Below, piece by piece: positions 1 through 64,000 of a stretch of DNA of 64,000 nucleotides (within the stretch, counting starts at the first letter, position 1; every line of letters begins with the position of its first letter). The translations under genes and the position numbers were made by a program. Below the pieces are notes generated by a model. The model searched no databases. It worked only from the letters and a program-made list of their open reading frames with translations, and was not told where the DNA came from. Source of the stretch: a virus. The stretch covers positions 1 through 64,000 of the IMG/VR virus record IMGVR_UViG_3300037086_000458; one strand, written 5' to 3'.

Positions 1-127
1 GACTTCACGGTACTGATCTTAACCACTCTAGTCTCCCAATTGCTCTTGCAGAGCCCTTAAGGGCTTGGCATTTATAAGCCCTGACTCTAAGTTACAAGCC
101 ACGGGCCTTGTGCCCGTGGTAGTTGAC
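1..127 (-). mobile_element. End of an IS200/IS605 element and 5' part of an IscB/IsrB-type omegaRNA (HEARO-like); truncated by the window start
   Basis: Minus strand reads GTCAACTACCACGGGCACAAGGCCCGTGGCTTG..., the typical omegaRNA/transposon-end hairpin. Closely similar to the element at 3861-4273. Confidence 0.8.
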
Positions 128-308
128 CCCAGCTTCTTTTACAATGATGGGTTCCGATAACAGCTTGATACTCTTCTCCCCATTCTTTAATGCATTTAGC
201 TTTATAGGAGCAGTCATCACAGTTGATTTTCTTAACAGGTTCTTTCATGGCACAGTCTATACAATCGCTTGGATCTTGCGATCGGCATGTAGGCATATTA
301 CAACTCAT
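87..308 (-). CDS. Small Cys-rich protein; C-terminus replaced by the inserted IS element (last ~13 codons are element sequence)
   Basis: CxxC motifs; the ORF crosses the element boundary at 127/128. Confidence 0.55.
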   Translation of the reverse strand: MSCNMPTCRSQDPSDCIDCAMKEPVKKINCDDCSYKAKCIKEWGEEYQAVIGTHHCKRSWGQLPRAQGPWLVT

Positions 309-309
309 C

Positions 310-1092
310 TTAAAAAATCTCCGCTCCAGGGATTTGATGCCCTAATAGTGCCCAAAGCTTAGCTTGTTCAACATTAAAATCAGGTTGATTTTCTGAAGAT
401 TTTAAATATTCCTCATGAGCTTTTTTAAAAAAGTCAGAAGGTTCTGCATTTTTATAAAACTCATCTATAATGTTTTCATTTGGGTTATACTTGGCATCCT
501 TCAACCAGTTATCATCCCATTTTATTTTATTACTACCATAGATTACATAACTGGTATACTTTTTTATTCTCGGATCAAAGAGATGCCCGTAAATTTCTAC
601 GAAGGTATAGAATCTTTTAAAAATGTTTTCAAGCTCATCAATCGTATAATGCCAGACATGATACCCTCGTCTTTCACTGATAGTTCTTGGTTGATAGGGC
701 ATCGTAATACCCTCAGGGGTAGTGCAGGCTATCTCGGGGACGATCTTACTATAGGAGTCTAATAGCCTTAAGAAGTCTTCCTTCTCTATGTGCTCTAAAA
801 CTTCGACCATAGCTATAATATCTACGGATGTTAAATGCATTACTGTTACAACATTTATGAAGGATAGATTCAGTTTTTTGAAATTGTTTGACGCTTCTTG
901 TATTGCTTCCAAATTTTTATCAAATCCAATAACTTTTTCAGCATAGAAGCTAAGCATGTGGGAGCCAAGACCTATACCACAACCGTAATCAATAACTTTT
1001 TTATTTGTCACAAAAGGTAGAATAGATTTATATCTAAGTCTGGATCCTTCTACTTCTTGGCCAAGTGTAGGTCTTTCGCCAGTAAAATCCAT
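310..1092 (-). CDS. Class I SAM-dependent methyltransferase
   Basis: VIDYGCGIG motif I, GFD motif II, EVLEHI motif. Confidence 0.85.
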   Translation of the reverse strand: MDFTGERPTLGQEVEGSRLRYKSILPFVTNKKVIDYGCGIGLGSHMLSFYAEKVIGFDKNLEAIQEASNNFKKLNLSFINVVTVMHLTSVDIIAMVEVLEHIEKEDFLRLLDSYSKIVPEIACTTPEGITMPYQPRTISERRGYHVWHYTIDELENIFKRFYTFVEIYGHLFDPRIKKYTSYVIYGSNKIKWDDNWLKDAKYNPNENIIDEFYKNAEPSDFFKKAHEEYLKSSENQPDFNVEQAKLWALLGHQIPGAEIF

Positions 1093-1216
1093 GTTATAGG
1101 CCTTTTTTAAAAAATAAAGTGTTGCGACCCCTGTCCAAATTTAATATTAGCTCTACAGATAACCCGCAGAGAACAACATTACGGAGAATCCCCCACTACG
1201 TTGCGTACGCAATTAT

Positions 1217-1245
1217 AATATACTGGGAAATTCAGTAAATTTAAA
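1217..1245 (-). promoter_or_regulatory. Sigma70-like promoter TTTAAA-N17-TATATT
   Basis: The same hexamer pair with a 17-nt spacer recurs at 7098-7126 (-) and 44706-44734 (+). Confidence 0.55.
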
Positions 1246-1259
1246 TATAAAAAATAAAA

Positions 1260-1332
1260 TGGGCTAACAGGGATTCGAACCCCGAACTAACGGATTATGA
1301 GTCCGCTACTCTAACCATTGAGTTATTAGCCC
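1260..1332 (-). tRNA. tRNA with CAT anticodon, probably Ile2 (lysidine-modified); elongator Met not excluded; no encoded CCA
   Basis: GGGCTAATAACTCAATGGTTAGAGTAGCGGACTCATAATCCGTTAGTTCGGGGTTCGAATCCCTGTTAGCCCA folds into a full cloverleaf. Confidence 0.9.
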
Positions 1333-1396
1333 TATAAACAATAAATATAGTGTTTTAAAAGGTTTTAAATTTTGTTAAATTAAATGGGGCTTGTAA

Positions 1397-2692
1397 TTAC
1401 AAAGGAATAAATTTTCCATTTTTATTTCTCAAAAGCATCGGATTCTCTTTAAATGCAATATTACTATCAATCCAATTTAGTTTATTCCTGTCTTTAAAAT
1501 AGATTTGGGAATTTTCTTTATAGATATTGTCACCATAAAGAATATATGCTTTTAATCTGTGAATTTTTATATGCTTAACTGTATTATTATACGTAATATT
1601 AATAAAAGGATATTCACTTTTATTGTATATTATTTTTAATATCTTTCCTTTATGACTTATAACGTTGTTGCACCCATCAAAATGGTAACCTTTTTCTACA
1701 GCAAATTTTTCTAATTTATGAAAAGGAACCTTCCCTTTTTTTATAGATTTAACATACTTATGCTCGCTTTTAAGGCACTGTACGCTTTCATAGGCTGTTT
1801 CTAATATATCTGGACAGAAATTTTTCATCCACCTGTGGATTTTTTGATGATGCTTTTTTATTAATTTAGCTACTAAAGTAACCCATCCATATTTTGTAAA
1901 ATCAATATTACTACTCCTGATTTTAAAAATATTTTCTTTTTCTTTTTCGGCATACTCGTTTTTACGCTTTTTAAAATACTCTTCTTTTGACTGAATATTT
2001 TTTAATTTATGTTCAGCAAATTTATAAAGCCTACATTCTAAAATTTTTGTTTCGTATTTTCCAACATTGTTCAGAGTGTTTAAAAAATCTGATATTTTTT
2101 CCTGAGTAAGTTCATTAAATCGTATCCTATAGACTTTCCAGCCTCTTTCTACCAAAAGAGCTTGTTTTTTAATATCCCGATTTTGATTTTTAATATTTCT
2201 GAAGTGTTGTTTTCCATCCAACTCAATAGCTAATTTTACATTTAAAAAAACAAAATCTATAAAATACGGATATTCCGGGTACTCATTAATTATATCATAT
2301 TTTTTTAGTAAACTATGTTTGATAATGACACTATCAAAAAACCACTGTTCTATATAGCTCATTTCTCCATTTCTTCTTCTTTCCCATGCCGTTTTACCAA
2401 GTTTTTTCTTTAAATAATTGAATCTGGCGAGCCTTATCTTTTCTTTAGTTTCTTCTTTATATATCATTTTTATATGTGCATCTCGACAGATTTTATCTCC
2501 ACAGATAGAGCCGAATATGCTACCGTGTCCTCTATATTTACAATCTTTACCACATACCGGACATTTTGGTATTTCAAAATTTTCATGCTTAACTATGTAT
2601 TCCAAATAGGTGATATTATGAATTGTTTTTACATGTTGTGATAAAGTTATCTTGTTTGCACATTCTTTAGTACATATTTTACATTTTACCAT
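1397..2692 (-). CDS. Putative free-standing homing endonuclease (Zn finger + DUF559/Vsr-like nuclease + degenerate HNH-like C-terminus) inserted between tRNA genes
   Basis: CxxC..H..H finger; YFIDF...LAIELDGKQH...RDIKKQ..L..RGWKVYRI DUF559 motif; IHRL in the C-terminal part. Confidence 0.75.
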   Translation of the reverse strand: MVKCKICTKECANKITLSQHVKTIHNITYLEYIVKHENFEIPKCPVCGKDCKYRGHGSIFGSICGDKICRDAHIKMIYKEETKEKIRLARFNYLKKKLGKTAWERRRNGEMSYIEQWFFDSVIIKHSLLKKYDIINEYPEYPYFIDFVFLNVKLAIELDGKQHFRNIKNQNRDIKKQALLVERGWKVYRIRFNELTQEKISDFLNTLNNVGKYETKILECRLYKFAEHKLKNIQSKEEYFKKRKNEYAEKEKENIFKIRSSNIDFTKYGWVTLVAKLIKKHHQKIHRWMKNFCPDILETAYESVQCLKSEHKYVKSIKKGKVPFHKLEKFAVEKGYHFDGCNNVISHKGKILKIIYNKSEYPFINITYNNTVKHIKIHRLKAYILYGDNIYKENSQIYFKDRNKLNWIDSNIAFKENPMLLRNKNGKFIPL

Positions 2693-2693
2693 A

Positions 2694-2737
2694 AGTTGAA
2701 CCTTTACCCAGTTAATGTTTATAATAGAGGTTCGACT
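2694..2737 (-). promoter_or_regulatory. RBS-sequestering hairpin upstream of the endonuclease
   Basis: AGTCGAACCT (2737-2728) pairs with AGGTTCAACT (2703-2694), which lies just before the ATG. Confidence 0.55.
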
Positions 2738-2765
2738 ATTAGTAGATTAACAGTCTAAAAGGAAT

Positions 2766-2865
2766 TAGCGCGGATGGGAATCGAACCCATATTCCGGCCT
2801 TTCTTAGAGGACTTTTAATAATCCACTAAGAAAGGGCCGTATCCTAACCATTAGATGACCGCGCC
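2766..2865 (-). tRNA. tRNA-Glu(TTC) with a 28-nt insertion (2802-2829) in the anticodon loop
   Basis: Acceptor GGCGCGG/CCGCGCT, D arm ATCT-AATGGTTA-GGAT, anticodon stem CGGCC/GGCCG, T arm ATGGG-TTCGATT-CCCAT. Removing 28 nt restores the loop CT-TTC-AA and a 72-nt tRNA. Confidence 0.85.
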
Positions 2866-2892
2866 ATCAAAGGTGCTTCGCTTGATATAGAA

Positions 2893-2904
2893 TGTTAAAG
2901 AACA
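2893..2904 (-). promoter_or_regulatory. boxA antitermination element
   Basis: TGTTCTTTAACA, an 11/12 match to rrn boxA TGCTCTTTAACA, lying between the terminator and the first tRNA. Confidence 0.7.
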
Positions 2905-2917
2905 AATAAACTTATAT

Positions 2918-2960
2918 AAAACAAAAAACCCTACCAGGGGGTTTAGTCCTGGTAGGGTTT
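2918..2960 (-). terminator. Intrinsic terminator of a putative attenuator
   Basis: 13-bp stem AAACCCTACCAGG/CCTGGTAGGGTTT followed by TTTGTTTT. Confidence 0.8.
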
Positions 2961-2989
2961 GAGTTCTCTTTTTAGTAATGGCTCACCTA

Positions 2990-3055
2990 TCAGGACTGTG
3001 TTACATTCCCTCCGCGTTCTCTACCCGTACCTATATTCCTGATATTTTTAATCAT
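2990..3055 (-). CDS. Putative 21-aa attenuator leader peptide MIKNIRNIGTGRERGGNVTQS
   Basis: AAGGT SD 6 nt upstream of the ATG; the stop codon lies inside the anti-terminator strand (2986-2997). Confidence 0.6.
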   Translation of the reverse strand: MIKNIRNIGTGRERGGNVTQS

Positions 3056-3072
3056 AATTTTACCTTGTTACT

Positions 3073-3101
3073 AATATAACACTAAAAAGAAAAAAAATCA
3101 A
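3073..3101 (-). promoter_or_regulatory. Sigma70-type promoter of the tRNA operon
   Basis: TTGATT-N17-TATATT with an extended -10 TG. Confidence 0.65.
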
Positions 3102-3109
3102 GGATTATT

Positions 3110-3754
3110 TTATTCATCCTCCTTTTCCTCTTTTTTTCCTTCCATGATTTTTTTCCCTTCTAAGTATATCTCATTGTTAATTTCAATTGAGGTCATACCT
3201 CGAAGTTGAGCAGCTTTATTACTGATATTCTGTAAAAAAACATGATCAGAAAAATCAGGACTTTTTATTATTTTAGGTTTATTGCTCAGAGTATTAACAA
3301 AATTAATAATGGGTGCTCCAAAGGGTAATAATCCTGTGTATTTTTTAGCCTTCTCTAAATGATGCATAAGATAGTGCTTTAAGGGATACAGAATAGCCCA
3401 TCTAGCTTTCATATATGAGAAAGCTATTAAATCCTCAACGGAAGGATCTTCTGAAATGGCAATTCTGTACGCATCATTATTACTCGCCATAAGTTCTGAT
3501 CTTATTTTAAAGATAGTTACATCATTAGGGGCCATTTTAAAAATATCTAAATGGTCCGGATGTTGCCTTTCAGTAAGTACTCTTTTGGCTTCAAAAAAGT
3601 TAAAACCGTTATGTATGATTCGAGGCTGGGCGAGATAATAAATAAGATTGTTACCAAATCTACTTATCTCTCTGGTATTCCCTTTTTCATCTTTAAATAT
3701 TAAGTCGTAGTCGAATGAAGCGTGAAGTTCATAAATTTCTCTGAGGGTAATCAT
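3110..3754 (-). CDS. Hypothetical protein
   Basis: 214-aa ORF with AAGGAG SD. Confidence 0.75.
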   Translation of the reverse strand: MITLREIYELHASFDYDLIFKDEKGNTREISRFGNNLIYYLAQPRIIHNGFNFFEAKRVLTERQHPDHLDIFKMAPNDVTIFKIRSELMASNNDAYRIAISEDPSVEDLIAFSYMKARWAILYPLKHYLMHHLEKAKKYTGLLPFGAPIINFVNTLSNKPKIIKSPDFSDHVFLQNISNKAAQLRGMTSIEINNEIYLEGKKIMEGKKEEKEDE

Positions 3755-3860
3755 GAAGAATCTCCTTTGTTTTACGGTTCATGTTTGAAACGTTGTCCAG
3801 TCAGTATATCCCAACTGGGCATTACACAAGATTGTTTGTTGCTATTTATTTTTAACTCAT

Positions 3861-4273
3861 GATCCTCCACGAGAGGAAACCCACGGCTTTAGTCGTGGGA
3901 GGAATCGAGTCCTCCCACGACTGAGCCGGGAACCTGATAGAACTTAAAACCAAAACTCCTACAGGCTTACGGAATTCTGGACTCTATCTTGCCATTACTG
4001 GCAAGATAGGTAATTACTCCCTTCGAGACTGGCCTACGCAGAGGACGGGGACTTGGGAAGCATCCCTGACGTGCTCTGTCCTGCCACGGACAGTAGGCTC
4101 AGTTTCCTTCAAACGACCATTACCTGCCCTTACGGGCTTTGTATGGGTCCTTTCGGACGTCACGTTACTGATCTTGGACACTCTAGTCTCCATTTTGCTC
4201 TTGCAGAGCCCGTAGGGCTTGGCATTAGCCCTGACTCGAGGCAAGCCCACGACTTTAGTCGTGGGTAGTTGAC
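3861..4273 (-). mobile_element. Non-autonomous IS200/IS605 element carrying a complete IscB/IsrB-type omegaRNA and no nuclease gene
   Basis: End hairpins CCCACGGCTTTAGTCGTGGG and CCCACGACTTTAGTCGTGGG; flanked by TCAT (ATGA on the minus strand) and ending in GTTGAC. Confidence 0.85.
3960..4273 (-). ncRNA. omegaRNA scaffold (HEARO-like); 3' boundary approximate
   Basis: GTCAACTACCC start, GAGACT/AGTCTC long-range pair, GGATGCTTCCCAAGTCCC...CTCTG...CGAAGGG core, terminal hairpin CTATCTTGCCA/TGGCAAGATAG. Confidence 0.75.
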
Positions 4274-4298
4274 ATAGGACCCCCTTTCACTATCCTTA

Positions 4299-4327
4299 AG
4301 TATAACCTATTTTTGGTCATTTGTCAA
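4299..4327 (-). promoter_or_regulatory. Near-consensus sigma70 promoter directly upstream of the omegaRNA guide
   Basis: TTGACA-N17-TATACT. Confidence 0.75.
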
Positions 4328-4723
4328 ATCTTTTTCTTCTTCTTTAATTTTTTTAACCAGTCCTTTTACTATATTCATAAGGAAATCAAATACATGCGGG
4401 TCTCTTTTTTCTCCAGAAACTCGTGAACAATAATAGCTATATGCTTCATGTGTTATAAAATTATTGTTTATTAATAAAGGCAAATTATCATCAGGAGTAT
4501 CCTCTATTTCTTTTAATTCAGCAGTTATTATACATTCTAAACAGACTCCTTTTACCCCTTCTTTTATAGTTTCCTTTATGGCTACGGGTATTTGTTCCTC
4601 GGGAAAACCATTAAGGATATAATAGTGCTCTTCGCATATGGGTCTATAGCATGTATCACAATTTCGTATCGTAGCGTTATTATTACAACCTTTTATAGAG
4701 CATTCTGTTCCTTTGGGGTTCAT
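4307..4723 (-). CDS. Hypothetical protein with Zn-finger-like Cys/His motifs
   Basis: CxxxxC, CxxC..ICEEH, CxxC. Confidence 0.65.
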   Translation of the reverse strand: MNPKGTECSIKGCNNNATIRNCDTCYRPICEEHYYILNGFPEEQIPVAIKETIKEGVKGVCLECIITAELKEIEDTPDDNLPLLINNNFITHEAYSYYCSRVSGEKRDPHVFDFLMNIVKGLVKKIKEEEKDLTNDQK

Positions 4724-4983
4724 ACTACATTTGAACCGCCGTTAATTAGCTTTTTTAATATCCTGCAAGATATTACTCGATGTTTGTAATCCAAGCCTTT
4801 ATCTATTAACTTAAGGTTGTTGGTAGGGCAGGAGGTATTTAAACAACTTTGTGGGCCAACGATCAAGAATCTTCTAGTTACAGAGCTATGACAGATAGGA
4901 CAAAGGAGATTAATCCCCATACGGACAAGTTTAACTTTAGCATATTGTTTTTTTAATTCACTGATATCTTCAATATTTGACAT
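4720..4983 (-). CDS. Hypothetical Zn-ribbon protein
   Basis: CPIC...CxxxxC; 4-nt stop/start overlap with the next gene. Confidence 0.6.
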   Translation of the reverse strand: MSNIEDISELKKQYAKVKLVRMGINLLCPICHSSVTRRFLIVGPQSCLNTSCPTNNLKLIDKGLDYKHRVISCRILKKLINGGSNVV

Positions 4984-5018
4984 AGATAGTAGTCACTTTT
5001 TAAGTAAATTTTCTATTT

Positions 5019-5408
5019 TCAGCTATGTTTTATTTGGATATATTTGGTTTTTATATGTAATCTTTTAAACCATTTCCCATATACATCTGAATCGTCAAAA
5101 ATAAAATCAATTCTGAGCTCTTTGCAAATTTTGGCTTTTGTAGAATTCCAAGTATCCGGAGCCATCCAAGGATTGTCGGGATCCTCGTATTTTATTTTAG
5201 TTCCTTTTTTCTTATTATAATTCGTTATTGAGTGAATAGCGGTATATTTTATACCAAACTTTTCTAAATCTTTTAAAAGTTTATCGGTTATCTCTTGGCC
5301 AGTGATAACGTGTATTTCATGCTTATGCAGCATAAAGAGCTTACTTAGTTCTGAAAATAATTCAGGGTATTTATCCAAAACCCCGTGGATATCTAAGGCT
5401 ATTCTCAT
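5019..5408 (-). CDS. HAD-superfamily (nucleotidase-like) protein
   Basis: IALDIHGVL motif I, VITG, K, IFDD motif IV. Confidence 0.7.
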   Translation of the reverse strand: MRIALDIHGVLDKYPELFSELSKLFMLHKHEIHVITGQEITDKLLKDLEKFGIKYTAIHSITNYNKKKGTKIKYEDPDNPWMAPDTWNSTKAKICKELRIDFIFDDSDVYGKWFKRLHIKTKYIQIKHS

Positions 5409-5432
5409 ATTAATTTGAACTACCTACAACTT

Positions 5433-6605
5433 TTATTTTATTAGAGTTTTTTTGCAGAGTTCGATCGTTTCGAGGTCTCCTGTATTTTTGTTTATGTCGT
5501 CCGAAAGTTTAATTGTATTGACCCATCCATATGTTTCATCAAATAAGCAACCAATCAGTTTAATAACCATGTTTAAAGGTTTGACCCCTACATGGTTTGA
5601 GAGCCACGTCCCGATACCGTAACGATCATTTGTCCTGCCTTTGCAAGCCTCGTGTATGGTTTTAATCTGTTCAATGCTTTTGAGATTATCCGAAAATAAA
5701 AGCATCTTGTATAATGGATTTACCCTTAGTTTGTTATAATGGGCTAATACTTTTTCAAGGAAAGCGAGAGGTTCACCAGAGTCCTGGCGTAACCCGTCAT
5801 AGAGCTTGGCATATTTCGTATTAAACGATTGAAGAAAAACATCTGTGGTAAACGTGTCTGGAAGTCCGGTGCCTAGGTCCCCATGAAATACAGAAATCCA
5901 AGCGTCATTGGCTTTTTCGTTTGCCATAATGAAACCGTACAAAGCGGCGTGTAAAGAATACCATTCGTGAGCTACTGTTCCGGCTGGCATGAGATCGTGT
6001 ATCATTGCAAGATAAACATTACTCGTTCCAAGTAGGTGACCTTTTCCATATTTTTTAAGATCCTCGACTACTTTATTTTGGTTTTCAAAAGATTTTCTTC
6101 GACGTGTCCCGAATTCAGAATAATAAACATCAATATAGGCGAGATCCTGAGCCTTTTGTTTATTGATTTCGGTAAGTTTCTCGAGATCATACCCTCGTTG
6201 GCCAGTCATCTCAAAATAAAGCTCGCTAATCGTGGCCATTAAGGGTACTTCCCAAAGAACCGTATGATAAGCAGGGCCTATGATGTCCAAGCTTAATTTA
6301 GGCCCTTCTTGTTTGATTATGACCTCTTTTGGGTCGTATCGGTAACCGGATAAGAAATCGAGATAGACAGGATTTAGATAATAACATTTCTCCAGCATGA
6401 AGTCTTTTTCGTCTTTTTTAAGGGCAATGCCTCTGAAGCTGTCTACAATTTCAATTAGGCACTTATCGAACCCGTCTGGGAATTCGCGGTTGTCTCGGTT
6501 CACGAATCTGTAATGATTGAGGACCCTGGGATAGAGCTGGCAAATTGCCATCTGCATGGTGAATTTATAAATGTCTGAGTCTATTAGACTTACATGGTAT
6601 TTCAT
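5433..6605 (-). CDS. pncB: Nicotinate phosphoribosyltransferase
   Basis: DSDIYKFTM, EFGTRRR, GTSNV, GTVAHEW, RQDSG, FSDNL, YGIGT, LNMVIKL, IKLSD motifs. Confidence 0.92.
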   Translation of the reverse strand: MKYHVSLIDSDIYKFTMQMAICQLYPRVLNHYRFVNRDNREFPDGFDKCLIEIVDSFRGIALKKDEKDFMLEKCYYLNPVYLDFLSGYRYDPKEVIIKQEGPKLSLDIIGPAYHTVLWEVPLMATISELYFEMTGQRGYDLEKLTEINKQKAQDLAYIDVYYSEFGTRRRKSFENQNKVVEDLKKYGKGHLLGTSNVYLAMIHDLMPAGTVAHEWYSLHAALYGFIMANEKANDAWISVFHGDLGTGLPDTFTTDVFLQSFNTKYAKLYDGLRQDSGEPLAFLEKVLAHYNKLRVNPLYKMLLFSDNLKSIEQIKTIHEACKGRTNDRYGIGTWLSNHVGVKPLNMVIKLIGCLFDETYGWVNTIKLSDDINKNTGDLETIELCKKTLIK

Positions 6606-6739
6606 ATTTTTCCTTTTTCACATAACGATGAAATAACTTTCCCAGATAGCATCCCCGATACAGATTCTTTAATAGATTTGCTATTAAGAGCGTCATCTGG
6701 TAAATTATTGACCCAATCTTTTAACGTTTTGGCATTCAT
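6602..6739 (-). CDS. Small hypothetical protein (45 aa, MNAKTLKDWV...)
   Basis: Fills the intergenic gap; its TGA overlaps the pncB ATG. Confidence 0.4.
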   Translation of the reverse strand: MNAKTLKDWVNNLPDDALNSKSIKESVSGMLSGKVISSLCEKGKI

Positions 6740-7066
6740 TTAATTTTTCTTTTTTGTAGGCTCTGAAGTTAAAATAGTATGAGATGCGATAATAGCTTCT
6801 GGGATCCTTTTTCTTATTTCTGTAATTATTTCATCTTCGTTATCTTCATAGTTTTTGTCTGACTCAATAATTAAACTTTGTAATATCATGCCTTCATATT
6901 TATTTCCAAAGTTATCAACTGCATCCTGTACCGAAGGATTATTTGAAAAAAGATCTCCTACAAGCTTCTTGAACTTATCCATGAACCCATTTTGTTCAGC
7001 AAGTTCAAAACCACTTTTAGGGTAAACCCAGCAATCTATTCTGTACCTGTAAAGCATATGCACCAT
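6740..7066 (-). CDS. Hypothetical protein
   Basis: 108-aa ORF downstream of a promoter motif at 7098-7126. Confidence 0.6.
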   Translation of the reverse strand: MVHMLYRYRIDCWVYPKSGFELAEQNGFMDKFKKLVGDLFSNNPSVQDAVDNFGNKYEGMILQSLIIESDKNYEDNEDEIITEIRKRIPEAIIASHTILTSEPTKKKN

Positions 7067-7137
7067 TTGTTAAAGATAGAAAACTATACCCACCTATAAT
7101 ATACAAGTTAGAGCCATAATTTTAAAGTAAAAGATTA

Positions 7138-8139
7138 TTATTGTTTTACTTTTGTAATTTCTTCTATTATTTTAGGCCAATTTTTTTTGCAATAAGGGGT
7201 TTTAGAAAACCACATCAACCATCTTCTGTTTATCTCGGATTCGCTTAGATTTATATACTCTGGATTCTTTTTTGAAATCCTACCAACAATCTTGCTATCT
7301 TTAACTTCTTTAAAAATAAACGGGGGTTTTCCTTTATTATTTTTTGTTTCTTTTGGTGTTAAGAAATCATCTTTATTGTAGTCACCAAAAATTTTTTTGA
7401 ATTTGGTCCCAAGATTTATGATTAGTTCTTCAAAATTGCTACCTTTTGCTTCGACTCCAGAATATCTTTGCCATTTTTTATAATTATACTGGTCTTTAAA
7501 ATCTTTTCCTAAAAATATCAGAGGAGATAAAGACCCCCAATATTCAATGTGGTCTGAGCACCATTTTTCCCCATATAATTTTTCATAGGGGATATCAATT
7601 GAAATTAAAGATTTACATTTTAATTCAAACTCAGAGCATTCTTTAAATTCTTTATCAAATTCAGCCTTAAACTTTTTATATCTCTCAGGGGTGTAATAGA
7701 GGTTTACCATACCTTTCATGGGATTTGTGTAGCCATTTTTACACACATTGGATATCTCAATGGATAATAATTCAAAAGGGCCGTGGATAGGAGATTCTAA
7801 AGCTGGGTGACAATAAAAAAACCATAGCATACTTTGAGCCTTTAAATGCTTTTCATCGAGACTCTTTGGGGTCCAATATAAGATAGATCCGTCCTTTTGT
7901 TCCGCAAGATTTAATCTAAATTCAGACACACCTGCATAAGAGCTTCTGGAAGATATCATAGCTGGGCCAAATTGCGGTCGTATATCTTTTTTATCTTTGA
8001 GTAAAGAAACAGGTTTAACAGGTCTATGCTGATAGCAGCTATGGACAGTATTATTAATATCTCCGCACTGATTTCTTGGGCCACTTCCTGTTTCAAGAAA
8101 TATCGCCCTATATTCACAACGGAAACAAAGACCATTCAT
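7138..8139 (-). CDS. Hypothetical protein, Cys-rich N-terminus
   Basis: 333-aa ORF in an operon. Confidence 0.75.
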   Translation of the reverse strand: MNGLCFRCEYRAIFLETGSGPRNQCGDINNTVHSCYQHRPVKPVSLLKDKKDIRPQFGPAMISSRSSYAGVSEFRLNLAEQKDGSILYWTPKSLDEKHLKAQSMLWFFYCHPALESPIHGPFELLSIEISNVCKNGYTNPMKGMVNLYYTPERYKKFKAEFDKEFKECSEFELKCKSLISIDIPYEKLYGEKWCSDHIEYWGSLSPLIFLGKDFKDQYNYKKWQRYSGVEAKGSNFEELIINLGTKFKKIFGDYNKDDFLTPKETKNNKGKPPFIFKEVKDSKIVGRISKKNPEYINLSESEINRRWLMWFSKTPYCKKNWPKIIEEITKVKQ

Positions 8140-8141
8140 AT

Positions 8142-8726
8142 TTATTTGTCCTTTTTGTCTGTGAGTGCTTTAAAATTTTTGTTCAGGAGTTTTTTATAAT
8201 CTTTGGCAATTTTCCAGATGTAATCGCTGCCTTTTATGTTAAAGCCTAATTTTTTACTAATTATTTTAAGATATGCTTCGTAAGATTTATTACTCCCTAT
8301 GCTTAAGAAATCAGAAACTGTACTTTCATCTGTAATTAGAGCTCCTTTGAATCCCATAAGAGTAGTAACATATGATCCCCACTCATAGCCTACTTTTTCT
8401 AATTTGACTTGCGAGGCCAGGAAGAATTTTTTGATTTTAGTTGATAAGGTTGCTAAATGCATTATCTGCTTAGTCAAAAATTCGGCTAAACATTTATGGG
8501 AACAGGCATAGAATTCAAATTGACCTGTAGAACAGTTACTTATAATATCCAAAGATTGATAATTCTTTTTTGAATCAAAATGATTATTTACAGTTAAGAA
8601 ACCAAAGAGATTTTTATCACCCATCGTGGCACCTGTTTTTGTTTTAATCATGGCACCACCATTTAATGTCACAAACTCACCTCTTTTAAGAGGTTTTTTG
8701 CAGTTGATACATTTTGAATAATCCAT
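8142..8726 (-). CDS. Hypothetical protein with a split Zn-binding motif
   Basis: CINC ... CSHKC. Confidence 0.7.
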   Translation of the reverse strand: MDYSKCINCKKPLKRGEFVTLNGGAMIKTKTGATMGDKNLFGFLTVNNHFDSKKNYQSLDIISNCSTGQFEFYACSHKCLAEFLTKQIMHLATLSTKIKKFFLASQVKLEKVGYEWGSYVTTLMGFKGALITDESTVSDFLSIGSNKSYEAYLKIISKKLGFNIKGSDYIWKIAKDYKKLLNKNFKALTDKKDK

Positions 8727-8991
8727 TATTTAGGTCCTTTCGGTAACTCTGACCAATGTGTTATTTCAGCTGATACCCAACAACTTTTACCATCTGGGCC
8801 ATAGGCAATTTGATAGAAACATTTTTCTATAAACAAAAAAGATACCATAAAAGGTTTGCAATTTCCGCTGTCCTTATATTCTCTTTCATCAAAACCAAGA
8901 ACTAATACTCTATACTTATTGGCATAGTTTGTTTTTTTATTTGGTAATTTTTAGATACTTTGTACCATGTTGTTTCTTTAGATGTTTTCAT
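8726..8991 (-). pseudogene. DUF551-like gene broken by a 1-nt deletion in an A run (8948-8952)
   Basis: MKTSKETTWYKVSK in one frame, KLPNKK...VLVLG...ITHWSELPKGPK in another; W..VS..LP and THW..LP are DUF551 hallmarks. Confidence 0.65.
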
Positions 8992-9190
8992 CTTCAAACC
9001 TATCTCTTTCTTCAGGTTCTCCTTCAGAAAAATATCCTATGATATCACAAATTGTTTCAGCTAATTCAGGGCAGGCTAAATTAACAGAATCCACTTGATA
9101 AATACTTTCTGCACATAGGGGCTTATTCTGATCTCTCCATGCTTCGCAAGCTTTATATAAAGCCAATAATTCATCAAGAGTCGGTTCCAT
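8978..9190 (-). CDS. Hypothetical protein
   Basis: AAGGAG SD, 70 aa. Confidence 0.65.
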   Translation of the reverse strand: MEPTLDELLALYKACEAWRDQNKPLCAESIYQVDSVNLACPELAETICDIIGYFSEGEPEERDRFEDENI

Positions 9191-9201
9191 CAGATCTCCT
9201 T

Positions 9202-9444
9202 TTATACAAATTTATCCAGTATCTTTTCCCCATAGTTACATTCGATTATATCTTTCACAGAAAACCAATCTGTATGGACACCGCCAAATGCTATAGTAGC
9301 TCTTAATTTAACATACTTTCCATCAGGGTAAACATCCCTTACTGAGATATCGTGGAATGATTGATGTTTATATCTATTTTTCCAAGGTAGTTGCAGATAA
9401 CCTATTGTCATACCTTTTTCTAATTTTTTCATGTTTATTCCCAA
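9202..9444 (-). CDS. Hypothetical protein
   Basis: ORF in an operon; the start is probably the later ATG (MKKLEK). Confidence 0.55.
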   Translation of the reverse strand: MGINMKKLEKGMTIGYLQLPWKNRYKHQSFHDISVRDVYPDGKYVKLRATIAFGGVHTDWFSVKDIIECNYGEKILDKFV

Positions 9445-9620
9445 ACAGAAGCAGCGTCAGGGATGTTATTATCATCTGTTTTTTCCATAGGCTGAGTATA
9501 CTTACATTTAGGAAAATTAGTACAACCAAGAAATATATTCCCTGATTTGCTTTTTCTTTTAATAAGTTTGCCATTACTGCATTGGGGGCAGTCCCATATG
9601 GTTATGTCATCATCTTTCAT
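9435..9620 (-). CDS. Topoisomerase-type C4 zinc-ribbon protein
   Basis: CPQC..GKLIKR..K.G.FLGCTNFPKCKYT. Confidence 0.8.
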   Translation of the reverse strand: MKDDDITIWDCPQCSNGKLIKRKSKSGNIFLGCTNFPKCKYTQPMEKTDDNNIPDAASVWE

Positions 9621-9629
9621 CTGCCACCT

Positions 9630-9794
9630 CTATAGTTTATTACTTAAAAAAGCTTTATTTGCTGAGACTCTCCATCTTTTCCCGCAATGAGGGCATTTTC
9701 TTTTCCAGCTTACTCGCGGATGTTTTTTAGGAATATTGACCTCAAATTCTTTTCCACAGGAGATACATGGAATTTTTTTAACGTACTTTAACAT
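9630..9794 (-). CDS. Small Zn-ribbon protein (54 aa, not in the ORF track)
   Basis: MLKYVKKIPCISCGKEF...KCPHCGKRW. Confidence 0.55.
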   Translation of the reverse strand: MLKYVKKIPCISCGKEFEVNIPKKHPRVSWKRKCPHCGKRWRVSANKAFLSNKL

Positions 9795-10923
9795 TTAGTG
9801 TTGCTTTTTCGAGGATACGATAATCGTGAAGGTATCGTTCACAGGTTGAAAAGCAAAGCTCCTTGATTTTTTTAATATTTGGAGATTTTTGCAAGGGAAC
9901 AGTTTTATATAGTTCCCCGGCTTCGTCATCCAGTTTTTTTGCATATTCCTCAAGCTTGTCAAAAGGCCAAGACCCCTGCCGGATCTCTTTTAGTTCCTCA
10001 GCGTCGATACCTGTTCGGTCGACATTAACTTTGCCTGTCTCAAGGATTTCTTTACACATGCGAATTAAACGCACTAGGTGAGCCGCATGCTTTGTGTCAA
10101 AACCAAATTTCTCCTCGAGCACGGCCCGGGCCTTGTTTCTGCTTTTTTGCCATTGAAGGAACCGATCCCACTCATGCTTGGCCGTATAATATTTCAGTTC
10201 TTTCTCAGCCTCTTCTAAGAATTCGTCCTTGATGTAGGATGGCCCAAGATTTTTGAGTGTGTTGGCTTGGGACTTTATCCCAACTTGAAGATATTCCAGG
10301 GCCAGGGCCCGACGATCCTCTTTGATGAACCGGGTAAATAAAGGCATAAGGTAATTTGAGTAGACGTTATCAAGCTCGTCTAAAAAATTTTGTTTCTCAT
10401 CTTCAATAAAAAAATCACCCATAGCAGAATAAACTATTGCCTTGATTTGGGCAGTCGGAAATTTTGATTTTTCGGTAAGTCCGAAGCTCTCCCGAGATGG
10501 TTCAATTTTTAATGGGTTTAAGAGGTATTTCCTATGAGTTTTTATTCTTTCAAGCTGTGCATATGCGTAACCTGAGAAAGTATACCGGCATTTTTTTGAG
10601 ACAAACAGGTCTCTATTTTCAACAAAAACTTGCCAGAAAGGAGTCATCTTAACAATGCAACGTTCAGGGATGAACAAAAGGTCCATCATATTCGGATTGT
10701 TATCCGCGATGAGAGTAAGGGCCTTACGAATATCATAGATAGTTTTGTCTTCATCCGGGTAATCAGAGAATTGATCGAACTTATCCAAACCATAGAAATA
10801 CTCCGGCCCTGGGATCATAACACCTGTTTTGTCAAAATCTGAATCAGGGGTGCTGATGCCATAAGCTTGGCTACCTACGATTGCTTCAAAAATGGTATGT
10901 TCTTCTACGTATTTGACGTCCAT
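9778..10923 (-). CDS. Pol-beta-family nucleotidyltransferase (YcgL/RlaP-like)
   Basis: GSQAYG.STPDSDFD, NPN, FSGYA, FDTKHAAHLVRL, L..IR.G motifs. Confidence 0.85.
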   Translation of the reverse strand: MDVKYVEEHTIFEAIVGSQAYGISTPDSDFDKTGVMIPGPEYFYGLDKFDQFSDYPDEDKTIYDIRKALTLIADNNPNMMDLLFIPERCIVKMTPFWQVFVENRDLFVSKKCRYTFSGYAYAQLERIKTHRKYLLNPLKIEPSRESFGLTEKSKFPTAQIKAIVYSAMGDFFIEDEKQNFLDELDNVYSNYLMPLFTRFIKEDRRALALEYLQVGIKSQANTLKNLGPSYIKDEFLEEAEKELKYYTAKHEWDRFLQWQKSRNKARAVLEEKFGFDTKHAAHLVRLIRMCKEILETGKVNVDRTGIDAEELKEIRQGSWPFDKLEEYAKKLDDEAGELYKTVPLQKSPNIKKIKELCFSTCERYLHDYRILEKATLNVKVR

Positions 10924-11261
10924 TATTAAGCTCCTATATTGAATAATCTATCACTATATATGCCAACCACTTCTGTAATATACTAAATAGTGTGGTTATT
11001 TTTAACCAAAATAAAATAGGATATTCAATAACATTATAACAAAGCATGCTATTGAAAAATCTAATGTAATTTTATTTTAGTATATCATCTTAAAAATTCA
11101 CTTTAATAATACCGATTAAGACTATTATATTCTTGTATCTTTTGTGTTGGAATCGTGTGAATATCCTATTAATACGGTTTATATTGACGATGTAAAAATG
11201 TCCGACTCAATAATATAAAAATACGAGATAAAAATACATATAAGAAAGGTATGATATTCTC

Positions 11262-14200
11262 ATGGCTGAAAAGATAAATTTGACAGATAATGCTAAAAAA
11301 GTTCTCGCCTTAAGATATCTTAAAAAAAATGATAATGGTGAACCGATAGAAGAACCTGAAGATTTATTTCTTCGAGTTGCAGAAAATATAGCATCTATTG
11401 AAAAAAATCCAGAGAAATGGACTAAAATCTTTTATGATGTTATGGCTAACTTAGAATTCCTCCCCAACTCCCCTACACTTATGAATGCCGGTCGTGAACT
11501 TCAACAATTATCGGCGTGCTTTGTGCTCCCTGTTGGTGATTCTATGGAGGAAATTTTTGAAGCAGTAAAGAACACGGCATTAATCCACAAAAGTGGCGGT
11601 GGAACTGGCTTCTCCTTCTCTCGTCTTAGACCCGCAAATGATCGAGTTAAATCCACTAAAGGAGTATCTTCCGGTCCTCTATCTTTCATGAAAGTCTTTG
11701 ATGTAGCTACCGAGACTGTTAAACAAGGGGGCTGTTTTGTTGGAGACACTTTAGTAGCTACGGTAAAAGGCCCTAGGAAAATTAAAGAATTAAAAAAAGG
11801 TGAATTATTATATAGTATGTCTGAAAAAGGTTATGTTCTACGTCCTTGTTCTGATTCCTGGCTAACTATAAAAAATGCAGAAGTATGGAAAATTACTACA
11901 GATAAAGGATTGATTATATATGCTACTAAAAATCATCCTATTATGCCAAAAGTTGATTTTGATTTTGAAAAGAAAAACTATGTTAAAATTGAAGATTTAA
12001 AACCTGGATTTTCTTTAATGTCTATGGGTAGCTATATTCATAAAATTGCATCTGTAGAAGTATCCCATATAGAAGATGTCTATAATGTTGAGGTGGAAGA
12101 TACACATAACTTTGTTGTATGTAATGATACGATGAGTACAGGTGTTGTTGTTTCTAATACTAGACGTGGAGCAAATATGGGGATTCTGGATGTCTCCCAT
12201 CCAGATATTTTAGATTTTATCAGTATTAAAGAAAAAGATGGTGTACTTTCTAATTTTAATATATCTGTAGCTATTACGGATGAGTTTATGAAGGCTCTGG
12301 AAGATGATACAGAATATCCCCTACGTAATCCTCGAAGTGGTCAAATTGTCTCATATTTAAAAGCTTCAGATGTCTTTAAAAAGATAATTAATTGTGCCTG
12401 GAAAAACGGTGAACCTGGGATAATTTTCATAGATAAAATTAATGATAAAAACCCAACTCCTCATGTAGGGAAAGTCGAAAGTACAAACCCTTGTCTTGCA
12501 GGGGAAACTTTAGTAGCAGTAGCCGATGGTCGCATAGCTGTTCCAATAAAACAATTGGCTGAAGAAGATAAAGACGTTCCTGTATATTGTCGGAATGATG
12601 AAGGAAAAGTCACTATTAGAATGATGAGACATCCTAGGGTTACTGCTGAAGAGGCAGAAGTTTATAATGTAACCTTAGATGATGGGAGTGTAATAAAAGC
12701 TACAGCTAATCATAAAATTCTTTTATCAGATAATCATATGGTAAAAGTTTCAGATTTAAAATATGGTGATAGTGTCCATATTTTAAATAAAAAACTAGCT
12801 TCTTTTCATGAAATTATTGAAAAATGTAGAACTACCTCTTTAAAAGAATATTATTGGATAAGTAATAGGCCGGAACATCGAATAATTTATGAATTTTATA
12901 ATGGGCCTATCCCTAAAGGGTATGTTATTCATCATTATAATTTTGATAGTAAAGATAATAGAATAGAAAATTTAAAGTGTATGACAGTAGAAGCACATAA
13001 TGACCTTCATAAAGAGGGCAAAATAGGTGATAAGAATCCTATGCGACGGGCCCAAACTGAATGGTCAGAAGAAAAATGGCAACAATATCATGATAATATG
13101 AGTGAAGCAGTTTCTGGAGAATTAAATGGCCGTTTTTCAGGGATTTCTAATGAAACTCTTTTTACTATAGCTGTTGAGCTATCTAAAGAGTATAAAAGAA
13201 AATTATCTGTACATGATTGGGAGCAGATTGCTCTTAAAAATGGATATCCTTCTCAATTTTCAGAATATAGAATTAAAGTATTTGGAACTGTAAGTGATTT
13301 TCTTGATAAAGCAGCGATTGTAGCAGAAGTGCCTGGAACAGGATTAAATCATGCGCATTTAACTGGGTTTATAAATTTCTTAAGGATTAAAGAGACTTCA
13401 GATCTAGACTTGTTTTTTGATGAAACATACAATGAGTGTATTCGTGTACGTAAGATTTGTGAAGGTTGTGGCAAAAATTTTATTGTTCCTTATTCTCATA
13501 GAGAGCAGGGATATTGCTCTATAAGTTGTGCCAACAAAAATAGAGAAATTACAGAATATGACTTAAGAAAAAGACGTGAAACTAAAAATGTTATAAGGGA
13601 ACAAAAAAGAATTCAACAAATTAATGCTTTTAATGATTTGAAACTTCAGATAGGTCGTATTCCTATGAAAAAGGAATACACTGTATATTGCAAGAATAAT
13701 AGGATACCTTTTAGACTCCCTGTAAAACGTGAAATTGCTAATGGTATATTAATAGGGACTTTCACAGATTGGGAAGATTTAAAAGAAAAATCTCTGCAAT
13801 ATAACCATAGAGTTGTTTCTATTGAATACGCTGGAAAAGTTCCTGTTTATAATGGAACTGTAGATGATTTTCATAATTTTTATTTTGGTGGTTTTAAAAA
13901 TATAGCTGACGGAAGAGAAAAAATTGTATTTATAAATGGAGAAAATTGTGGTGAACAGCCATTACTTCCTTATGAATCTTGCAATTTAGGTTCTATTAAC
14001 TTAATCAAAATAATTGACGAAAATAATGACATCAATTTTGATAAGCTTGAAGGTATCGTCAAAATAGCGGTAAGATTTTTGGACAACGTCATAGATCTTA
14101 ATAAGTACCCCCTCCCAAGTATTGATAAAATGACTAAAAGTAACAGGAAAATTGGTCTTGGTGTCATGGGATTTGCGGATATGTTGATTAAATTAGGCAT

Positions 14201-15389
14201 ACCCTATAATTCTCCTGAGGCTTTAAACTTAGCTGAAAAGATAATGAAATTAATACAAGAAAAAGGGCGGGAAGAAAGTCGTGCTTTAGCAAAAGATCGT
14301 GGAATATTTCCAAATTTTAAAGGTTCAATATATGACAATGGCCCTGAATTACGTAACGCAACTATAACAACTATTGCTCCTACGGGTACTTTAAGTATGA
14401 TCGCCAGTTGTTCATCAGGGATAGAACCTTTATTTTCCCTTGTGTATGAAAAGAATGTCTTGGATGGAAGAAAATTTTTAGAAGTCCATCCTGAATTTTT
14501 AAAGGTAGCGAAACAAGAAGGTTTTTATTCAGAGAATTTAATGAAACAAGTAATGAAGAGTGGGAGTATATCAGAAATCCAAGAGATCCCACAGAAAATT
14601 AGGGATACCTTTGTAACAGCTCATGATGTAGATCCTAAGACTCATATCAATATACAGGCGGCATTTCAAAAATATACTGATAACGCTGTTTCTAAGACCA
14701 TTAATTTTAGGCATGATGCTACGATAAAGGATGTGGAGACTGCCTATAAGATGGCTTATGAGTCGGGTTGCAAAGGGGTTACAGTATATCGAGATGGATC
14801 TCGAGGAAATCAGGTTATGACTGTTGGGTCTTCCGAGAAACCTAATAAAATTATTGCCAGAGATATTAAATTACCAACAATTTTTAATAATGGACCCACT
14901 CGTATAATAAAAAAGGAGGGCAAAAAATTCTATCTTCATTTCTCATACCTGCCTGAGGATACAAGGAATGAGTTCCCGGTTGTTTTTTGGATACACACTA
15001 ATGCCAAATATAAGGCTGATGAGTTAAAAGTGTGCAATAAAGCTGCTCGAAATCTTGCTACTCTAGCATTAACTAGTGGTGTAGACCATAAATTCGTTAA
15101 TGAAACCATTGATAAAGCTAATGCAGATTACCCCCATAATAGACTTGGCAGGATGGTGAGCCTATGCCTTCGTCATAATGTCCCAAGAGAAGATATTTTA
15201 GTTTCACTATCTGATATCGATGGGGATAATATCTCCACACTCTTAACAGCTGTTAGAAAATTTTTGTCTGAAACATTACCTAATGGTACCGTGTTAAGAG
15301 GTTTAAAGTGCCCTGAATGTGGGGCCGTACTAATAATGCAGGAAAATTGTAAGAGATGCAGTTCGTGTACGTGGACGGCATGTGGTTAA
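11262..15389 (+). CDS. nrdJ: Class II (B12-dependent) ribonucleotide reductase with two inteins
   Basis: PNSPTLMNAG, SACFV, GGGTG, RRGANM, NP/CGEQPL, TTIAPTG, SSGIEP, VSKTIN, KGVTVYRDG, C-terminal Zn ribbon. Confidence 0.95.
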   Translation: MAEKINLTDNAKKVLALRYLKKNDNGEPIEEPEDLFLRVAENIASIEKNPEKWTKIFYDVMANLEFLPNSPTLMNAGRELQQLSACFVLPVGDSMEEIFEAVKNTALIHKSGGGTGFSFSRLRPANDRVKSTKGVSSGPLSFMKVFDVATETVKQGGCFVGDTLVATVKGPRKIKELKKGELLYSMSEKGYVLRPCSDSWLTIKNAEVWKITTDKGLIIYATKNHPIMPKVDFDFEKKNYVKIEDLKPGFSLMSMGSYIHKIASVEVSHIEDVYNVEVEDTHNFVVCNDTMSTGVVVSNTRRGANMGILDVSHPDILDFISIKEKDGVLSNFNISVAITDEFMKALEDDTEYPLRNPRSGQIVSYLKASDVFKKIINCAWKNGEPGIIFIDKINDKNPTPHVGKVESTNPCLAGETLVAVADGRIAVPIKQLAEEDKDVPVYCRNDEGKVTIRMMRHPRVTAEEAEVYNVTLDDGSVIKATANHKILLSDNHMVKVSDLKYGDSVHILNKKLASFHEIIEKCRTTSLKEYYWISNRPEHRIIYEFYNGPIPKGYVIHHYNFDSKDNRIENLKCMTVEAHNDLHKEGKIGDKNPMRRAQTEWSEEKWQQYHDNMSEAVSGELNGRFSGISNETLFTIAVELSKEYKRKLSVHDWEQIALKNGYPSQFSEYRIKVFGTVSDFLDKAAIVAEVPGTGLNHAHLTGFINFLRIKETSDLDLFFDETYNECIRVRKICEGCGKNFIVPYSHREQGYCSISCANKNREITEYDLRKRRETKNVIREQKRIQQINAFNDLKLQIGRIPMKKEYTVYCKNNRIPFRLPVKREIANGILIGTFTDWEDLKEKSLQYNHRVVSIEYAGKVPVYNGTVDDFHNFYFGGFKNIADGREKIVFINGENCGEQPLLPYESCNLGSINLIKIIDENNDINFDKLEGIVKIAVRFLDNVIDLNKYPLPSIDKMTKSNRKIGLGVMGFADMLIKLGIPYNSPEALNLAEKIMKLIQEKGREESRALAKDRGIFPNFKGSIYDNGPELRNATITTIAPTGTLSMIASCSSGIEPLFSLVYEKNVLDGRKFLEVHPEFLKVAKQEGFYSENLMKQVMKSGSISEIQEIPQKIRDTFVTAHDVDPKTHINIQAAFQKYTDNAVSKTINFRHDATIKDVETAYKMAYESGCKGVTVYRDGSRGNQVMTVGSSEKPNKIIARDIKLPTIFNNGPTRIIKKEGKKFYLHFSYLPEDTRNEFPVVFWIHTNAKYKADELKVCNKAARNLATLALTSGVDHKFVNETIDKANADYPHNRLGRMVSLCLRHNVPREDILVSLSDIDGDNISTLLTAVRKFLSETLPNGTVLRGLKCPECGAVLIMQENCKRCSSCTWTACG
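11733..12158 (+). mobile_element. Mini-intein (142 aa, no endonuclease) in nrdJ
   Basis: QGG|CFVGDT...VYNVEVEDTHNF...VVSN|TRRGAN. Confidence 0.88.
12492..13946 (+). mobile_element. Intein (485 aa) with HNH endonuclease, inserted at the catalytic Cys of nrdJ
   Basis: TNP|CLAGET...ATANH...HRIIY..HH....DNRIENL...VYNGTVDDFHNF...GEN|CGEQ. Confidence 0.9.
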
Positions 15390-15430
15390 TCCATGCTAAA
15401 TAACAAACTTTAAACAGAGGGAGTTTATCA

Positions 15431-15586
15431 ATGAATCAGAGAATTTGTCATAACCCTGATTGTAATAAGATTTATGATGCTAATGAAGAAGATTCTGATA
15501 TTGATTATTGCTCGTTCTCCTGCTGGGAAAAAGTTAATTGCAAGCCCATTCCTGAAGTTCAGTTTGAAAAACTTGAAATTGCTTGA
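15431..15586 (+). CDS. Small Zn-finger protein (51 aa, not in the ORF track)
   Basis: MNQRICHNPDC...YCSFSC; GAGGGAG SD. Confidence 0.65.
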   Translation: MNQRICHNPDCNKIYDANEEDSDIDYCSFSCWEKVNCKPIPEVQFEKLEIA

Positions 15587-15594
15587 TATTTTCA

Positions 15595-16332
15595 CTAAAT
15601 AGGGTTCACAATAGTTGTATAGACCGTTTTTCCATTCTGTTTTGAAGCGATTAAGTTTTGACCAACTTTACCCGGATAAAGTACATGGTCGATTAGACTT
15701 ATGTGGACCCATTGATCAAACTCAAGAATTAATTGCGCGTAGGGTATTTTTGATGAGAATGCTATCTTATTATAGGCTTCTCTTAAAGGTATTTTATAAT
15801 GGGTGTCCGCTGCTTCAGCTACCGTGTGCTGAGAATTCTTAGCTCCACCAACTGAGCTATTTAGGGCAAAACATCTAAATGCTGATGTGATAAAGGTAGG
15901 CCCTATAAGAATGATGACAGGCTCAAGTATTTCATTACATAGTCTCCTAAGATTATCAAGGTATTTAAGACCTTCCTGTCTGTTTTGTTCAATAATATTT
16001 CTATTTTCTGTTATAGTCATCATTCCAAAATTAAAATTAGGGCTAAGCTGGTAATCTAGACCTATTATTATGTTAGGGGTAATAGGTACAGGGGCTGTTG
16101 AAGCTTGTGGTGCTGGAGCAGTTGTAGGGGCAGCTGTAGGAGGTATTGTTGAAGTCCTTGGTACTGATGCTGGGGCAGCTTTTTTAAGAGCTCCTAAGGC
16201 AAATATTACAACAGGAGCGATAGCTACAATATACTTCCAGGACTTTTTGACCCATTGAGTACGTCTAAAAATTATAAGTATTATGCCTATTATTACAAAA
16301 CCTGCTAGTGCCTCCCATTGGTAGGTGTTCAT
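15595..16332 (-). CDS. Peptidase M15A-type peptidoglycan hydrolase (putative endolysin) with N-terminal membrane segments and a P/A/T-rich linker
   Basis: LSPNF, ITSAFRC..LN..VGGAKNSQH...AAD, QLILE..WVHIS. Confidence 0.82.
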   Translation of the reverse strand: MNTYQWEALAGFVIIGIILIIFRRTQWVKKSWKYIVAIAPVVIFALGALKKAAPASVPRTSTIPPTAAPTTAPAPQASTAPVPITPNIIIGLDYQLSPNFNFGMMTITENRNIIEQNRQEGLKYLDNLRRLCNEILEPVIILIGPTFITSAFRCFALNSSVGGAKNSQHTVAEAADTHYKIPLREAYNKIAFSSKIPYAQLILEFDQWVHISLIDHVLYPGKVGQNLIASKQNGKTVYTTIVNPI

Positions 16333-16342
16333 ATGATCTCCT

Positions 16343-17266
16343 TTAAGGGTAATTGGTAACTTCTTTTTCTAAATCAAGTATTTTTTTATAAAGCTCTATT
16401 GTTTTATCATTTAATATGGGCTTCGTTTGATACGTTCTTATTAATATCCTCTTAGGATGCAAAAATTCTTTTCTATTATCTTCTATTACGACCCTGTTGT
16501 TTATTAAAGGGACTTTAAATTTAAATACACTGCCGAATACATCTATTTTGCACTCATCACCTATAAGATCTTGTGTAGGAGTTATACCGTAATTTACACA
16601 AAGTTTATCTTTTTCTATGGTATACCTAAGATCTTCTTTTATTTTTAATTTTATTATAACATCCCCTGGTGAACTGTGGGGATAATGATTGCCTCTCCCG
16701 TTTAAAACTATACATTTATTATGATAGTCGGATATTTTTACATGAAAGTTATACTCTATAACTTCCTCTTTTGTCTTTTTCCCCTTACAAGTTTTACAAA
16801 TGTATCCTTTTTTAACACCAAGCCCATTACAGGATGGACATGAACAGATACTCTTTTTTTTAAACATCCCTAATATCTTATTATCTATCTTCCCAGTACC
16901 TTTACATAGATCACACAGTCCGTTTTCTATGTTATTGGTTCCAAATCCTGAACAAATTGGGCAGGGTATTATTTTTTTTATGTTTATACTTTTTTTTCTA
17001 TCAAAATAGAGATCTTCTATAGTAATGTCCATCTCTACATAAATTGTATCGCCTGTATTAGAAATAATTATGTTTTTCTTAAGTATTGAGGGATCTTTTC
17101 TAATTATTTCATAGGCGTTTGTTATTTTTTTGAAAGATTCTTCAGCCTCTTGATCATTAGGGTGTTTATCAGGGTGATATAAAAAAGAAAGACGTCTAAA
17201 GCTATCTCTGACGTCTTCTTCTGAACATCCCGGTTGTAATTCTAAAGCTTCAATAGGGTTTATCAT
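16343..17266 (-). CDS. dnaJ: DnaJ-type co-chaperone
   Basis: J-domain with HPD; four CxxCxGx(G/K) repeats; PGDV C-terminal motif. Confidence 0.88.
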   Translation of the reverse strand: MINPIEALELQPGCSEEDVRDSFRRLSFLYHPDKHPNDQEAEESFKKITNAYEIIRKDPSILKKNIIISNTGDTIYVEMDITIEDLYFDRKKSINIKKIIPCPICSGFGTNNIENGLCDLCKGTGKIDNKILGMFKKKSICSCPSCNGLGVKKGYICKTCKGKKTKEEVIEYNFHVKISDYHNKCIVLNGRGNHYPHSSPGDVIIKLKIKEDLRYTIEKDKLCVNYGITPTQDLIGDECKIDVFGSVFKFKVPLINNRVVIEDNRKEFLHPKRILIRTYQTKPILNDKTIELYKKILDLEKEVTNYP

Positions 17267-17658
17267 TTAACATTAAGACCTGCTTTTGATAATTGTTTAA
17301 TGAGGTCTTTCTCCAAATTTTTTTCTATTTCTTTGTCTTCTTTTTTATCCCCAGTTAATTTATAGACTTTTCCATGTAATATCTTTGCAGTATCCTCTAT
17401 ATTGGGATCTTCGATTGGGGTTGTAGCAATATTTTCTCTTTTATACACTACAAAAGAAAGAAGTAGTATCTTATCTTCGTAGGAAAGACCCTTAAGAGGG
17501 TCCTTCGCATTATTATCTACGTGATCCTTTACTTTTTTTATTAATTCCGGAGAGTTTTCATTGAGCTTTTTAACATCTTCTTCAGTGAGACTTTCCAAGC
17601 TTAATTTATTAAGATCTTCCGAAATTTTTTTTATGATGCTGCTTAGAATTATTCTCAT
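17263..17658 (-). CDS. Hypothetical protein
   Basis: 131-aa ORF in an operon. Confidence 0.65.
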   Translation of the reverse strand: MRIILSSIIKKISEDLNKLSLESLTEEDVKKLNENSPELIKKVKDHVDNNAKDPLKGLSYEDKILLLSFVVYKRENIATTPIEDPNIEDTAKILHGKVYKLTGDKKEDKEIEKNLEKDLIKQLSKAGLNVK

Positions 17659-17663
17659 ATGGA

Positions 17664-18092
17664 TTAATTATATTCAAAAACGAATCTATAGTTAGCAGTA
17701 CCAGCACCAACTATTGAGTTAGATCCTATGTTAAGATCAAGCCATATGTATTCTGGATGTATTGGGTCTAAAGATAATCCATAATCACTTGTAGTAAAAT
17801 CACTGACACCAGGATCTGTTATAAAATAATCTGAAATCCTAGGGTCCCCAGGATAGATTCCTGTTATTGCATCAGATGCTTTGGCACAACCAAACATAGC
17901 GTGGTTAAAACCACCATTATTCTCAAGAAAAATGGAAAGGGCCGACATATCCCCAACAATAATTGGTTTTATTACTGCGGTATGTTGACAATAACTGCCT
18001 TTTATGATGGTCCCAAAATTAAGTCCCGTGATATCAGAGGACAATAAACTCATATCAAACGGGTTATAGGCTTCTACTCTTGTGATTGACAT
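17664..18092 (-). CDS. Hypothetical (likely virion) protein, paralogue of 18108-18530
   Basis: Shared DITG..FG.I, NNGG, YIWLD, NYRFVFEYN. Confidence 0.75.
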   Translation of the reverse strand: MSITRVEAYNPFDMSLLSSDITGLNFGTIIKGSYCQHTAVIKPIIVGDMSALSIFLENNGGFNHAMFGCAKASDAITGIYPGDPRISDYFITDPGVSDFTTSDYGLSLDPIHPEYIWLDLNIGSNSIVGAGTANYRFVFEYN

Positions 18093-18107
18093 AATATTTT
18101 TCCTTTC

Positions 18108-18530
18108 TTAATTGTACTCAAAAACAAATCTATAGTTCACATTATTCGTTGAGCCTGTTTCAGTTAAACCTACCTGTACGTCTAGCCAAATGTAATCACA
18201 AGGATTGCCTGATACTCCATAAGGGCCGGTGGCATCGCTTACTAAAATAAAGTGATCTGATATTATTGGTCCTGATGCTCCAGGGATGTCTGATTCTACT
18301 CCGGTAATAAGATCGGAGGATACCATATATCCAAATTGTGACTGGGAATACCCGCCGTTGTTCTGCAGATATAACAAAATTCCGGTGAATAGATCTTCAT
18401 TAGTCTTAAAAGGCTGAATAAGAACTGGAGATGCGCAATGCTCCCCTTGATGGATATTGCCAAAATCAATACCTGTTATATCTTCAGAAATTAAATTACC
18501 AGTTTGAGGACTGTATGCTCTAATTTGCAT
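18108..18530 (-). CDS. Hypothetical (likely virion) protein, paralogue of 17664-18092
   Basis: Same shared motifs. Confidence 0.75.
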   Translation of the reverse strand: MQIRAYSPQTGNLISEDITGIDFGNIHQGEHCASPVLIQPFKTNEDLFTGILLYLQNNGGYSQSQFGYMVSSDLITGVESDIPGASGPIISDHFILVSDATGPYGVSGNPCDYIWLDVQVGLTETGSTNNVNYRFVFEYN

Positions 18531-18603
18531 TAAAAACCTGTGGTTAAGATTTATTTAATGAAATTATTATTAATAAAGTATTATCGGGACCGCTAATTAA
18601 AAA

Positions 18604-19704
18604 CTACAAATCCTTTTCAAGGATTTCTTTTATGAATAGGGCCCGGTGGGTGTAAGTATGGTTTTCTGAGATTTTTTTGTAGGCATTAAAAGCCATTGTT
18701 TCTCTTTTACGTTTACCCTCACCTATAAGATAATACTCAGCTGCTTTAGCTAAAGAGGGCCCATCTGAGAAGAACCCAACTTCTTTATCCGTGAAAATTT
18801 CATGAGCTTCTGCTCGGGTGTCATCAAGAAGCATGAATCCTTGGCATAAAGGCACCTCATAGGCCCTAGGATTTAAGCTTTCGGCTTGGGTAGGTATCTT
18901 GTAGGGGTTCTTATAAGAGTTGTTCCTGGCATTCCATTTGGGATCCCTGTGGATGTTTATAACTATCTTGGCCCCGTTATAATAACTTATGGTCTCTGCA
19001 TGAGGTACAGTCCTTGCATCAAACACATATTTCCAAAGAGGGGATTTTCTGGACATATACATCATATGACCACATATTTTGAAATTAAGCTTATATTTTT
19101 CTACGACAGGGATTAAATGTTCTAATAATTTTGCTCGGTTAGGGTATAAAGCCCCCAAAAAGAGGATATCACTATGATATTTTTTAGAGAGTTTGTTTAT
19201 TGGAAGCTTTCCGCATTCAAAAGTGCATGCAGCAGTAGGACAGTAATAAGTGTTTTTTAAATTTTCATTATTTCCTATGACACGTTCATTGGAGAAGTAA
19301 TAGTCTATGGAGTCTAAATTGTCCAAAAGGGGTTTACTTGTATGGGGGTCTTCGGTGGCGACTACTACATTTTTTATGTGATAGAGATTTTTATATATAA
19401 AAGATGGGATATTTAAACCACCAATGAACATTACGTGGGTAAAATTGTTGTCTTTAATCAGGGCGGTTGAGTGTGCTATATGGTAGCACATTTTTTCAGA
19501 TAGGACTTCTCTGAACTGGTGGTAGGGGAACCCTTCATAAGCGACCCCTAAGCTCTTAAAAGCTCTTTGATATCCATAATAAACATCTGTAAGAGCAAAA
19601 GAGGCTGTATCAGCTACCAGAAGTATCTTTAATTTTGGATCTTTGTTGTCTTTATGAGAGAAAACCCCAGGCTTTGTATTGATAGCTGAATTGAGTTTTA
19701 ACAT
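18604..19704 (-). CDS. Glycosyltransferase (CgeB/YkvP-like GT-B)
   Basis: DILFLGALYPNR, Y..AKIVINIHR, LNPRAYEV..C.GF, HTYTHRA. Confidence 0.85.
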   Translation of the reverse strand: MLKLNSAINTKPGVFSHKDNKDPKLKILLVADTASFALTDVYYGYQRAFKSLGVAYEGFPYHQFREVLSEKMCYHIAHSTALIKDNNFTHVMFIGGLNIPSFIYKNLYHIKNVVVATEDPHTSKPLLDNLDSIDYYFSNERVIGNNENLKNTYYCPTAACTFECGKLPINKLSKKYHSDILFLGALYPNRAKLLEHLIPVVEKYKLNFKICGHMMYMSRKSPLWKYVFDARTVPHAETISYYNGAKIVINIHRDPKWNARNNSYKNPYKIPTQAESLNPRAYEVPLCQGFMLLDDTRAEAHEIFTDKEVGFFSDGPSLAKAAEYYLIGEGKRKRETMAFNAYKKISENHTYTHRALFIKEILEKDL

Positions 19705-19901
19705 ATATAAATTGATTTTGTATGCTGGAGTAGATCCACTTCGAGGTTGTTTAAAGTCAGTACTTTATCCTGTACACTGAGACTTTGGTCTCTGTTTAAT
19801 ACAGAATTTTCAGAGCTACAGACTTGTGGAGTATCTGTAGGTGAGTTCTGGAACTTTACTTTAAACTTCTGCATAAGATTTCTCTTAAGCCCTCTAATCA
19901 A
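19698..19901 (-). CDS. Small hypothetical protein
   Basis: Fills the gap; GAGGG SD before the internal ATG (MQKFKV). Confidence 0.4.
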   Translation of the reverse strand: MIRGLKRNLMQKFKVKFQNSPTDTPQVCSSENSVLNRDQSLSVQDKVLTLNNLEVDLLQHTKSIYIC

Positions 19902-19923
19902 CTCTTACGTTGAATCTCACGAT

Positions 19924-20319
19924 TCAAGCCACGTTATTCTGTGGTAGCTGACGTACAGAAGTTCTCAATATTCCGGTTTCTTCCTCTACGGAATAAACCT
20001 GTATTATCTTATCTTTATTAAATCCTATATTCCTTGCAAGTACTTTTACTTTTCTATCTTTTAAATCAAATATCCCTGTCTGTGTAAAGAACCAATCTTC
20101 AGGTTTAATATGGGGATAATCGTTTTTATCTATTTTAATTATACTTTTACCTTGCCATAATAATTCAAGTGCCACTAATTCATTCTTATCAATCTCGGAC
20201 CAATTAGTGGCACATTTTTTTTGTAATTTGTTACTATAATAATTTTCTCTTTCTTTGGCTATGCTTCCATTAGCATAGTGAGCAATGAGCCCTGTGAAGT
20301 TAGGTTCTTTTTGGAGCAT
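19924..20319 (-). CDS. Hypothetical protein
   Basis: 131-aa ORF. Confidence 0.7.
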   Translation of the reverse strand: MLQKEPNFTGLIAHYANGSIAKERENYYSNKLQKKCATNWSEIDKNELVALELLWQGKSIIKIDKNDYPHIKPEDWFFTQTGIFDLKDRKVKVLARNIGFNKDKIIQVYSVEEETGILRTSVRQLPQNNVA

Positions 20320-20638
20320 GTATTTTTTTCGGTTTGAAAGGTTTCGCTACAGAGTGTGTTGGCTTCTTAGGTTTAATTATTTTTAATTTAGGTATTTTAG
20401 GTTTTAATGTTCTTCTCTGAGACAGCCATTTTGGTTTTTGTCTTTTATATAATTTTCTTGTACTTAAAAATGGTTTGTTTTTTACTAGATATCTTTTTCT
20501 TCTTAGTAATATTTTCCTTTTATTTTTTCTATAGTATGTTCTTCTCTTGAGCTTCTCGCCAGGTTTTCTTCTTTTAAGTTTTTTAAACAGTCTTCTTTTA
20601 TAGCTAAGAATAACTCGAAATACTTTTTCTTCTACCAT
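20300..20638 (-). CDS. Highly basic Lys/Arg-rich protein (possible nucleic-acid-condensing protein)
   Basis: Very high K/R content; AAGGA SD. Confidence 0.6.
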   Translation of the reverse strand: MVEEKVFRVILSYKRRLFKKLKRRKPGEKLKRRTYYRKNKRKILLRRKRYLVKNKPFLSTRKLYKRQKPKWLSQRRTLKPKIPKLKIIKPKKPTHSVAKPFKPKKIHAPKRT

Positions 20639-20654
20639 TGGTTTTCCTTTTTAT

Positions 20655-20979
20655 GATCCCCATGAGAGAAAACCACGGGCCTTGTGCCCGTGGATGAATC
20701 GAATCATTAAATTACTTGATATTCTTAATCACTTCTATTATATTTAAAATCGGATTTAAGGTCTCATCAAAGCTGAAAATGCTGGATGAAAATAAAAACT
20801 TTAAATCTAACTTTGTTCCTTGCTTCAACTTTAATTAGTTGATTCGGAGCACTTAAATTTCTGTTAAAAACTCAGACTAGGGATGTAGTCTGTTGAGCGA
20901 CCACCGCTTCGCCATAAGGCGTATGCGTTGGTAAGGGCTCATGGAAGCCACGCCCCTTGTGGGCGTGTGGAGCATTCAC
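20655..20979 (+). mobile_element. Non-autonomous IS605-type element (TnpB-like right-end RNA, no protein gene)
   Basis: Left end after TTAT with hairpin CCACGGGCCTTGTGCCCGTGG; right end GAAGCCACGCCCCTTGTGGGCGTGTGGAGCATTCAC; internal promoter TTGATA-N17-TATATT (20716-20744). Confidence 0.8.
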
Positions 20980-21064
20980 ATAGTACACCTCATTAGATAT
21001 TATATAAAAAGGTTATTAAAAAAGCATTTTCTCCGGCCATACTTATTCAGAAGGTAGGGGACAT

Positions 21065-21280
21065 TTAATCTTTTTTAAAAAAAGTAACTGTTGCACAATC
21101 ACAATAAATACTTTTTACGGTGTTCAAATAATCTTCTTGTGCTGGTTTTAAATAGAGCCCACGGATAAGAACCTTCTTAAGTCCGTCTTCAGATGGGATT
21201 TCCTCAGCTGAAATATATTTATCTATGACAAGATTATCGTGTACAGATTGGCTTAATTTACTTACGGATTCGTTATCCAT
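21065..21280 (-). CDS. Hypothetical protein
   Basis: 71-aa ORF. Confidence 0.55.
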   Translation of the reverse strand: MDNESVSKLSQSVHDNLVIDKYISAEEIPSEDGLKKVLIRGLYLKPAQEDYLNTVKSIYCDCATVTFFKKD

Positions 21281-21311
21281 AGAATTTAGCTTTCTTTAAA
21301 GTACTTAAATA

Positions 21312-21623
21312 TTATTTATTAAAAGCGTCATATTTGGAAAGTTGTTTCACAAGAATTCTATGCGTGACTTTGGCCATTTTAATAGCATCAATAAGTTCTT
21401 CCTTAGTCCAATCGCGGTGAGGGCATCCTACTTCATGGAACCAGTCCGTAGGGTGGAACCGGCAACAAAAAGTAACTTTTTCTTTTAGCTCGTCCATTTT
21501 TTTATCGGATAACTTATCAAGGCTGTCCGGAAAACCATCATCCACTACAATATACTGAAGGCTATCTGTGGAAGTAAGTTGTGCCATGGTGTCCTTCAAA
21601 TCTGTGTCATCTTTTAAATTCAT
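21312..21623 (-). CDS. Hypothetical protein
   Basis: 103 aa; CCRFHP..WFHEVGCPH motif. Confidence 0.65.
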   Translation of the reverse strand: MNLKDDTDLKDTMAQLTSTDSLQYIVVDDGFPDSLDKLSDKKMDELKEKVTFCCRFHPTDWFHEVGCPHRDWTKEELIDAIKMAKVTHRILVKQLSKYDAFNK

Positions 21624-21626
21624 ATA

Positions 21627-22313
21627 TTAGACCTCTCTGTCCAAAGGAGCTATTATTTCTTTTTGAGGATCAACATAATCGTCTACCTGTTTTAAGTGGG
21701 GGACTATCCAGCCTTGTTGTTGGAACCACTGTAATTGATCATCGCACCCCATCCCATTTGTATTTACCCAAGTGGTTGGAATTGGAACAGGATTTAATTT
21801 TAATCTTGGTAATGCTTTAACTAAAAAGGCAAAATATTCTAAGAGGAATGTACCAAACATAGCACATACAGGTCTTTTAGGATCAGTAGGTTTGTTTTCA
21901 AGGTCACGTATAAGGTTATCAATCCCATAAGTGTAGCCCATTTTATCTTGACCGTGTAACCAAGCAGCAACTTTATCTTGCAACATAGGGTATTTTATAA
22001 GGGCTGGCCAAATGGCCACGGCTGAAATATATTTAACCTCATCTGAACCTAATTCTTGTTCATAGTAATACCTACCCTGATCATCTGCAGGCCAAGACAT
22101 CCCTCGTGATTCAATGAGACCGTTGTCTTTGATTAGCACAATATCTGTGTGCGAAGGTACATCTTTTATAGTACAACCAAGCAGCCCACGCCAGAAGCCT
22201 GCTTTGCGATCAATCTCTCCAAAGGAAACAAGATCTGATATTATACTCGCTGAATCTTTCCATAGACAAAAGGCCCCTGTGCATAAAACTGAAGTATCAA
22301 GTACTGATTTCAT
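21627..22313 (-). CDS. Possible permuted papain-like (NlpC/P60 YiiX-type) protein
   Basis: PSH before Y.Y and a late VCA motif (His-before-Cys order). Confidence 0.4.
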   Translation of the reverse strand: MKSVLDTSVLCTGAFCLWKDSASIISDLVSFGEIDRKAGFWRGLLGCTIKDVPSHTDIVLIKDNGLIESRGMSWPADDQGRYYYEQELGSDEVKYISAVAIWPALIKYPMLQDKVAAWLHGQDKMGYTYGIDNLIRDLENKPTDPKRPVCAMFGTFLLEYFAFLVKALPRLKLNPVPIPTTWVNTNGMGCDDQLQWFQQQGWIVPHLKQVDDYVDPQKEIIAPLDREV

Positions 22314-22315
22314 TT

Positions 22316-22972
22316 TTATTCCTTTTGGTTTATTGGATTCAAAGGTTCTGGCACTATTTTATTAGCTGCTGCATGATCTTTTTGGAATTTCCACAATCTG
22401 TATTCAGGGCTTTGGTTTAATTCTCTTTCTATCTGCTCATACTCTAAAAGAAGACTTTTAGATTTTTCTAAGTTTGGTCTTCTTTTAAGAAGAACTGATT
22501 TTATAGCTTCAAGTCTTTTTAATGGCTTTATAACTTTTTTATATCTCTTTGTTGCCCCTAAAAGCGATGAAGAATTTTTTAAACCATGACATTTTTTACA
22601 CTGATATATTTGTTCTTTGTCTTTATAGTTATTAGGTAAATAAAGCTTTAAGCAAATTTTTTTACATTGAGGGCACAAGACATACCATCTATACCCTCCT
22701 AAATAATTCTTCCTATATGAATATTCAAAAGTTTGTCCATTAAGGTTAAATTTTTTGAGACTCCTCTGGATCATTGCATGGACTAGCTCTTCATTCGCTT
22801 CTATGTCTCTATTTTTAATTTGTGAGGGTAATATCGTGGGCCAAAGATCTATCATTTCCTCAGGAGTTAAAGTATTTAATTTCTCCTTCATCTCTTTTTT
22901 TATTCTCAGACATAATTCTGAAAAACAAAAATACGTAGCAGATTCTGAAGGGATATATTTTGTTTTATTCAT
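22316..22972 (-). CDS. Hypothetical Zn-ribbon protein
   Basis: GGYRWYVLCPQC...LY...CKKCHGL. Confidence 0.7.
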   Translation of the reverse strand: MNKTKYIPSESATYFCFSELCLRIKKEMKEKLNTLTPEEMIDLWPTILPSQIKNRDIEANEELVHAMIQRSLKKFNLNGQTFEYSYRKNYLGGYRWYVLCPQCKKICLKLYLPNNYKDKEQIYQCKKCHGLKNSSSLLGATKRYKKVIKPLKRLEAIKSVLLKRRPNLEKSKSLLLEYEQIERELNQSPEYRLWKFQKDHAAANKIVPEPLNPINQKE

Positions 22973-23049
22973 ATTTACTTGAAATATTATTTATTCTTAT
23001 AAGTATCTTGCATATATTTAATGAAAAATTATGCATAGGATATTACAAA

Positions 23050-23520
23050 TTATCTATCATCCATCAGTCTTTTTTGATCTTTAACAGTAATTTTTATAAT
23101 GCTCTCAAGAAAATTTATAGCTATAACTATTATTTTTACAAAAATAGATGGATTCTTTTTAGCATCATCAAGAGATTTGTCGAGGATCCATTCCAAACAA
23201 TTTAATTCCGGGTATTTTTTATTTCTTAATGTAGGATTTTTAAGTTCATTATTGAATTCATCCTCGATATCTTTTTTTGAAAATTTGTAAACGAAGGCAT
23301 TACAACCATCTGGATTATTACACACATCTAAACCATTATTAAGATTTTTATTATATAAGCATACGTATAATTTTAAATGCTTGCTTCCATCTATGATTTC
23401 TAACTCCTTCCCATAAAAGCAATTTTTAGCCAACTTTTTTTTAGCATCTTGTAATTTATCAAACAATATTTTTCTCTTTAATTGCCTGTATCTGCGATAT
23501 ATTACGCCTGGACTTTTCAT
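23050..23520 (-). CDS. Hypothetical protein
   Basis: 156-aa ORF, ATGA overlap with the upstream gene. Confidence 0.7.
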   Translation of the reverse strand: MKSPGVIYRRYRQLKRKILFDKLQDAKKKLAKNCFYGKELEIIDGSKHLKLYVCLYNKNLNNGLDVCNNPDGCNAFVYKFSKKDIEDEFNNELKNPTLRNKKYPELNCLEWILDKSLDDAKKNPSIFVKIIVIAINFLESIIKITVKDQKRLMDDR

Positions 23521-24038
23521 TTTTTTTCTTCTTTACTTTTTTCATAATAAAAAAAGTTTTCATTTAAGAAATGTACACTGTCAGCATAGTCGCAAAGTTT
23601 CTTATTAAAACTAAGGCCTGGCAGCGACCATATCTCAACAGTTTTATTATTGGTCTTTAAGTGATCGCATAAATCAATGAAATCCCCGTCACCGCTCATA
23701 AGCACCCATTTATCAAATTCATCTATACGCTTCATACAATCTACGCATATAGACATATCCTGATCAGTACCTTTATAAAATTTTTTACCATCAGATCTTG
23801 TTACTACAGTAGCTATTTTAGAAGACAGTGTATACCCAAGGGATTTTAATAGGTTCTCAAAATTATATCCTTTTGATGAGGGCTCATTACTTCGAGCAGT
23901 GTAAGCTACCATGTCTACGATCGTTTCATCTTTTCTACTGTAGAAATGTTCCTTGATTTTATTGAAATCTATTTTTTTCCCTATGTTTTTTGCTGAAAGA
24001 AATAAATTCTGCACATCAAGTTGTATAAAAGTTCTCAT
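23517..24038 (-). CDS. NYN (LabA/DUF88, PIN-like) domain protein
   Basis: LDVQNL, KGTD..M, VLMSGDGDF, L...AD. Confidence 0.88.
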   Translation of the reverse strand: MRTFIQLDVQNLFLSAKNIGKKIDFNKIKEHFYSRKDETIVDMVAYTARSNEPSSKGYNFENLLKSLGYTLSSKIATVVTRSDGKKFYKGTDQDMSICVDCMKRIDEFDKWVLMSGDGDFIDLCDHLKTNNKTVEIWSLPGLSFNKKLCDYADSVHFLNENFFYYEKSKEEKK

Positions 24039-24646
24039 TTTGCTTTTTCAATCTCCAGACTATTGTTTTTGGATGTATACCTGAAGGAGTTCTCTGTCCT
24101 GTCAGAAAATCCAAGATTGTGTGTTACTAATAAGGCATCCAATTTTAATTTCTTGGATAGGTGATCCATCAGTTTTCCGACATTTTCTATGTACTCGGAA
24201 TCTACGGCGTCAAATGTTTCATCCATAAGTAACAAACGTGCTTTTTTCATTTTTATAATACAGATCATTCGTAAAAGCAGGCTCTCTATCACTGATACAC
24301 TACTTCTGGAGCTTGGATCTACTGTTTCTCCATTATAAATAGTTTGAAGATTTATCTTTATTTTACTACCTCTTTCTTCAATATCTGATTTAAAAGAAAG
24401 ATTTTTATCCGGGAAAACCGTATTTAATCCGTATGTGATAAGCATATCCATTTTACTCAGGTCTTCTTTGACTAATTTATCTATAAGATATTTCAAAGCT
24501 TTTTCTGTTTTTATAAGTAATAGCTCTCTCTTCTCAAGATTTCTAACAGTATCTTGGAGATTTTTTTTAATCTCTTTTTTATTCTGGCAAACTCCATCTA
24601 AATAGAGAAGCCTTGCTTTAACATTGTCAAAAAATTCGAAATCCAT
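24035..24646 (-). CDS. SbcC/Rad50-like ATPase, C-terminal half
   Basis: Coiled coil followed by Walker B LLMDE, D-loop AVD, H-loop VTHN. Confidence 0.8.
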   Translation of the reverse strand: MDFEFFDNVKARLLYLDGVCQNKKEIKKNLQDTVRNLEKRELLLIKTEKALKYLIDKLVKEDLSKMDMLITYGLNTVFPDKNLSFKSDIEERGSKIKINLQTIYNGETVDPSSRSSVSVIESLLLRMICIIKMKKARLLLMDETFDAVDSEYIENVGKLMDHLSKKLKLDALLVTHNLGFSDRTENSFRYTSKNNSLEIEKAK

Positions 24647-24933
24647 TATATTTTTTTCTCTTTATTGATTTTTTGAAGTTTTCTACCACAATGAGGACAG
24701 TATTTAAAACCAACTTCAATGAAACCTTCACGGATATGCGGTCGATCACACTCATTACATATTATTACTTTTGAGTTACTTTCTTTTAATTGGGCCTCAA
24801 TTAATAACTTTGAGTCCCTTTCTTTTAATAGTTTCCAAAATTGTTTGCATCGTTTGTCATTTGGTTGGACTTTGAGACTGCAAATAAAACCTATTAAACA
24901 ATTATTGCATTTTACGGATAAAAGATTAGACAT
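24646..24933 (-). CDS. Hypothetical Zn-ribbon protein
   Basis: CNEC...FKYCPHCGRKL. Confidence 0.6.
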   Translation of the reverse strand: MSNLLSVKCNNCLIGFICSLKVQPNDKRCKQFWKLLKERDSKLLIEAQLKESNSKVIICNECDRPHIREGFIEVGFKYCPHCGRKLQKINKEKKI

Positions 24934-24999
24934 ATAAATCCTTAATATAGGTATTAATATTTTATTTTTTAAAAATGCTGTGTCTCGCTGTTAAATTAT

Positions 25000-25302
25000 T
25001 TATTTTACTTTCAATTTGTCAACTCGAGAATCGGTATAACTATTACATTTCTTCTCCAATACAGGCAAATCACAATTTAACAGATCACCTCTACATTTTG
25101 CAAGGTCATCTGCCGCATTTTTAGACTCATAGCTAATTTGCAGCGAGACTTCATTGAACCTTTGCCAGACATTCATTAGCTGATCTGTATGTCCTTTAAC
25201 AGTCTTCCTCAACTTAAGCACTATCACTACCAAAGCAACAATAACAATTATCACCGCAGCAGTAATAACACCTAAACTGAATGAAGTTACTTCAATATTC
25301 AT
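25000..25302 (-). CDS. Hypothetical membrane protein
   Basis: GGAGG SD before MNIEV; one hydrophobic helix. Confidence 0.6.
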   Translation of the reverse strand: MNIEVTSFSLGVITAAVIIVIVALVVIVLKLRKTVKGHTDQLMNVWQRFNEVSLQISYESKNAADDLAKCRGDLLNCDLPVLEKKCNSYTDSRVDKLKVK

Positions 25303-25331
25303 AACGCCTCCGATTTGCGAGGCACAGCATT

Positions 25332-25583
25332 TCAAGCATGGTGAAGTTTTCCAGCTATAATAGCAACAAACTTATCTCGCACTTCGGAACACTGCGTACG
25401 AGTTAGATAATTATTACGAATCAAGTGATTGAGTTGGTCATCAACAACCTGACAAATCTGCGATAGCTCGGTAGTCTCAGTATCTACTTCAGCTATGGAT
25501 TCCTCGATGCATAGATCACATTTTTCAACAGTTGTGTGATGGACTATACCGTGCTTTTTACATCGTTTAAAATTTATTGGCAT
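25332..25583 (-). CDS. Hypothetical protein
   Basis: CKKHG...CDLC. Confidence 0.55.
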   Translation of the reverse strand: MPINFKRCKKHGIVHHTTVEKCDLCIEESIAEVDTETTELSQICQVVDDQLNHLIRNNYLTRTQCSEVRDKFVAIIAGKLHHA

Positions 25584-25594
25584 TTTAAATCATC

Positions 25595-26761
25595 TTAATT
25601 TGATTTTTGGCGTATCTTTGAATAGGCCCCTACACCTACTGTCATATATTTTATATCTTTTTTTTCTTCTTTTACTGATTCAATAACTTTAAAGAAAGAT
25701 CCCGATGTGTTAATATAAATGTTTATGCTATCAGTTATAAAAGAAGAAATTTCTGTAATAAATAATTTATAATCCAATATGTGTTTTATTTCTTCTGTTG
25801 AGTCATCGTTGACCCTTTTACAGTTAATTCTTTCTTTTGCTTTTAAATTAGATAGCAGAGCTATATCTAAAAAGGAATTATCCCCAGCCCCAGATAATAC
25901 TATTTCTATACCCGCTCCTATCATGGTTGCTCTTGTGGACCCCAACCTATTAAGCTTTTTTACTAACTCGATACGATTTATCTCTGTAAAAGGTCCGTCT
26001 TTCTTAAGATAACTGAGATCCATCTTGGGGGCTTCAACAGCCGATTTTAGACAACTAAAATAGGTGCTAAGATTATCAGTGCGTATAACCACATCATTAT
26101 CTGATTCCCCTAGGATTAAAGTATCTTCGGGTATTTTTTCTAAAACTGATATAAAAAGTGGGGTTGCATTTTTTCTTATTTTTATATTATTTATGCCTCT
26201 GAAATTAGGAGCAACAAAATACCCCATTTTATTTAATCCGTTTGCAGAAAAAATAACGCCATTGTTTATAATTACAAAGTCAAATTTTTTATTTTCTTCA
26301 TTGGCGGCTTCAAGATATTTTACAGAGAATTTTAAGGATGCTAATAAAACCTCTCTGCTAATTGTGTGCGTGATATTAAGAGCTTTATCAACATTACTTA
26401 CGGTAAGCATTTTATCTGGCGGGAACGATTGTAATGTATTAAAAGACTGCTCATCCACTGTAGTGAATACCTTTAAAGTAAGGTTACTCTGATCAAACTC
26501 CATTTTAACGGTATCACTATCAATCTTCGTTAAAAGCTTATCCAACATCTTAGGATCGGCTGTAAAGGAGCATTCTGTGTCACACTCAATTACAGGGATA
26601 ACACTCTGGGCTTTTAGGTCATTGTTAGTCCCTGAAATTTTCATTTCAGTTTTTGTTACTTTAAAAAGTAAATGCCCTCTTTCAACTTGTATTACAGCTT
26701 TAGAAAGAGCTTTAGAAGATATGGCTATAGCTTCTTTTAATTTATCCTTGGATATTTTCAT
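25595..26761 (-). CDS. dnaN: DNA polymerase III beta-like sliding clamp
   Basis: 388 aa; N-terminus MKISKDKLKEAI...GTNN; three-domain repeat pattern (ISREVL..SL, INRIELVKKL); clamp-loader genes in the same window. Confidence 0.65.
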   Translation of the reverse strand: MKISKDKLKEAIAISSKALSKAVIQVERGHLLFKVTKTEMKISGTNNDLKAQSVIPVIECDTECSFTADPKMLDKLLTKIDSDTVKMEFDQSNLTLKVFTTVDEQSFNTLQSFPPDKMLTVSNVDKALNITHTISREVLLASLKFSVKYLEAANEENKKFDFVIINNGVIFSANGLNKMGYFVAPNFRGINNIKIRKNATPLFISVLEKIPEDTLILGESDNDVVIRTDNLSTYFSCLKSAVEAPKMDLSYLKKDGPFTEINRIELVKKLNRLGSTRATMIGAGIEIVLSGAGDNSFLDIALLSNLKAKERINCKRVNDDSTEEIKHILDYKLFITEISSFITDSINIYINTSGSFFKVIESVKEEKKDIKYMTVGVGAYSKIRQKSN

Positions 26762-26764
26762 GCC

Positions 26765-27031
26765 TTAACCCTCTTCGATAACGGATAATTTTTTTGAGAC
26801 ATCTTGAAGTCCAGATTCAAAGAGAGCCAGCTCTTCTTTAAGCTCAGTTTCTTTCTTTTGGATAACTGATTTTAAATCTTTTGGCTCATATCCGGCATCT
26901 TTGATTTCCTTAATAAGATTCTTTAACTCTGCTTCTTTGCTTTTGCACTGTTCTTCCAGGCGAATTTTTTTAGTTTTTAATTCGTCTTGAGTCTTCTTAA
27001 GCTCTACAAATTTTTGAGTTTCCGTATCCAT
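26765..27031 (-). CDS. Small coiled-coil protein
   Basis: Heptad-rich, 88 aa. Confidence 0.7.
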   Translation of the reverse strand: MDTETQKFVELKKTQDELKTKKIRLEEQCKSKEAELKNLIKEIKDAGYEPKDLKSVIQKKETELKEELALFESGLQDVSKKLSVIEEG

Positions 27032-27032
27032 A

Positions 27033-27869
27033 TTAATCCTCTCCTACGCCGAGAGAAATTATTCCACCCTCGGTATCTGTGTGTAATTTGGATCTTTTTT
27101 TAGCGTTAGCTTCTTTTTTTTCTAAATAAGGATTACATGTTATCCTGTATGCACACCAAGCGCATGTTTTACTTAACTTAACTACTGATTCAAAAATCTT
27201 ATCTTTTTTTATGGCTTCTTTAGCCATAGCTAACTTATTTTTGAATTTTAACAGGATATCTGAGTTGAAATCTATGTACTGGATAGTTTTGTATTTATAG
27301 AATAAAAATCCTAATCTCTTAGGTAACTTTTCATGTTTAAGAAAATATAATAATGCGTAGAAAAATAATTGCTCAGGATCTACCCTATCTAAATGAGTTG
27401 TACTTTTACCATCTAATATCTCTACGGATCCATCTAGGCATTTTCTGATAAAATCTAATCTACCGTTTAAAATGTCCCCGCTTTTTTTAAGTTTTATCTC
27501 TATGTTTACTTCAGACTTGCACTCATTAAATAAAGGGAAAGTTTTTATATTCTCAAGTATGTCTTTAAACGCTTCCTCGAAGATCTCGTCAGCTGTTTGT
27601 TTTACCCAGGGATCCTTCCAGTTGACATAATTTTTTTCTAATATTTTTTCCCATTGTTTTTTTAATACAGCCCTCACTAATTCAGGGGTAATAGTAATCG
27701 TGCTGTTAATGAGGACGTTGGAGTATTCTTGAAAGAACCTTTGAATTAATATACCATATAAAGCAAAATATTTACTGTCTTCCATGGGTGGCTTTATACC
27801 ATCCAATTCATATTTAAATTTACGAGGGCATTTTAAATAGGTGTCATATTTCGAGAAGGATAGCTTCAT
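27033..27869 (-). CDS. PD-(D/E)XK RecB/Cas4-like exonuclease
   Basis: LSFS....Y..CPRK, GRLD, ILDGKS, QL.FY, CxxCxYxxxC. Confidence 0.88.
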   Translation of the reverse strand: MKLSFSKYDTYLKCPRKFKYELDGIKPPMEDSKYFALYGILIQRFFQEYSNVLINSTITITPELVRAVLKKQWEKILEKNYVNWKDPWVKQTADEIFEEAFKDILENIKTFPLFNECKSEVNIEIKLKKSGDILNGRLDFIRKCLDGSVEILDGKSTTHLDRVDPEQLFFYALLYFLKHEKLPKRLGFLFYKYKTIQYIDFNSDILLKFKNKLAMAKEAIKKDKIFESVVKLSKTCAWCAYRITCNPYLEKKEANAKKRSKLHTDTEGGIISLGVGED

Positions 27870-28864
27870 CTGAATATTTCCTTTATTGCTAAATCTGCTT
27901 GTTCTAAGTAATATTTAACGGAATCTATTATTTCTTTCTCAGCCTGGAGATTACTAATCTCGTACTCTATGGAGTTTGTATTCGTTAACCCTTCGTCCAA
28001 ATTTTTTTGTAATTTTTCTACAAATTCCTCTGTGGCCGATATTTTGTCCTTTTCGGCTTTCTTTTCTTCTAAATCAAAAACTTCTTCCGCAGGCTTTACC
28101 TTGAGTTTTATAGCCTGGGCTTTAATAGTAATTTTTCCTGAATCTTCTTTTGTTATTTCTACATAACCTATTTTAGGATCTCTTTTGATATTATCCTCAG
28201 AAGTAGTCCCTCTACTTACTGCTCCTACGTTAATGAAATATTGCAAATGTCCATTATTTACTTGTGTTTGGATACCTTGATCAATATGGTAGTGACCTAA
28301 GATATAGATATCGTAACCAAGCTCTCCTAATTCTTTATAAGAAAAAAGTTTGTTTTTAAACAGCACCCCTCCGTCTGAGGAAGAATATAAGTGTAAGGCA
28401 CAGATATTAACGTCATGTTTGTCTCTTTGTGCTTTGCTTGCGGTACATTCCCACTCTTTAAATTGGAACCCCATTAAGGATACGTTGACCCCTTTTATAC
28501 CTATCTCAATTTCTCTTAGTTGCGTTAGAGTGTTGCTGGTATATAATACTTTTAAAGGCTGCTCATCAAAATTATTATAGCTGCCCCTAAGATCGTGGTT
28601 CCCTTCGATAGAGTAGATAGGTGCCCCAAAATCTTTAAAAACTTCCATAAGAGTAGTGTTTAGATGGTGCGTATTTTTTATAGGGGCTTTTATATGATAA
28701 AGATCACCAGCAAACACATAAAAATCTACCCCTAATTTTTTCCCAGCAGCTCCTATTTGCTTAAGTTTAAGAAGTATATCCTTTTTATAACTTCCAAGAC
28801 GTGCAGAAGGATTAATATCACTTATATGAACGTCTGAAAAGGATATAAACTTTATTTTTGTCAT
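27866..28864 (-). CDS. sbcD: SbcD/Mre11-like metallophosphoesterase nuclease
   Basis: SDVH, AGDLYH, GNHD, GHYH, NVGA. Confidence 0.88.
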   Translation of the reverse strand: MTKIKFISFSDVHISDINPSARLGSYKKDILLKLKQIGAAGKKLGVDFYVFAGDLYHIKAPIKNTHHLNTTLMEVFKDFGAPIYSIEGNHDLRGSYNNFDEQPLKVLYTSNTLTQLREIEIGIKGVNVSLMGFQFKEWECTASKAQRDKHDVNICALHLYSSSDGGVLFKNKLFSYKELGELGYDIYILGHYHIDQGIQTQVNNGHLQYFINVGAVSRGTTSEDNIKRDPKIGYVEITKEDSGKITIKAQAIKLKVKPAEEVFDLEEKKAEKDKISATEEFVEKLQKNLDEGLTNTNSIEYEISNLQAEKEIIDSVKYYLEQADLAIKEIFR

Positions 28865-30024
28865 AATTTTGATCCGCATGCTGGGCAGCGATCATAAATA
28901 CTTAATTCTTTATCCACTTTTATTAGCTCTTCCCCGGCGATTTTAATTGAACTTCTGGTCTTATTAACATCGGTGACGAGATCCGCAGTTTTATCATATA
29001 AAAATTTCAAATTGTTTATAAATTCAATTTTTGTATCAGGTACTTCAGGTATTTTAATATCTTTAATATTTTTTAAGACATTAACAGAGGTTGCTAAAGA
29101 ATCATATCTTGATTGAAAGTTTCTGAGATTTTTGATCTCTGATAATTTGCTTTCAATTTCAGATGTTTCCTTTTCGGATATAATGATACTGTTAACTTCC
29201 CTGAGGCGTAAAAAATCTTTTTTTATATCTTGGATATCTGAAAGAAAATTTTTTATTTTATCACACTCTACTATGTTTTTCTCTATAGAAATATACGATG
29301 GAATCTCGATACTTTTAACTGGTTTAAATCTTTTTATTTCTTCTGTATTTTTTTCATAAATATAAAACCAAGATTTTAATCCGAAGATGTCATCATATTT
29401 CTTGTTTAGTTTTATTTTTTCATCATCAAGACTTTTAGCTACTATCTTTACCTTATCAAAATCTTCAAATCTTTCTAAATCTTTTTCGGCTTGATCAAAA
29501 TCGTTTTTTCTTAATTTACAAAGATTTGAATTTTCTCTTTGATCCCTAGCACACAAATCTATAGCTTTATAAAGCTTATCAAGACCGTAGATAGAAATAA
29601 GTAAGTCTGCGCTCTTAGTATCAAGCCTATCAACGAGGAATAGTGGAAAAAATTGCTCTGCATAAAATAAATTTATTTTTTCTTTGCCAACATTTAATAA
29701 ACCAAACCCAGCGTCTATAAGGGGCTTAGGAGGGGGTTGATTGCCAACCTTGTCATAGACATCCTCGTTATTTATCTTGTAGAAATTATTACCGCTTTCC
29801 TTATGCCATAGTAATTCTATGTCGGTTGTCTTAATTTTTACTTCACAGAATTTCTCACCCCACCTAATAAAGTCTGTACCTTGTTGATTGGTAAGTGCAG
29901 CATTAATGGCTCTTAATGATGCACTTTTACCAATAAAATTCCTACCTACAATAGTAGTGAATCCCTCAAACTTAAGAGATAAGTTTTTTATAGACTGAAA
30001 GTTTGTTATATCAACTTCGAACAT
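28861..30024 (-). CDS. SbcC/Rad50-like ATPase, N-terminal half ending at the Zn hook
   Basis: ITNFQS, Walker A GRNFIGKS, Q-loop, coiled coil, C-terminal CPACG. Confidence 0.85.
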   Translation of the reverse strand: MFEVDITNFQSIKNLSLKFEGFTTIVGRNFIGKSASLRAINAALTNQQGTDFIRWGEKFCEVKIKTTDIELLWHKESGNNFYKINNEDVYDKVGNQPPPKPLIDAGFGLLNVGKEKINLFYAEQFFPLFLVDRLDTKSADLLISIYGLDKLYKAIDLCARDQRENSNLCKLRKNDFDQAEKDLERFEDFDKVKIVAKSLDDEKIKLNKKYDDIFGLKSWFYIYEKNTEEIKRFKPVKSIEIPSYISIEKNIVECDKIKNFLSDIQDIKKDFLRLREVNSIIISEKETSEIESKLSEIKNLRNFQSRYDSLATSVNVLKNIKDIKIPEVPDTKIEFINNLKFLYDKTADLVTDVNKTRSSIKIAGEELIKVDKELSIYDRCPACGSKL

Positions 30025-31385
30025 TATCCTTGTTCTCCACTACCCATAACGGATTTAAGATCGTCGAGTTCCTCTTTACCATCTTCAGATATTTCAACGG
30101 AATCAATTTTGTCATCTACCTCAACTTCTAAAGAGTCATCGTCGAGTATAGATCCTTTTAACTGACTCCTAAGTTTATTCAATTCCTCGAGGTCATCTTT
30201 GGAAAGATCCTTTTCATCCATACCCTCAAGTTCCTTTTTCCTCTCTATCATAGCTTCTGTGCTGGCTGATGGGATAAGGTATGGGGTTACTGCTTCCAAT
30301 ATCTCAGAGTGTTCCTCTAAGTATTTAACAACATTCATTCTGCCTTGGATGTTAAAACTATACTTACCGTTAGGGTCTTCCCAGGAGATATATCCAGCAG
30401 CTTTATCTTTGAATACCTTTGTATTTTCCCCAAGATAAACTAAAGACAAGATATTATCTACACCTTTTCCGAAAGTAATGTAAATAGGTCCAGATTTATA
30501 GGCTACATCAAATTTATTTTTTACACATATAGCTTTAACCATCTGGCTGACCATTTTCTTTTCGCTTAATCCAGAGAGATTGCTAACACCCATTACGCTT
30601 TCTCTTTCACTGGTTTGCTTAAGCTCTATCCTTACGGTCGTGTAATATTTAGGTGCCTGACCTCCTGAGCTTATTTTCTTAGGACCACCATGCATCCCAG
30701 GCATCGAAGACATTTTAATATCTACACGGGTTTGATTGATAAGTACAAGGGCAGTGTTGTACTTGTCTAATCTTTTTGTTATCCAATTCAAAAATTGGCT
30801 TGTAAGCTTTGCATGTTTTCCTATCTGGACCATTTTTGTTGGATCTTCGTTATCTTCAGATTCAGGAATCATACCGGTAACTGAATCTATGACTATAATA
30901 GCTGGGTGATAAGCTACCATGGCTTTGGCTATTTTTTCCACGCCACTCTCAAAATTCATGGGAGTAATACCAAAAAAATTTGGGGAGTTTGTATCAATCC
31001 CTAAATTTTCTACGTAAGTTTTTTGTAGACGAAGGCTGTGTTCAAAATCTGCCCATACTACAGGCTCCCCAGCATCCAAAACATTTTTGCAAGCGAGGAG
31101 GGCTAGTGTAGTTTTACCCGTAGCTTCATCACCAAATATTTCTGTTACACCGCCTCTGGGGAATCCACCTGGTTCGTTATTTAAAGAGCCATTCCCTATT
31201 AATCGGTTCAATATAAGAGAACCAGTAGGTATGACTTCTATTTTTTTCATATGGAGATAAGTGCCTTCTTTCTCACACTCGGCCCTTAACTCTTTTTTAA
31301 GATCGCCTTTTCCTTTTGGCTTACTTTTATTTTCTTCAGGTTCCGGAGTCTTCTTCTTTCCCCAGGTCCCTTTTTTCTTTTGCAT
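30024..31385 (-). CDS. recA: RecA recombinase with an acidic C-terminal tail
   Basis: IPTGSL.L, GGFPRG..TEIFGDEATGKTT, IVIDSV, INQTR, SGGQA.KYY, VKNK. Confidence 0.93.
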   Translation of the reverse strand: MQKKKGTWGKKKTPEPEENKSKPKGKGDLKKELRAECEKEGTYLHMKKIEVIPTGSLILNRLIGNGSLNNEPGGFPRGGVTEIFGDEATGKTTLALLACKNVLDAGEPVVWADFEHSLRLQKTYVENLGIDTNSPNFFGITPMNFESGVEKIAKAMVAYHPAIIVIDSVTGMIPESEDNEDPTKMVQIGKHAKLTSQFLNWITKRLDKYNTALVLINQTRVDIKMSSMPGMHGGPKKISSGGQAPKYYTTVRIELKQTSERESVMGVSNLSGLSEKKMVSQMVKAICVKNKFDVAYKSGPIYITFGKGVDNILSLVYLGENTKVFKDKAAGYISWEDPNGKYSFNIQGRMNVVKYLEEHSEILEAVTPYLIPSASTEAMIERKKELEGMDEKDLSKDDLEELNKLRSQLKGSILDDDSLEVEVDDKIDSVEISEDGKEELDDLKSVMGSGEQG

Positions 31386-32040
31386 CCTCTAATCTCCTTT
31401 TGATTTTTTTAAAATCGAAGAACATTTCGTTTTCCCGATAGATATATCCGACATACTCTGTAAATCCTGTTTTTATACCTTTAGTAAAAGTATGCTTACC
31501 ACAAAAAACTTCTCGCTCATACTTGCCGAGATCTTCTTCTTTAAGATTTTTTAAAATAAAAAATTTGTAAAATCTTTTTCCAAAATACCCAGCCCAATAA
31601 GCGTCAGCTATGTCGTTTGCTAACCTGTGCCCTTGCATCCCTAAGATGGTTTTGGCGGCATCAACCATATGGGCTTTTCCGACATCTTGAACACTCAGAT
31701 CCGGTCTAACCAATTTTTTAAGCTGCTGTGGCGGGAATGCAACAACAAATGTGCCAAGATCCAGGAAGGTTTTATGTATGAATTGATTTAAAGCAAATAG
31801 ATGCTCTGCTTCATTACCACCAAAAAAAGGGGCTTCCATCCCAACAATATTGATGTTATGTTCAAGTAGCTTATCCTTAATCTGCTTTTGCTGTTTAAGA
31901 ATACGCTGGATTAAAATACCATCAAGTTCGGATGTTTTTAATAAACCCTTATCTATAAGCTTATCGTCTGGGCCATCTATGTCTAAAACAACATATCCGG
32001 CCTTTCGTAGAGATGGGTCCATCCCTAATATATAGGCCAT
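31336..32040 (-). CDS. RuvC-like Holliday junction resolvase
   Basis: ILGMDPS...GY, VGMEAP, DIADAY; ATG start chosen after a GGGGA SD. Confidence 0.85.
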   Translation of the reverse strand: MAYILGMDPSLRKAGYVVLDIDGPDDKLIDKGLLKTSELDGILIQRILKQQKQIKDKLLEHNINIVGMEAPFFGGNEAEHLFALNQFIHKTFLDLGTFVVAFPPQQLKKLVRPDLSVQDVGKAHMVDAAKTILGMQGHRLANDIADAYWAGYFGKRFYKFFILKNLKEEDLGKYEREVFCGKHTFTKGIKTGFTEYVGYIYRENEMFFDFKKIKRRLEDAKEKRDLGKEEDSGT

Positions 32041-32052
32041 ACATATCCCCAA

Positions 32053-32085
32053 AAAAGGTACCTGTAGGACTTACAGGTACCTTTT
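32053..32085. terminator. Intrinsic terminator (bidirectional hairpin)
   Basis: AAAAGGTACCTGTAG-GAC-TTACAGGTACCTTTT. Confidence 0.7.
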
Positions 32086-32096
32086 AATTCGGTGTT

Positions 32097-32738
32097 TTAA
32101 ATGCCTTCCAACACGTCGCCTACAGCAACATCGGTAGCTGCATCCTGTGAGCCAGGAGCATCTACCCCAAGGAGTTCTCTAATCTCTTCGATACTGAGAT
32201 CTTGGCCTAGGTTGCTTTTTGCATCTTCTAACACCGCTGGATATTCAGCAAGGACCTTTTTCTGAAGCTCAGGATTCTTTCTCCAGATAGAGTCATTACA
32301 AGCTATGACCTCTATGTTCTGGAATTCCTCCACCTTACACTTGAGCTTTATATCATGTGAAATGAGGGCGAATTCATTATTGGTTTCTTTAAGAGTATTA
32401 TACATGCTCTCTCCAAAAACCCATGGAAGGAGTTCCCAACCCATCAACTTTGGTTTGCCATCTTTTACTTGGATATCATAAACAATAATTGCGGCTGCTA
32501 TTCTCCATTTTGGCTTGTTTTTTTCATAGCTGGTAGTGCAACAAATGGCTTTGCTTTCTTTTGTTGATTTACATACAAAGTATTTGTCCTTATAATGGAT
32601 CATGGCACCTTTGTATATATTTTTAGGGTCGGTAAAAATAATACCTACGCGGTCTGTTTGACCTTCTTTACCTTTGTAACTCTTGAATTTTGTGGAACGG
32701 ATGTCATCTCTTTCCATTCCAAAGGATTCCACTGTCAT
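32097..32738 (-). CDS. Putative phage single-stranded DNA-binding protein
   Basis: Located in the recombination block; H..C..CC Zn-like motif; acidic C-terminus. Confidence 0.5.
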   Translation of the reverse strand: MTVESFGMERDDIRSTKFKSYKGKEGQTDRVGIIFTDPKNIYKGAMIHYKDKYFVCKSTKESKAICCTTSYEKNKPKWRIAAAIIVYDIQVKDGKPKLMGWELLPWVFGESMYNTLKETNNEFALISHDIKLKCKVEEFQNIEVIACNDSIWRKNPELQKKVLAEYPAVLEDAKSNLGQDLSIEEIRELLGVDAPGSQDAATDVAVGDVLEGI

Positions 32739-32749
32739 TGTAACTCTCC

Positions 32750-33070
32750 TTATAGAAATTGTTTTATAAAATCCCCGGGTTTATAAATGACACGGTTACC
32801 TCTAATTTTTTTTGTAACCATGCCTTTGACTTTTTTGTCAAAAACTTTTTTATCTTTTTCACCAATATTTTTGATAAGTACTGTACCAAAACCGCTTACA
32901 AGGTTTAGTTTTTTATCTTTAAGTAAATTATAGAAAATTTCTTCCGTTAGTTTTTTGTATATTTCTTTTTTTACAGGCTTTGAAAGAGCCCTCTTAAGTA
33001 CTTTTTTTTCTATTCCCCTACTGGATAATACATTGATAAGAGTGTCAGAAATAATATCTTCCATAGCCAT
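32750..33070 (-). CDS. HU/IHF-like DNA-binding protein
   Basis: GFGT arm motif and YKPG. Confidence 0.7.
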   Translation of the reverse strand: MAMEDIISDTLINVLSSRGIEKKVLKRALSKPVKKEIYKKLTEEIFYNLLKDKKLNLVSGFGTVLIKNIGEKDKKVFDKKVKGMVTKKIRGNRVIYKPGDFIKQFL

Positions 33071-33073
33071 AAA

Positions 33074-34306
33074 TTAGAGATTGCTAAGGTCATCTAAGAT
33101 ATTATCTATGTTCACTTCCCCTGAGATAGTTGCAGTATCTCCTTTTGGTGCAGTCTTAGGACTTTTCTCTTTGGATGAAGGCTCTCCTTGGCCTGACTTT
33201 TTTGCAGGTTTATTGGTGACCACCGGAACATCTTCAGAAAGTATGTCTTCTAAGATAGTGCCCGCGTTACTCTCATCAATTATCTCGGCAGAAGATCCTT
33301 GATCAACATCTATCAAAGTATTCTCCTCTGACCCGACATCAGTAGCTGCTTCTATTTCCGCATCAGCAGTTGATGCGACATTAGTAGGCCTTGAATCAAT
33401 ATCTACAGGAGCGTCCCCCTCAGAAATATTATCCAAACCGTCTAAAACAGTATCCATATCTAAATCTGAATCCTCACCATCTTCTGGATTTTCACCATCA
33501 GATGTTTGAGATTCTTCTTCAGATGAGACGCTGTCTGGTTCAATAACCGTTGAACCTTTAGAATCTGTATTACCTAAATCAAAATCTGAAGTATCTACTT
33601 CTGTAGAAGATGACACTTTAGGTTCTTGTAAGGTAACGTCTGACGGCACAGGATCTGATTCAAGCGTAATATCCATATCTTTATTATCGACGGTAACATC
33701 CTCTTCTTGTTCTATAAATTCTTTTCCTTCTTCAGCTTCGAGACTTCTTTCAAGCGCCTCTACTCCTCCCAAAGCTTTCATTAATTTAGCTGTATCTTTA
33801 TCATCTGGTAGGGGCACATTGATCTTAAGAAGGTCACTCATCATCCTGGATTGATCTTGGATGTTTCTCATCTTTTTTATTATAATACTCTGCTTAGTCT
33901 TTATAAGACCAGAGAGACTCCTAAGAGCAAGAATCTTACGGCTAAGTTTATTAAATTCAGCCATACTGTCTTTCATTAATAGCTCTATGGCTGATTCACG
34001 CTCTTTACCGGTTGCATATTTTTTTAGGAGGTCTTGGTTATTGGCGAACTCATTTCTTTTTTTATTATTTATTTCTTCTTCGACTATACTCTGGCGTATC
34101 TCATAGTTCGTAAGCTCGCGGACTACCTTAGTATTGATTTTGTCTAATAAGTCAAGTGCTTTATCACATTCAACAATTTTTTGATCTATATAATGCCTGT
34201 TATAAGTGCTCTGCATCTCCAAAGGGACTTCTATTTTGGAGATTTGATCATAGATAAAATTTGTATCTAAATTCTGTAGAGATTTTTCAAAGTCGCCCAT
34301 AAGCAC
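33074..34306 (-). CDS. Coiled-coil protein with a long acidic disordered tail
   Basis: Composition. Confidence 0.7.
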   Translation of the reverse strand: MLMGDFEKSLQNLDTNFIYDQISKIEVPLEMQSTYNRHYIDQKIVECDKALDLLDKINTKVVRELTNYEIRQSIVEEEINNKKRNEFANNQDLLKKYATGKERESAIELLMKDSMAEFNKLSRKILALRSLSGLIKTKQSIIIKKMRNIQDQSRMMSDLLKINVPLPDDKDTAKLMKALGGVEALERSLEAEEGKEFIEQEEDVTVDNKDMDITLESDPVPSDVTLQEPKVSSSTEVDTSDFDLGNTDSKGSTVIEPDSVSSEEESQTSDGENPEDGEDSDLDMDTVLDGLDNISEGDAPVDIDSRPTNVASTADAEIEAATDVGSEENTLIDVDQGSSAEIIDESNAGTILEDILSEDVPVVTNKPAKKSGQGEPSSKEKSPKTAPKGDTATISGEVNIDNILDDLSNL

Positions 34307-34442
34307 CTCTGCCTTTATCTTAATTATAGTTTTCTTAACATCTAAATATAATGATGTTGTTATTAATTATTAAAGTGGTTTTTTATTATTTTTTAAGCAA
34401 TTTATTTTGTTATGCCTGTGGTAGTTGGCTCGGGTGTTATTA

Positions 34443-34616
34443 CTAACATTTGTGCTCTGATATAATGAGTGTTAATACATTGTCTCGTAGTTGAAATGTT
34501 TGCTTTGCTCCACAATCAACGCACTCAATCTCAAAAATCTGATCGCCTTTTGGTATATCATACCCATATTTTGTTATATTTTTTGCTACCTTCTCGCCCT
34601 TCCAAACATTACCCAT
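34443..34616 (-). CDS. Small Zn-ribbon protein (57 aa, not in the ORF track)
   Basis: AAAGGAG SD; MGNVWKGEK...CVDC...HKC. Confidence 0.55.
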   Translation of the reverse strand: MGNVWKGEKVAKNITKYGYDIPKGDQIFEIECVDCGAKQTFQLRDNVLTLIISEHKC

Positions 34617-34649
34617 AATAAACTCCTTTTACTGTTATTTTACATCTTA

Positions 34650-35129
34650 TTATTCTGTAGCAGCTGATTCCAGCTGTGTTATTTCAAAAAAAGCTTTTTT
34701 AGAATCAATATCGTGTTTGGTATCTTTAACATTATTTAAAAATTCAACAGCTAACTCATCATCTATATCGCCAAAAAAATACAGCTCATGTATGTCTGCC
34801 TGATAGAGTAATTTTAATTCATCTATATGCGGGAAATAAGTTAGAAAGGCAGCTCCTCCAGATCCTTGAACTTCTCTTCCATCGTCTGTAGAACTTTTTC
34901 CAGAGAGATAGGATCTAATTGCTTCGAAGATTGGCGATGTGAAGACTGGGTGTAATTCGGTTGACTCTCTGAATTTTCCAACCTCTTCTGCAAAGATACA
35001 CTTGTTGTACCCGATTCCGCAGATGCTCTCTCCTCGAACAATAAGAGCTGCTTTAGGGTTTCTGCATTCTGATAGTTGCTTGGATTGTTGTACAACTGTC
35101 GCAAAGAAGTTCCTTTGTTTTCCATCCAT
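34650..35129 (-). CDS. dCMP-deaminase-like protein lacking catalytic motifs; overlaps recD2
   Basis: S.C...AALIV....GIGYN and AFLTYFP...L.QADI..LYF pattern, but no HAE or PCxxC. Confidence 0.6.
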   Translation of the reverse strand: MDGKQRNFFATVVQQSKQLSECRNPKAALIVRGESICGIGYNKCIFAEEVGKFRESTELHPVFTSPIFEAIRSYLSGKSSTDDGREVQGSGGAAFLTYFPHIDELKLLYQADIHELYFFGDIDDELAVEFLNNVKDTKHDIDSKKAFFEITQLESAATE

Positions 35130-37333
35130 TCTGCAATCCTTTGTGAAAAAAGAGTGTTTCTTTCTTGGATCTTATCATTTTCAATAGCACCAACTATAGC
35201 TGACCCTTGCCCAAAAACTATGATTTTTTTTCTAGCCCGGGTAATAGCCGTATATAATAAATTCCTTTGCAGGATACGTTTGCCGTGAAATTTAATGAAG
35301 GGTAATAGAACAAGGTCATATTCCATGCCTTCCGCTTTATGTACAGTAATTGCGTATGCAAGTTTTAAAAGTTCATCCGCAATCTCTATAGGGATATTAA
35401 CTTCTTTTTTACCCTCATAATCATCTATTTCAACAAGGATGTCTGTAGCTAAAAATTTTATTACCTTACCTATATCACCATTAAACACTCCTAATTGATA
35501 ATCATTTTTTCTTATTAAAACTCGGTCTCCTATCCTAATAACTCCTCCATTAACATAAATTTCTCTATCTCCTTCAACTTTTGGGTTCAAACTTTCTTGA
35601 AGGGCTATATTCAGAGTGTCTACAGATAAAGGTCCGCTGTTTCGAGGAGTTATTATCTGGAAAGTCTTCTTAAGACCTTTTGCCTTGATCTGATCTTTTA
35701 AATCCTTAGCTAATTTTATTATGGTCTTTTCGAGCTCTTTTATGTTCTGGTTCCTTATAAACCATATATCAGCCTTAGGATCGCTTTTAAATAAAGATAA
35801 ATCTATATCTCCTTCTCTTATTTTTTTAGCCTCTTTAATAATATCAGACTGCTCCTCTTGCCGGAAGATATTCTTTAGAGAGATAGTCTTTATGACGTTG
35901 CTCTTAATAAGTTCGTTTAAAACACGTCCGGGGCCTACAGAAGGCAGTTGATCGTTATCCCCTACAAACACCAGCTTGGTGTGGGTGTAGAGGGCAGAAA
36001 CAAGCCTGTAGAACACTTCCATGTCGACCATGCTCATTTCGTCGATTACTGCAACAGATGTGTCATATTTGTTGTTTATATTATAGTCCCAGCTGTTACC
36101 TTTATATCCAAGTTTCCTATGGATCGTGTAGGCTTCGTACCCAGCTGTTACACCTAATTTTTTTGATGCTATCCCGGTAGGGGTTAAGAGATCAAAATTT
36201 ATTTTATTTTTAATCATTAATTCTACGAAAGATTTAATAATCGTGGTTTTTCCCGTACCCGGTGAGCCGGTTACTATTAAAATTTTTTCTTTTATAAATG
36301 ATCTTATGGCGTCTCTTTGTTCTTCACTTAACTTAAATGCTCCTGGTTTTGTTGGATCCTGTTGTGATAGCTCATACTCTTCAATGAACTTTTCAGTATC
36401 TATATGACTTAAATCACAACTATCAGGCTTATTGGCTATTAAACTTAAGATCCTCGCTGATTCGTTCTCATAAAAGAATAAGTTTACCTCATAATATTTA
36501 TCACCATTCCTGACCAAATATCCTTCATTTTCTAAATGGATTAAGTGAGCTTCTATATCCTGTAGAGTTATTTCTGAGCTTTTAAATTTAAAAGTTGTTC
36601 CTTGGTTATAGACATTAATTGCTTTTATAATTTGATGATCATATAAAAACAGATGCCCTGAGTTTACAGCTTCTTTAAGGACCCACAATATAAAATGGGT
36701 GTATCTTAGCTTATCCTCGGCTGAGAAGTGTAATTTCCCTGCTATAAAGTCACAAGTGGTAAATCCAAACCCAGCGAAGCATAATAGATATGGATTCTCT
36801 TTTATTTTGGTCTCAGCGTCTATCCCAAATCGAAGGAGTATCTTTTTAATGTTATTTTCTGATAGTCCTAACGAATAAAGAAATATTTTTACGCTTTTCT
36901 CTTCTCTATGCTCATTCCAGGCTTTGACTATGTTTTGAGCTATTTTTTCACCAATGTTAGGTACTTCGCAGAGTCTTTCCGGATGATTTTCTATGATATC
37001 TTCAAGTTCTTCACCGAAGTGGTTGGCGAGGTCATGTGATTTTATAGGTCCAACGAATTTTGCAATAGACTGAAGATATAAAGCTAAGCTTATTGTTGAG
37101 GTTTTGTCATAGGTGAATGTGTGGGCTTTTGCTCTAAAACCTTTTCCATACTTTGGATGATCTCGATAATCTCCATGTACTTCTATCGAAACACCCTCTA
37201 CTATCTCCTGAAAATCGCCTGAGACAGTACTATACTGACCATTTTTATTTTTCAAGATAAAAATTTTGAAGTTGTTGTCTTTTTCTGGGGATGTCCATAC
37301 TATCCTGTGGACAGTGCCTGTGAGTGTTTCCAT
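34841..37333 (-). CDS. recD2: RecD2-like SF1B helicase
   Basis: N-terminal OB/HhH region, TGSPGTGKTT, TIHR, IDEMSM, VGDNDQLPSVGPG, LAYAITVHK, YTAITRA. Confidence 0.93.
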   Translation of the reverse strand: METLTGTVHRIVWTSPEKDNNFKIFILKNKNGQYSTVSGDFQEIVEGVSIEVHGDYRDHPKYGKGFRAKAHTFTYDKTSTISLALYLQSIAKFVGPIKSHDLANHFGEELEDIIENHPERLCEVPNIGEKIAQNIVKAWNEHREEKSVKIFLYSLGLSENNIKKILLRFGIDAETKIKENPYLLCFAGFGFTTCDFIAGKLHFSAEDKLRYTHFILWVLKEAVNSGHLFLYDHQIIKAINVYNQGTTFKFKSSEITLQDIEAHLIHLENEGYLVRNGDKYYEVNLFFYENESARILSLIANKPDSCDLSHIDTEKFIEEYELSQQDPTKPGAFKLSEEQRDAIRSFIKEKILIVTGSPGTGKTTIIKSFVELMIKNKINFDLLTPTGIASKKLGVTAGYEAYTIHRKLGYKGNSWDYNINNKYDTSVAVIDEMSMVDMEVFYRLVSALYTHTKLVFVGDNDQLPSVGPGRVLNELIKSNVIKTISLKNIFRQEEQSDIIKEAKKIREGDIDLSLFKSDPKADIWFIRNQNIKELEKTIIKLAKDLKDQIKAKGLKKTFQIITPRNSGPLSVDTLNIALQESLNPKVEGDREIYVNGGVIRIGDRVLIRKNDYQLGVFNGDIGKVIKFLATDILVEIDDYEGKKEVNIPIEIADELLKLAYAITVHKAEGMEYDLVLLPFIKFHGKRILQRNLLYTAITRARKKIIVFGQGSAIVGAIENDKIQERNTLFSQRIAEWMENKGTSLRQLYNNPSNYQNAETLKQLLLFEERASAESGTTSVSLQKRLENSESQPNYTQSSHRQSSKQLDPISLEKVLQTMEEKFKDLEELPF

Positions 37334-37576
37334 TTACTTCTTTGATTTTAGATTGATATTAATTTTGAACAGGTGCAGGAAGGTATTCCGTAGACTCCAA
37401 GCTACTAAGACTATCCCGAAGCACATTAATATTACCACCAAGGCTGCACAGAATACTATACCGATCCACCTTATGACTACAAACACCATAGGCTCATATT
37501 TGCAAAATAAAATGATGCCTATGACGGATAATAAGGTTGGTGTAAAATAAAGAAGACCTTTAAGAACGTTTTTCAT
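37334..37576 (-). CDS. Small membrane protein
   Basis: Two hydrophobic helices. Confidence 0.55.
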   Translation of the reverse strand: MKNVLKGLLYFTPTLLSVIGIILFCKYEPMVFVVIRWIGIVFCAALVVILMCFGIVLVAWSLRNTFLHLFKININLKSKK

Positions 37577-38466
37577 AATACCCCCTTGATATACTCTTTT
37601 TTTACGTCTGTTATGATATATTCACCCTCTTCATACGTTGAAAATTTTAACCCATCCCCATATGCTTTTTTTGCATCGATTACTAATAAGGATATTTTGT
37701 CATCCATATGTACTGCAAATTTTTTTGCGAAGTTTGTTGCATTGTCCTTATTGCAGTAAAGTTTGATATATTTTTTTGTATTGCTAAAAATACCTTTATC
37801 TTTCATTTTGTTGGCTAAGTTTGTTAGGGTGCCAAAATAGAGCTCATCAGGAGGGCAGAGATACACTTTCAATTTATATTTAATAAGATTTTGGTCTTTA
37901 AATATTATTTTTCTATGCTTATCTTTAAAAAAGAGCTCTATGATGTGATTTTTGGTTATGTAGGATAAAAATGGCATTCTTTTTTTGATGGTTCCACAAA
38001 GATCGTTAACCTTAAAATATCCCTCCGTGTCTTTATCTAAACTAGCAATATTGTTACGTAGAAGATGCACTGAGGAAATAAGAGTGGTGTCTAAATCACT
38101 TTGACTTGAAAATAAGGTGGAGGTTGGCTTACCTACGTGTAATATTTCTGTTGCCTGAACCTGAGAGTCAATGTCATATTTTATGTAATCGTCATCTTTA
38201 AATGAAATTTTCCTTACCAGATCTTTGAAATAAAATTCAATGATGTGATTTCTGTTGATATAATATAAGGCTGGTATTTTGTCTTTTAAGGTGGATATTA
38301 TGTAATTTATTGGAAAAAATCCATCAGAGTCCATAGGAAGATAAGAATAAGCTGAATATAAAATTTCTACGGAAGCAGTTAAAGCCATATCAAGATCTTT
38401 TTGAGATTTATAGAAAGTAGGAGAAGGTCTAACATCAAGCTCGTTAAGGATCATTTTATTCCCCAT
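37573..38466 (-). CDS. Degenerate Tpt1/KptA (RNA 2'-phosphotransferase)-like protein with a duplicated N-terminal lobe
   Basis: LLRN...LD..EGYF; PPDELYFGT; KGI....KYIKL; LLVIDA...DGLKF....GEYI..V..EYI. Confidence 0.65.
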   Translation of the reverse strand: MGNKMILNELDVRPSPTFYKSQKDLDMALTASVEILYSAYSYLPMDSDGFFPINYIISTLKDKIPALYYINRNHIIEFYFKDLVRKISFKDDDYIKYDIDSQVQATEILHVGKPTSTLFSSQSDLDTTLISSVHLLRNNIASLDKDTEGYFKVNDLCGTIKKRMPFLSYITKNHIIELFFKDKHRKIIFKDQNLIKYKLKVYLCPPDELYFGTLTNLANKMKDKGIFSNTKKYIKLYCNKDNATNFAKKFAVHMDDKISLLVIDAKKAYGDGLKFSTYEEGEYIITDVKKEYIKGVL

Positions 38467-38472
38467 TTTGAT

Positions 38473-38805
38473 TTAATTTCCATCAAATAGCTTCTTTTTC
38501 TTTAAAAGCTCACTTAATATTATATTAGTGGTTCCTGAGATAACTTTGAAATCCTCATAAATATCCGTAATAAAAGCTGAAATTTTAGCTTTTTCTAATA
38601 AAGCTCTTTTAATAGAATTATCCTTGGAGTCCGTAATTGAATTTATAATGTCTGATAATTCTCTTAGGACTCTTGTATTATAATTCATCTTTTTTTGGAG
38701 GATTTCTTGAATATCTTTAGTAATTCCCTCAATAGAGAAAGTCATAGCCATATTCTTGAAGATTTGCTCATTTTTTTCTTCATCAGGCAGTTTGTTAGAA
38801 TTCAT
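38473..38805 (-). CDS. Hypothetical protein
   Basis: AAAGGA SD, 110 aa. Confidence 0.65.
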   Translation of the reverse strand: MNSNKLPDEEKNEQIFKNMAMTFSIEGITKDIQEILQKKMNYNTRVLRELSDIINSITDSKDNSIKRALLEKAKISAFITDIYEDFKVISGTTNIILSELLKKKKLFDGN

Positions 38806-38926
38806 AACATCCTTTCTTTCACTGATAAATATAAATACTCCGATTTTTGTTTTTAAAGTAGATTCTTCTTTTTCTTTAATTATTATATATTATTTATTAT
38901 CTTTTATTATTAACGTAGTTAATAGA

Positions 38927-38989
38927 AAAGCAATAGATATAGTAATGGTTATATATTCAGATTAAGTTTAAGAAAAAGGTATTTTAAAA
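38927..38989 (+). repeat. 63-bp direct repeat, copy 1
   Basis: 62/63 identical to 39732-39794. Confidence 0.95.
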
Positions 38990-39045
38990 TTTTCCTTTAA
39001 TTTTAAATATTCTTAATCTTATATTTAAATATCAAAAGGAGACTT

Positions 39046-39420
39046 ATGAAGATTGTTACTGTAATTTCTCCGGATAAATTAAGTATGACTATGTTCTATG
39101 ACTTTTATAAATCCGTCTATGTAGGGGATGGGTCTTTATCTGTTTTAGATATAAATTGTTTATTTTCTAAAGAAGTTCAGAATGCTAAGACCAGAGAATT
39201 TATAAAGGCTAATGAGAATTCAGAGAATATTTTGATTAAATATAAGATTAAACTTAAAACAGTATTATCATTACCGGCTGAAATTGAGCAGAATTCTGAT
39301 TATATAATTAAATTTGATATGTTTTCCAATCATCCTGAGCTCTTAAAAGATAAGGATGAAAAAGGAAAAGCTATGATCGAGAGATATATTTTAAACGTTA
39401 CGAACATGAACAAAGGTTAA
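39046..39420 (+). CDS. Hypothetical protein
   Basis: AAGGAG SD, 124 aa. Confidence 0.7.
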   Translation: MKIVTVISPDKLSMTMFYDFYKSVYVGDGSLSVLDINCLFSKEVQNAKTREFIKANENSENILIKYKIKLKTVLSLPAEIEQNSDYIIKFDMFSNHPELLKDKDEKGKAMIERYILNVTNMNKG

Positions 39421-39702
39421 AGGAGGTATCTGGCAATATTATCTGCTGTAGCTTATAAGGAACCTCTTATTCGGGATAAGCAGTGGAGATCGTAACCCGA
39501 CTGACCATGGTGGCCTTAATAACGTTCCCCAAGCGGCTATAGTGCTTTTAATGAGGTTTCTTGAAATCTCTCTTGAGTGCCTCACCCTGGAATAAGTGAT
39601 GAGGGTAGATTCACCTTGAAATAGCCAAGCTATCCCCCTACACTAGCGAGTAGGGGAGTAAGGCGCTAAGATTATGATTATCAATAAATAAATGATCTTA
39701 GC
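39421..39702. ncRNA. Candidate structured non-coding RNA (family not recognised)
   Basis: GC-richer than the flanks, no long ORF, several nested stems. Confidence 0.4.
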
Positions 39703-39731
39703 TTAAACAAATGTTTAAAATCACCATCGAC

Positions 39732-39794
39732 AAAGCAATAGATTTAGTAATGGTTATATATTCAGATTAAGTTTAAGAAAAAGGTATTTTAAAA
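39732..39794 (+). repeat. 63-bp direct repeat, copy 2
   Basis: 62/63 identical to 38927-38989. Confidence 0.95.
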
Positions 39795-40027
39795 ATTCTG
39801 TCTCTCTCTTTGAGGGGCATAAAAATTTATTTTTTAAGATGGAACTAGAGCATCCCTAATGTGTTATATAAGTTACCACACTTCAACAGTGGCGAGAGTG
39901 ACCGTTCCATCCATTAATTTATAATAAAGATTCTAAAGAAGGTTAGCATGACTTTTGTTGGGTTATAAAAGTGGTGGCTATAGTTGCTGGATAAGCTACC
40001 TTGGTGTAGATAAGAAGAAGGTTTAAA

Positions 40028-40471
40028 ATGGTAAAAAATTATACATCTACCGTTGCTGCTTCTCGATCTGTTCAACATATAGAAGAGAGATTAGTTGAGC
40101 ACGGAGCAATGAACATTCTTAAACTCTACGAAGATAAACATCTTGTTGGGATCGCATTTATTCTTGATAATAATGGTGAGCAGCTTCCTTTCCGACTCCC
40201 CGCTAGAATAAGCAATGTTGAGAAACAACTTAAATCCGAAGTCAAACGCCCACGTAAGAGTACATTCAATAACATTAAAGAACAAGCAGAACGAACAGCT
40301 TGGAAGCTACTTTCTGATTGGGTGGACATACAATGTAGCCTTGTGGAACTACAACAGGTAAAATTTATGGAAGTGTTTTTGCCATATGTTTATGATCCTG
40401 TTAAAAAACAAACTTTTTTTGAAAAGTTAGAAGAAACAGGATTTAAACAGCTATCTTTTAAGAAAGAGTAA
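40028..40471 (+). CDS. Hypothetical phage protein
   Basis: 147-aa ORF; NYTSTV, FRLPAR, QAERTAWK, EVFLPY blocks. Confidence 0.75.
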   Translation: MVKNYTSTVAASRSVQHIEERLVEHGAMNILKLYEDKHLVGIAFILDNNGEQLPFRLPARISNVEKQLKSEVKRPRKSTFNNIKEQAERTAWKLLSDWVDIQCSLVELQQVKFMEVFLPYVYDPVKKQTFFEKLEETGFKQLSFKKE

Positions 40472-40473
40472 GA

Positions 40474-41475
40474 ATGTTTTTTCAAAAAATAAAAGGCCAT
40501 GAGGAATTATTAAATGAATTTAAAGAATGGCTTCTTAATGATAAGTTTGAGGGTGTTTATTTATTTGAAGGCCCAAAAGGTGTAGGTAAATATTCTATAG
40601 CTAAAACCCTCGCAAAATATATAGTGTGCCCCGGGGTTAAGGATGATTCCTGCAACTGCGAAAATTGTAAGTTATTCCCAGCTATCCCTGATTATATAGA
40701 AATATCTTCAGATGAAGAAAGCGTAATCAAAGTATCTGACATAGAAGCCATCGAAGAATTTGTAACTTTAATGCCTTTCAGAGGCAAAAATAAAGTTATT
40801 CTGATAGATGATGCAGAGAGATTAAATAATTCCTCAGCGAGCCAACTGCTAAAGACCCTCGAAGATTTAAAAAGCCATGTAATAATTTTTTTAATCTCAA
40901 GCTACCCGGAGAGAATAATACCGACCGTGTTATCGAGGTCGAAGAGGATTGCTTTTAAGCAGCTCCATCAGGATATCCTCTTAGAGCTATTAAAAGAAAA
41001 AAATATTAATGTAAAGAACATCGAGGAACTTAATAGAATAATCCCTTTTCTATCTAAGAGTATACTTGCAAATTATCCTATTTACTCTAAACAGATATTA
41101 TTTGTTCAGGATTTTTTGTTGAACTTCAGTAAAAGGGAAGAGGATGAAATACTCTCAATAATAAATGATATAGACATAGAAGGTGAGCTTGTCTATTTTC
41201 TGGAGATATTACTCATTTATGTTTGTGACATTCTAAAGATACATTTTGATGATAATAATATAATTTTCAATGAAGGAAACAATGCAGTCTTGGATAGAAT
41301 GACTATAGGATGGAAGAGTGATATCTGTGTAGCTATGCTTGAGAAAATCAGACCTATTATAAAGGATTACAAAAAAGGTATCAATATTAAACTTAAGCCC
41401 AGGATAGCGTCTTTGATGTCTTGGATATTTTTAATGCTTAAGAAAGAAAAGAAAGACACTTTAAATGCTGGATAG
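40474..41475 (+). CDS. holB: DNA polymerase III delta' clamp-loader subunit
   Basis: YLFEGPKGVGK, CxCxxC, PD, KVILIDDAERLN..A..LLKTLE, PTVLSRS. Confidence 0.88.
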   Translation: MFFQKIKGHEELLNEFKEWLLNDKFEGVYLFEGPKGVGKYSIAKTLAKYIVCPGVKDDSCNCENCKLFPAIPDYIEISSDEESVIKVSDIEAIEEFVTLMPFRGKNKVILIDDAERLNNSSASQLLKTLEDLKSHVIIFLISSYPERIIPTVLSRSKRIAFKQLHQDILLELLKEKNINVKNIEELNRIIPFLSKSILANYPIYSKQILFVQDFLLNFSKREEDEILSIINDIDIEGELVYFLEILLIYVCDILKIHFDDNNIIFNEGNNAVLDRMTIGWKSDICVAMLEKIRPIIKDYKKGINIKLKPRIASLMSWIFLMLKKEKKDTLNAG

Positions 41476-42391
41476 AACTTCAATAAAGAAAAATAAGAAA
41501 TTTTTGATTAATTGTTCTGATTCCTATATGGCGAATGTGTTTATTGAGGAATGTAAAACAATTTATAGTGATTATACAGTAAAAATGTGTTTTAACGCCC
41601 AGGAATTTATTGAAGAGCTGAATGGCGGGTTTTTGTTTAATTCAGATAAGAAAATTTTAGCATTGATGAATTTTTCCGATGAGAACATACAGGATATAGA
41701 ACCATTTCTGGACTATGAGACTGAAGATATTATAATTTTGGTCGAGCATAGCGCCATTAAAAAGAATAAAGCTTATATTAAAATAAAAAGCGATTATGCT
41801 TATCAAAAACTTGAAGACATGTCCGAGAAAGAGTGTAGGAGTTGGTTACATACATTTATGGTTAAGGTGGATCTTAAATTCCAGCCAGAGATACCATCTT
41901 TTATAATTAGTAGGAGGGGTAAGGACCCAAGAGCTCTTACAAATGAAGTTAAAAAATTAAAATATTTAAATAAGGAAGTTACTGAATCGTTGTGCTCAGC
42001 AATAGTGTGTGAATCATATGATTCAAATTTTTTTGAGCTTATGGATCATTTTTCGCACAGAAGATCGGAACAATGCTTAAAAGAATTTAATAAAGTAGAT
42101 GAATCAAAGTATATACAGCTATTGCATTTCATAATAGGGCAATTCGAAAAATTGTACAAAGTTACTATCTATAAAGAGCAGAAAAAGTCAGCCGAGGAGA
42201 TATCAGATATAATAGGAGTCCCAAAATTCATAGTACAAACGAAGCTATATACAGCTATAAGTATTTTTAACAAGGTTAAAATTTTGAAAGTTATTGATTT
42301 ATTAAATGACCTTGATGTACAATTAAGGTTGTCAAAATATAGTAATAAGCTTATATTTGAGTCATATATACTGAAGATATTCAATTTATGA
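41465..42391 (+). CDS. holA: DNA polymerase III delta clamp-loader subunit
   Basis: GGFLF..KKI, G.D...L.NE..KL, NFFEL.D, IIGVPKF, L.DLD..L pattern; adjacent to holB. Confidence 0.75.
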   Translation: MLDRTSIKKNKKFLINCSDSYMANVFIEECKTIYSDYTVKMCFNAQEFIEELNGGFLFNSDKKILALMNFSDENIQDIEPFLDYETEDIIILVEHSAIKKNKAYIKIKSDYAYQKLEDMSEKECRSWLHTFMVKVDLKFQPEIPSFIISRRGKDPRALTNEVKKLKYLNKEVTESLCSAIVCESYDSNFFELMDHFSHRRSEQCLKEFNKVDESKYIQLLHFIIGQFEKLYKVTIYKEQKKSAEEISDIIGVPKFIVQTKLYTAISIFNKVKILKVIDLLNDLDVQLRLSKYSNKLIFESYILKIFNL

Positions 42392-42705
42392 TAGATAGAT
42401 CAAACGATAAAATAGATTTAGATATAGATAAGGGTCGGATACGAGAAATCGTTGAAGAAGCTTTGAGGATGATTTATGAGTATGTAGGTGGAGAATATAC
42501 CTTATCCAGGCAAGATGTTTTAAAAGAATTGGAATTATTTTTAAATAACGGTCAGATATCAACTCAATTTTTCCTTAAGATTGGAAGTAAGAAAATACCT
42601 GATTTATTATTGAGGGTTGATCCAAGAAGACGAAAAGTCCTTGGTATATCCGGTTTAAAGAAAAGAGCAGCCAAGATTAACATTTTTCTTAGGATTCTGG
42701 GATGA
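42388..42705 (+). CDS. Hypothetical protein
   Basis: ATGA overlaps on both sides. Confidence 0.7.
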   Translation: MIDRSNDKIDLDIDKGRIREIVEEALRMIYEYVGGEYTLSRQDVLKELELFLNNGQISTQFFLKIGSKKIPDLLLRVDPRRRKVLGISGLKKRAAKINIFLRILG

Positions 42706-43175
42706 GAAATGAACCTCTGTTTATAAGATATGGCAACGGGCTTGTAGAGCCTGCTCAAGTTATTCAGTCTTTTCTTGAATCAAATTTTGATGAAAAGTCG
42801 AAAGTGATTGCTGAAGAAGCTCTGAAGAATCCCCCAGACTTAACATTATTTAAAAAAGATTTCAGGAACCTTTTGATAGATATAATCGACAATGGAATAA
42901 ATAAGCAAGCTATCAATTATATTAATAATTATATGAAACCTTCTCTTGAAGAGATTGTAGAAGGTGGTACCAGCAGGGCGGGGGAGAAAAGACAAGTTAT
43001 ACTAAAGAACAAAGATGCCCCCTGGGTTGAGGCTATTATATGTTACAACTTAACGCTTTATATAAAGATGTATGGTATCCCTGAGATTAAGTTATGCCCT
43101 ATATGCTCAAGATTTTTTAGTAATAAAGGTAAGTATGCAAAGTATTGTAGCGAAATATGTAAAGGAAATAAATGA
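42702..43175 (+). CDS. Protein with a C-terminal CGNR-like zinc finger
   Basis: IKLCPICSRFF......KYCSEIC. Confidence 0.7.
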   Translation: MRNEPLFIRYGNGLVEPAQVIQSFLESNFDEKSKVIAEEALKNPPDLTLFKKDFRNLLIDIIDNGINKQAINYINNYMKPSLEEIVEGGTSRAGEKRQVILKNKDAPWVEAIICYNLTLYIKMYGIPEIKLCPICSRFFSNKGKYAKYCSEICKGNK

Positions 43176-43777
43176 TATCAAGTGTCATATATGACGATGT
43201 TGAAGCTATTAAAAGTGCTTTAAAGCTTCATTGTGATAATCAAAATATAGATCTTGATCCAACATATAGTACTGGCGGTTTCTATAAAGGCGGCTTTATT
43301 AAAAAGCCACGTTTTTGTTTTGACATTGATCCACAAGTTCCTGGGGTAATAAAAGCAGATGCATCTAAATTACCTTTGGCTAATTTTTCAGTTAAGACAA
43401 TTATTTTTGATCCTCCGTTTTTAGCGACTACAGGACCCTCTTTAAAAAGTAAAAATAAGAATAATAAACTTAATAAGAGATTTGGAGTTTTTCCAAATGA
43501 ACCGGCTCTTTTTAAGTTTTACGAGGATGCTATTAAAGAACTTTATCGTGTATGTAGTGAAAGTGGTACGTTAATATTTAAATGTCAGGATAAAGTTAGT
43601 TCTGGAAAGCAGTATTTTTCTCATTGTTTTATATATAATAAGGCAATTGAAGTTGGTTGGCATCCTGTAGATTTTTTTATTATGATATCTAAAAGAAGAT
43701 TGATAGCAAATTGGCAGAGAGCAAATCAGTTACATGCTAGGAAATTTCATTGTTATTACTGGATTTTTAAGAAATGA
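43172..43777 (+). CDS. DNA (N6-adenine/N4-cytosine) methyltransferase
   Basis: LDPTYSTGGFY, FDPPF, ELYRV...G.LIFKCQD. Confidence 0.82.
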   Translation: MISSVIYDDVEAIKSALKLHCDNQNIDLDPTYSTGGFYKGGFIKKPRFCFDIDPQVPGVIKADASKLPLANFSVKTIIFDPPFLATTGPSLKSKNKNNKLNKRFGVFPNEPALFKFYEDAIKELYRVCSESGTLIFKCQDKVSSGKQYFSHCFIYNKAIEVGWHPVDFFIMISKRRLIANWQRANQLHARKFHCYYWIFKK

Positions 43778-44292
43778 ACTTAGTAATAGGCTGCGGATTA
43801 CAAAAGAGTTATTTTAATCCTAAAGGTTCAAGATATTTAGGTGAAAAAGCCGATGTCTTAGACGTTAGATTAAAATCTTATTTCAAGTCTTTAAGTTTAG
43901 ATAAAAATATTGTATATATCTTAAGAGAGATCCACCAACCTGATGATTCTTTTTTTTCAGGTCAGAAATCTGGTTCTATAGTCGGTTCAGAGGATATAGA
44001 GATACCAGAATTTTATAAATCTTATTGTAAATTTGTGTATAATATTATAAGATATAATGGGTTTTATAAGACCCCTTTGGACTCAGAGGTTTATAAGCTA
44101 AAACCTGAAAAAGTTTATATTGTTGGTGTGGAGACACACACCACCGTACTTTTCACCGCAGAAGAATTCAGAAATAGGGGCTACTCAGTGAATGTTATTG
44201 AGCCTCTCGTGTCAGCTAAAGAAGATTATCTTCATGCAGTGGGGATAACTCTTTTGAGAAATTATCTGAGCGTTAATATACAACAGGGGTGA
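43774..44292 (+). CDS. Isochorismatase/nicotinamidase (PncA)-fold protein lacking catalytic residues
   Basis: Q..YF.P.GS.Y, EIH.PDD, VGS, Y.GFY.T.L, VGVETHTTV..TA.E..NRGY.V. Confidence 0.7.
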   Translation: MNLVIGCGLQKSYFNPKGSRYLGEKADVLDVRLKSYFKSLSLDKNIVYILREIHQPDDSFFSGQKSGSIVGSEDIEIPEFYKSYCKFVYNIIRYNGFYKTPLDSEVYKLKPEKVYIVGVETHTTVLFTAEEFRNRGYSVNVIEPLVSAKEDYLHAVGITLLRNYLSVNIQQG

Positions 44293-44642
44293 AAGTTATG
44301 TCTTATTGTCAATACAAAATACAATGCTCAAATTGTCAGGCTGAAACACATCTTATAAGTTTGGAATGCAACCCTATTGTTTATAGGTGCAATAGTTGTA
44401 ATAGAGTTGTCGTAATCCATAATGATAGAGCTTATACTATTAGTGAAAATTTTTTCATTAAGATGGCTTTGATTCATAATATAAAATATTGCGGACAAGT
44501 AATTAAATGCTCCCAAAAAAATGAGTGCAAGTCCTACACGAAGCTAGTTAAGAGAGAAAGAATAACAGAATCCGATATAATTAAACTGCATGAGTTCCTA
44601 GATAAAAACAAAGATTCGTCAGAAATTATTGATAAGCTGTAA
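44289..44642 (+). CDS. Hypothetical Zn-ribbon protein
   Basis: CSNC...CNSC. Confidence 0.65.
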   Translation: MKVMSYCQYKIQCSNCQAETHLISLECNPIVYRCNSCNRVVVIHNDRAYTISENFFIKMALIHNIKYCGQVIKCSQKNECKSYTKLVKRERITESDIIKLHEFLDKNKDSSEIIDKL

Positions 44643-44739
44643 CTATATTTTGAAGAGTAATATGTTTCACTCATTTATGAGTGTATGAATTGAAATAAAT
44701 AAACCTTTAAAATTTGTTAGAATTACGTTATATTAGTGT

Positions 44740-45150
44740 ATGGAAACTATTAATGATAAAGACTTAGCGGGGCGTTTAGTCTATTTAACAAGGTATCTTG
44801 AAAAGTGGTATAAGGAACTCAATCCAGCTTTTAATGTACCTATAGCAAATAGATTGGCCAAGGTAGTAAAGGTATTCGATTGGGATACAGATGAAGGAAA
44901 ACTTTTACTAAGTGAGAGAGAAAAAACAGGTAAGTGGAAAAGTTTAGAACCGAAGCTTTTTAAATTCGTACTAAAAGTATATTACCCAGAACTTATACTT
45001 AAAAATTCTAAGAAGGTAATGATAGAGGAGGTAGTGTCTCAGTATTACCCTGGTACTGAAAATAAAATGTTCTGTTTGTTACCAGATTGGATGGTAGAAG
45101 ATCTGAATAAAGAACAAAAGAATATTTTTACTATAGTGAAAAAAGATTGA
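44740..45150 (+). CDS. Hypothetical protein
   Basis: 136 aa; ATG 5 nt after a TATATT box (possibly leaderless). Confidence 0.7.
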   Translation: METINDKDLAGRLVYLTRYLEKWYKELNPAFNVPIANRLAKVVKVFDWDTDEGKLLLSEREKTGKWKSLEPKLFKFVLKVYYPELILKNSKKVMIEEVVSQYYPGTENKMFCLLPDWMVEDLNKEQKNIFTIVKKD

Positions 45151-45151
45151 T

Positions 45152-45841
45152 ATGTATTTGGACGAATTTACTGAGCATGCCAATAAGGTAATGCTTGAAT
45201 ACGAAGAGCCTTTAAAATATTTATCAGGGCGAGGTTTTAATAAAGAAGATATCCTTAATTTCAAATTAGGTTTTTTAAAAGTAGCAAAAATAAAAAAGGA
45301 AAACTCTGAAGATTATAAAAAGTTACATGACGAGACCTACCATTTTAAATCTTTAGAAAATCGTATCATAATGCCCTTAAGGAACGTTTTGGGCAAAGTT
45401 AATGGGTTAATAGTAAGGTCTATAAAAGAAAAAAAATATAATCTATACTTGTTGAAAGAGGCGAGAGATATAGGGGCTTGGTTTGGTCTATACGAGGCAT
45501 TGCCGTATGCCATTAAATCCGGGAAGATATTTATTCATGAGGGTGGGTTTAATTCAATAGCATTCTCAAAAGTTTTTAAGAACTCAGCAGCCTCTCTTAC
45601 TTCTTTTATAAATGATCAGCAATATGATACTTTAAGGATGTTCGTTGATTTGATCATCCTTGTCTATGATTCAGATAAGGCTGGTATGATAGGTACAGCC
45701 TCTTTAAAGAAAAGATACGGAAAAAGTATAGAGTCTATAACACTCGGTTACGATGACCCTAATAGCTGTTTACAGAAAATGGGGCAATCCCCATTCATAA
45801 ACTATATAAAAAACAAAGTTCCTGTCCTACTACAAAATTAG
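45152..45841 (+). CDS. DnaG-like primase catalytic (TOPRIM) domain without Zn finger
   Basis: YL..RG, LGF, RIIMPL.N..G.V.G...R, KY, FGL, HEG, YDSDKAG, DDP. Confidence 0.82.
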   Translation: MYLDEFTEHANKVMLEYEEPLKYLSGRGFNKEDILNFKLGFLKVAKIKKENSEDYKKLHDETYHFKSLENRIIMPLRNVLGKVNGLIVRSIKEKKYNLYLLKEARDIGAWFGLYEALPYAIKSGKIFIHEGGFNSIAFSKVFKNSAASLTSFINDQQYDTLRMFVDLIILVYDSDKAGMIGTASLKKRYGKSIESITLGYDDPNSCLQKMGQSPFINYIKNKVPVLLQN

Positions 45842-45858
45842 GATATTAAGAGATAATT

Positions 45859-47226
45859 ATGTTTGGAACAAAATACAGACCGTTAGATTTTGATAGTGTT
45901 TTAGGGTTGGATAATGTCAAGGACATATTGAAGGCTATCATTAAATCTGGTAGTTATGATCCGGCATATCTTTTTGAAGGGGACTATTCCTCAGGAAAGA
46001 CAACGTTAGCAAGGCTTTTTGCGAGGAGTATTTTATGTAATAATAAAAAAGATGATATGTCCCCCTGTAATGAGTGTCCTTCCTGCAAAGACTTCCTATC
46101 TGAAAGAAACCCTTCTTACATAGAAATAGATGCTGCTAACAACGGATCAAAAGAAAAAATCCAAGAGTTGTTGGAAAAACTAAAATATGAGACAGTATCC
46201 GGGGTTGTGATAATATTCCTGGATGAATGTCACGAAATAAGTAAGGCCGGTAAAGATGCTCTTTTAATAGAGCTTGAAAAGGAAAATAAGAACGTTATAT
46301 TCCTTTTTGGGACAACAAGCATAGATAAGATGCCACCTGAATTACGATCTCGCTGTGTAGAATTTCAACTCCCCCAACCAACCGAAGCCTACGTATTAAA
46401 AAAACTACAAAAAATCTGTGAATTAAATAGTCTTCAATACACTCAAGATGCTTTATTTACTATAGTACAATCTTCAGGGAGGCATTATCGTGATGCAGAG
46501 ATAAAACTTGAGGTAACTTCAAGATTAGGGGATATAAATGAAGAGAATGTCGCCAAAGTAGTGACACTGTATATTAAAGAGATAGCCTACTTATTGATAG
46601 CTTTGCCCTATGATCTATCCAAGACTTTTAAAGCCGCTGAGTACTTAATTAGTAGAATGAATATTAAAGATTTGTACGGAAATATACTTATGATGATTAA
46701 CGACACCATAAAGTATTCTCAAGGTTTTACTTTTGAGAGTGCTTCTTATGTAGAGATACTTAAGATGCTATCAAAGCAATACTCTGCTTCTGCGTTTGAG
46801 GTGCTAGATTATCTTCTATCGAGACAACGATTAAACGATCTCACACTTTTTCATTCTGATTTGCTTATTTTACATTATAAGTTCCTCCAAGGTCACTTTG
46901 ATAAAAAGGAGTTGGTTTTACCCAAAGTTGTTACTCCTAAAGTTTATCCCAGTAATAATGATGCTGAAAAAAAATCTGGTCGTGAAATAGGACTGGACTA
47001 TATAAATCAGCATGCCCCTTGGGAAAGGGAAGAACTTGTAAGACAGATTAAGAATAAAAAGTCTAAAGAGAATCAGGATAATCGCATAGAAGAGAATGTT
47101 TCTAAAGAATGGGGCCCTCAAATAAAAGGATCCACAGCTGACAGAAAAGCTATACTTAGAGGACAGATCACCAAGGAAGCTTTTAAAGAAGCTGTTAAGG
47201 GGTCTCTTGATGGGCTCAAAGTATAA
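45859..47226 (+). CDS. dnaX: DNA polymerase III gamma/tau clamp-loader ATPase
   Basis: KYRP..F..V.G, AYLF.G...GKTTLAR, PCNECPSC, EIDAA, LDECH, LRSRC, G..RDA. Confidence 0.92.
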   Translation: MFGTKYRPLDFDSVLGLDNVKDILKAIIKSGSYDPAYLFEGDYSSGKTTLARLFARSILCNNKKDDMSPCNECPSCKDFLSERNPSYIEIDAANNGSKEKIQELLEKLKYETVSGVVIIFLDECHEISKAGKDALLIELEKENKNVIFLFGTTSIDKMPPELRSRCVEFQLPQPTEAYVLKKLQKICELNSLQYTQDALFTIVQSSGRHYRDAEIKLEVTSRLGDINEENVAKVVTLYIKEIAYLLIALPYDLSKTFKAAEYLISRMNIKDLYGNILMMINDTIKYSQGFTFESASYVEILKMLSKQYSASAFEVLDYLLSRQRLNDLTLFHSDLLILHYKFLQGHFDKKELVLPKVVTPKVYPSNNDAEKKSGREIGLDYINQHAPWEREELVRQIKNKKSKENQDNRIEENVSKEWGPQIKGSTADRKAILRGQITKEAFKEAVKGSLDGLKV

Positions 47227-47845
47227 GAAAAGTATAGTAAAAGAAAAAGTCAAAAGAGCATACAAGAAAAAATCCTGCAAAGATATCGTCCCTGCCATTG
47301 AGAAAGAATTCCAGGATATTAAATATCGATTTAAGAATAATACCGAAAAATGGATGACCATAATTTTAAATGAGAGCTGTGTACTACTCGAATCCTATAA
47401 GGCCATTGAAAATGAAATAGAAGATCTTTTCGGAGAGGATACTATTTATTTCATTCCTGTATATATAGAAAAAGAGAATAATGCCGATATTGGATTCCAG
47501 TTGTTTGATGGATACATTTTTGTAAAGCGTTCCGAAGCCGCTAATAAAGAGTCTTTTAAAAAAACAGAACACCTCGATAAAATTCTGTATAAAGGCTCTA
47601 ACCCCTATTCTGCTACTAATAGAGATATTAACAAATTCAAGACTAAGATGAAATTGGATCTCATTAAAAGAATCCCTAAAAAAGGATCTAAAATAATAGC
47701 TAAAGAGGGTACTTTTAAGAATCAAGAGGGTACTGTTTTGTCGGTAAATACAAGGAAGAAAACAGCAATAATTGAATTTCGTAAGAGGACAAGAATAGTC
47801 ACAGCTAAATTATCAGTTATAAATTTTGAACTGAAGGATGATTAA
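47207..47845 (+). CDS. NusG-family transcription antitermination factor
   Basis: NGN (FIPV...LFDGYIFV) and KOW (KGSKI...EGTFKN.EGTV) motifs. Confidence 0.78.
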   Translation: MMGSKYKKSIVKEKVKRAYKKKSCKDIVPAIEKEFQDIKYRFKNNTEKWMTIILNESCVLLESYKAIENEIEDLFGEDTIYFIPVYIEKENNADIGFQLFDGYIFVKRSEAANKESFKKTEHLDKILYKGSNPYSATNRDINKFKTKMKLDLIKRIPKKGSKIIAKEGTFKNQEGTVLSVNTRKKTAIIEFRKRTRIVTAKLSVINFELKDD

Positions 47846-48771
47846 TGCATAATTTTATTATAGACGGCAATAACCTTGTTTATCGGTCCCATAACGCTAA
47901 CTTTGAATTAAAGACAGCTGCCGGTCTTTTTTCTGGTATGCTATTTGGATTTACCAGAACGTTAGTGTCTTTAAGAAAAAAGTATCGAGATTTTAATTTT
48001 TCAGTGGCATGGGATAATCGTGCTAAAGAAAAGTTTGAAATACAGCCCGATTATAAAGCAGGGAGATCATCGTTACCAGCAGCTGTTTGGGATCAAGTAT
48101 CGGATATTAGGGATCTTTTAGAAAATACGGGTGTTGATCAGTATGAAAAAGAAGGTCAGGAAGCTGACGATGTTATTGCAAGTTTATCAAAAGAATTCAA
48201 AAAAGATGGAAAAGTTTATATCTATACCAACGATAAAGATCTATTACAGTTGGTAGAAGATGGTAAAGTTATTGTATATAAGCCAAAGGTAGGAGTTAAT
48301 CCTGAAAAATTTTATGATGAAGAGGCAGTGAGGGATCTTTTTGGAGTTCCTCCAAGAAAATTGGGGATATATAGAAGTTTTGATGGGGATGATAGTGATA
48401 ATATAAAAGGTATCTCCAGGGTGCCTAGAAAGATTGTGGCCAGTTTAGTAAATAAGTACTCGAGTATAGATGAAGTTTATGCCAATCTTTCTGAAGTTAA
48501 ATTGACTGATTTTCAGAAAGGATCCTTTGAAGAAGCTAAAGAGCGTATTAAAAAGAATGCCAAGATTGTCTCTCTTAATAGGGACTTAACTGAGATAAAT
48601 AAACGTGAAGCTTCTTTTAATAAAGAAAAAGTAAATACATTGTTAGAAAAATATGAGATTAAATCTTTGAAAGCGGATGATATAGTAGAATTGTTTTTGT
48701 CCACTATAAACATGAGATATAGCGATCCTATGGAGGGGGTAAAATTAGAATTTTTTAGTCTCTTTGGTTAA
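47845..48771 (+). CDS. 5'-3' exonuclease (PolA N-terminal/FEN-like)
   Basis: IIDGNNL.YR, YKAGR, EADDVIASL, DKDLLQL, GDDSDNIKGI. Confidence 0.92.
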   Translation: MHNFIIDGNNLVYRSHNANFELKTAAGLFSGMLFGFTRTLVSLRKKYRDFNFSVAWDNRAKEKFEIQPDYKAGRSSLPAAVWDQVSDIRDLLENTGVDQYEKEGQEADDVIASLSKEFKKDGKVYIYTNDKDLLQLVEDGKVIVYKPKVGVNPEKFYDEEAVRDLFGVPPRKLGIYRSFDGDDSDNIKGISRVPRKIVASLVNKYSSIDEVYANLSEVKLTDFQKGSFEEAKERIKKNAKIVSLNRDLTEINKREASFNKEKVNTLLEKYEIKSLKADDIVELFLSTINMRYSDPMEGVKLEFFSLFG

Positions 48772-48809
48772 TTTTTTTAAATTAATAGCAGAAGGGATGG
48801 CGGAGGATC

Positions 48810-49460
48810 ATGAATAAAATAATAGACAGGAATATGGACCCTTATGAGTTACAAAACAGATTTTGTGACGATAACGACAACGAATTTGATGGAGAAGTCC
48901 AATTATTAAATTCGGTAAGTGACAGGAACCTTTTTAGATTTGAGGATTTTGAACCGTTCATACAGAAGCTCCCGCAGAGGGAAATAGATCTTATTGAGAT
49001 GTATTATAAGGATAGGAAGAAGCAGAAGGAGATAGCTGATTTTTTTGGAGTTACGCAAGGAGCCGTCTCTCATAGGTTATCTCGGGCTGAGAAGAGATTA
49101 GATTTTCTTAAAAAAATGCCTAAGCTTTCTGAAGATATTAGAAAAATTTTAAATAAGCATTTTATTATTTTTGAGATAGATCTTATTAATTATATGATTG
49201 AAACAACTTGCCAGTCTAAAACAGCGGAACTCTTAAATAAAAAGTATAAACTACAAGGTAAAAATGTAATGACTCAAATTAAGGTCAGGCATAAATTTGA
49301 TCGTTATATAGATAAAATGAAAAAACTTAAGAGGACATATAAAGATTTAATGGATTGTTATAAATTGGCTCAATATATAAAGAATAACCTCTATATGCTT
49401 CACGAAGTGGTACTCCCCCACTTTGACAAAGGGTATAAAGTTAACTATAACCACCGTTAA
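48810..49460 (+). CDS. Sigma70 region-4-like HTH protein
   Basis: LPQRE..LI.MYY....QKEIA..FGVTQGAVSHRLSRA. Confidence 0.75.
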   Translation: MNKIIDRNMDPYELQNRFCDDNDNEFDGEVQLLNSVSDRNLFRFEDFEPFIQKLPQREIDLIEMYYKDRKKQKEIADFFGVTQGAVSHRLSRAEKRLDFLKKMPKLSEDIRKILNKHFIIFEIDLINYMIETTCQSKTAELLNKKYKLQGKNVMTQIKVRHKFDRYIDKMKKLKRTYKDLMDCYKLAQYIKNNLYMLHEVVLPHFDKGYKVNYNHR

Positions 49461-49546
49461 TTAAAAGTTTGAAGTTAATAACCTTTTCATAATTTTTCAC
49501 CATTAGAATTCTAAAAGTATCAGTAAAATTCTAATGGTGATTTTTT

Positions 49547-49954
49547 ATGTATATTTCTATAGCAAATAGAGTCCGTAAATTAGCTAGAGTCATGATAGCT
49601 GATAATCCTGACACGGATCAATATACGTATACAAATCCTAGCAATGATTACCCCTCAGATATAACCTATGACGTATGGCCTGGCGAACCTAGTAATAAAT
49701 TAAATGATCCCGCTTCTAAGATAGATGATTTAAAGAAAAAATATGATATGCATTTAATAGGCCCCGGGCCTATAGAAGATGATGAGATCCATGTAGGTGA
49801 GCGGCCTAGTTTCCTAGAAGACCCTGATTCTCCTAAGACTGATGATCAAAATAAAGTTCAGGATTTTGTAACGTCAAAAGGGGAAGAAGATTCTGATGTC
49901 TTAGATAGAGAGACATGGGTCGGAGAAGGTATAATAGATCCTTTTAGTTTTTAA
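49547..49954 (+). CDS. Hypothetical acidic protein
   Basis: 135 aa, first gene of the putative late block. Confidence 0.65.
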   Translation: MYISIANRVRKLARVMIADNPDTDQYTYTNPSNDYPSDITYDVWPGEPSNKLNDPASKIDDLKKKYDMHLIGPGPIEDDEIHVGERPSFLEDPDSPKTDDQNKVQDFVTSKGEEDSDVLDRETWVGEGIIDPFSF

Positions 49955-49959
49955 TTATT

Positions 49960-50625
49960 ATGACAACTATAGATGGTATCCCTTTTGAATGTATTAAGTG
50001 TGGCAGATGCTGCAAGTGGAAAGGGTATGTTTTTTTATCTAAGCCAGATGTAACGAGCATGGCTAATGCCCTTACTGATGAAGATGAAAATGAGTTTTTA
50101 GATCAATATACAAGGATGCTTGATAAGGGTAAATATCTTGTTTTAAAGGACAAGCCTGATTCAAGAGAGTGTATGTTTTTAGAAAATAATGAATGTTCCA
50201 TATATAAAATCAGACCAGAGCAATGTAAAATATTCCCTGTAAGTTATACGGAGGAATGCCCTGGTTTTATGATAAAAGGAGATGAACCTATGGATAAGAT
50301 GTCTGAAAAAGTAACAGGAGTACAAGAGAAATTGTCAACGGATAATTTTGAAAAAGCCGTTACAAATAATCTCTATGAAGATCTTAAGACTAACCTGAAG
50401 GCTGCTAATGTCGCTGCAAGAGCCATAGAAGGCGGAGTCAGTATGTTTTTTGATCAGAGTAGGATTAAAATATCAAGTTTAGATGATTTATTTGCTTTTA
50501 GCAGGGTAGACGATAAGCATATAGTCCATAAGTCTACACAAGATTTGTGGTCTATTGAATCGGATGATTCTGGGGAAGTTCATATAACAAGGCTTTTTGA
50601 ATCGGGTAAACCCATAAAAGGATAA
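49960..50625 (+). CDS. YkgJ/CxxCxxCC cysteine-cluster protein fused to an unknown C-terminal domain
   Basis: FECIKCGRCC...CMFL....CSIY..RPEQC..FP. Confidence 0.8.
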   Translation: MTTIDGIPFECIKCGRCCKWKGYVFLSKPDVTSMANALTDEDENEFLDQYTRMLDKGKYLVLKDKPDSRECMFLENNECSIYKIRPEQCKIFPVSYTEECPGFMIKGDEPMDKMSEKVTGVQEKLSTDNFEKAVTNNLYEDLKTNLKAANVAARAIEGGVSMFFDQSRIKISSLDDLFAFSRVDDKHIVHKSTQDLWSIESDDSGEVHITRLFESGKPIKG

Positions 50626-50629
50626 AAAT

Positions 50630-51292
50630 ATGGCAAGAGAAAGATTAACAAACAGAATGGTAACAGCAGCTTCTGATCCTAAAAAGAAAAAGGAAAAAGA
50701 AGAAGGTGCCAGGAATTTGGATGGCTTTGAATTTGATAAATCCAAAGCAAAGATTCTTAAAGAATCCCTTCATAATATGAATGTTGCTCTGGGGACGCTT
50801 GTTTCAGCTATGAAGGAACTCGCCATACTGAGAGGTTCCGACATTACTCCTGACGGAAAAATTGGCGGGCGAGGATTTATTATGGAGTTCAAGGAAATTA
50901 AGAGCGTACTGAGCAGAGTCATTGAGGATCTGTCCAACGTTACAGATTCTATTGCTGATGAGCTTACTAACCCTAAATGGGGTCTTAAGGACAAAGAATT
51001 AAAGGTAGTAGAAAAAGAAAAAGAGGATGTGGAAGAAGAGAAAGAGGACGTTAAGGAAAATATTGCTGATAAAAAAATACAGCCAAGCGATACCCAGGAA
51101 ATTAAGAGAGATAATGATGAAGAAGGAAAAATATTTGAAGAAGTTATCGAAGATGATATTAAACCCGGGGATGTTAAAGATGCTTCTTTTTTAGATAGAT
51201 ATAAGGAGCTTTTAGGTAATAATGCAAAAGATAAAGTTGCAAGTGTGCTTAGCAAAAGAATATTAGCAAACATTTCTATTAAAGATAAATAA
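50630..51292 (+). CDS. Hypothetical protein
   Basis: 220 aa, AAAGGA SD. Confidence 0.75.
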   Translation: MARERLTNRMVTAASDPKKKKEKEEGARNLDGFEFDKSKAKILKESLHNMNVALGTLVSAMKELAILRGSDITPDGKIGGRGFIMEFKEIKSVLSRVIEDLSNVTDSIADELTNPKWGLKDKELKVVEKEKEDVEEEKEDVKENIADKKIQPSDTQEIKRDNDEEGKIFEEVIEDDIKPGDVKDASFLDRYKELLGNNAKDKVASVLSKRILANISIKDK

Positions 51293-51303
51293 AGGAGTAA
51301 AAA

Positions 51304-53265
51304 ATGGAACGCGAAAATAAGCCCGATATGATGGATTTCATGGGCGATAAAAATGCTTCAGCAATTAAGGTCCCTGATCTCGATTGGTTGGCACTTTCAG
51401 CAACTGATGTGAAGAATATTCCTGTGCCGCTTAATATTGAGATTGTACCCCAGCTTCAGGAGAATTGGAAGAGTTTTAATGACTCAAATCTAAATCTTAT
51501 AGCAAATACAATTAAATCTGAGGAGATTCCTTCTTCAGATAAAGTCACGCCAGAAACCATAAGAGATGTTGTGTATGCTGCTAAGAAAGATATGATGAAG
51601 GGTATTACTGGAAAAGCTTTGGCTCAAAAGTTAGCCTCAACATACCCAAAGAATCTTATTAAGGCAGCTGGAGAAGACCTGAAGAAGCTTGCCAATGAGC
51701 AAGGTCTCTTGGGTAATGTTTACATCGACCTTACTCCTTTTGACAGTTGTTCTGAAGCTGCTCGAGTTTTAGGTGCAGGTAAGATTAAGTTGGCCAGATA
51801 TGTTACTGGTAATCCACGCGGGCATATGTGCTCGTCTCATACTACAGGGTATTGCAAGGAACTCCGTAAAAATGTAGTTGCCTCTATGGAGTATTCAGAA
51901 GAGCTTCTTAAGAGTTATACGACACACCTTAGGATAGCAGGTATGATAGGGCCTAATGATGTTATAGATTCTAAGGATCTTCTTAGGACAGTTCTTCTAA
52001 GATCAGCGGAGGATAAGAAACCATCAGCTTTAGTAGATCCTACAGTGGATAAGTTTAGTTTTACAACAGTTGAAGCCGATTCAATGATGGATGATTTTAC
52101 AAATCTTCTAATTAAAGAGGCTTCACAAGTTGAAAAGAATCCTGAATTAACCCGTTTTATGGAAGTCAGACCTGTTCTGGCCTTTATCCAGGATGAAATG
52201 CTTAAAGGAAAAATAGGTGGTGATCTTAAAGAATCTATTAATCATAAATTTACCCCTGACATTATTGAGAAGTATTCTTCTGAGATTAAAAGGATAGCTT
52301 CACTACAAGGTTTATTGGGTAATGTTTATGTAGATATCTCCTACTATAAAGATGCGGATGATGCCATTAAAGCTATTAAGACAGCGGCAGTAAATCCTTC
52401 ATATCTTATTCAGAGTTATTCTAAGGGTAAATTTGATGATATCCTTAGAAAAGTTGCATTGAATACTGGATGTGAAATTCTTCCTAGAGATGGGAAGATC
52501 AGTAATAAAGTTGCAAGTAGCTACATAGATGATTTGCAATTCAATCAAAGGATTTCTTCCGATAAGGCTGATTATTCAAGAAGAAGAATTGAAGCAGGAG
52601 ATAATGTTTTAAGTGTTCTTAGGGATGTATTCCTGAATACTATTAGCTATACCCCCAGAACCCGTGAAGGTGGCGTAAAAGCTCATTTCTACCAAGAGCC
52701 TGCAAAAAAGTACGCACATAGGGACAAGCTTAAAGAAGCGGTTTATAAAGCAGTGGAGGCGGGTCTACCTATAGAAAGTATAGAGAATAAACTTATACAA
52801 CATATACCTACAGCAGAAGCTGTAAGTATTGTGAGAAATGTCATTGCTTCTGTTAAAGAAATAGATGCAAATGTACTTACTAAATGTGCCGTAGAGAAGT
52901 ATCAGTTTAGTCCTGATGTATCTCTTAAGAAAGCAAAAAAGTGTGATGATTGTATCATGTGCTCAACAGCTGGATGCACTAAGCATGGGTTAATTTTTGC
53001 TAAGGATAAGTCTAATAAGGAAGATAAGAAAGAGAATACAAAGCAAGACAAACCAAAAGCTAACATAGATACTAAGACTGAAAAAGTCCTTCTTGAAGAG
53101 AATCCTGATCTTACCCAAATGAATATTAGGAAGGAATTTGACATGCCTGATTATCTGGGTTCGAATATTAATGTTTCTTTGGAAAAAATGAGAGGTCAGA
53201 ATAAGCTTAGCATGGATATCAGTTTTAATACAGAAGGCTTAGACGACAATCTAAAAAATTTATAA
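51304..53265 (+). CDS. Large hypothetical (possible head-associated) protein with an internal duplication
   Basis: Repeated MMKG/MLKG...QGLLGNVY(I/V)D blocks; AAGGAG SD. Confidence 0.75.
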   Translation: MERENKPDMMDFMGDKNASAIKVPDLDWLALSATDVKNIPVPLNIEIVPQLQENWKSFNDSNLNLIANTIKSEEIPSSDKVTPETIRDVVYAAKKDMMKGITGKALAQKLASTYPKNLIKAAGEDLKKLANEQGLLGNVYIDLTPFDSCSEAARVLGAGKIKLARYVTGNPRGHMCSSHTTGYCKELRKNVVASMEYSEELLKSYTTHLRIAGMIGPNDVIDSKDLLRTVLLRSAEDKKPSALVDPTVDKFSFTTVEADSMMDDFTNLLIKEASQVEKNPELTRFMEVRPVLAFIQDEMLKGKIGGDLKESINHKFTPDIIEKYSSEIKRIASLQGLLGNVYVDISYYKDADDAIKAIKTAAVNPSYLIQSYSKGKFDDILRKVALNTGCEILPRDGKISNKVASSYIDDLQFNQRISSDKADYSRRRIEAGDNVLSVLRDVFLNTISYTPRTREGGVKAHFYQEPAKKYAHRDKLKEAVYKAVEAGLPIESIENKLIQHIPTAEAVSIVRNVIASVKEIDANVLTKCAVEKYQFSPDVSLKKAKKCDDCIMCSTAGCTKHGLIFAKDKSNKEDKKENTKQDKPKANIDTKTEKVLLEENPDLTQMNIRKEFDMPDYLGSNINVSLEKMRGQNKLSMDISFNTEGLDDNLKNL

Positions 53266-53283
53266 TATTAAATTGGAGATAAA

Positions 53284-54198
53284 ATGGAAGATAATATGAA
53301 AGATGGCGATGAGGATGATGGTGATGTGGGTGTTGGTGTAAATATTAATATTGAAGATATCCTGGTTGATCCATCTCTTGAAAAAGAGATTAGGGAGATT
53401 GAAAGTAGGTATATTGAAAGGGACATTATTAATCCTCCTAAGCAAAATATTATAAAAGATGTCCTTAGTAACTATAATGCAGATATAGGTCTGGATGAAT
53501 TGGATAACTTTGAGGATATTGAAAATAAGGGTATTGATAGGAATATTATTAATCCACCTAGACAAATTTCAGAAACCCCTACCCCATCTATTACTATAAA
53601 AGATATTCTAAAAGGACCTAAGATAGATGTAAAGCAAGAGATGGTAAAGATGGTACAGGATCAGGAAAAGATACCTATTCCTATTGAACATCCTATAGTA
53701 AATGATCCAAGTGAGATACTTGAAGGGACTATTAATCCTGCTGAGATAATACAGCAATTAATAGCAGACCCATTAAAAAATGACGCATTATACGCTATTA
53801 TAAGAAAAGAAGATTCTACTAACAATTTATTAGTACAGGTAATGAAGGAGATAGCTGAAGAGTTATCATATTTAAAAGCATATAGAAAAGTTCATTTTCT
53901 TGCAAATGAAGATGTCTCTGAAGTATCCGTTAAAAGAGTAAAATCATTAAAGATGTTAGTGGAAACTATTATAGAAAAAGAGAAGCTACAAAACGTATCG
54001 TTTGACGGTAAAATAGATTTTAGTGGTGAGAAATTCGAAAAAGTCATGGAATTTATTCTTACCACCGTTAAAGAAACTTTTGAAAAAGTCGGGATACCAG
54101 AACAGTTTAATGATATCTTTTTCATACAATTAGCTCAAAATCTTGAGGGTTTTGAGAAGAAAGTAGAAAAGATTTATTACGGGACACAGAAAAAATAA
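53284..54198 (+). CDS. Hypothetical protein immediately upstream of terL (terminase small subunit candidate)
   Basis: TAATG coupling to terL; short repeat IERDIINPPKQ/IDRNIINPPRQ. Confidence 0.55.
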   Translation: MEDNMKDGDEDDGDVGVGVNINIEDILVDPSLEKEIREIESRYIERDIINPPKQNIIKDVLSNYNADIGLDELDNFEDIENKGIDRNIINPPRQISETPTPSITIKDILKGPKIDVKQEMVKMVQDQEKIPIPIEHPIVNDPSEILEGTINPAEIIQQLIADPLKNDALYAIIRKEDSTNNLLVQVMKEIAEELSYLKAYRKVHFLANEDVSEVSVKRVKSLKMLVETIIEKEKLQNVSFDGKIDFSGEKFEKVMEFILTTVKETFEKVGIPEQFNDIFFIQLAQNLEGFEKKVEKIYYGTQKK

Positions 54199-56081
54199 TG
54201 ACTATTTCAAATATCTGTACTAACTTCATAAAGAGCAAAACTAGCTCCAAAGCTGCTGCTGAAAAGGATATAATTGAGTTTTGTTCCGCAGAGTGGGGTC
54301 TTGGGTTAGGTACGGTTACTGGAACTCCCCCTCTTTATCCTGCTCAGAAATTTATTTTAAAATGTTATTATGGATTGGAATTAGATGGTAGTAGTAATAG
54401 AAATATTATAATAAATGATCAATTTAATGAAACTGAGAGATATCGTTTTAATGAAATTGAATATGCAAAATATCTGTTTGATGAAGGTAGGATAAATAAA
54501 CCCCTTATAGATCATGCATTTGATCATATAGTTTTAGTAGTTGGAAGAAGGGGCGGAAAAACCTCTTTAACTTCTTGTATAATAGCATATGAAGCATATA
54601 AACTTTTATCGAGATACAGCCCCCAAGAATATTTTGGTATAATGCCAGAGGATGATATAAGACTTACCTGCGTTTCTACAAGTAAAGAAACAGCCTCTGA
54701 GTTGTTTAATAAAGTTACGGGTCATTTAGACAGATCTGAATTTTTTAGAAGATATAGATTAGAGTCTACAAAACAATCTATGTATCTTCAGACCCAAAGA
54801 GATATAGAAAAATATGGTAGAGGTAAAAGAGCCACTATATCAATACATGTGGCTCCTTGTAGCGCAAAAGGTGTTCGTGGTCATGGATCTATAGTTATAG
54901 GTTTGGATGAAATGGCCCATTTTTTTGAAGATGAAAAAGCTAAGGGTTTAGTTACTGGTAGTGATAAAAATGATAGGTCAATATACAATGCTATAACTCC
55001 TGGTGTAGCTAAATTTAAAAGTGCTATCGATAATGTTTTTTGTGGCAAGATTATATGTATATCTTCCCCAAGTATTAAATCAGGAAAGTTTTATGAAGAA
55101 TATGAAAGGTCGTTTAAATCCGATGTAAATGATCTGCTTATGATCCAGGCTCCTTCTTGGGAACTTGATCCAAATATGTCATCGGAGTATTTAAGAAGTA
55201 AATTCAGGGAAAATCCAATAGTTTTCAGATGTGAGCACGGTGCAGCATTTGATGATAGGTTAAAAGGTTGGATAGAAGATCCTGAAGTAGTTCGTCAAAA
55301 TATTGTACCTGGGTTAAGGTATAAGGATAGATCTTCTGAGCGTATTGCCCATTTTATGGGGATAGATATTGGTTTAAAAAATGATGGTACTGCAATAGTA
55401 ATATGTCATAGTGTCCAGGAGATAGTAGGGGGTATTAGACAGAATCTACTAGAGATAGATGCCGCTGAAGTGCGATATGCATCATTGGAAAATAAATCTC
55501 ATTTTGTACCAGATGAAATGGCTGATTGGATAGCAGGATTTACACAGAAGTTCTATATAATTAAAGGATTGATGGACCAATGGTATGGAATGGCTATCGT
55601 ACCACTTTTGGAGGGAAAAGGATTAAAGCAATTCGAATATAGAGAATTTAATGAAAATACAAATTCAACAGTGTTTCAAAATTTGTTAACACATTTTATT
55701 TCTCAGACGATAAGATTCCCTGATGTTGATAAGGTAATGTCTAATAAAGTTGGAGATACAGAATTAATTGCTGAAATATTATCGTTACAAGCGCATCAAA
55801 AATCAAAATACATAATAGCTGTTGCAGCTCCAGAACGTGATGGGGCACACGACGACTTAAGCAGCGCATTATCAAGAGCTGTTTTGTTGGCGTCAGATTA
55901 TAAAAATAAAGGATATGGAATTAAATTTGCAAATGTAGGAACTACTCAAGCTAAATCATTTGGATTGTCCAGGCATAAAGAATTAATGAAAATGTCTTTG
56001 AATAGACCGTCCAGGGGATCAATGTCCGCAAGAGACATGTTTAGTCGATCAGTTTATAGTTCAAATATGCGAACAAGATAG
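54198..56081 (+). CDS. terL: Terminase large subunit
   Basis: Q-motif LYPAQ, Walker A GRRGGKT, Walker B LDEMAHF, ISSP, nuclease GIDIG...D, HDD. Confidence 0.9.
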   Translation: MTISNICTNFIKSKTSSKAAAEKDIIEFCSAEWGLGLGTVTGTPPLYPAQKFILKCYYGLELDGSSNRNIIINDQFNETERYRFNEIEYAKYLFDEGRINKPLIDHAFDHIVLVVGRRGGKTSLTSCIIAYEAYKLLSRYSPQEYFGIMPEDDIRLTCVSTSKETASELFNKVTGHLDRSEFFRRYRLESTKQSMYLQTQRDIEKYGRGKRATISIHVAPCSAKGVRGHGSIVIGLDEMAHFFEDEKAKGLVTGSDKNDRSIYNAITPGVAKFKSAIDNVFCGKIICISSPSIKSGKFYEEYERSFKSDVNDLLMIQAPSWELDPNMSSEYLRSKFRENPIVFRCEHGAAFDDRLKGWIEDPEVVRQNIVPGLRYKDRSSERIAHFMGIDIGLKNDGTAIVICHSVQEIVGGIRQNLLEIDAAEVRYASLENKSHFVPDEMADWIAGFTQKFYIIKGLMDQWYGMAIVPLLEGKGLKQFEYREFNENTNSTVFQNLLTHFISQTIRFPDVDKVMSNKVGDTELIAEILSLQAHQKSKYIIAVAAPERDGAHDDLSSALSRAVLLASDYKNKGYGIKFANVGTTQAKSFGLSRHKELMKMSLNRPSRGSMSARDMFSRSVYSSNMRTR

Positions 56082-56090
56082 GAATAAAAA

Positions 56091-59000
56091 ATGGCAATTA
56101 TACCTTTCCATGGACAATGGTACTCTGATGTAATCATTTATGATGAACGTAAAAAATATTTTTACATGTGGGCCCGTAAGAATAAGCCTCTCTTAGATGA
56201 TGAAATCAGAAACATGAATCTGGCTATTGTGGATCAGATTAGAAGATCCATGCAGAAAACTTTTGGTGAAGTCGGATCTCCTACAGAACCATACTCCAAT
56301 AGTTCTGCTGTAGGTGTTAATAGCGCTTTTAAGATATTGTCGGCTTCACCAGCTAATGGGGGGTCTGGGGACATAGCAGATAATTTTTTGATTACTGGTG
56401 GTGGAAATATAGAGAACCCAGCAGTATTGTTTGCAAAAGGTTTTTATGTTTTCCTCTCAGGAAATATAGAATATAATCAACAAAATGATATTGGGAAAGG
56501 TTTAACTGATGATGGGTTTACTGAGACTCCGATCCCAGATTTAATTTATTCCCCTCCAGGTATCAATAGAGTCGATATAGTCTATATCGATCTTCATTTT
56601 TCTGAAGTTTCTGCGGTACAAGGCCTCAATCAAAGTGAATACCAGGATTTAAATCTCAAGAATCCTATCGTAGGTACTGAAACAGCAAATAGAGCAAGAG
56701 CTGTTTTTGATGTACGTGTATGGGAAAATTGGAGATTTACTAATCTTAACGGTACCCCAAGAAGTCCAAGCCAGATATCTAATTTAAGAATAAGTGAAGA
56801 TATTTTTAATAGTAGTGATTTTCTTGGTTCAATAGATACGGAGATGATGTCTGATCCAAACCCTATAAATAAACATTATAGGATACCAATAGCTATACTC
56901 TATCGCAGAGGTGGCGTACATGAAATATATGATACGGATATTGTTAATTTATTAGACCTTTATAATAAAAGGATACTTAGTCTTCAGGAGCTAACTTATA
57001 GAGTAAATCATGGTGGGTATACTCAGGCTGATGTTGATGAACTTAACCTCATGAATACCTATGCTGGGTTTACTGGTTTAATGACTCCAAGATTCCCTTA
57101 TGCAATAGTTGATGAAAGTGCCGGTGCTACCGGAGCAAACCAGGGTTTAGATACAGAGGCTTTTAATTCTAATTCTGTTACTCCTCGAGTCCTTGATAAT
57201 GAAGGTAAGTTCCAAGTACAGGCTTTATATGTCGGGGATCAGGATCAAAGTAATTTACCCGCAACAGGACCTAACGACTTAAATGATGGGGAGCTTTTAG
57301 CAGAAGATATCTCTGCACAGTCTATTTATGTTGGTTATGATGTAGGAGTACCTGGAGCCCGGGAATATACTGACAGAATAAATGTAAATATGCAAGGGAT
57401 GACCGGGGGATCAGGTGTAGAAATTATTAATGAAACGGGCGAAACAGGAACTGCGTGCGTCAACATTCTTACCAATGATAATTCTATTACCGTAGACTAT
57501 AAAGGTAGGTTAGGTTTAAATACAGATATTCCTGGAGTGACCGGCCCTGATAGTGTCTGGGATACGGAAAGATTTACAGGAACTTTTGATGCAGTAAATA
57601 TAGTCGAAGACATAAATGATTCTGAAATAATCAGGGAACATCTGTTTGTAGAAAAAGACACCTATATAAAACGGGATACTTATGGCCCTACATGGAAAAT
57701 CCCTGGAGTGATAGATAGAGATAATCCTGCTTTATTTGGGTTTACAGGCATGCCACGGGAAGGTGTCACAGGATCCCCTGCAAGTCTTCAGGTGGTCCCC
57801 GGGATAGCCGTAAGAGGCGTTACTGGAAGCCTGAGAGGGTACACAGGTACTTACGGGTTCTATGATATCTATGATGCTGATGGCGAGCGTGTAGCCACTA
57901 TAGGAAGCAAAGGGGACAATTTTGATAGACAAGTCCTATCATTGTATGGAACTTCTGAAAGAAGCCTTTATATATCTTCTGTAGATTTTTTGCACTTGCC
58001 TGATAATTATGTTGGTACGGAATTAACCAGCGGGGACCATGTAACATATACAATTACTCTTTTAAGTGGGAATATTACCAAACGGGTAACTCTGACCAAT
58101 GGTGGATATAGCGGATTATTTGAAGTAGCTGATAATATTAATAGTAATAGTCCGACAGGGGCTGGTTTTAACAGGACTTTTAGTTATCAGTATGCTGTTA
58201 CACAGGAATTTGGGGACACTGGTCCAATAACTTACATAACAAAAACCGGTGAAGCTTTTGGAGCTGCTTTAAATTATGAAGATCCAGCTGATGGTTTGTT
58301 TTTAAGACTCCTTGTAAAATCCATGCCTGAGATAAATCTCCCTGTAGATCAGGTTGTGTTGAGTATAAATAGAAGCGGATATTCCCCCGATCTCTCTGTA
58401 GATTTTATCAGATCAGGTGCTTACGGGTCTTCCACATACGGAGGGGATGTATTAGATCTTCGTTTCTTAAAATTTGATTTAGGTGAAGCAGCTGATGCTT
58501 TTATGTTTAATGGGGATGTTTATTTTAATGGTGGAGGATTGCTCAATAAAGTTACTTTCAGTCCTATAGCCATATTCAGAGATGACGTTTATATTTATGG
58601 AAAATTGTCAGCAGATCGATTATTGATACAGCTTGCTCAATTTACTAATCTTACAGTTGATAGAGATGCTCAAATATCAGAATACTTGAGTGTTTTAGAT
58701 GGTGTTGCTGTAGGATTTGGACCCTATGCTATTAATGGGTTAAATCAACTTTCATTGATGTTGGGTTCAGAGTATGGAACCAGGTATGACCTTAAGATGC
58801 TTATCAATGGCGGGATACAAGCTAATAATATTAATCTTAGGCAGAGCGGTAGTTCTGATTATATAGATTTTGGAGTTAATTGGGAATTGACCCGGTCCAG
58901 GCTTACAGCAGAAGCTCTCGTTTATGTTTTAATGAATGGATCTGTTGATCCTAATTATCCTTTTGGTCTTCATATAATTGATAGACGTGGTTCCCCTGAT

Positions 59001-60263
59001 CCATATGGGTTGTTTGTTTTTGATGGTAGCGATGGATCGGGTAATCCTTTTAATGTACAAATGTGGATAAAGGGAGGATTACAAGTAGGTGATCCTACTG
59101 ATCCTAATAGTACTGGAGCTATTTTAGCAAAAAGACTTACTTTAGGTTTGGCTGCGTCTGCTGTAGATGAGCAGTATATATTATCTCTTAAAACCGGGCC
59201 AGCTTTTATAGATAGTCTCACTGTAAATAGCTTACAATTTAATGCTAATAATCCTTCAAGTGGCGCGATATTTACTAATCCTCAGAATATCATAGTTGTT
59301 AAACCTACTACGGGTGATGTTACTTTTAATAAGAATGACGGGATTACTCGCAGGAAAGAGTTCTCATTTGATACATTTACAGACCCTCCTGCTATAATGA
59401 ATAATACTTTAAGTGGGGGTGGTTCTTCAGATTATGATACTTTAAGTAGCGAAGGAACAGCTGTCTGGGCTAATGACACTTTGAGTTTTACTAAGCAGTT
59501 AATTGAAGACATGACTGCAACAGCAGGTAGAAATGATGATACTATTATAACAACCGATTTTAATGTTCAATCTTTTTCTTTTTACAAAAAATGGGAATAT
59601 TATAGAAATAATTTCAGTAGAATTATCATAGCTAATTTAGGAGTTTTAAAGATAACCTGGGTAGGTTATGATAATGTTCCAGCAGGATCAGGTCCTTCTA
59701 CAGATCAAGATATTGCTATATCTGATTTAATTAATGCCGGAGGTATTAAAGGATATCAATTTAGCTCGTCTCTGTTTAAATCTGATCCAAGTGGAAACAA
59801 TGTATTTGATTGGCAGAGTCCTACTAATAATTTTGTAACTACTTTAAGGGCATCTTTTAATAATAATAATTATGTTAATTCCATTCTTTATAATCTTACT
59901 AAAATGATGGAAATATTTATACCAATATCTTCTTGGAGTGTGAGAGAAATTAAACAAGTTACACCGGGAATAGGGACTTACTATGAAAGAGTGTTCTATT
60001 ATCCATATGCAAATAGTATACTAAATTTTAATGTCCTAAATTTTGATCAGCAATATCCTGCCACACCTGACAAGGTGTGGCAAGCAGCACTATATCCTCG
60101 AATAATTCAGCAGAAGATGTATAGCGTGGATACACAGAATCAGAATGTTAGTAGCGCATATAAGATTTATGAGGCATTGTGGAATGTTGATGTTGTAGTA
60201 TATCCTGTAAATAGCGGGACGTGTAATAACTTGGTAGGGGATCTGTTGATTTCTTATATGTAA
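56091..60263 (+). CDS. Large virion structural protein (tail/baseplate-like)
   Basis: 1390 aa, G/S/T/N-rich; N-terminal KPLLDDE and RVDIVYID patterns seen in tail proteins. Confidence 0.6.
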   Translation: MAIIPFHGQWYSDVIIYDERKKYFYMWARKNKPLLDDEIRNMNLAIVDQIRRSMQKTFGEVGSPTEPYSNSSAVGVNSAFKILSASPANGGSGDIADNFLITGGGNIENPAVLFAKGFYVFLSGNIEYNQQNDIGKGLTDDGFTETPIPDLIYSPPGINRVDIVYIDLHFSEVSAVQGLNQSEYQDLNLKNPIVGTETANRARAVFDVRVWENWRFTNLNGTPRSPSQISNLRISEDIFNSSDFLGSIDTEMMSDPNPINKHYRIPIAILYRRGGVHEIYDTDIVNLLDLYNKRILSLQELTYRVNHGGYTQADVDELNLMNTYAGFTGLMTPRFPYAIVDESAGATGANQGLDTEAFNSNSVTPRVLDNEGKFQVQALYVGDQDQSNLPATGPNDLNDGELLAEDISAQSIYVGYDVGVPGAREYTDRINVNMQGMTGGSGVEIINETGETGTACVNILTNDNSITVDYKGRLGLNTDIPGVTGPDSVWDTERFTGTFDAVNIVEDINDSEIIREHLFVEKDTYIKRDTYGPTWKIPGVIDRDNPALFGFTGMPREGVTGSPASLQVVPGIAVRGVTGSLRGYTGTYGFYDIYDADGERVATIGSKGDNFDRQVLSLYGTSERSLYISSVDFLHLPDNYVGTELTSGDHVTYTITLLSGNITKRVTLTNGGYSGLFEVADNINSNSPTGAGFNRTFSYQYAVTQEFGDTGPITYITKTGEAFGAALNYEDPADGLFLRLLVKSMPEINLPVDQVVLSINRSGYSPDLSVDFIRSGAYGSSTYGGDVLDLRFLKFDLGEAADAFMFNGDVYFNGGGLLNKVTFSPIAIFRDDVYIYGKLSADRLLIQLAQFTNLTVDRDAQISEYLSVLDGVAVGFGPYAINGLNQLSLMLGSEYGTRYDLKMLINGGIQANNINLRQSGSSDYIDFGVNWELTRSRLTAEALVYVLMNGSVDPNYPFGLHIIDRRGSPDPYGLFVFDGSDGSGNPFNVQMWIKGGLQVGDPTDPNSTGAILAKRLTLGLAASAVDEQYILSLKTGPAFIDSLTVNSLQFNANNPSSGAIFTNPQNIIVVKPTTGDVTFNKNDGITRRKEFSFDTFTDPPAIMNNTLSGGGSSDYDTLSSEGTAVWANDTLSFTKQLIEDMTATAGRNDDTIITTDFNVQSFSFYKKWEYYRNNFSRIIIANLGVLKITWVGYDNVPAGSGPSTDQDIAISDLINAGGIKGYQFSSSLFKSDPSGNNVFDWQSPTNNFVTTLRASFNNNNYVNSILYNLTKMMEIFIPISSWSVREIKQVTPGIGTYYERVFYYPYANSILNFNVLNFDQQYPATPDKVWQAALYPRIIQQKMYSVDTQNQNVSSAYKIYEALWNVDVVVYPVNSGTCNNLVGDLLISYM

Positions 60264-60266
60264 GAG

Positions 60267-60299
60267 AAAAGGGATGGTTTTTAAATTCATCCCTTTTTT
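60267..60299. terminator. Bidirectional intrinsic terminator between convergent genes
   Basis: AAAAGGGATG...CATCCCTTTTTT. Confidence 0.75.
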
Positions 60300-60304
60300 G
60301 GTAA

Positions 60305-60607
60305 TTATATACTTGATTTTATGTTCTTCTGTATAATACGACAACTTTTCAATCTCTGATATTCACGTTCAAGTTCCAGCCCCACAGCTTTAAGCTCTTT
60401 ATTGAATCTTTTTGAATCCATTTTGCTCACTATTCGTTTATATAATTTATCTAATGGTTTGTAAGAATCAAGTCCAGAAGCAAGAAATTTTTTATGGAAT
60501 TCTTCCGAATCAATTCTATCACAAATACGTTCATATAATTCATCAGCTGGAATTAGGAAGTGTCCTACTTGAATCATTGTTTTTTTAATCATTACCTTTT
60601 TTGTCAT
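60305..60607 (-). CDS. Hypothetical protein with a tandem ~30-aa repeat
   Basis: ELYERICDRIDSEEFHKKFLASGL / KLYKRIVSKMDSKRFNKELKAVGL. Confidence 0.65.
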   Translation of the reverse strand: MTKKVMIKKTMIQVGHFLIPADELYERICDRIDSEEFHKKFLASGLDSYKPLDKLYKRIVSKMDSKRFNKELKAVGLELEREYQRLKSCRIIQKNIKSSI

Positions 60608-60621
60608 GTTTTCCTCTGTTT

Positions 60622-61230
60622 TTAGCGTAATGTAATTTTGTCTGTTTTTTTGTAGTTTCCGGCTTTAAACACTTGTAAATAAGTCCCAGCGTAATTCATA
60701 ATAGGTATAGAATAATCGCCAGCATTTTGCTCTTTGTTTACGAATCTACCTATTACCTTGCCTTGCAGATCATAATAAGCTATGCTAACAAAACAAGTTT
60801 TTGTAAGGTTATAACTTAATATGTTAGAATAATTGTTAATAATAGGCATATTGCTTCTGATTATTTTTGATGGTTTTACCTCAGTTATTTTGAAATAAGA
60901 TTTAAAAGATAGACTTGTTATATTACTATTTTTTGTAGTTATTATTGTGCTTTCTGGGGTAAAACAATAGCTATTTTTATCAAAATTTATAGGCATTATT
61001 GTTATATTAGAACTGTCAGGTATATTGCTTATCAAAAAGGATGCCGTTGTTAGGTTACTCATGCGTGGTGTAAAAGGCTTCCCATTAGTGGTACCTGTAG
61101 CTTCTATGTTTATGGATCCAATTCCTGGTGTACCTGAAATAAGAACTGTTCCGCTTATTGTAAGAGAAGCAAAAGACACCACCGAGAACATCAGAATCAT
61201 CACGACTGTCAGTAAAAAACTCTTTTTCAT
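60622..61230 (-). CDS. Secreted protein with a signal peptide and a T9SS (Por) type-A C-terminal sorting domain
   Basis: AGGAG SD + MKKSFLLTVV...SFA; C-terminal YDLQGK...AG.Y...GTY......KI. Confidence 0.72.
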   Translation of the reverse strand: MKKSFLLTVVMILMFSVVSFASLTISGTVLISGTPGIGSINIEATGTTNGKPFTPRMSNLTTASFLISNIPDSSNITIMPINFDKNSYCFTPESTIITTKNSNITSLSFKSYFKITEVKPSKIIRSNMPIINNYSNILSYNLTKTCFVSIAYYDLQGKVIGRFVNKEQNAGDYSIPIMNYAGTYLQVFKAGNYKKTDKITLR

Positions 61231-61448
61231 AAAAACTCCTTGGTAAATGGTTAAATATCTTTCCCTACTGATTATATTATACTTTTTTAAAAAACTCAAG
61301 CTTTTTTCTTCACTCATATAATCTCCTTTCTGCCTCCTAATCACAATATACTATTTTAAAATGGTTTTCCCCAAGACTTTTTTTAATAACGTACTAATAT
61401 TTTTTCCCCTTCTAATAAGTCTTTTTATTTTGGGCTTTTAGGCATGCT

Positions 61449-61724
61449 ATGCCTAAATCTCTATTTTTTTTATTAGCTAAAGAGGTTCTAATGCCAGGTG
61501 AGTTAGGTAATGAGTCTGAAAGCCAGCAGCCCGGTTACTATGAACATAGATATCAGCCTCAATCTGAAGTGATGGATGATAATAGATTTGTTCAAGAAGA
61601 GGAGGATTCAAAAAAAAGACAGACTCAGCAGGAAAGACTTATCAAAAGATGGAAAAGAAAACTTTATGTACAAGATCCAGAACATTCAAATCTACCTGAT
61701 GGCGGACCTTCGCCTGGTAAGTAA
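61449..61724 (+). CDS. Hypothetical protein
   Basis: 91 aa. Confidence 0.55.
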   Translation: MPKSLFFLLAKEVLMPGELGNESESQQPGYYEHRYQPQSEVMDDNRFVQEEEDSKKRQTQQERLIKRWKRKLYVQDPEHSNLPDGGPSPGK

Positions 61725-61738
61725 GATAGGAATATAAA

Positions 61739-62059
61739 ATGCCAGATGTTAATAAGATAAAAGATGATGTAGATACATTGACAAAGAAAATTAAGACTGA
61801 CCTTGGGACTCTTGGGAGAATATATAGTGATTTCAGCTCTGAAGTTGAATCACGGTTTAAAGATGAGTTTAGAGAACAAAAAGGTAAAATGGATGGTCTC
61901 GAGGATTTTTATAGCTTAAAGCTTATTGTTAATAGGAATAGTCAGAGTATCAATAATGCCCTTGGTATAATAACCAGATTAAAAAATGTTTCTGATTTTA
62001 ATATATCTGAGTTGGTAGATAAGTCAGAAGATAAAATGATAAAAGAATTGATTAAATAA
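61739..62059 (+). CDS. Hypothetical coiled-coil protein
   Basis: 106 aa. Confidence 0.65.
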   Translation: MPDVNKIKDDVDTLTKKIKTDLGTLGRIYSDFSSEVESRFKDEFREQKGKMDGLEDFYSLKLIVNRNSQSINNALGIITRLKNVSDFNISELVDKSEDKMIKELIK

Positions 62060-62085
62060 AATTACTTAAAAAAGGATATAAAATT

Positions 62086-64000
62086 ATGGCAGAAAATGAA
62101 GTTAGTGGAATTAATGCTGGAGCGGATAACCCAGTATCTCGTACCAGAACAAGAGTTAGTAAAACAGCTTCTACTGCATCGGATACGGCAAGAAAAATGA
62201 CCAGAGCAAAAAGGGCTGTAATAGTCCAGGACGATACCCCAGCAAGGGCCCAACCTCTTACAGAGAATGAAATGAAGGCCCGGGCATTTAAAAAATATTC
62301 AACGACCACATTTGGTTTTAATAGCCGAGTAGCTTATTCAGGTATGGGTAGCGTAGACGTATCTGGAAGCTCTCAGGGTAATTTCTACTCCCCACAGCTA
62401 TCTACAGACTTCCTGGAAAAACCACAGAACCTTCGTGAAAGAAGAGCTTGGTATAGGACCTTCTATAATGGCAATGAGTTCGTAGGACAAGCTATAGATC
62501 TCCACTCTACATTACCTATATCAAAAATTAAGCTCGATAAACCTAAATCTGAAAATCAGGATTTTGCCGATTATATATATGACTTTTATGTTGATATGTG
62601 TAATGATCTAAAGTTGACAAAGGTATTATTAGAGACAAGTCATGAGTATCATTTAATGGGGAACGCATTTTTATATAATGAGGATCATGATCCCTATAGT
62701 AAAGTAGATGAAGTTGGTAAAGAAGCTTTAAAAGAAACTGGTAGAGCAAGAACAAAAGAACTGTATGAAAAGTTTAAAATAATAGATAAAGATCCTAATT
62801 ATAAAGGTTTTAGAAAAATAATTATACTCCCACCCGACCAGGTTAGAATTAAGAAAATACCTCTGTCGGATGAATCTCTTATAGAGTTTGTACCAGATCC
62901 TGAAACAAAAAAGACTATTCTTGGTATGGTTGAGGGAAATCCTCTTTCCTACGATTATAGAATATCTGATATAGATAAACAAAAAATACAAGAAGATCTT
63001 CCTGAAGTCCTTTATGAAAAATTAAAGGATGGTGGAGCAATACCCCTGGATACTGATCCTAATAGTGGGTCACATTGCTACCATCTTTCAAGAAAAAAAT
63101 CTCAATATGAGACTATGGGTGTTTCAATACTTGAAAGATGCGTAAACACCCTTCTGTATCAGGATAAACTTCGTCAGTCACAAACTTCCATAGCCTCAAG
63201 GCACATGACCCCTATTAGAGTTATATGGGCTGAGGGTATGAGCGATAATGATACTGATGTCCTTAGAGAACAAGTTGATTTGGCTCTTGTAGACCCAGAT
63301 TTCTCCCTTATATCAAATTTCGAGATACATTGGGAAGAAATGGGATCTAATGGTAGATTATTAGAGCTTTCATCTGAGTTTGAGCATATTGAAAATGCTT
63401 TATTTGCAGGATTGGGAGTTACAAGAGAGTTGTTAACTGGTGAAGGTACTTATTCTGGGAATAAGATAAATCTTGAAATTCTTAATACACAGTATCTTTT
63501 ATTCAGGGAGCAATTGATAGAATATGTTGAAAACAATATATTCAAGCCTGTAGCAGTTAAAAAAGGATTTGAAGAGACAGATAAATTTGGTCGTAAGAAG
63601 CTTCTTTATCCTCATTTAAGTTTCTCACGATTGGCCGTAAGAGATAATGATGCCTTCTTTGATCAAGCTTTTAACATGTTTAATAAAGGATCATTATCTG
63701 TAGATATCATCCATGACATAATGAATATAGATACGCATACTAATAAGAAGAAAATAGAAGCGGATCTATTCACGGTTAATGATGCGAACTTCAATCAATT
63801 CCTTCAGAATCTCTATACATCCCTTGGTACTGTTATCGCTGAAAAATATGATATCTCTGATAAGTTAGCGGCATATCTTGGTTTAAAGCAATTACCACAA
63901 CCCGTAGAAAATGCTGAGGGAGGGGAAGCAGGTGGTGGTCTTCCTGGTATGGGAAGATTCTCGAGTAGTTTAGGTAAAGATAAACAAGCAGCTTTGATGA
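62086..64000 (+). CDS. Probable portal protein, 3'-truncated by the window (missing from the ORF track)
   Basis: Frame from ATG 62086 (AAAGGA SD) to the window end: MAENEV...FYSPQLSTDFLEKP...VGQAIDLH...HL.RK...GVSIL...GLGV..ELL.GEG.YS; near terL. Confidence 0.75.
   Translation, partial: MAENEVSGINAGADNPVSRTRTRVSKTASTASDTARKMTRAKRAVIVQDDTPARAQPLTENEMKARAFKKYSTTTFGFNSRVAYSGMGSVDVSGSSQGNFYSPQLSTDFLEKPQNLRERRAWYRTFYNGNEFVGQAIDLHSTLPISKIKLDKPKSENQDFADYIYDFYVDMCNDLKLTKVLLETSHEYHLMGNAFLYNEDHDPYSKVDEVGKEALKETGRARTKELYEKFKIIDKDPNYKGFRKIIILPPDQVRIKKIPLSDESLIEFVPDPETKKTILGMVEGNPLSYDYRISDIDKQKIQEDLPEVLYEKLKDGGAIPLDTDPNSGSHCYHLSRKKSQYETMGVSILERCVNTLLYQDKLRQSQTSIASRHMTPIRVIWAEGMSDNDTDVLREQVDLALVDPDFSLISNFEIHWEEMGSNGRLLELSSEFEHIENALFAGLGVTRELLTGEGTYSGNKINLEILNTQYLLFREQLIEYVENNIFKPVAVKKGFEETDKFGRKKLLYPHLSFSRLAVRDNDAFFDQAFNMFNKGSLSVDIIHDIMNIDTHTNKKKIEADLFTVNDANFNQFLQNLYTSLGTVIAEKYDISDKLAAYLGLKQLPQPVENAEGGEAGGGLPGMGRFSSSLGKDKQAALM

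Follow-up and report, generated by a model that had tools for sequence, protein, structure and literature searches.

A fragment from an uncultured peat phage of very large size (IMGVR_UViG_3300037086_000458) carries, in minus-strand order, a short ORF, an antiterminator over its stop codon, an intrinsic terminator, a boxA, and a tRNA gene. Judged from this arrangement in the DNA, the phage probably couples the output of two tRNAs to the speed of ribosome translation. The chances seem about even that this copy is a functioning ribosome-mediated transcription attenuator of the leader-peptide type with an rrn-type boxA directly after it, and we are evenly divided on whether the attenuator and boxA together gate a small unit composed of an interrupted tRNA, a homing endonuclease, and a tRNA(CAT). 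All features of the locus lie on the minus strand, and coordinates refer to the window, the whole 64,000-nt stretch of DNA that was analysed. A first-pass annotation had claimed these features, and all of them were found where it had placed them. The element order that it described also has a geometry fitting ribosome-mediated attenuation, as seen in prefix folds, masked folds, shuffles, and a contig-wide hairpin comparison.

The leader is preceded by a putative sigma-70-like promoter (3101-3073), consisting of a -35 element TTGATT (3101-3096), a 17-nt spacer, and a -10 element TATATT (3078-3073). The spacer ends in TG (3081-3080), giving an extended -10 site with a score of 9/12 when the TG is counted, and transcription is predicted to start near 3066. 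Thus, the promoter sequence claimed earlier is present, but its class is no commoner than chance, with 30 sites found in the region compared to 31.4 expected and a TG in only 2 of the 30. An RNA-library contig (3026-3171) spans the putative promoter, running from the upstream gene into the ORF, which means that read-in from upstream is also possible. This contig comes from a single RNA library, the contigs of which leave the terminator, boxA, and tRNA-Glu uncovered. A weak Shine-Dalgarno sequence, AAGG (3066-3063), is found 7 nt before the ATG, with an anti-SD pairing energy of -3.9 kcal/mol. This is average for the phage: 39% of its genes have an equal or weaker sequence, and 19% of random ATGs match it. 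The ORF itself (MIKNIRNIGTGRERGGNVTQS; 3055-2990) has 21 codons, beginning with an ATG at 3055 and ending with a TGA at 2992-2990, and according to the ORF list it is the only minus-strand ORF of at least 20 codons between the upstream gene and the terminator. The locus thus has what an attenuator needs at its start, a short ORF with a start codon and a ribosome-binding site upstream of the regulated genes, and we infer that this ORF is translated.

The ATA and the GAA in the ORF had been read as a possible match to the two downstream tRNAs, but this is at chance level, the probability of at least one ATA and at least one GAA being 0.36 in 20 codons (0.075 in a 7-codon control window). Ile and Glu codons together make up 4 of the 20, near background. 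Therefore, leader codons cognate to the regulated product, as expected of an attenuator, were not found, and the identities of both tRNAs are themselves uncertain. A leader that has no codon match would, if functional, point to sensing of the general translation rate, and the signal sensed here would be slow translation generally rather than slow reading of one codon.

Three alternative pairings connect the leader to the terminator. First, region 1 (the anti-antiterminator, TATCAGGA; 3044-3037), which occupies leader codons 4 to 7, pairs with 2995-2988; the 1:2 duplex has an energy of -11.2 kcal/mol, and 4.5% of shuffles were as good (p ~0.045). Region 1 is an addition to the first-pass annotation and completes a trp-type layout of 1:2, 2:3, and 3:4. 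Second, region 2 (the antiterminator 5′ strand, AGTCCTGATAGG; 2997-2986), which spans the stop codon, is complementary at 11 of 12 positions to region 3 (CCTACCAGGACT; 2956-2945), a segment made up of the terminator 5′ arm and the beginning of its loop and so common to antiterminator and terminator. The antiterminator strand proposed over the leader stop was in this way borne out, the 2:3 duplex having an energy of -16.9 kcal/mol compared to -11.3 ± 2.3 kcal/mol in 1,000 shuffles (p ~0.02). Third, the intrinsic terminator (3:4; 2960-2918) has a 13-bp stem (2960-2948 with 2938-2926) and a 9-nt loop followed by TTTTTTGTTTT, with the T-run extending to 2918. Its energy of -21.7 kcal/mol makes it more stable than any other terminator-like hairpin of the 86-kb contig. 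At the DNA level, the same segments amount to two inverted-repeat pairs of one ∼9-bp motif, and TCCTGATA, TCCTGATAGG, and TCCTGGTAGG with its complement could in principle be operators recognised by a DNA-binding protein of phage or host origin. However, one of the pairs clearly belongs to a terminator that has a T-run, no further copy of the motif was found in the first 8 kb, and spacings of 40 nt and 9 nt are unlike those of a symmetric operator, which makes operator sites a very improbable explanation.

The pairing that prevailed depended on the length of the transcript. In prefix folds, 1:2 formed before region 3 was made, 2:3 was part of the minimum free energy (MFE) structure when the transcript ended at 2944 to 2935, and in the full-length MFE structure 1:2 and 3:4 were paired. 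The antiterminator is mutually exclusive with the terminator, and the anti-antiterminator lies inside the ORF, as in known attenuators. Because the terminator always wins at equilibrium, the switch would have to be kinetic. Furthermore, the intermediate-length MFE structure is already the antiterminator when no ribosome is present, so the state of no translation is ambiguous. When the leader was folded with the ribosome footprint masked, a check of the kind that the annotation had called for, availability of the antiterminator depended on ribosome position: it formed for A-site codons 2 to 16 and was lost from codon 17 to the stop. This means that, in the masked folds, region 2 is covered by a ribosome terminating at the leader stop and left free by one stalled upstream.

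These folds suggest the following sequence of events. Transcription would start at 3066, or read in from the upstream 214-aa gene, and the RNA would carry the 21-codon ORF. If a ribosome were at codon 17 to the stop as the terminator 5′ arm emerges, region 2 would be covered, the 13-bp terminator would form, and transcription would stop at about 2918. If the ribosome lagged, with its A site at codons 2 to 16 (the ATA, AGA, and GAA codons included), region 2 would pair with region 3, the terminator would be blocked, and the polymerase would continue. The boxA would be transcribed 13 nt later and, by analogy with rRNA operons, may recruit NusB/NusE and other Nus factors, leading to Rho-resistant elongation through the untranslated tRNA/endonuclease unit.

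The combination of these elements at one site is not random. A joint test, drawn up after the site was seen, asked for a 2:3 duplex of -15 kcal/mol or lower, an ORF of at least 10 codons stopping in region 2, and a 1:2 duplex of -8 kcal/mol or lower inside that ORF, and only 2 of 3,000 shuffles passed it. Among the 12 terminator-like hairpins of the 86-kb contig, this one alone had the joint layout, the upstream complements of the other 11 having energies of -4 to -14 kcal/mol. These numbers bear on a simpler explanation, namely that the hairpin is an ordinary and possibly leaky terminator of the upstream operon, the ORF and the additional complementarities being due to chance. Constitutive partial read-through would then make the tRNA unit, with boxA protecting the transcripts and no sensing of translation. 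In its favour, the homologues of the upstream gene (57% identity) have a terminator of their own directly after them and lack the whole tRNA unit, and the RNA-library contig described above runs from the upstream gene across the promoter. The terminator dominates thermodynamically, the p value of the 2:3 duplex by itself is only 0.02, the leader shows no enrichment of cognate codons, and its Shine-Dalgarno sequence and promoter are unremarkable. Yet 150 nt separate the terminator from the stop of the upstream gene, so that the two do not adjoin, and the joint layout was as rare as stated among both the shuffles and the other 11 hairpins. It would also be hard to explain, if read-through were not regulated, why a stable-RNA unit and its boxA, which have no promoter of their own, come 13 nt after the contig's strongest terminator, and analogous regulated layouts occur in other phages. 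We therefore regard a leaky terminator as rather unlikely, though it is an explanation to be taken seriously.

The point about the promoter is important for attenuation. No sigma-70-like promoter site was found between the terminator and the tRNA (2918-2865), so the boxA and the tRNA unit can be reached only by read-through of the terminator; an intrinsic terminator thus separates the leader ORF from the regulated genes, and no promoter intervenes. A second promoter between terminator and boxA was accordingly rejected. A Bacteroidota -7 box before boxA was also rejected, as it was a 7/8 match by eye only and would start transcription within boxA. Neither TTGACA-N17-TAnnnT nor TTTG...TAnnTTTG was common in the contig, and a genome-wide search of the contig for a promoter consensus revealed no motif shared with the leader promoter.

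The segment from promoter to terminator (∼3066-2918, about 150 nt) might instead be a gene of its own, encoding a small RNA or a 21-residue peptide unrelated to the tRNAs. The promoter-like extended -10 site and the strong terminator do bracket a discrete unit, and 3070-2880 folds with somewhat greater stability than its shuffles (z = -1.83). However, no Rfam family scored above threshold. The best hit, Phe_leader, reached 31 bits compared to a gathering score of 55, and since its alignment rests mainly on the terminator and AU-rich pairing, it was rejected as a candidate and not counted as evidence. The T-box covariance model gave no match at E values up to 5 in 2870-3130. The peptide is hydrophilic, and its length puts it out of reach of protein searches. 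A separate gene would also leave the boxA and the promoterless tRNA unexplained, and we consider it improbable.

The boxA (TGTTCTTTAACA; 2904-2893) is a sense-strand element, separated from the T-run by 13 nt and from the tRNA by 27 nt; this places it in the transcribed leader of a stable-RNA unit, where a boxA would be expected to act. As the annotation had claimed, it is of the rrn type, matching the consensus, and it is the sole copy in the 64-kb window, where 0.01 would be expected; no further close copy was found in the 86-kb contig. The 12-mer matches the Escherichia coli rrn boxA, TGCTCTTTAACA, at 11 of 12 positions, and it fits the phage tRNA-associated consensus G-TTCTTTAACA-A. Indeed, boxA-like motifs preceding phage tRNA genes are a real and recurrent feature. 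A good example of this is that the boxA core 10-mer was found 60 to 90 nt before a tRNA T-loop in 115 viral stretches compared to 20 for a reversed control, and the base at -1 of boxA was a G in 35 of 46 families.

The closest parallel for this element is the leader of rrn operons, where antitermination involves boxB-boxA-boxC with NusB, NusE, NusA, NusG, and SuhB (PMC4807359, PMC6614797, PMC10250234). As in those leaders, the boxA of the phage occupies the sense strand a short distance before a stable-RNA gene. Unlike in those leaders, it is found in a phage and before tRNAs only, it directly follows a terminator rather than a promoter, and it appears to lack a separate boxB or boxC, the terminator being the sole hairpin upstream of boxA. 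In several other phage loci, a separate small hairpin stands between boxA and the preceding promoter or terminator, and at most boxA-tRNA loci a promoter, not a terminator, directly precedes boxA. Binding of Nus factors by the phage boxA would follow from this analogy, and host Nus machinery would, if the proposal is true, be recruited to phage stable-RNA units. The proposed participation of the phage's own NusG was not supported: the NusG-like protein is closest to UpxY/LoaP-type specialised paralogues, the match being far below threshold, and we know of no paralogue of that type that acts through boxA. That host anticodon nucleases might be the trigger is pure conjecture.

The first gene of the unit (2865-2766) is a tRNA with a Glu-like body and a 4-nt variable loop, scored by the Rfam tRNA model at 49.8 bits with a 31-nt insertion. 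The tRNA folds into a cloverleaf whose anticodon arm is 17 bp long (z = -5.65), and the anticodon loop is interrupted by a 28-nt self-complementary hairpin insert (2829-2802, or one base further 5′) that is unique in the window. ARAGORN missed this tRNA in its standard mode and with the -i option called it as anticodon tta (UUA) with a 28-nt intron, not UUC. There are 35 nt between the anticodon-stem strands, and removal of 28 nt leaves UUC with one position of the cut and UUA when the cut is shifted by 1 nt. Thus, the tRNA-Glu claimed by the annotation is indeed a tRNA, but its Glu anticodon is interrupted and could be UUC or UUA, and it differs from a canonical tRNA-Glu, which has a 7-nt anticodon loop with UUC. 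The tRNA cannot decode unless the 28-nt insert is removed, and it may not read GAA at all. An archaeal/eukaryal-type intron would follow position 37, at a bulge-helix-bulge (37/38) composed of a 4-bp helix with a 3-nt bulge on either side, and was rejected: the 17-bp helix of the predicted arm is near-continuous, broken by a single 1-nt bulge and a single U-U mismatch, and the insert lies at 35/36 or 36/37. In a pattern scan for interrupted tRNA-Glu relatives, all hits were normal tRNA-Glu genes, the acceptor stem of which fits the pattern by coincidence; a search with an exact 24-mer from the interrupted tRNA had no match, and ARAGORN with forced introns on other phage loci gave false calls only.

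The other two genes of the unit agreed with the earlier claims. A free-standing homing-endonuclease-like gene of 431 aa (2692-1397) lies between the two tRNA genes, and its product matches Pfam DUF559 (1.1e-9) and a PHROG HNH endonuclease (4e-4, residues 343 to 412). The tRNA with anticodon CAT (1332-1260) was found by both ARAGORN and Rfam (72.4 bits) and is either a Met tRNA or, if its anticodon is modified to lysidine, an Ile tRNA reading AUA. In phage T4, too, the tRNA gene region contains a free-standing homing endonuclease, SegB. The present endonuclease is similarly embedded among phage tRNA genes, unlike SegB in being of the DUF559/HNH type, and we know of no attenuator or boxA described for the T4 tRNA cluster. 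Elsewhere on the same contig are RNA-repair-type enzymes, one RlaP-like (9778-10923) and one Tpt1-like (37573-38466).

Such an architecture could also be that of a decaying mobile insertion, consisting of the interrupted tRNA, the homing endonuclease, and the second tRNA, whose control elements have no present function. The insert that buries the anticodon of the first tRNA, the free-standing endonuclease gene within the unit, and the occurrence of flanking-gene relatives that have no cassette would all suit decay. Against this, both tRNA cloverleaves are intact (72.4 and 49.8 bits), the endonuclease ORF is open over 431 codons, and the boxA is an exact match. Furthermore, runs from several studies, covering peat, permafrost, freshwater, and bioreactors, contained the stretch in identical form, and the aligned sequencing-run contigs had neither variants nor joints. 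A decaying cassette thus appears quite improbable. If instead the unit is gated by the attenuator and boxA, a broader reading may be advanced tentatively, with the balance somewhat against it: large phages would set their own tRNA supply by ribosome feedback, and here the masked first tRNA would add a second processing step. The tiny ORF would gauge elongation speed, a kinetic switch would decide on transcription, and the borrowed boxA would give processivity. The masked tRNA would have its anticodon paired to a codon mimic in cis, and processing of the insert, possibly by the RlaP-like and Tpt1-like enzymes, would result in two-layer conditional tRNA production.

The order of elements resembles that of the trpL, pheL, hisL, thrL, and leuL attenuators, which have the same short leader ORF (its translation presumed here) and the same four segments forming 1:2, 2:3, and 3:4, with 3:4 as the terminator. 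In magnitude, the helix energies are comparable to those of trp. In both, region 2 is covered by a ribosome that has come to the end of the ORF, here in the masked folds. However, the enterobacterial attenuators gate biosynthetic enzymes, whereas this one would gate tRNA genes and an endonuclease in a phage, and unlike those leaders it has no cognate codon run, has a boxA after the terminator, and scores below threshold with the Phe_leader model. If the proposal is true, tRNA output tracks ribosome speed through the re-use of a classic mechanism of amino-acid operons. Phage tRNAs have been discussed as codon compensation and as replacement of host tRNAs destroyed by defence nucleases (PMC10264068, PMC11555353). 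The control of their expression has barely been addressed, and our literature search did not turn up any account of phage tRNA genes controlled by leader-peptide attenuation or boxA antitermination.

Relatives of the whole locus were not found in the viral, metagenome, or GenBank phage collections searched; tblastn against GenBank phages and a query with the methyltransferase likewise retrieved none. The upstream 214-aa protein gave somewhat more. A profile of five homologues identified two metagenome contigs, both without the tRNA unit, and nothing in viral contigs; its homologues also include P0002 (68%, contig of 5.5 kb) and P0004 (53%, contig of 3.9 kb), and one weak 34-residue match was found in a 439-kb contig that had no tRNA match. 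For the conservation check on the uORF and antiterminator at this locus, then, the only relatives retrieved were those of the flanking gene, which lack the tRNA unit. Among phage tRNA leaders more widely, the order uORF, antiterminator, terminator, and boxA is kept in one other lineage.

Other large phages have leader-ORF control of tRNA blocks, a conclusion supported by two lineages. The nearest GenBank relative by terminase, LR745208.1 (33% identity, 485 kb), has short ORFs before its tRNA blocks that are enriched in the cognate amino acids. For example, MNQHLHHHCY precedes a Tyr-Cys-His block (p = 1e-5), and the p values for the Thr, Pro/Ala, and Arg/Gly blocks are 2e-4, 2e-5, and 1.6e-4, respectively. 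No boxA within one mismatch was found near these blocks, and the two tRNAs of the present locus showed no homology to the tRNAs of LR745208.1 beyond generic tRNA similarity. The other, independent lineage (L114, L130, L131, L060, and L129) has a promoter, an ORF of 40 to 42 codons, an antiterminator at its stop, a terminator, a hairpin, a boxA, and a tRNA. It shares with the present locus the order of promoter, short ORF with its stop touching the antiterminator, terminator, boxA, and tRNA. Whereas the leaders of these phages show compensatory changes (the L114 lineage) or cognate amino-acid enrichment (LR745208.1), the present leader shows neither, and it adds the case of a leader that has no codon match. 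In the L114 lineage, the indels are multiples of 3 nt, and two compensatory pairs are found in the terminator.

All the elements that the first-pass annotation had listed ahead of the tRNA unit were found at their places on the minus strand. These are a promoter-like site, TTGATT-N17-TATATT with a TG before the -10 (3101-3073), an SD sequence, AAGG (3066-3063), a 21-codon leader ORF (3055-2990), the AGTCCTGATAGG strand (region 2, 2997-2986), which is complementary at 11 of 12 positions to 2956-2945 (region 3), a terminator with a 13-bp stem and a T-run (2960-2918), and the boxA sequence TGTTCTTTAACA (2904-2893). Beyond that list, there is a fourth pairing segment, TATCAGGA (region 1, 3044-3037), at codons 4 to 7 of the ORF. 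When the transcript was folded as growing prefixes, region 1 paired with region 2 as long as the terminator's 5′ arm had not been transcribed. With the transcript end at 2944-2935, region 2 paired with the terminator 5′ arm instead, and in the full-length transcript the 1:2 pairing coexisted with the terminator hairpin (3:4). The energies of the isolated helices were −11.2, −16.9, and −21.7 kcal/mol for 1:2, 2:3, and 3:4, respectively. This is the same pairing topology as in the classical leader-peptide attenuators. A ribosome, simulated as a masked 30-nt footprint, left the antiterminator able to form when its A site was at codons 2 to 16, and excluded it from codon 17 to the stop. In the equilibrium folds, the terminator won in every case, which means that any switch has to be kinetic. 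The trp attenuator likewise works kinetically.

The most likely reading, which we hold with about even confidence, is a trp-type leader-ORF attenuator that senses general ribosome progress and not one codon. The leader ORF would read out how far ribosomes have advanced overall, and the attenuator and the rrn-type boxA behind it would together gate the tRNA/endonuclease/tRNA unit. The elements, the fourth segment, and the alternative pairings argue for attenuation, although the proposed match of the leader's ATA and GAA codons to the two downstream tRNAs did not hold up. These are the commonest Ile and Glu codons of the phage (39 and 51 per 1,000), and at least one of each is expected with P = 0.36 in 20 codons and 0.075 in a 7-codon control window. 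The mechanism is of a known kind and the setting, phage tRNA genes, is new; our literature search found no publication on leader-ORF attenuation or boxA antitermination for phage tRNA genes.

The main rival, to which we give a modest chance, is that the hairpin is simply a plain or leaky terminator belonging to the upstream operon, that the complementarity arose by chance, and that a real boxA follows. Among dinucleotide-shuffled versions of the 106-nt leader, 2% equaled the 2:3 duplex taken alone and 4.5% the 1:2 duplex taken alone. Promoter-like sites of this class are as frequent as chance predicts (30 versus 31.4 expected, with the extended -10 TG in only 2 of the 30), and the SD is average among the genes of this phage. 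The joint layout (a strong 2:3 duplex, an ORF that starts with ATG, runs for 10 codons or more and stops within region 2, and a partner for 1:2 pairing inside that ORF) appeared in 2 of 3,000 shuffles. When all 12 terminator-like hairpins in the 86-kb contig were put to the same test, only the one at 2960-2918 had it. These counts are indicative only, because the criterion was devised after the site had been seen. The upstream complement reaches −16.9 at this terminator versus −4 to −14 at the others. Homologues of the upstream gene, which encodes a 214-aa protein, at 57% identity have their own terminator at the gene end and a convergent gene next, with no tRNA; closer homologues of the protein exist (68% and 53%).

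The best single argument for controlled read-through comes from what follows the terminator. No promoter-like site was found from the T-run (2918) to the tRNA (2865), and boxA starts 13 nt past the T-run. A polymerase can thus reach boxA and the tRNA only by way of the contig's strongest terminator, which argues that read-through there is meant to happen and is probably controlled. An RNA library containing part of the stretch gave three short contigs, of which none (0/3) lay over the terminator, boxA, or tRNA. The rrn-type boxA itself was borne out: its 12-mer is unique in the window (0.01 copies expected), and no other close copy was found in the contig. Across IMG/VR, the core TTCTTTAACA occurred 60 to 90 nt before a tRNA T-loop in 115 stretches, compared to 20 for the reversed 10-mer used as control. 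These matches form 46 sequence families. Of these, 35 have G at the unconstrained position just 5′ of the core and 29 have A just 3′ of it, so the match to the boxA consensus reaches beyond the core. Most families have the order promoter, small hairpin, boxA, and tRNA, the layout of an rRNA leader; in a few families a terminator lies immediately 5′ of boxA, as in the window. On this sequence evidence, boxA is a genuine and widespread element ahead of phage tRNA genes, and the copy at 2904-2893 is probably functional. By analogy with rRNA operons, it would bind Nus factors (PMC4807359, PMC6614797).

Related layouts were found in other phages. Five uncultured phage contigs (L114, L130, L131, L060, and L129) have in common a TTGACT-N17-TATAAT promoter and a 40- to 42-codon ORF that stays open in two sequence variants, with indels in multiples of three, an antiterminator strand that ends at the stop codon, and two compensatory base-pair changes in the terminator. 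A small hairpin (replaced by a promoter in L060), boxA variants, and a tRNA follow. A different example is LR745208.1, an uncultured 485-kb phage and the nearest in GenBank by terminase (33% identity; next comes a phage of Acidobacteriota [Tunturiibacter] with 27.5%). Its 34 tRNA genes lie in blocks by amino acid (140000-203000), and TTGACA-N17-TATACT plus a short ORF enriched for the cognate residues stand in front of many of these blocks. Ahead of Tyr-Cys-His the ORF is MNQHLHHHCY (p = 1.2e-5), and ahead of three Thr tRNAs it is MRFFTTTRTRTAGLTRKG (2e-4); Pro-Ala follows an Ala/Pro-rich ORF (2e-5), and Arg3-Gly2 follows an Arg/Gly-rich one (1.6e-4). Judged from sequence, these layouts show that mechanisms of this class occur in large phages, which does not establish that the copy in the window works. 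LR745208.1 also has two odd tRNAs, one with a 4-base anticodon (ttta) according to ARAGORN (142332-142406) and one with TTA in the presumed anticodon loop, seen by eye, that ARAGORN does not call (142196-142269).

The unit itself consists of a "tRNA-Glu" (2865-2766), a DUF559/HNH-like endonuclease gene (2692-1397), and tRNA(CAT) (1332-1260), all on the minus strand. The first of these is recognized as a tRNA by Rfam (49.8 bits) and folds as a cloverleaf, but at one point in the anticodon loop it has 31 nt where the Rfam model expects 3. The 28-nt insert is self-complementary, a GAA within it pairs with the anticodon, and the anticodon arm becomes a 17-bp hairpin (z = −5.65). It is neither a bulge-helix-bulge (BHB) nor a group I intron. 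Removal of the 28 nt gives the loop CUUUCAA (anticodon UUC, Glu), and a cut one base further 5′ gives CUUUAAA, whose anticodon UUA, the one chosen by ARAGORN, would decode UAA stop codons and make the tRNA an ochre suppressor. We tentatively favor Glu because the variable loop has 4 nt, as is typical of bacterial tRNA-Glu, and because the standard code suits the contig well (coding density, 89%). As transcribed, this tRNA is unable to decode, which weakens the earlier idea of a backup tRNA and suggests a second control step on tRNA output. The contig with this masked tRNA also encodes an RlaP-family RNA-repair nucleotidyltransferase (9778-10923, minus strand; Pfam, 9.6e-23), and the C-terminal domain encoded by a second RNA-repair-type gene (37573-38466, minus strand) resembles Tpt1/KptA (Pfam, 4e-6; NCBIfam, 1.5e-11, below cut-off).

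Two further parts of the first-pass annotation concerned the trigger and a phage NusG. The 212-aa ORF at 47207-47845 (plus strand), adjoining a clamp-loader-like gene, is a NusG-family paralogue whose closest models are UpxY (E = 4e-8) and LoaP (8.5e-8), both far below cut-offs. Such specialized paralogues use recruitment sites of their own and are not known to act at boxA, which leaves the NusG-boxA link unsupported. Nothing in the sequence points to anticodon nucleases; as a trigger, they would be compatible with how phage tRNAs are viewed in the literature (PMC10264068, PMC11555353).

The window covers the first 64 kb of the 86-kb contig, a viral entry of IMG/VR. The contig has a CheckV completeness of 18%, implying a genome of ∼480 kb, and sequencing runs from peat, permafrost, freshwater, and bioreactors contain the identical sequence. 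Its phage genes include UvsX, RecD2-like, terminase, and an intein-containing ribonucleotide reductase, the large subunit of which (11262-15389, plus strand) is split by intein or Hint modules, one with an HNH endonuclease. Clear Shine-Dalgarno sequences precede most genes. The motif TGTATGAATTGAAAT, with variants, recurs 5′ of plus-strand genes, structural ones included (window 44643-44739; contig 64763-64853, 69427-69528, and 70648-70751), and may be a phage-specific late promoter. A full HEARO RNA (102.7 bits; 19730-19952) lies directly upstream, in the RNA sense, of a 366-aa ORF (18604-19704). A GC-rich non-coding element (3857-4327, minus strand) matches HEARO/omega-RNA weakly (20 bits); TTGACA-N17-TATACT (4327-4299, 11/12) precedes it, and part of it recurs with 84% identity at window positions 1-62. 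Finally, the spacer between tRNA(CAT) and a methyltransferase gene (1093-1259, minus strand) forms a pair of stable hairpins (−38.2 kcal/mol, z = −2.63) preceded by TTTACT-N16-TATAAT (1239-1212) and is a possible small RNA or 5′ leader.
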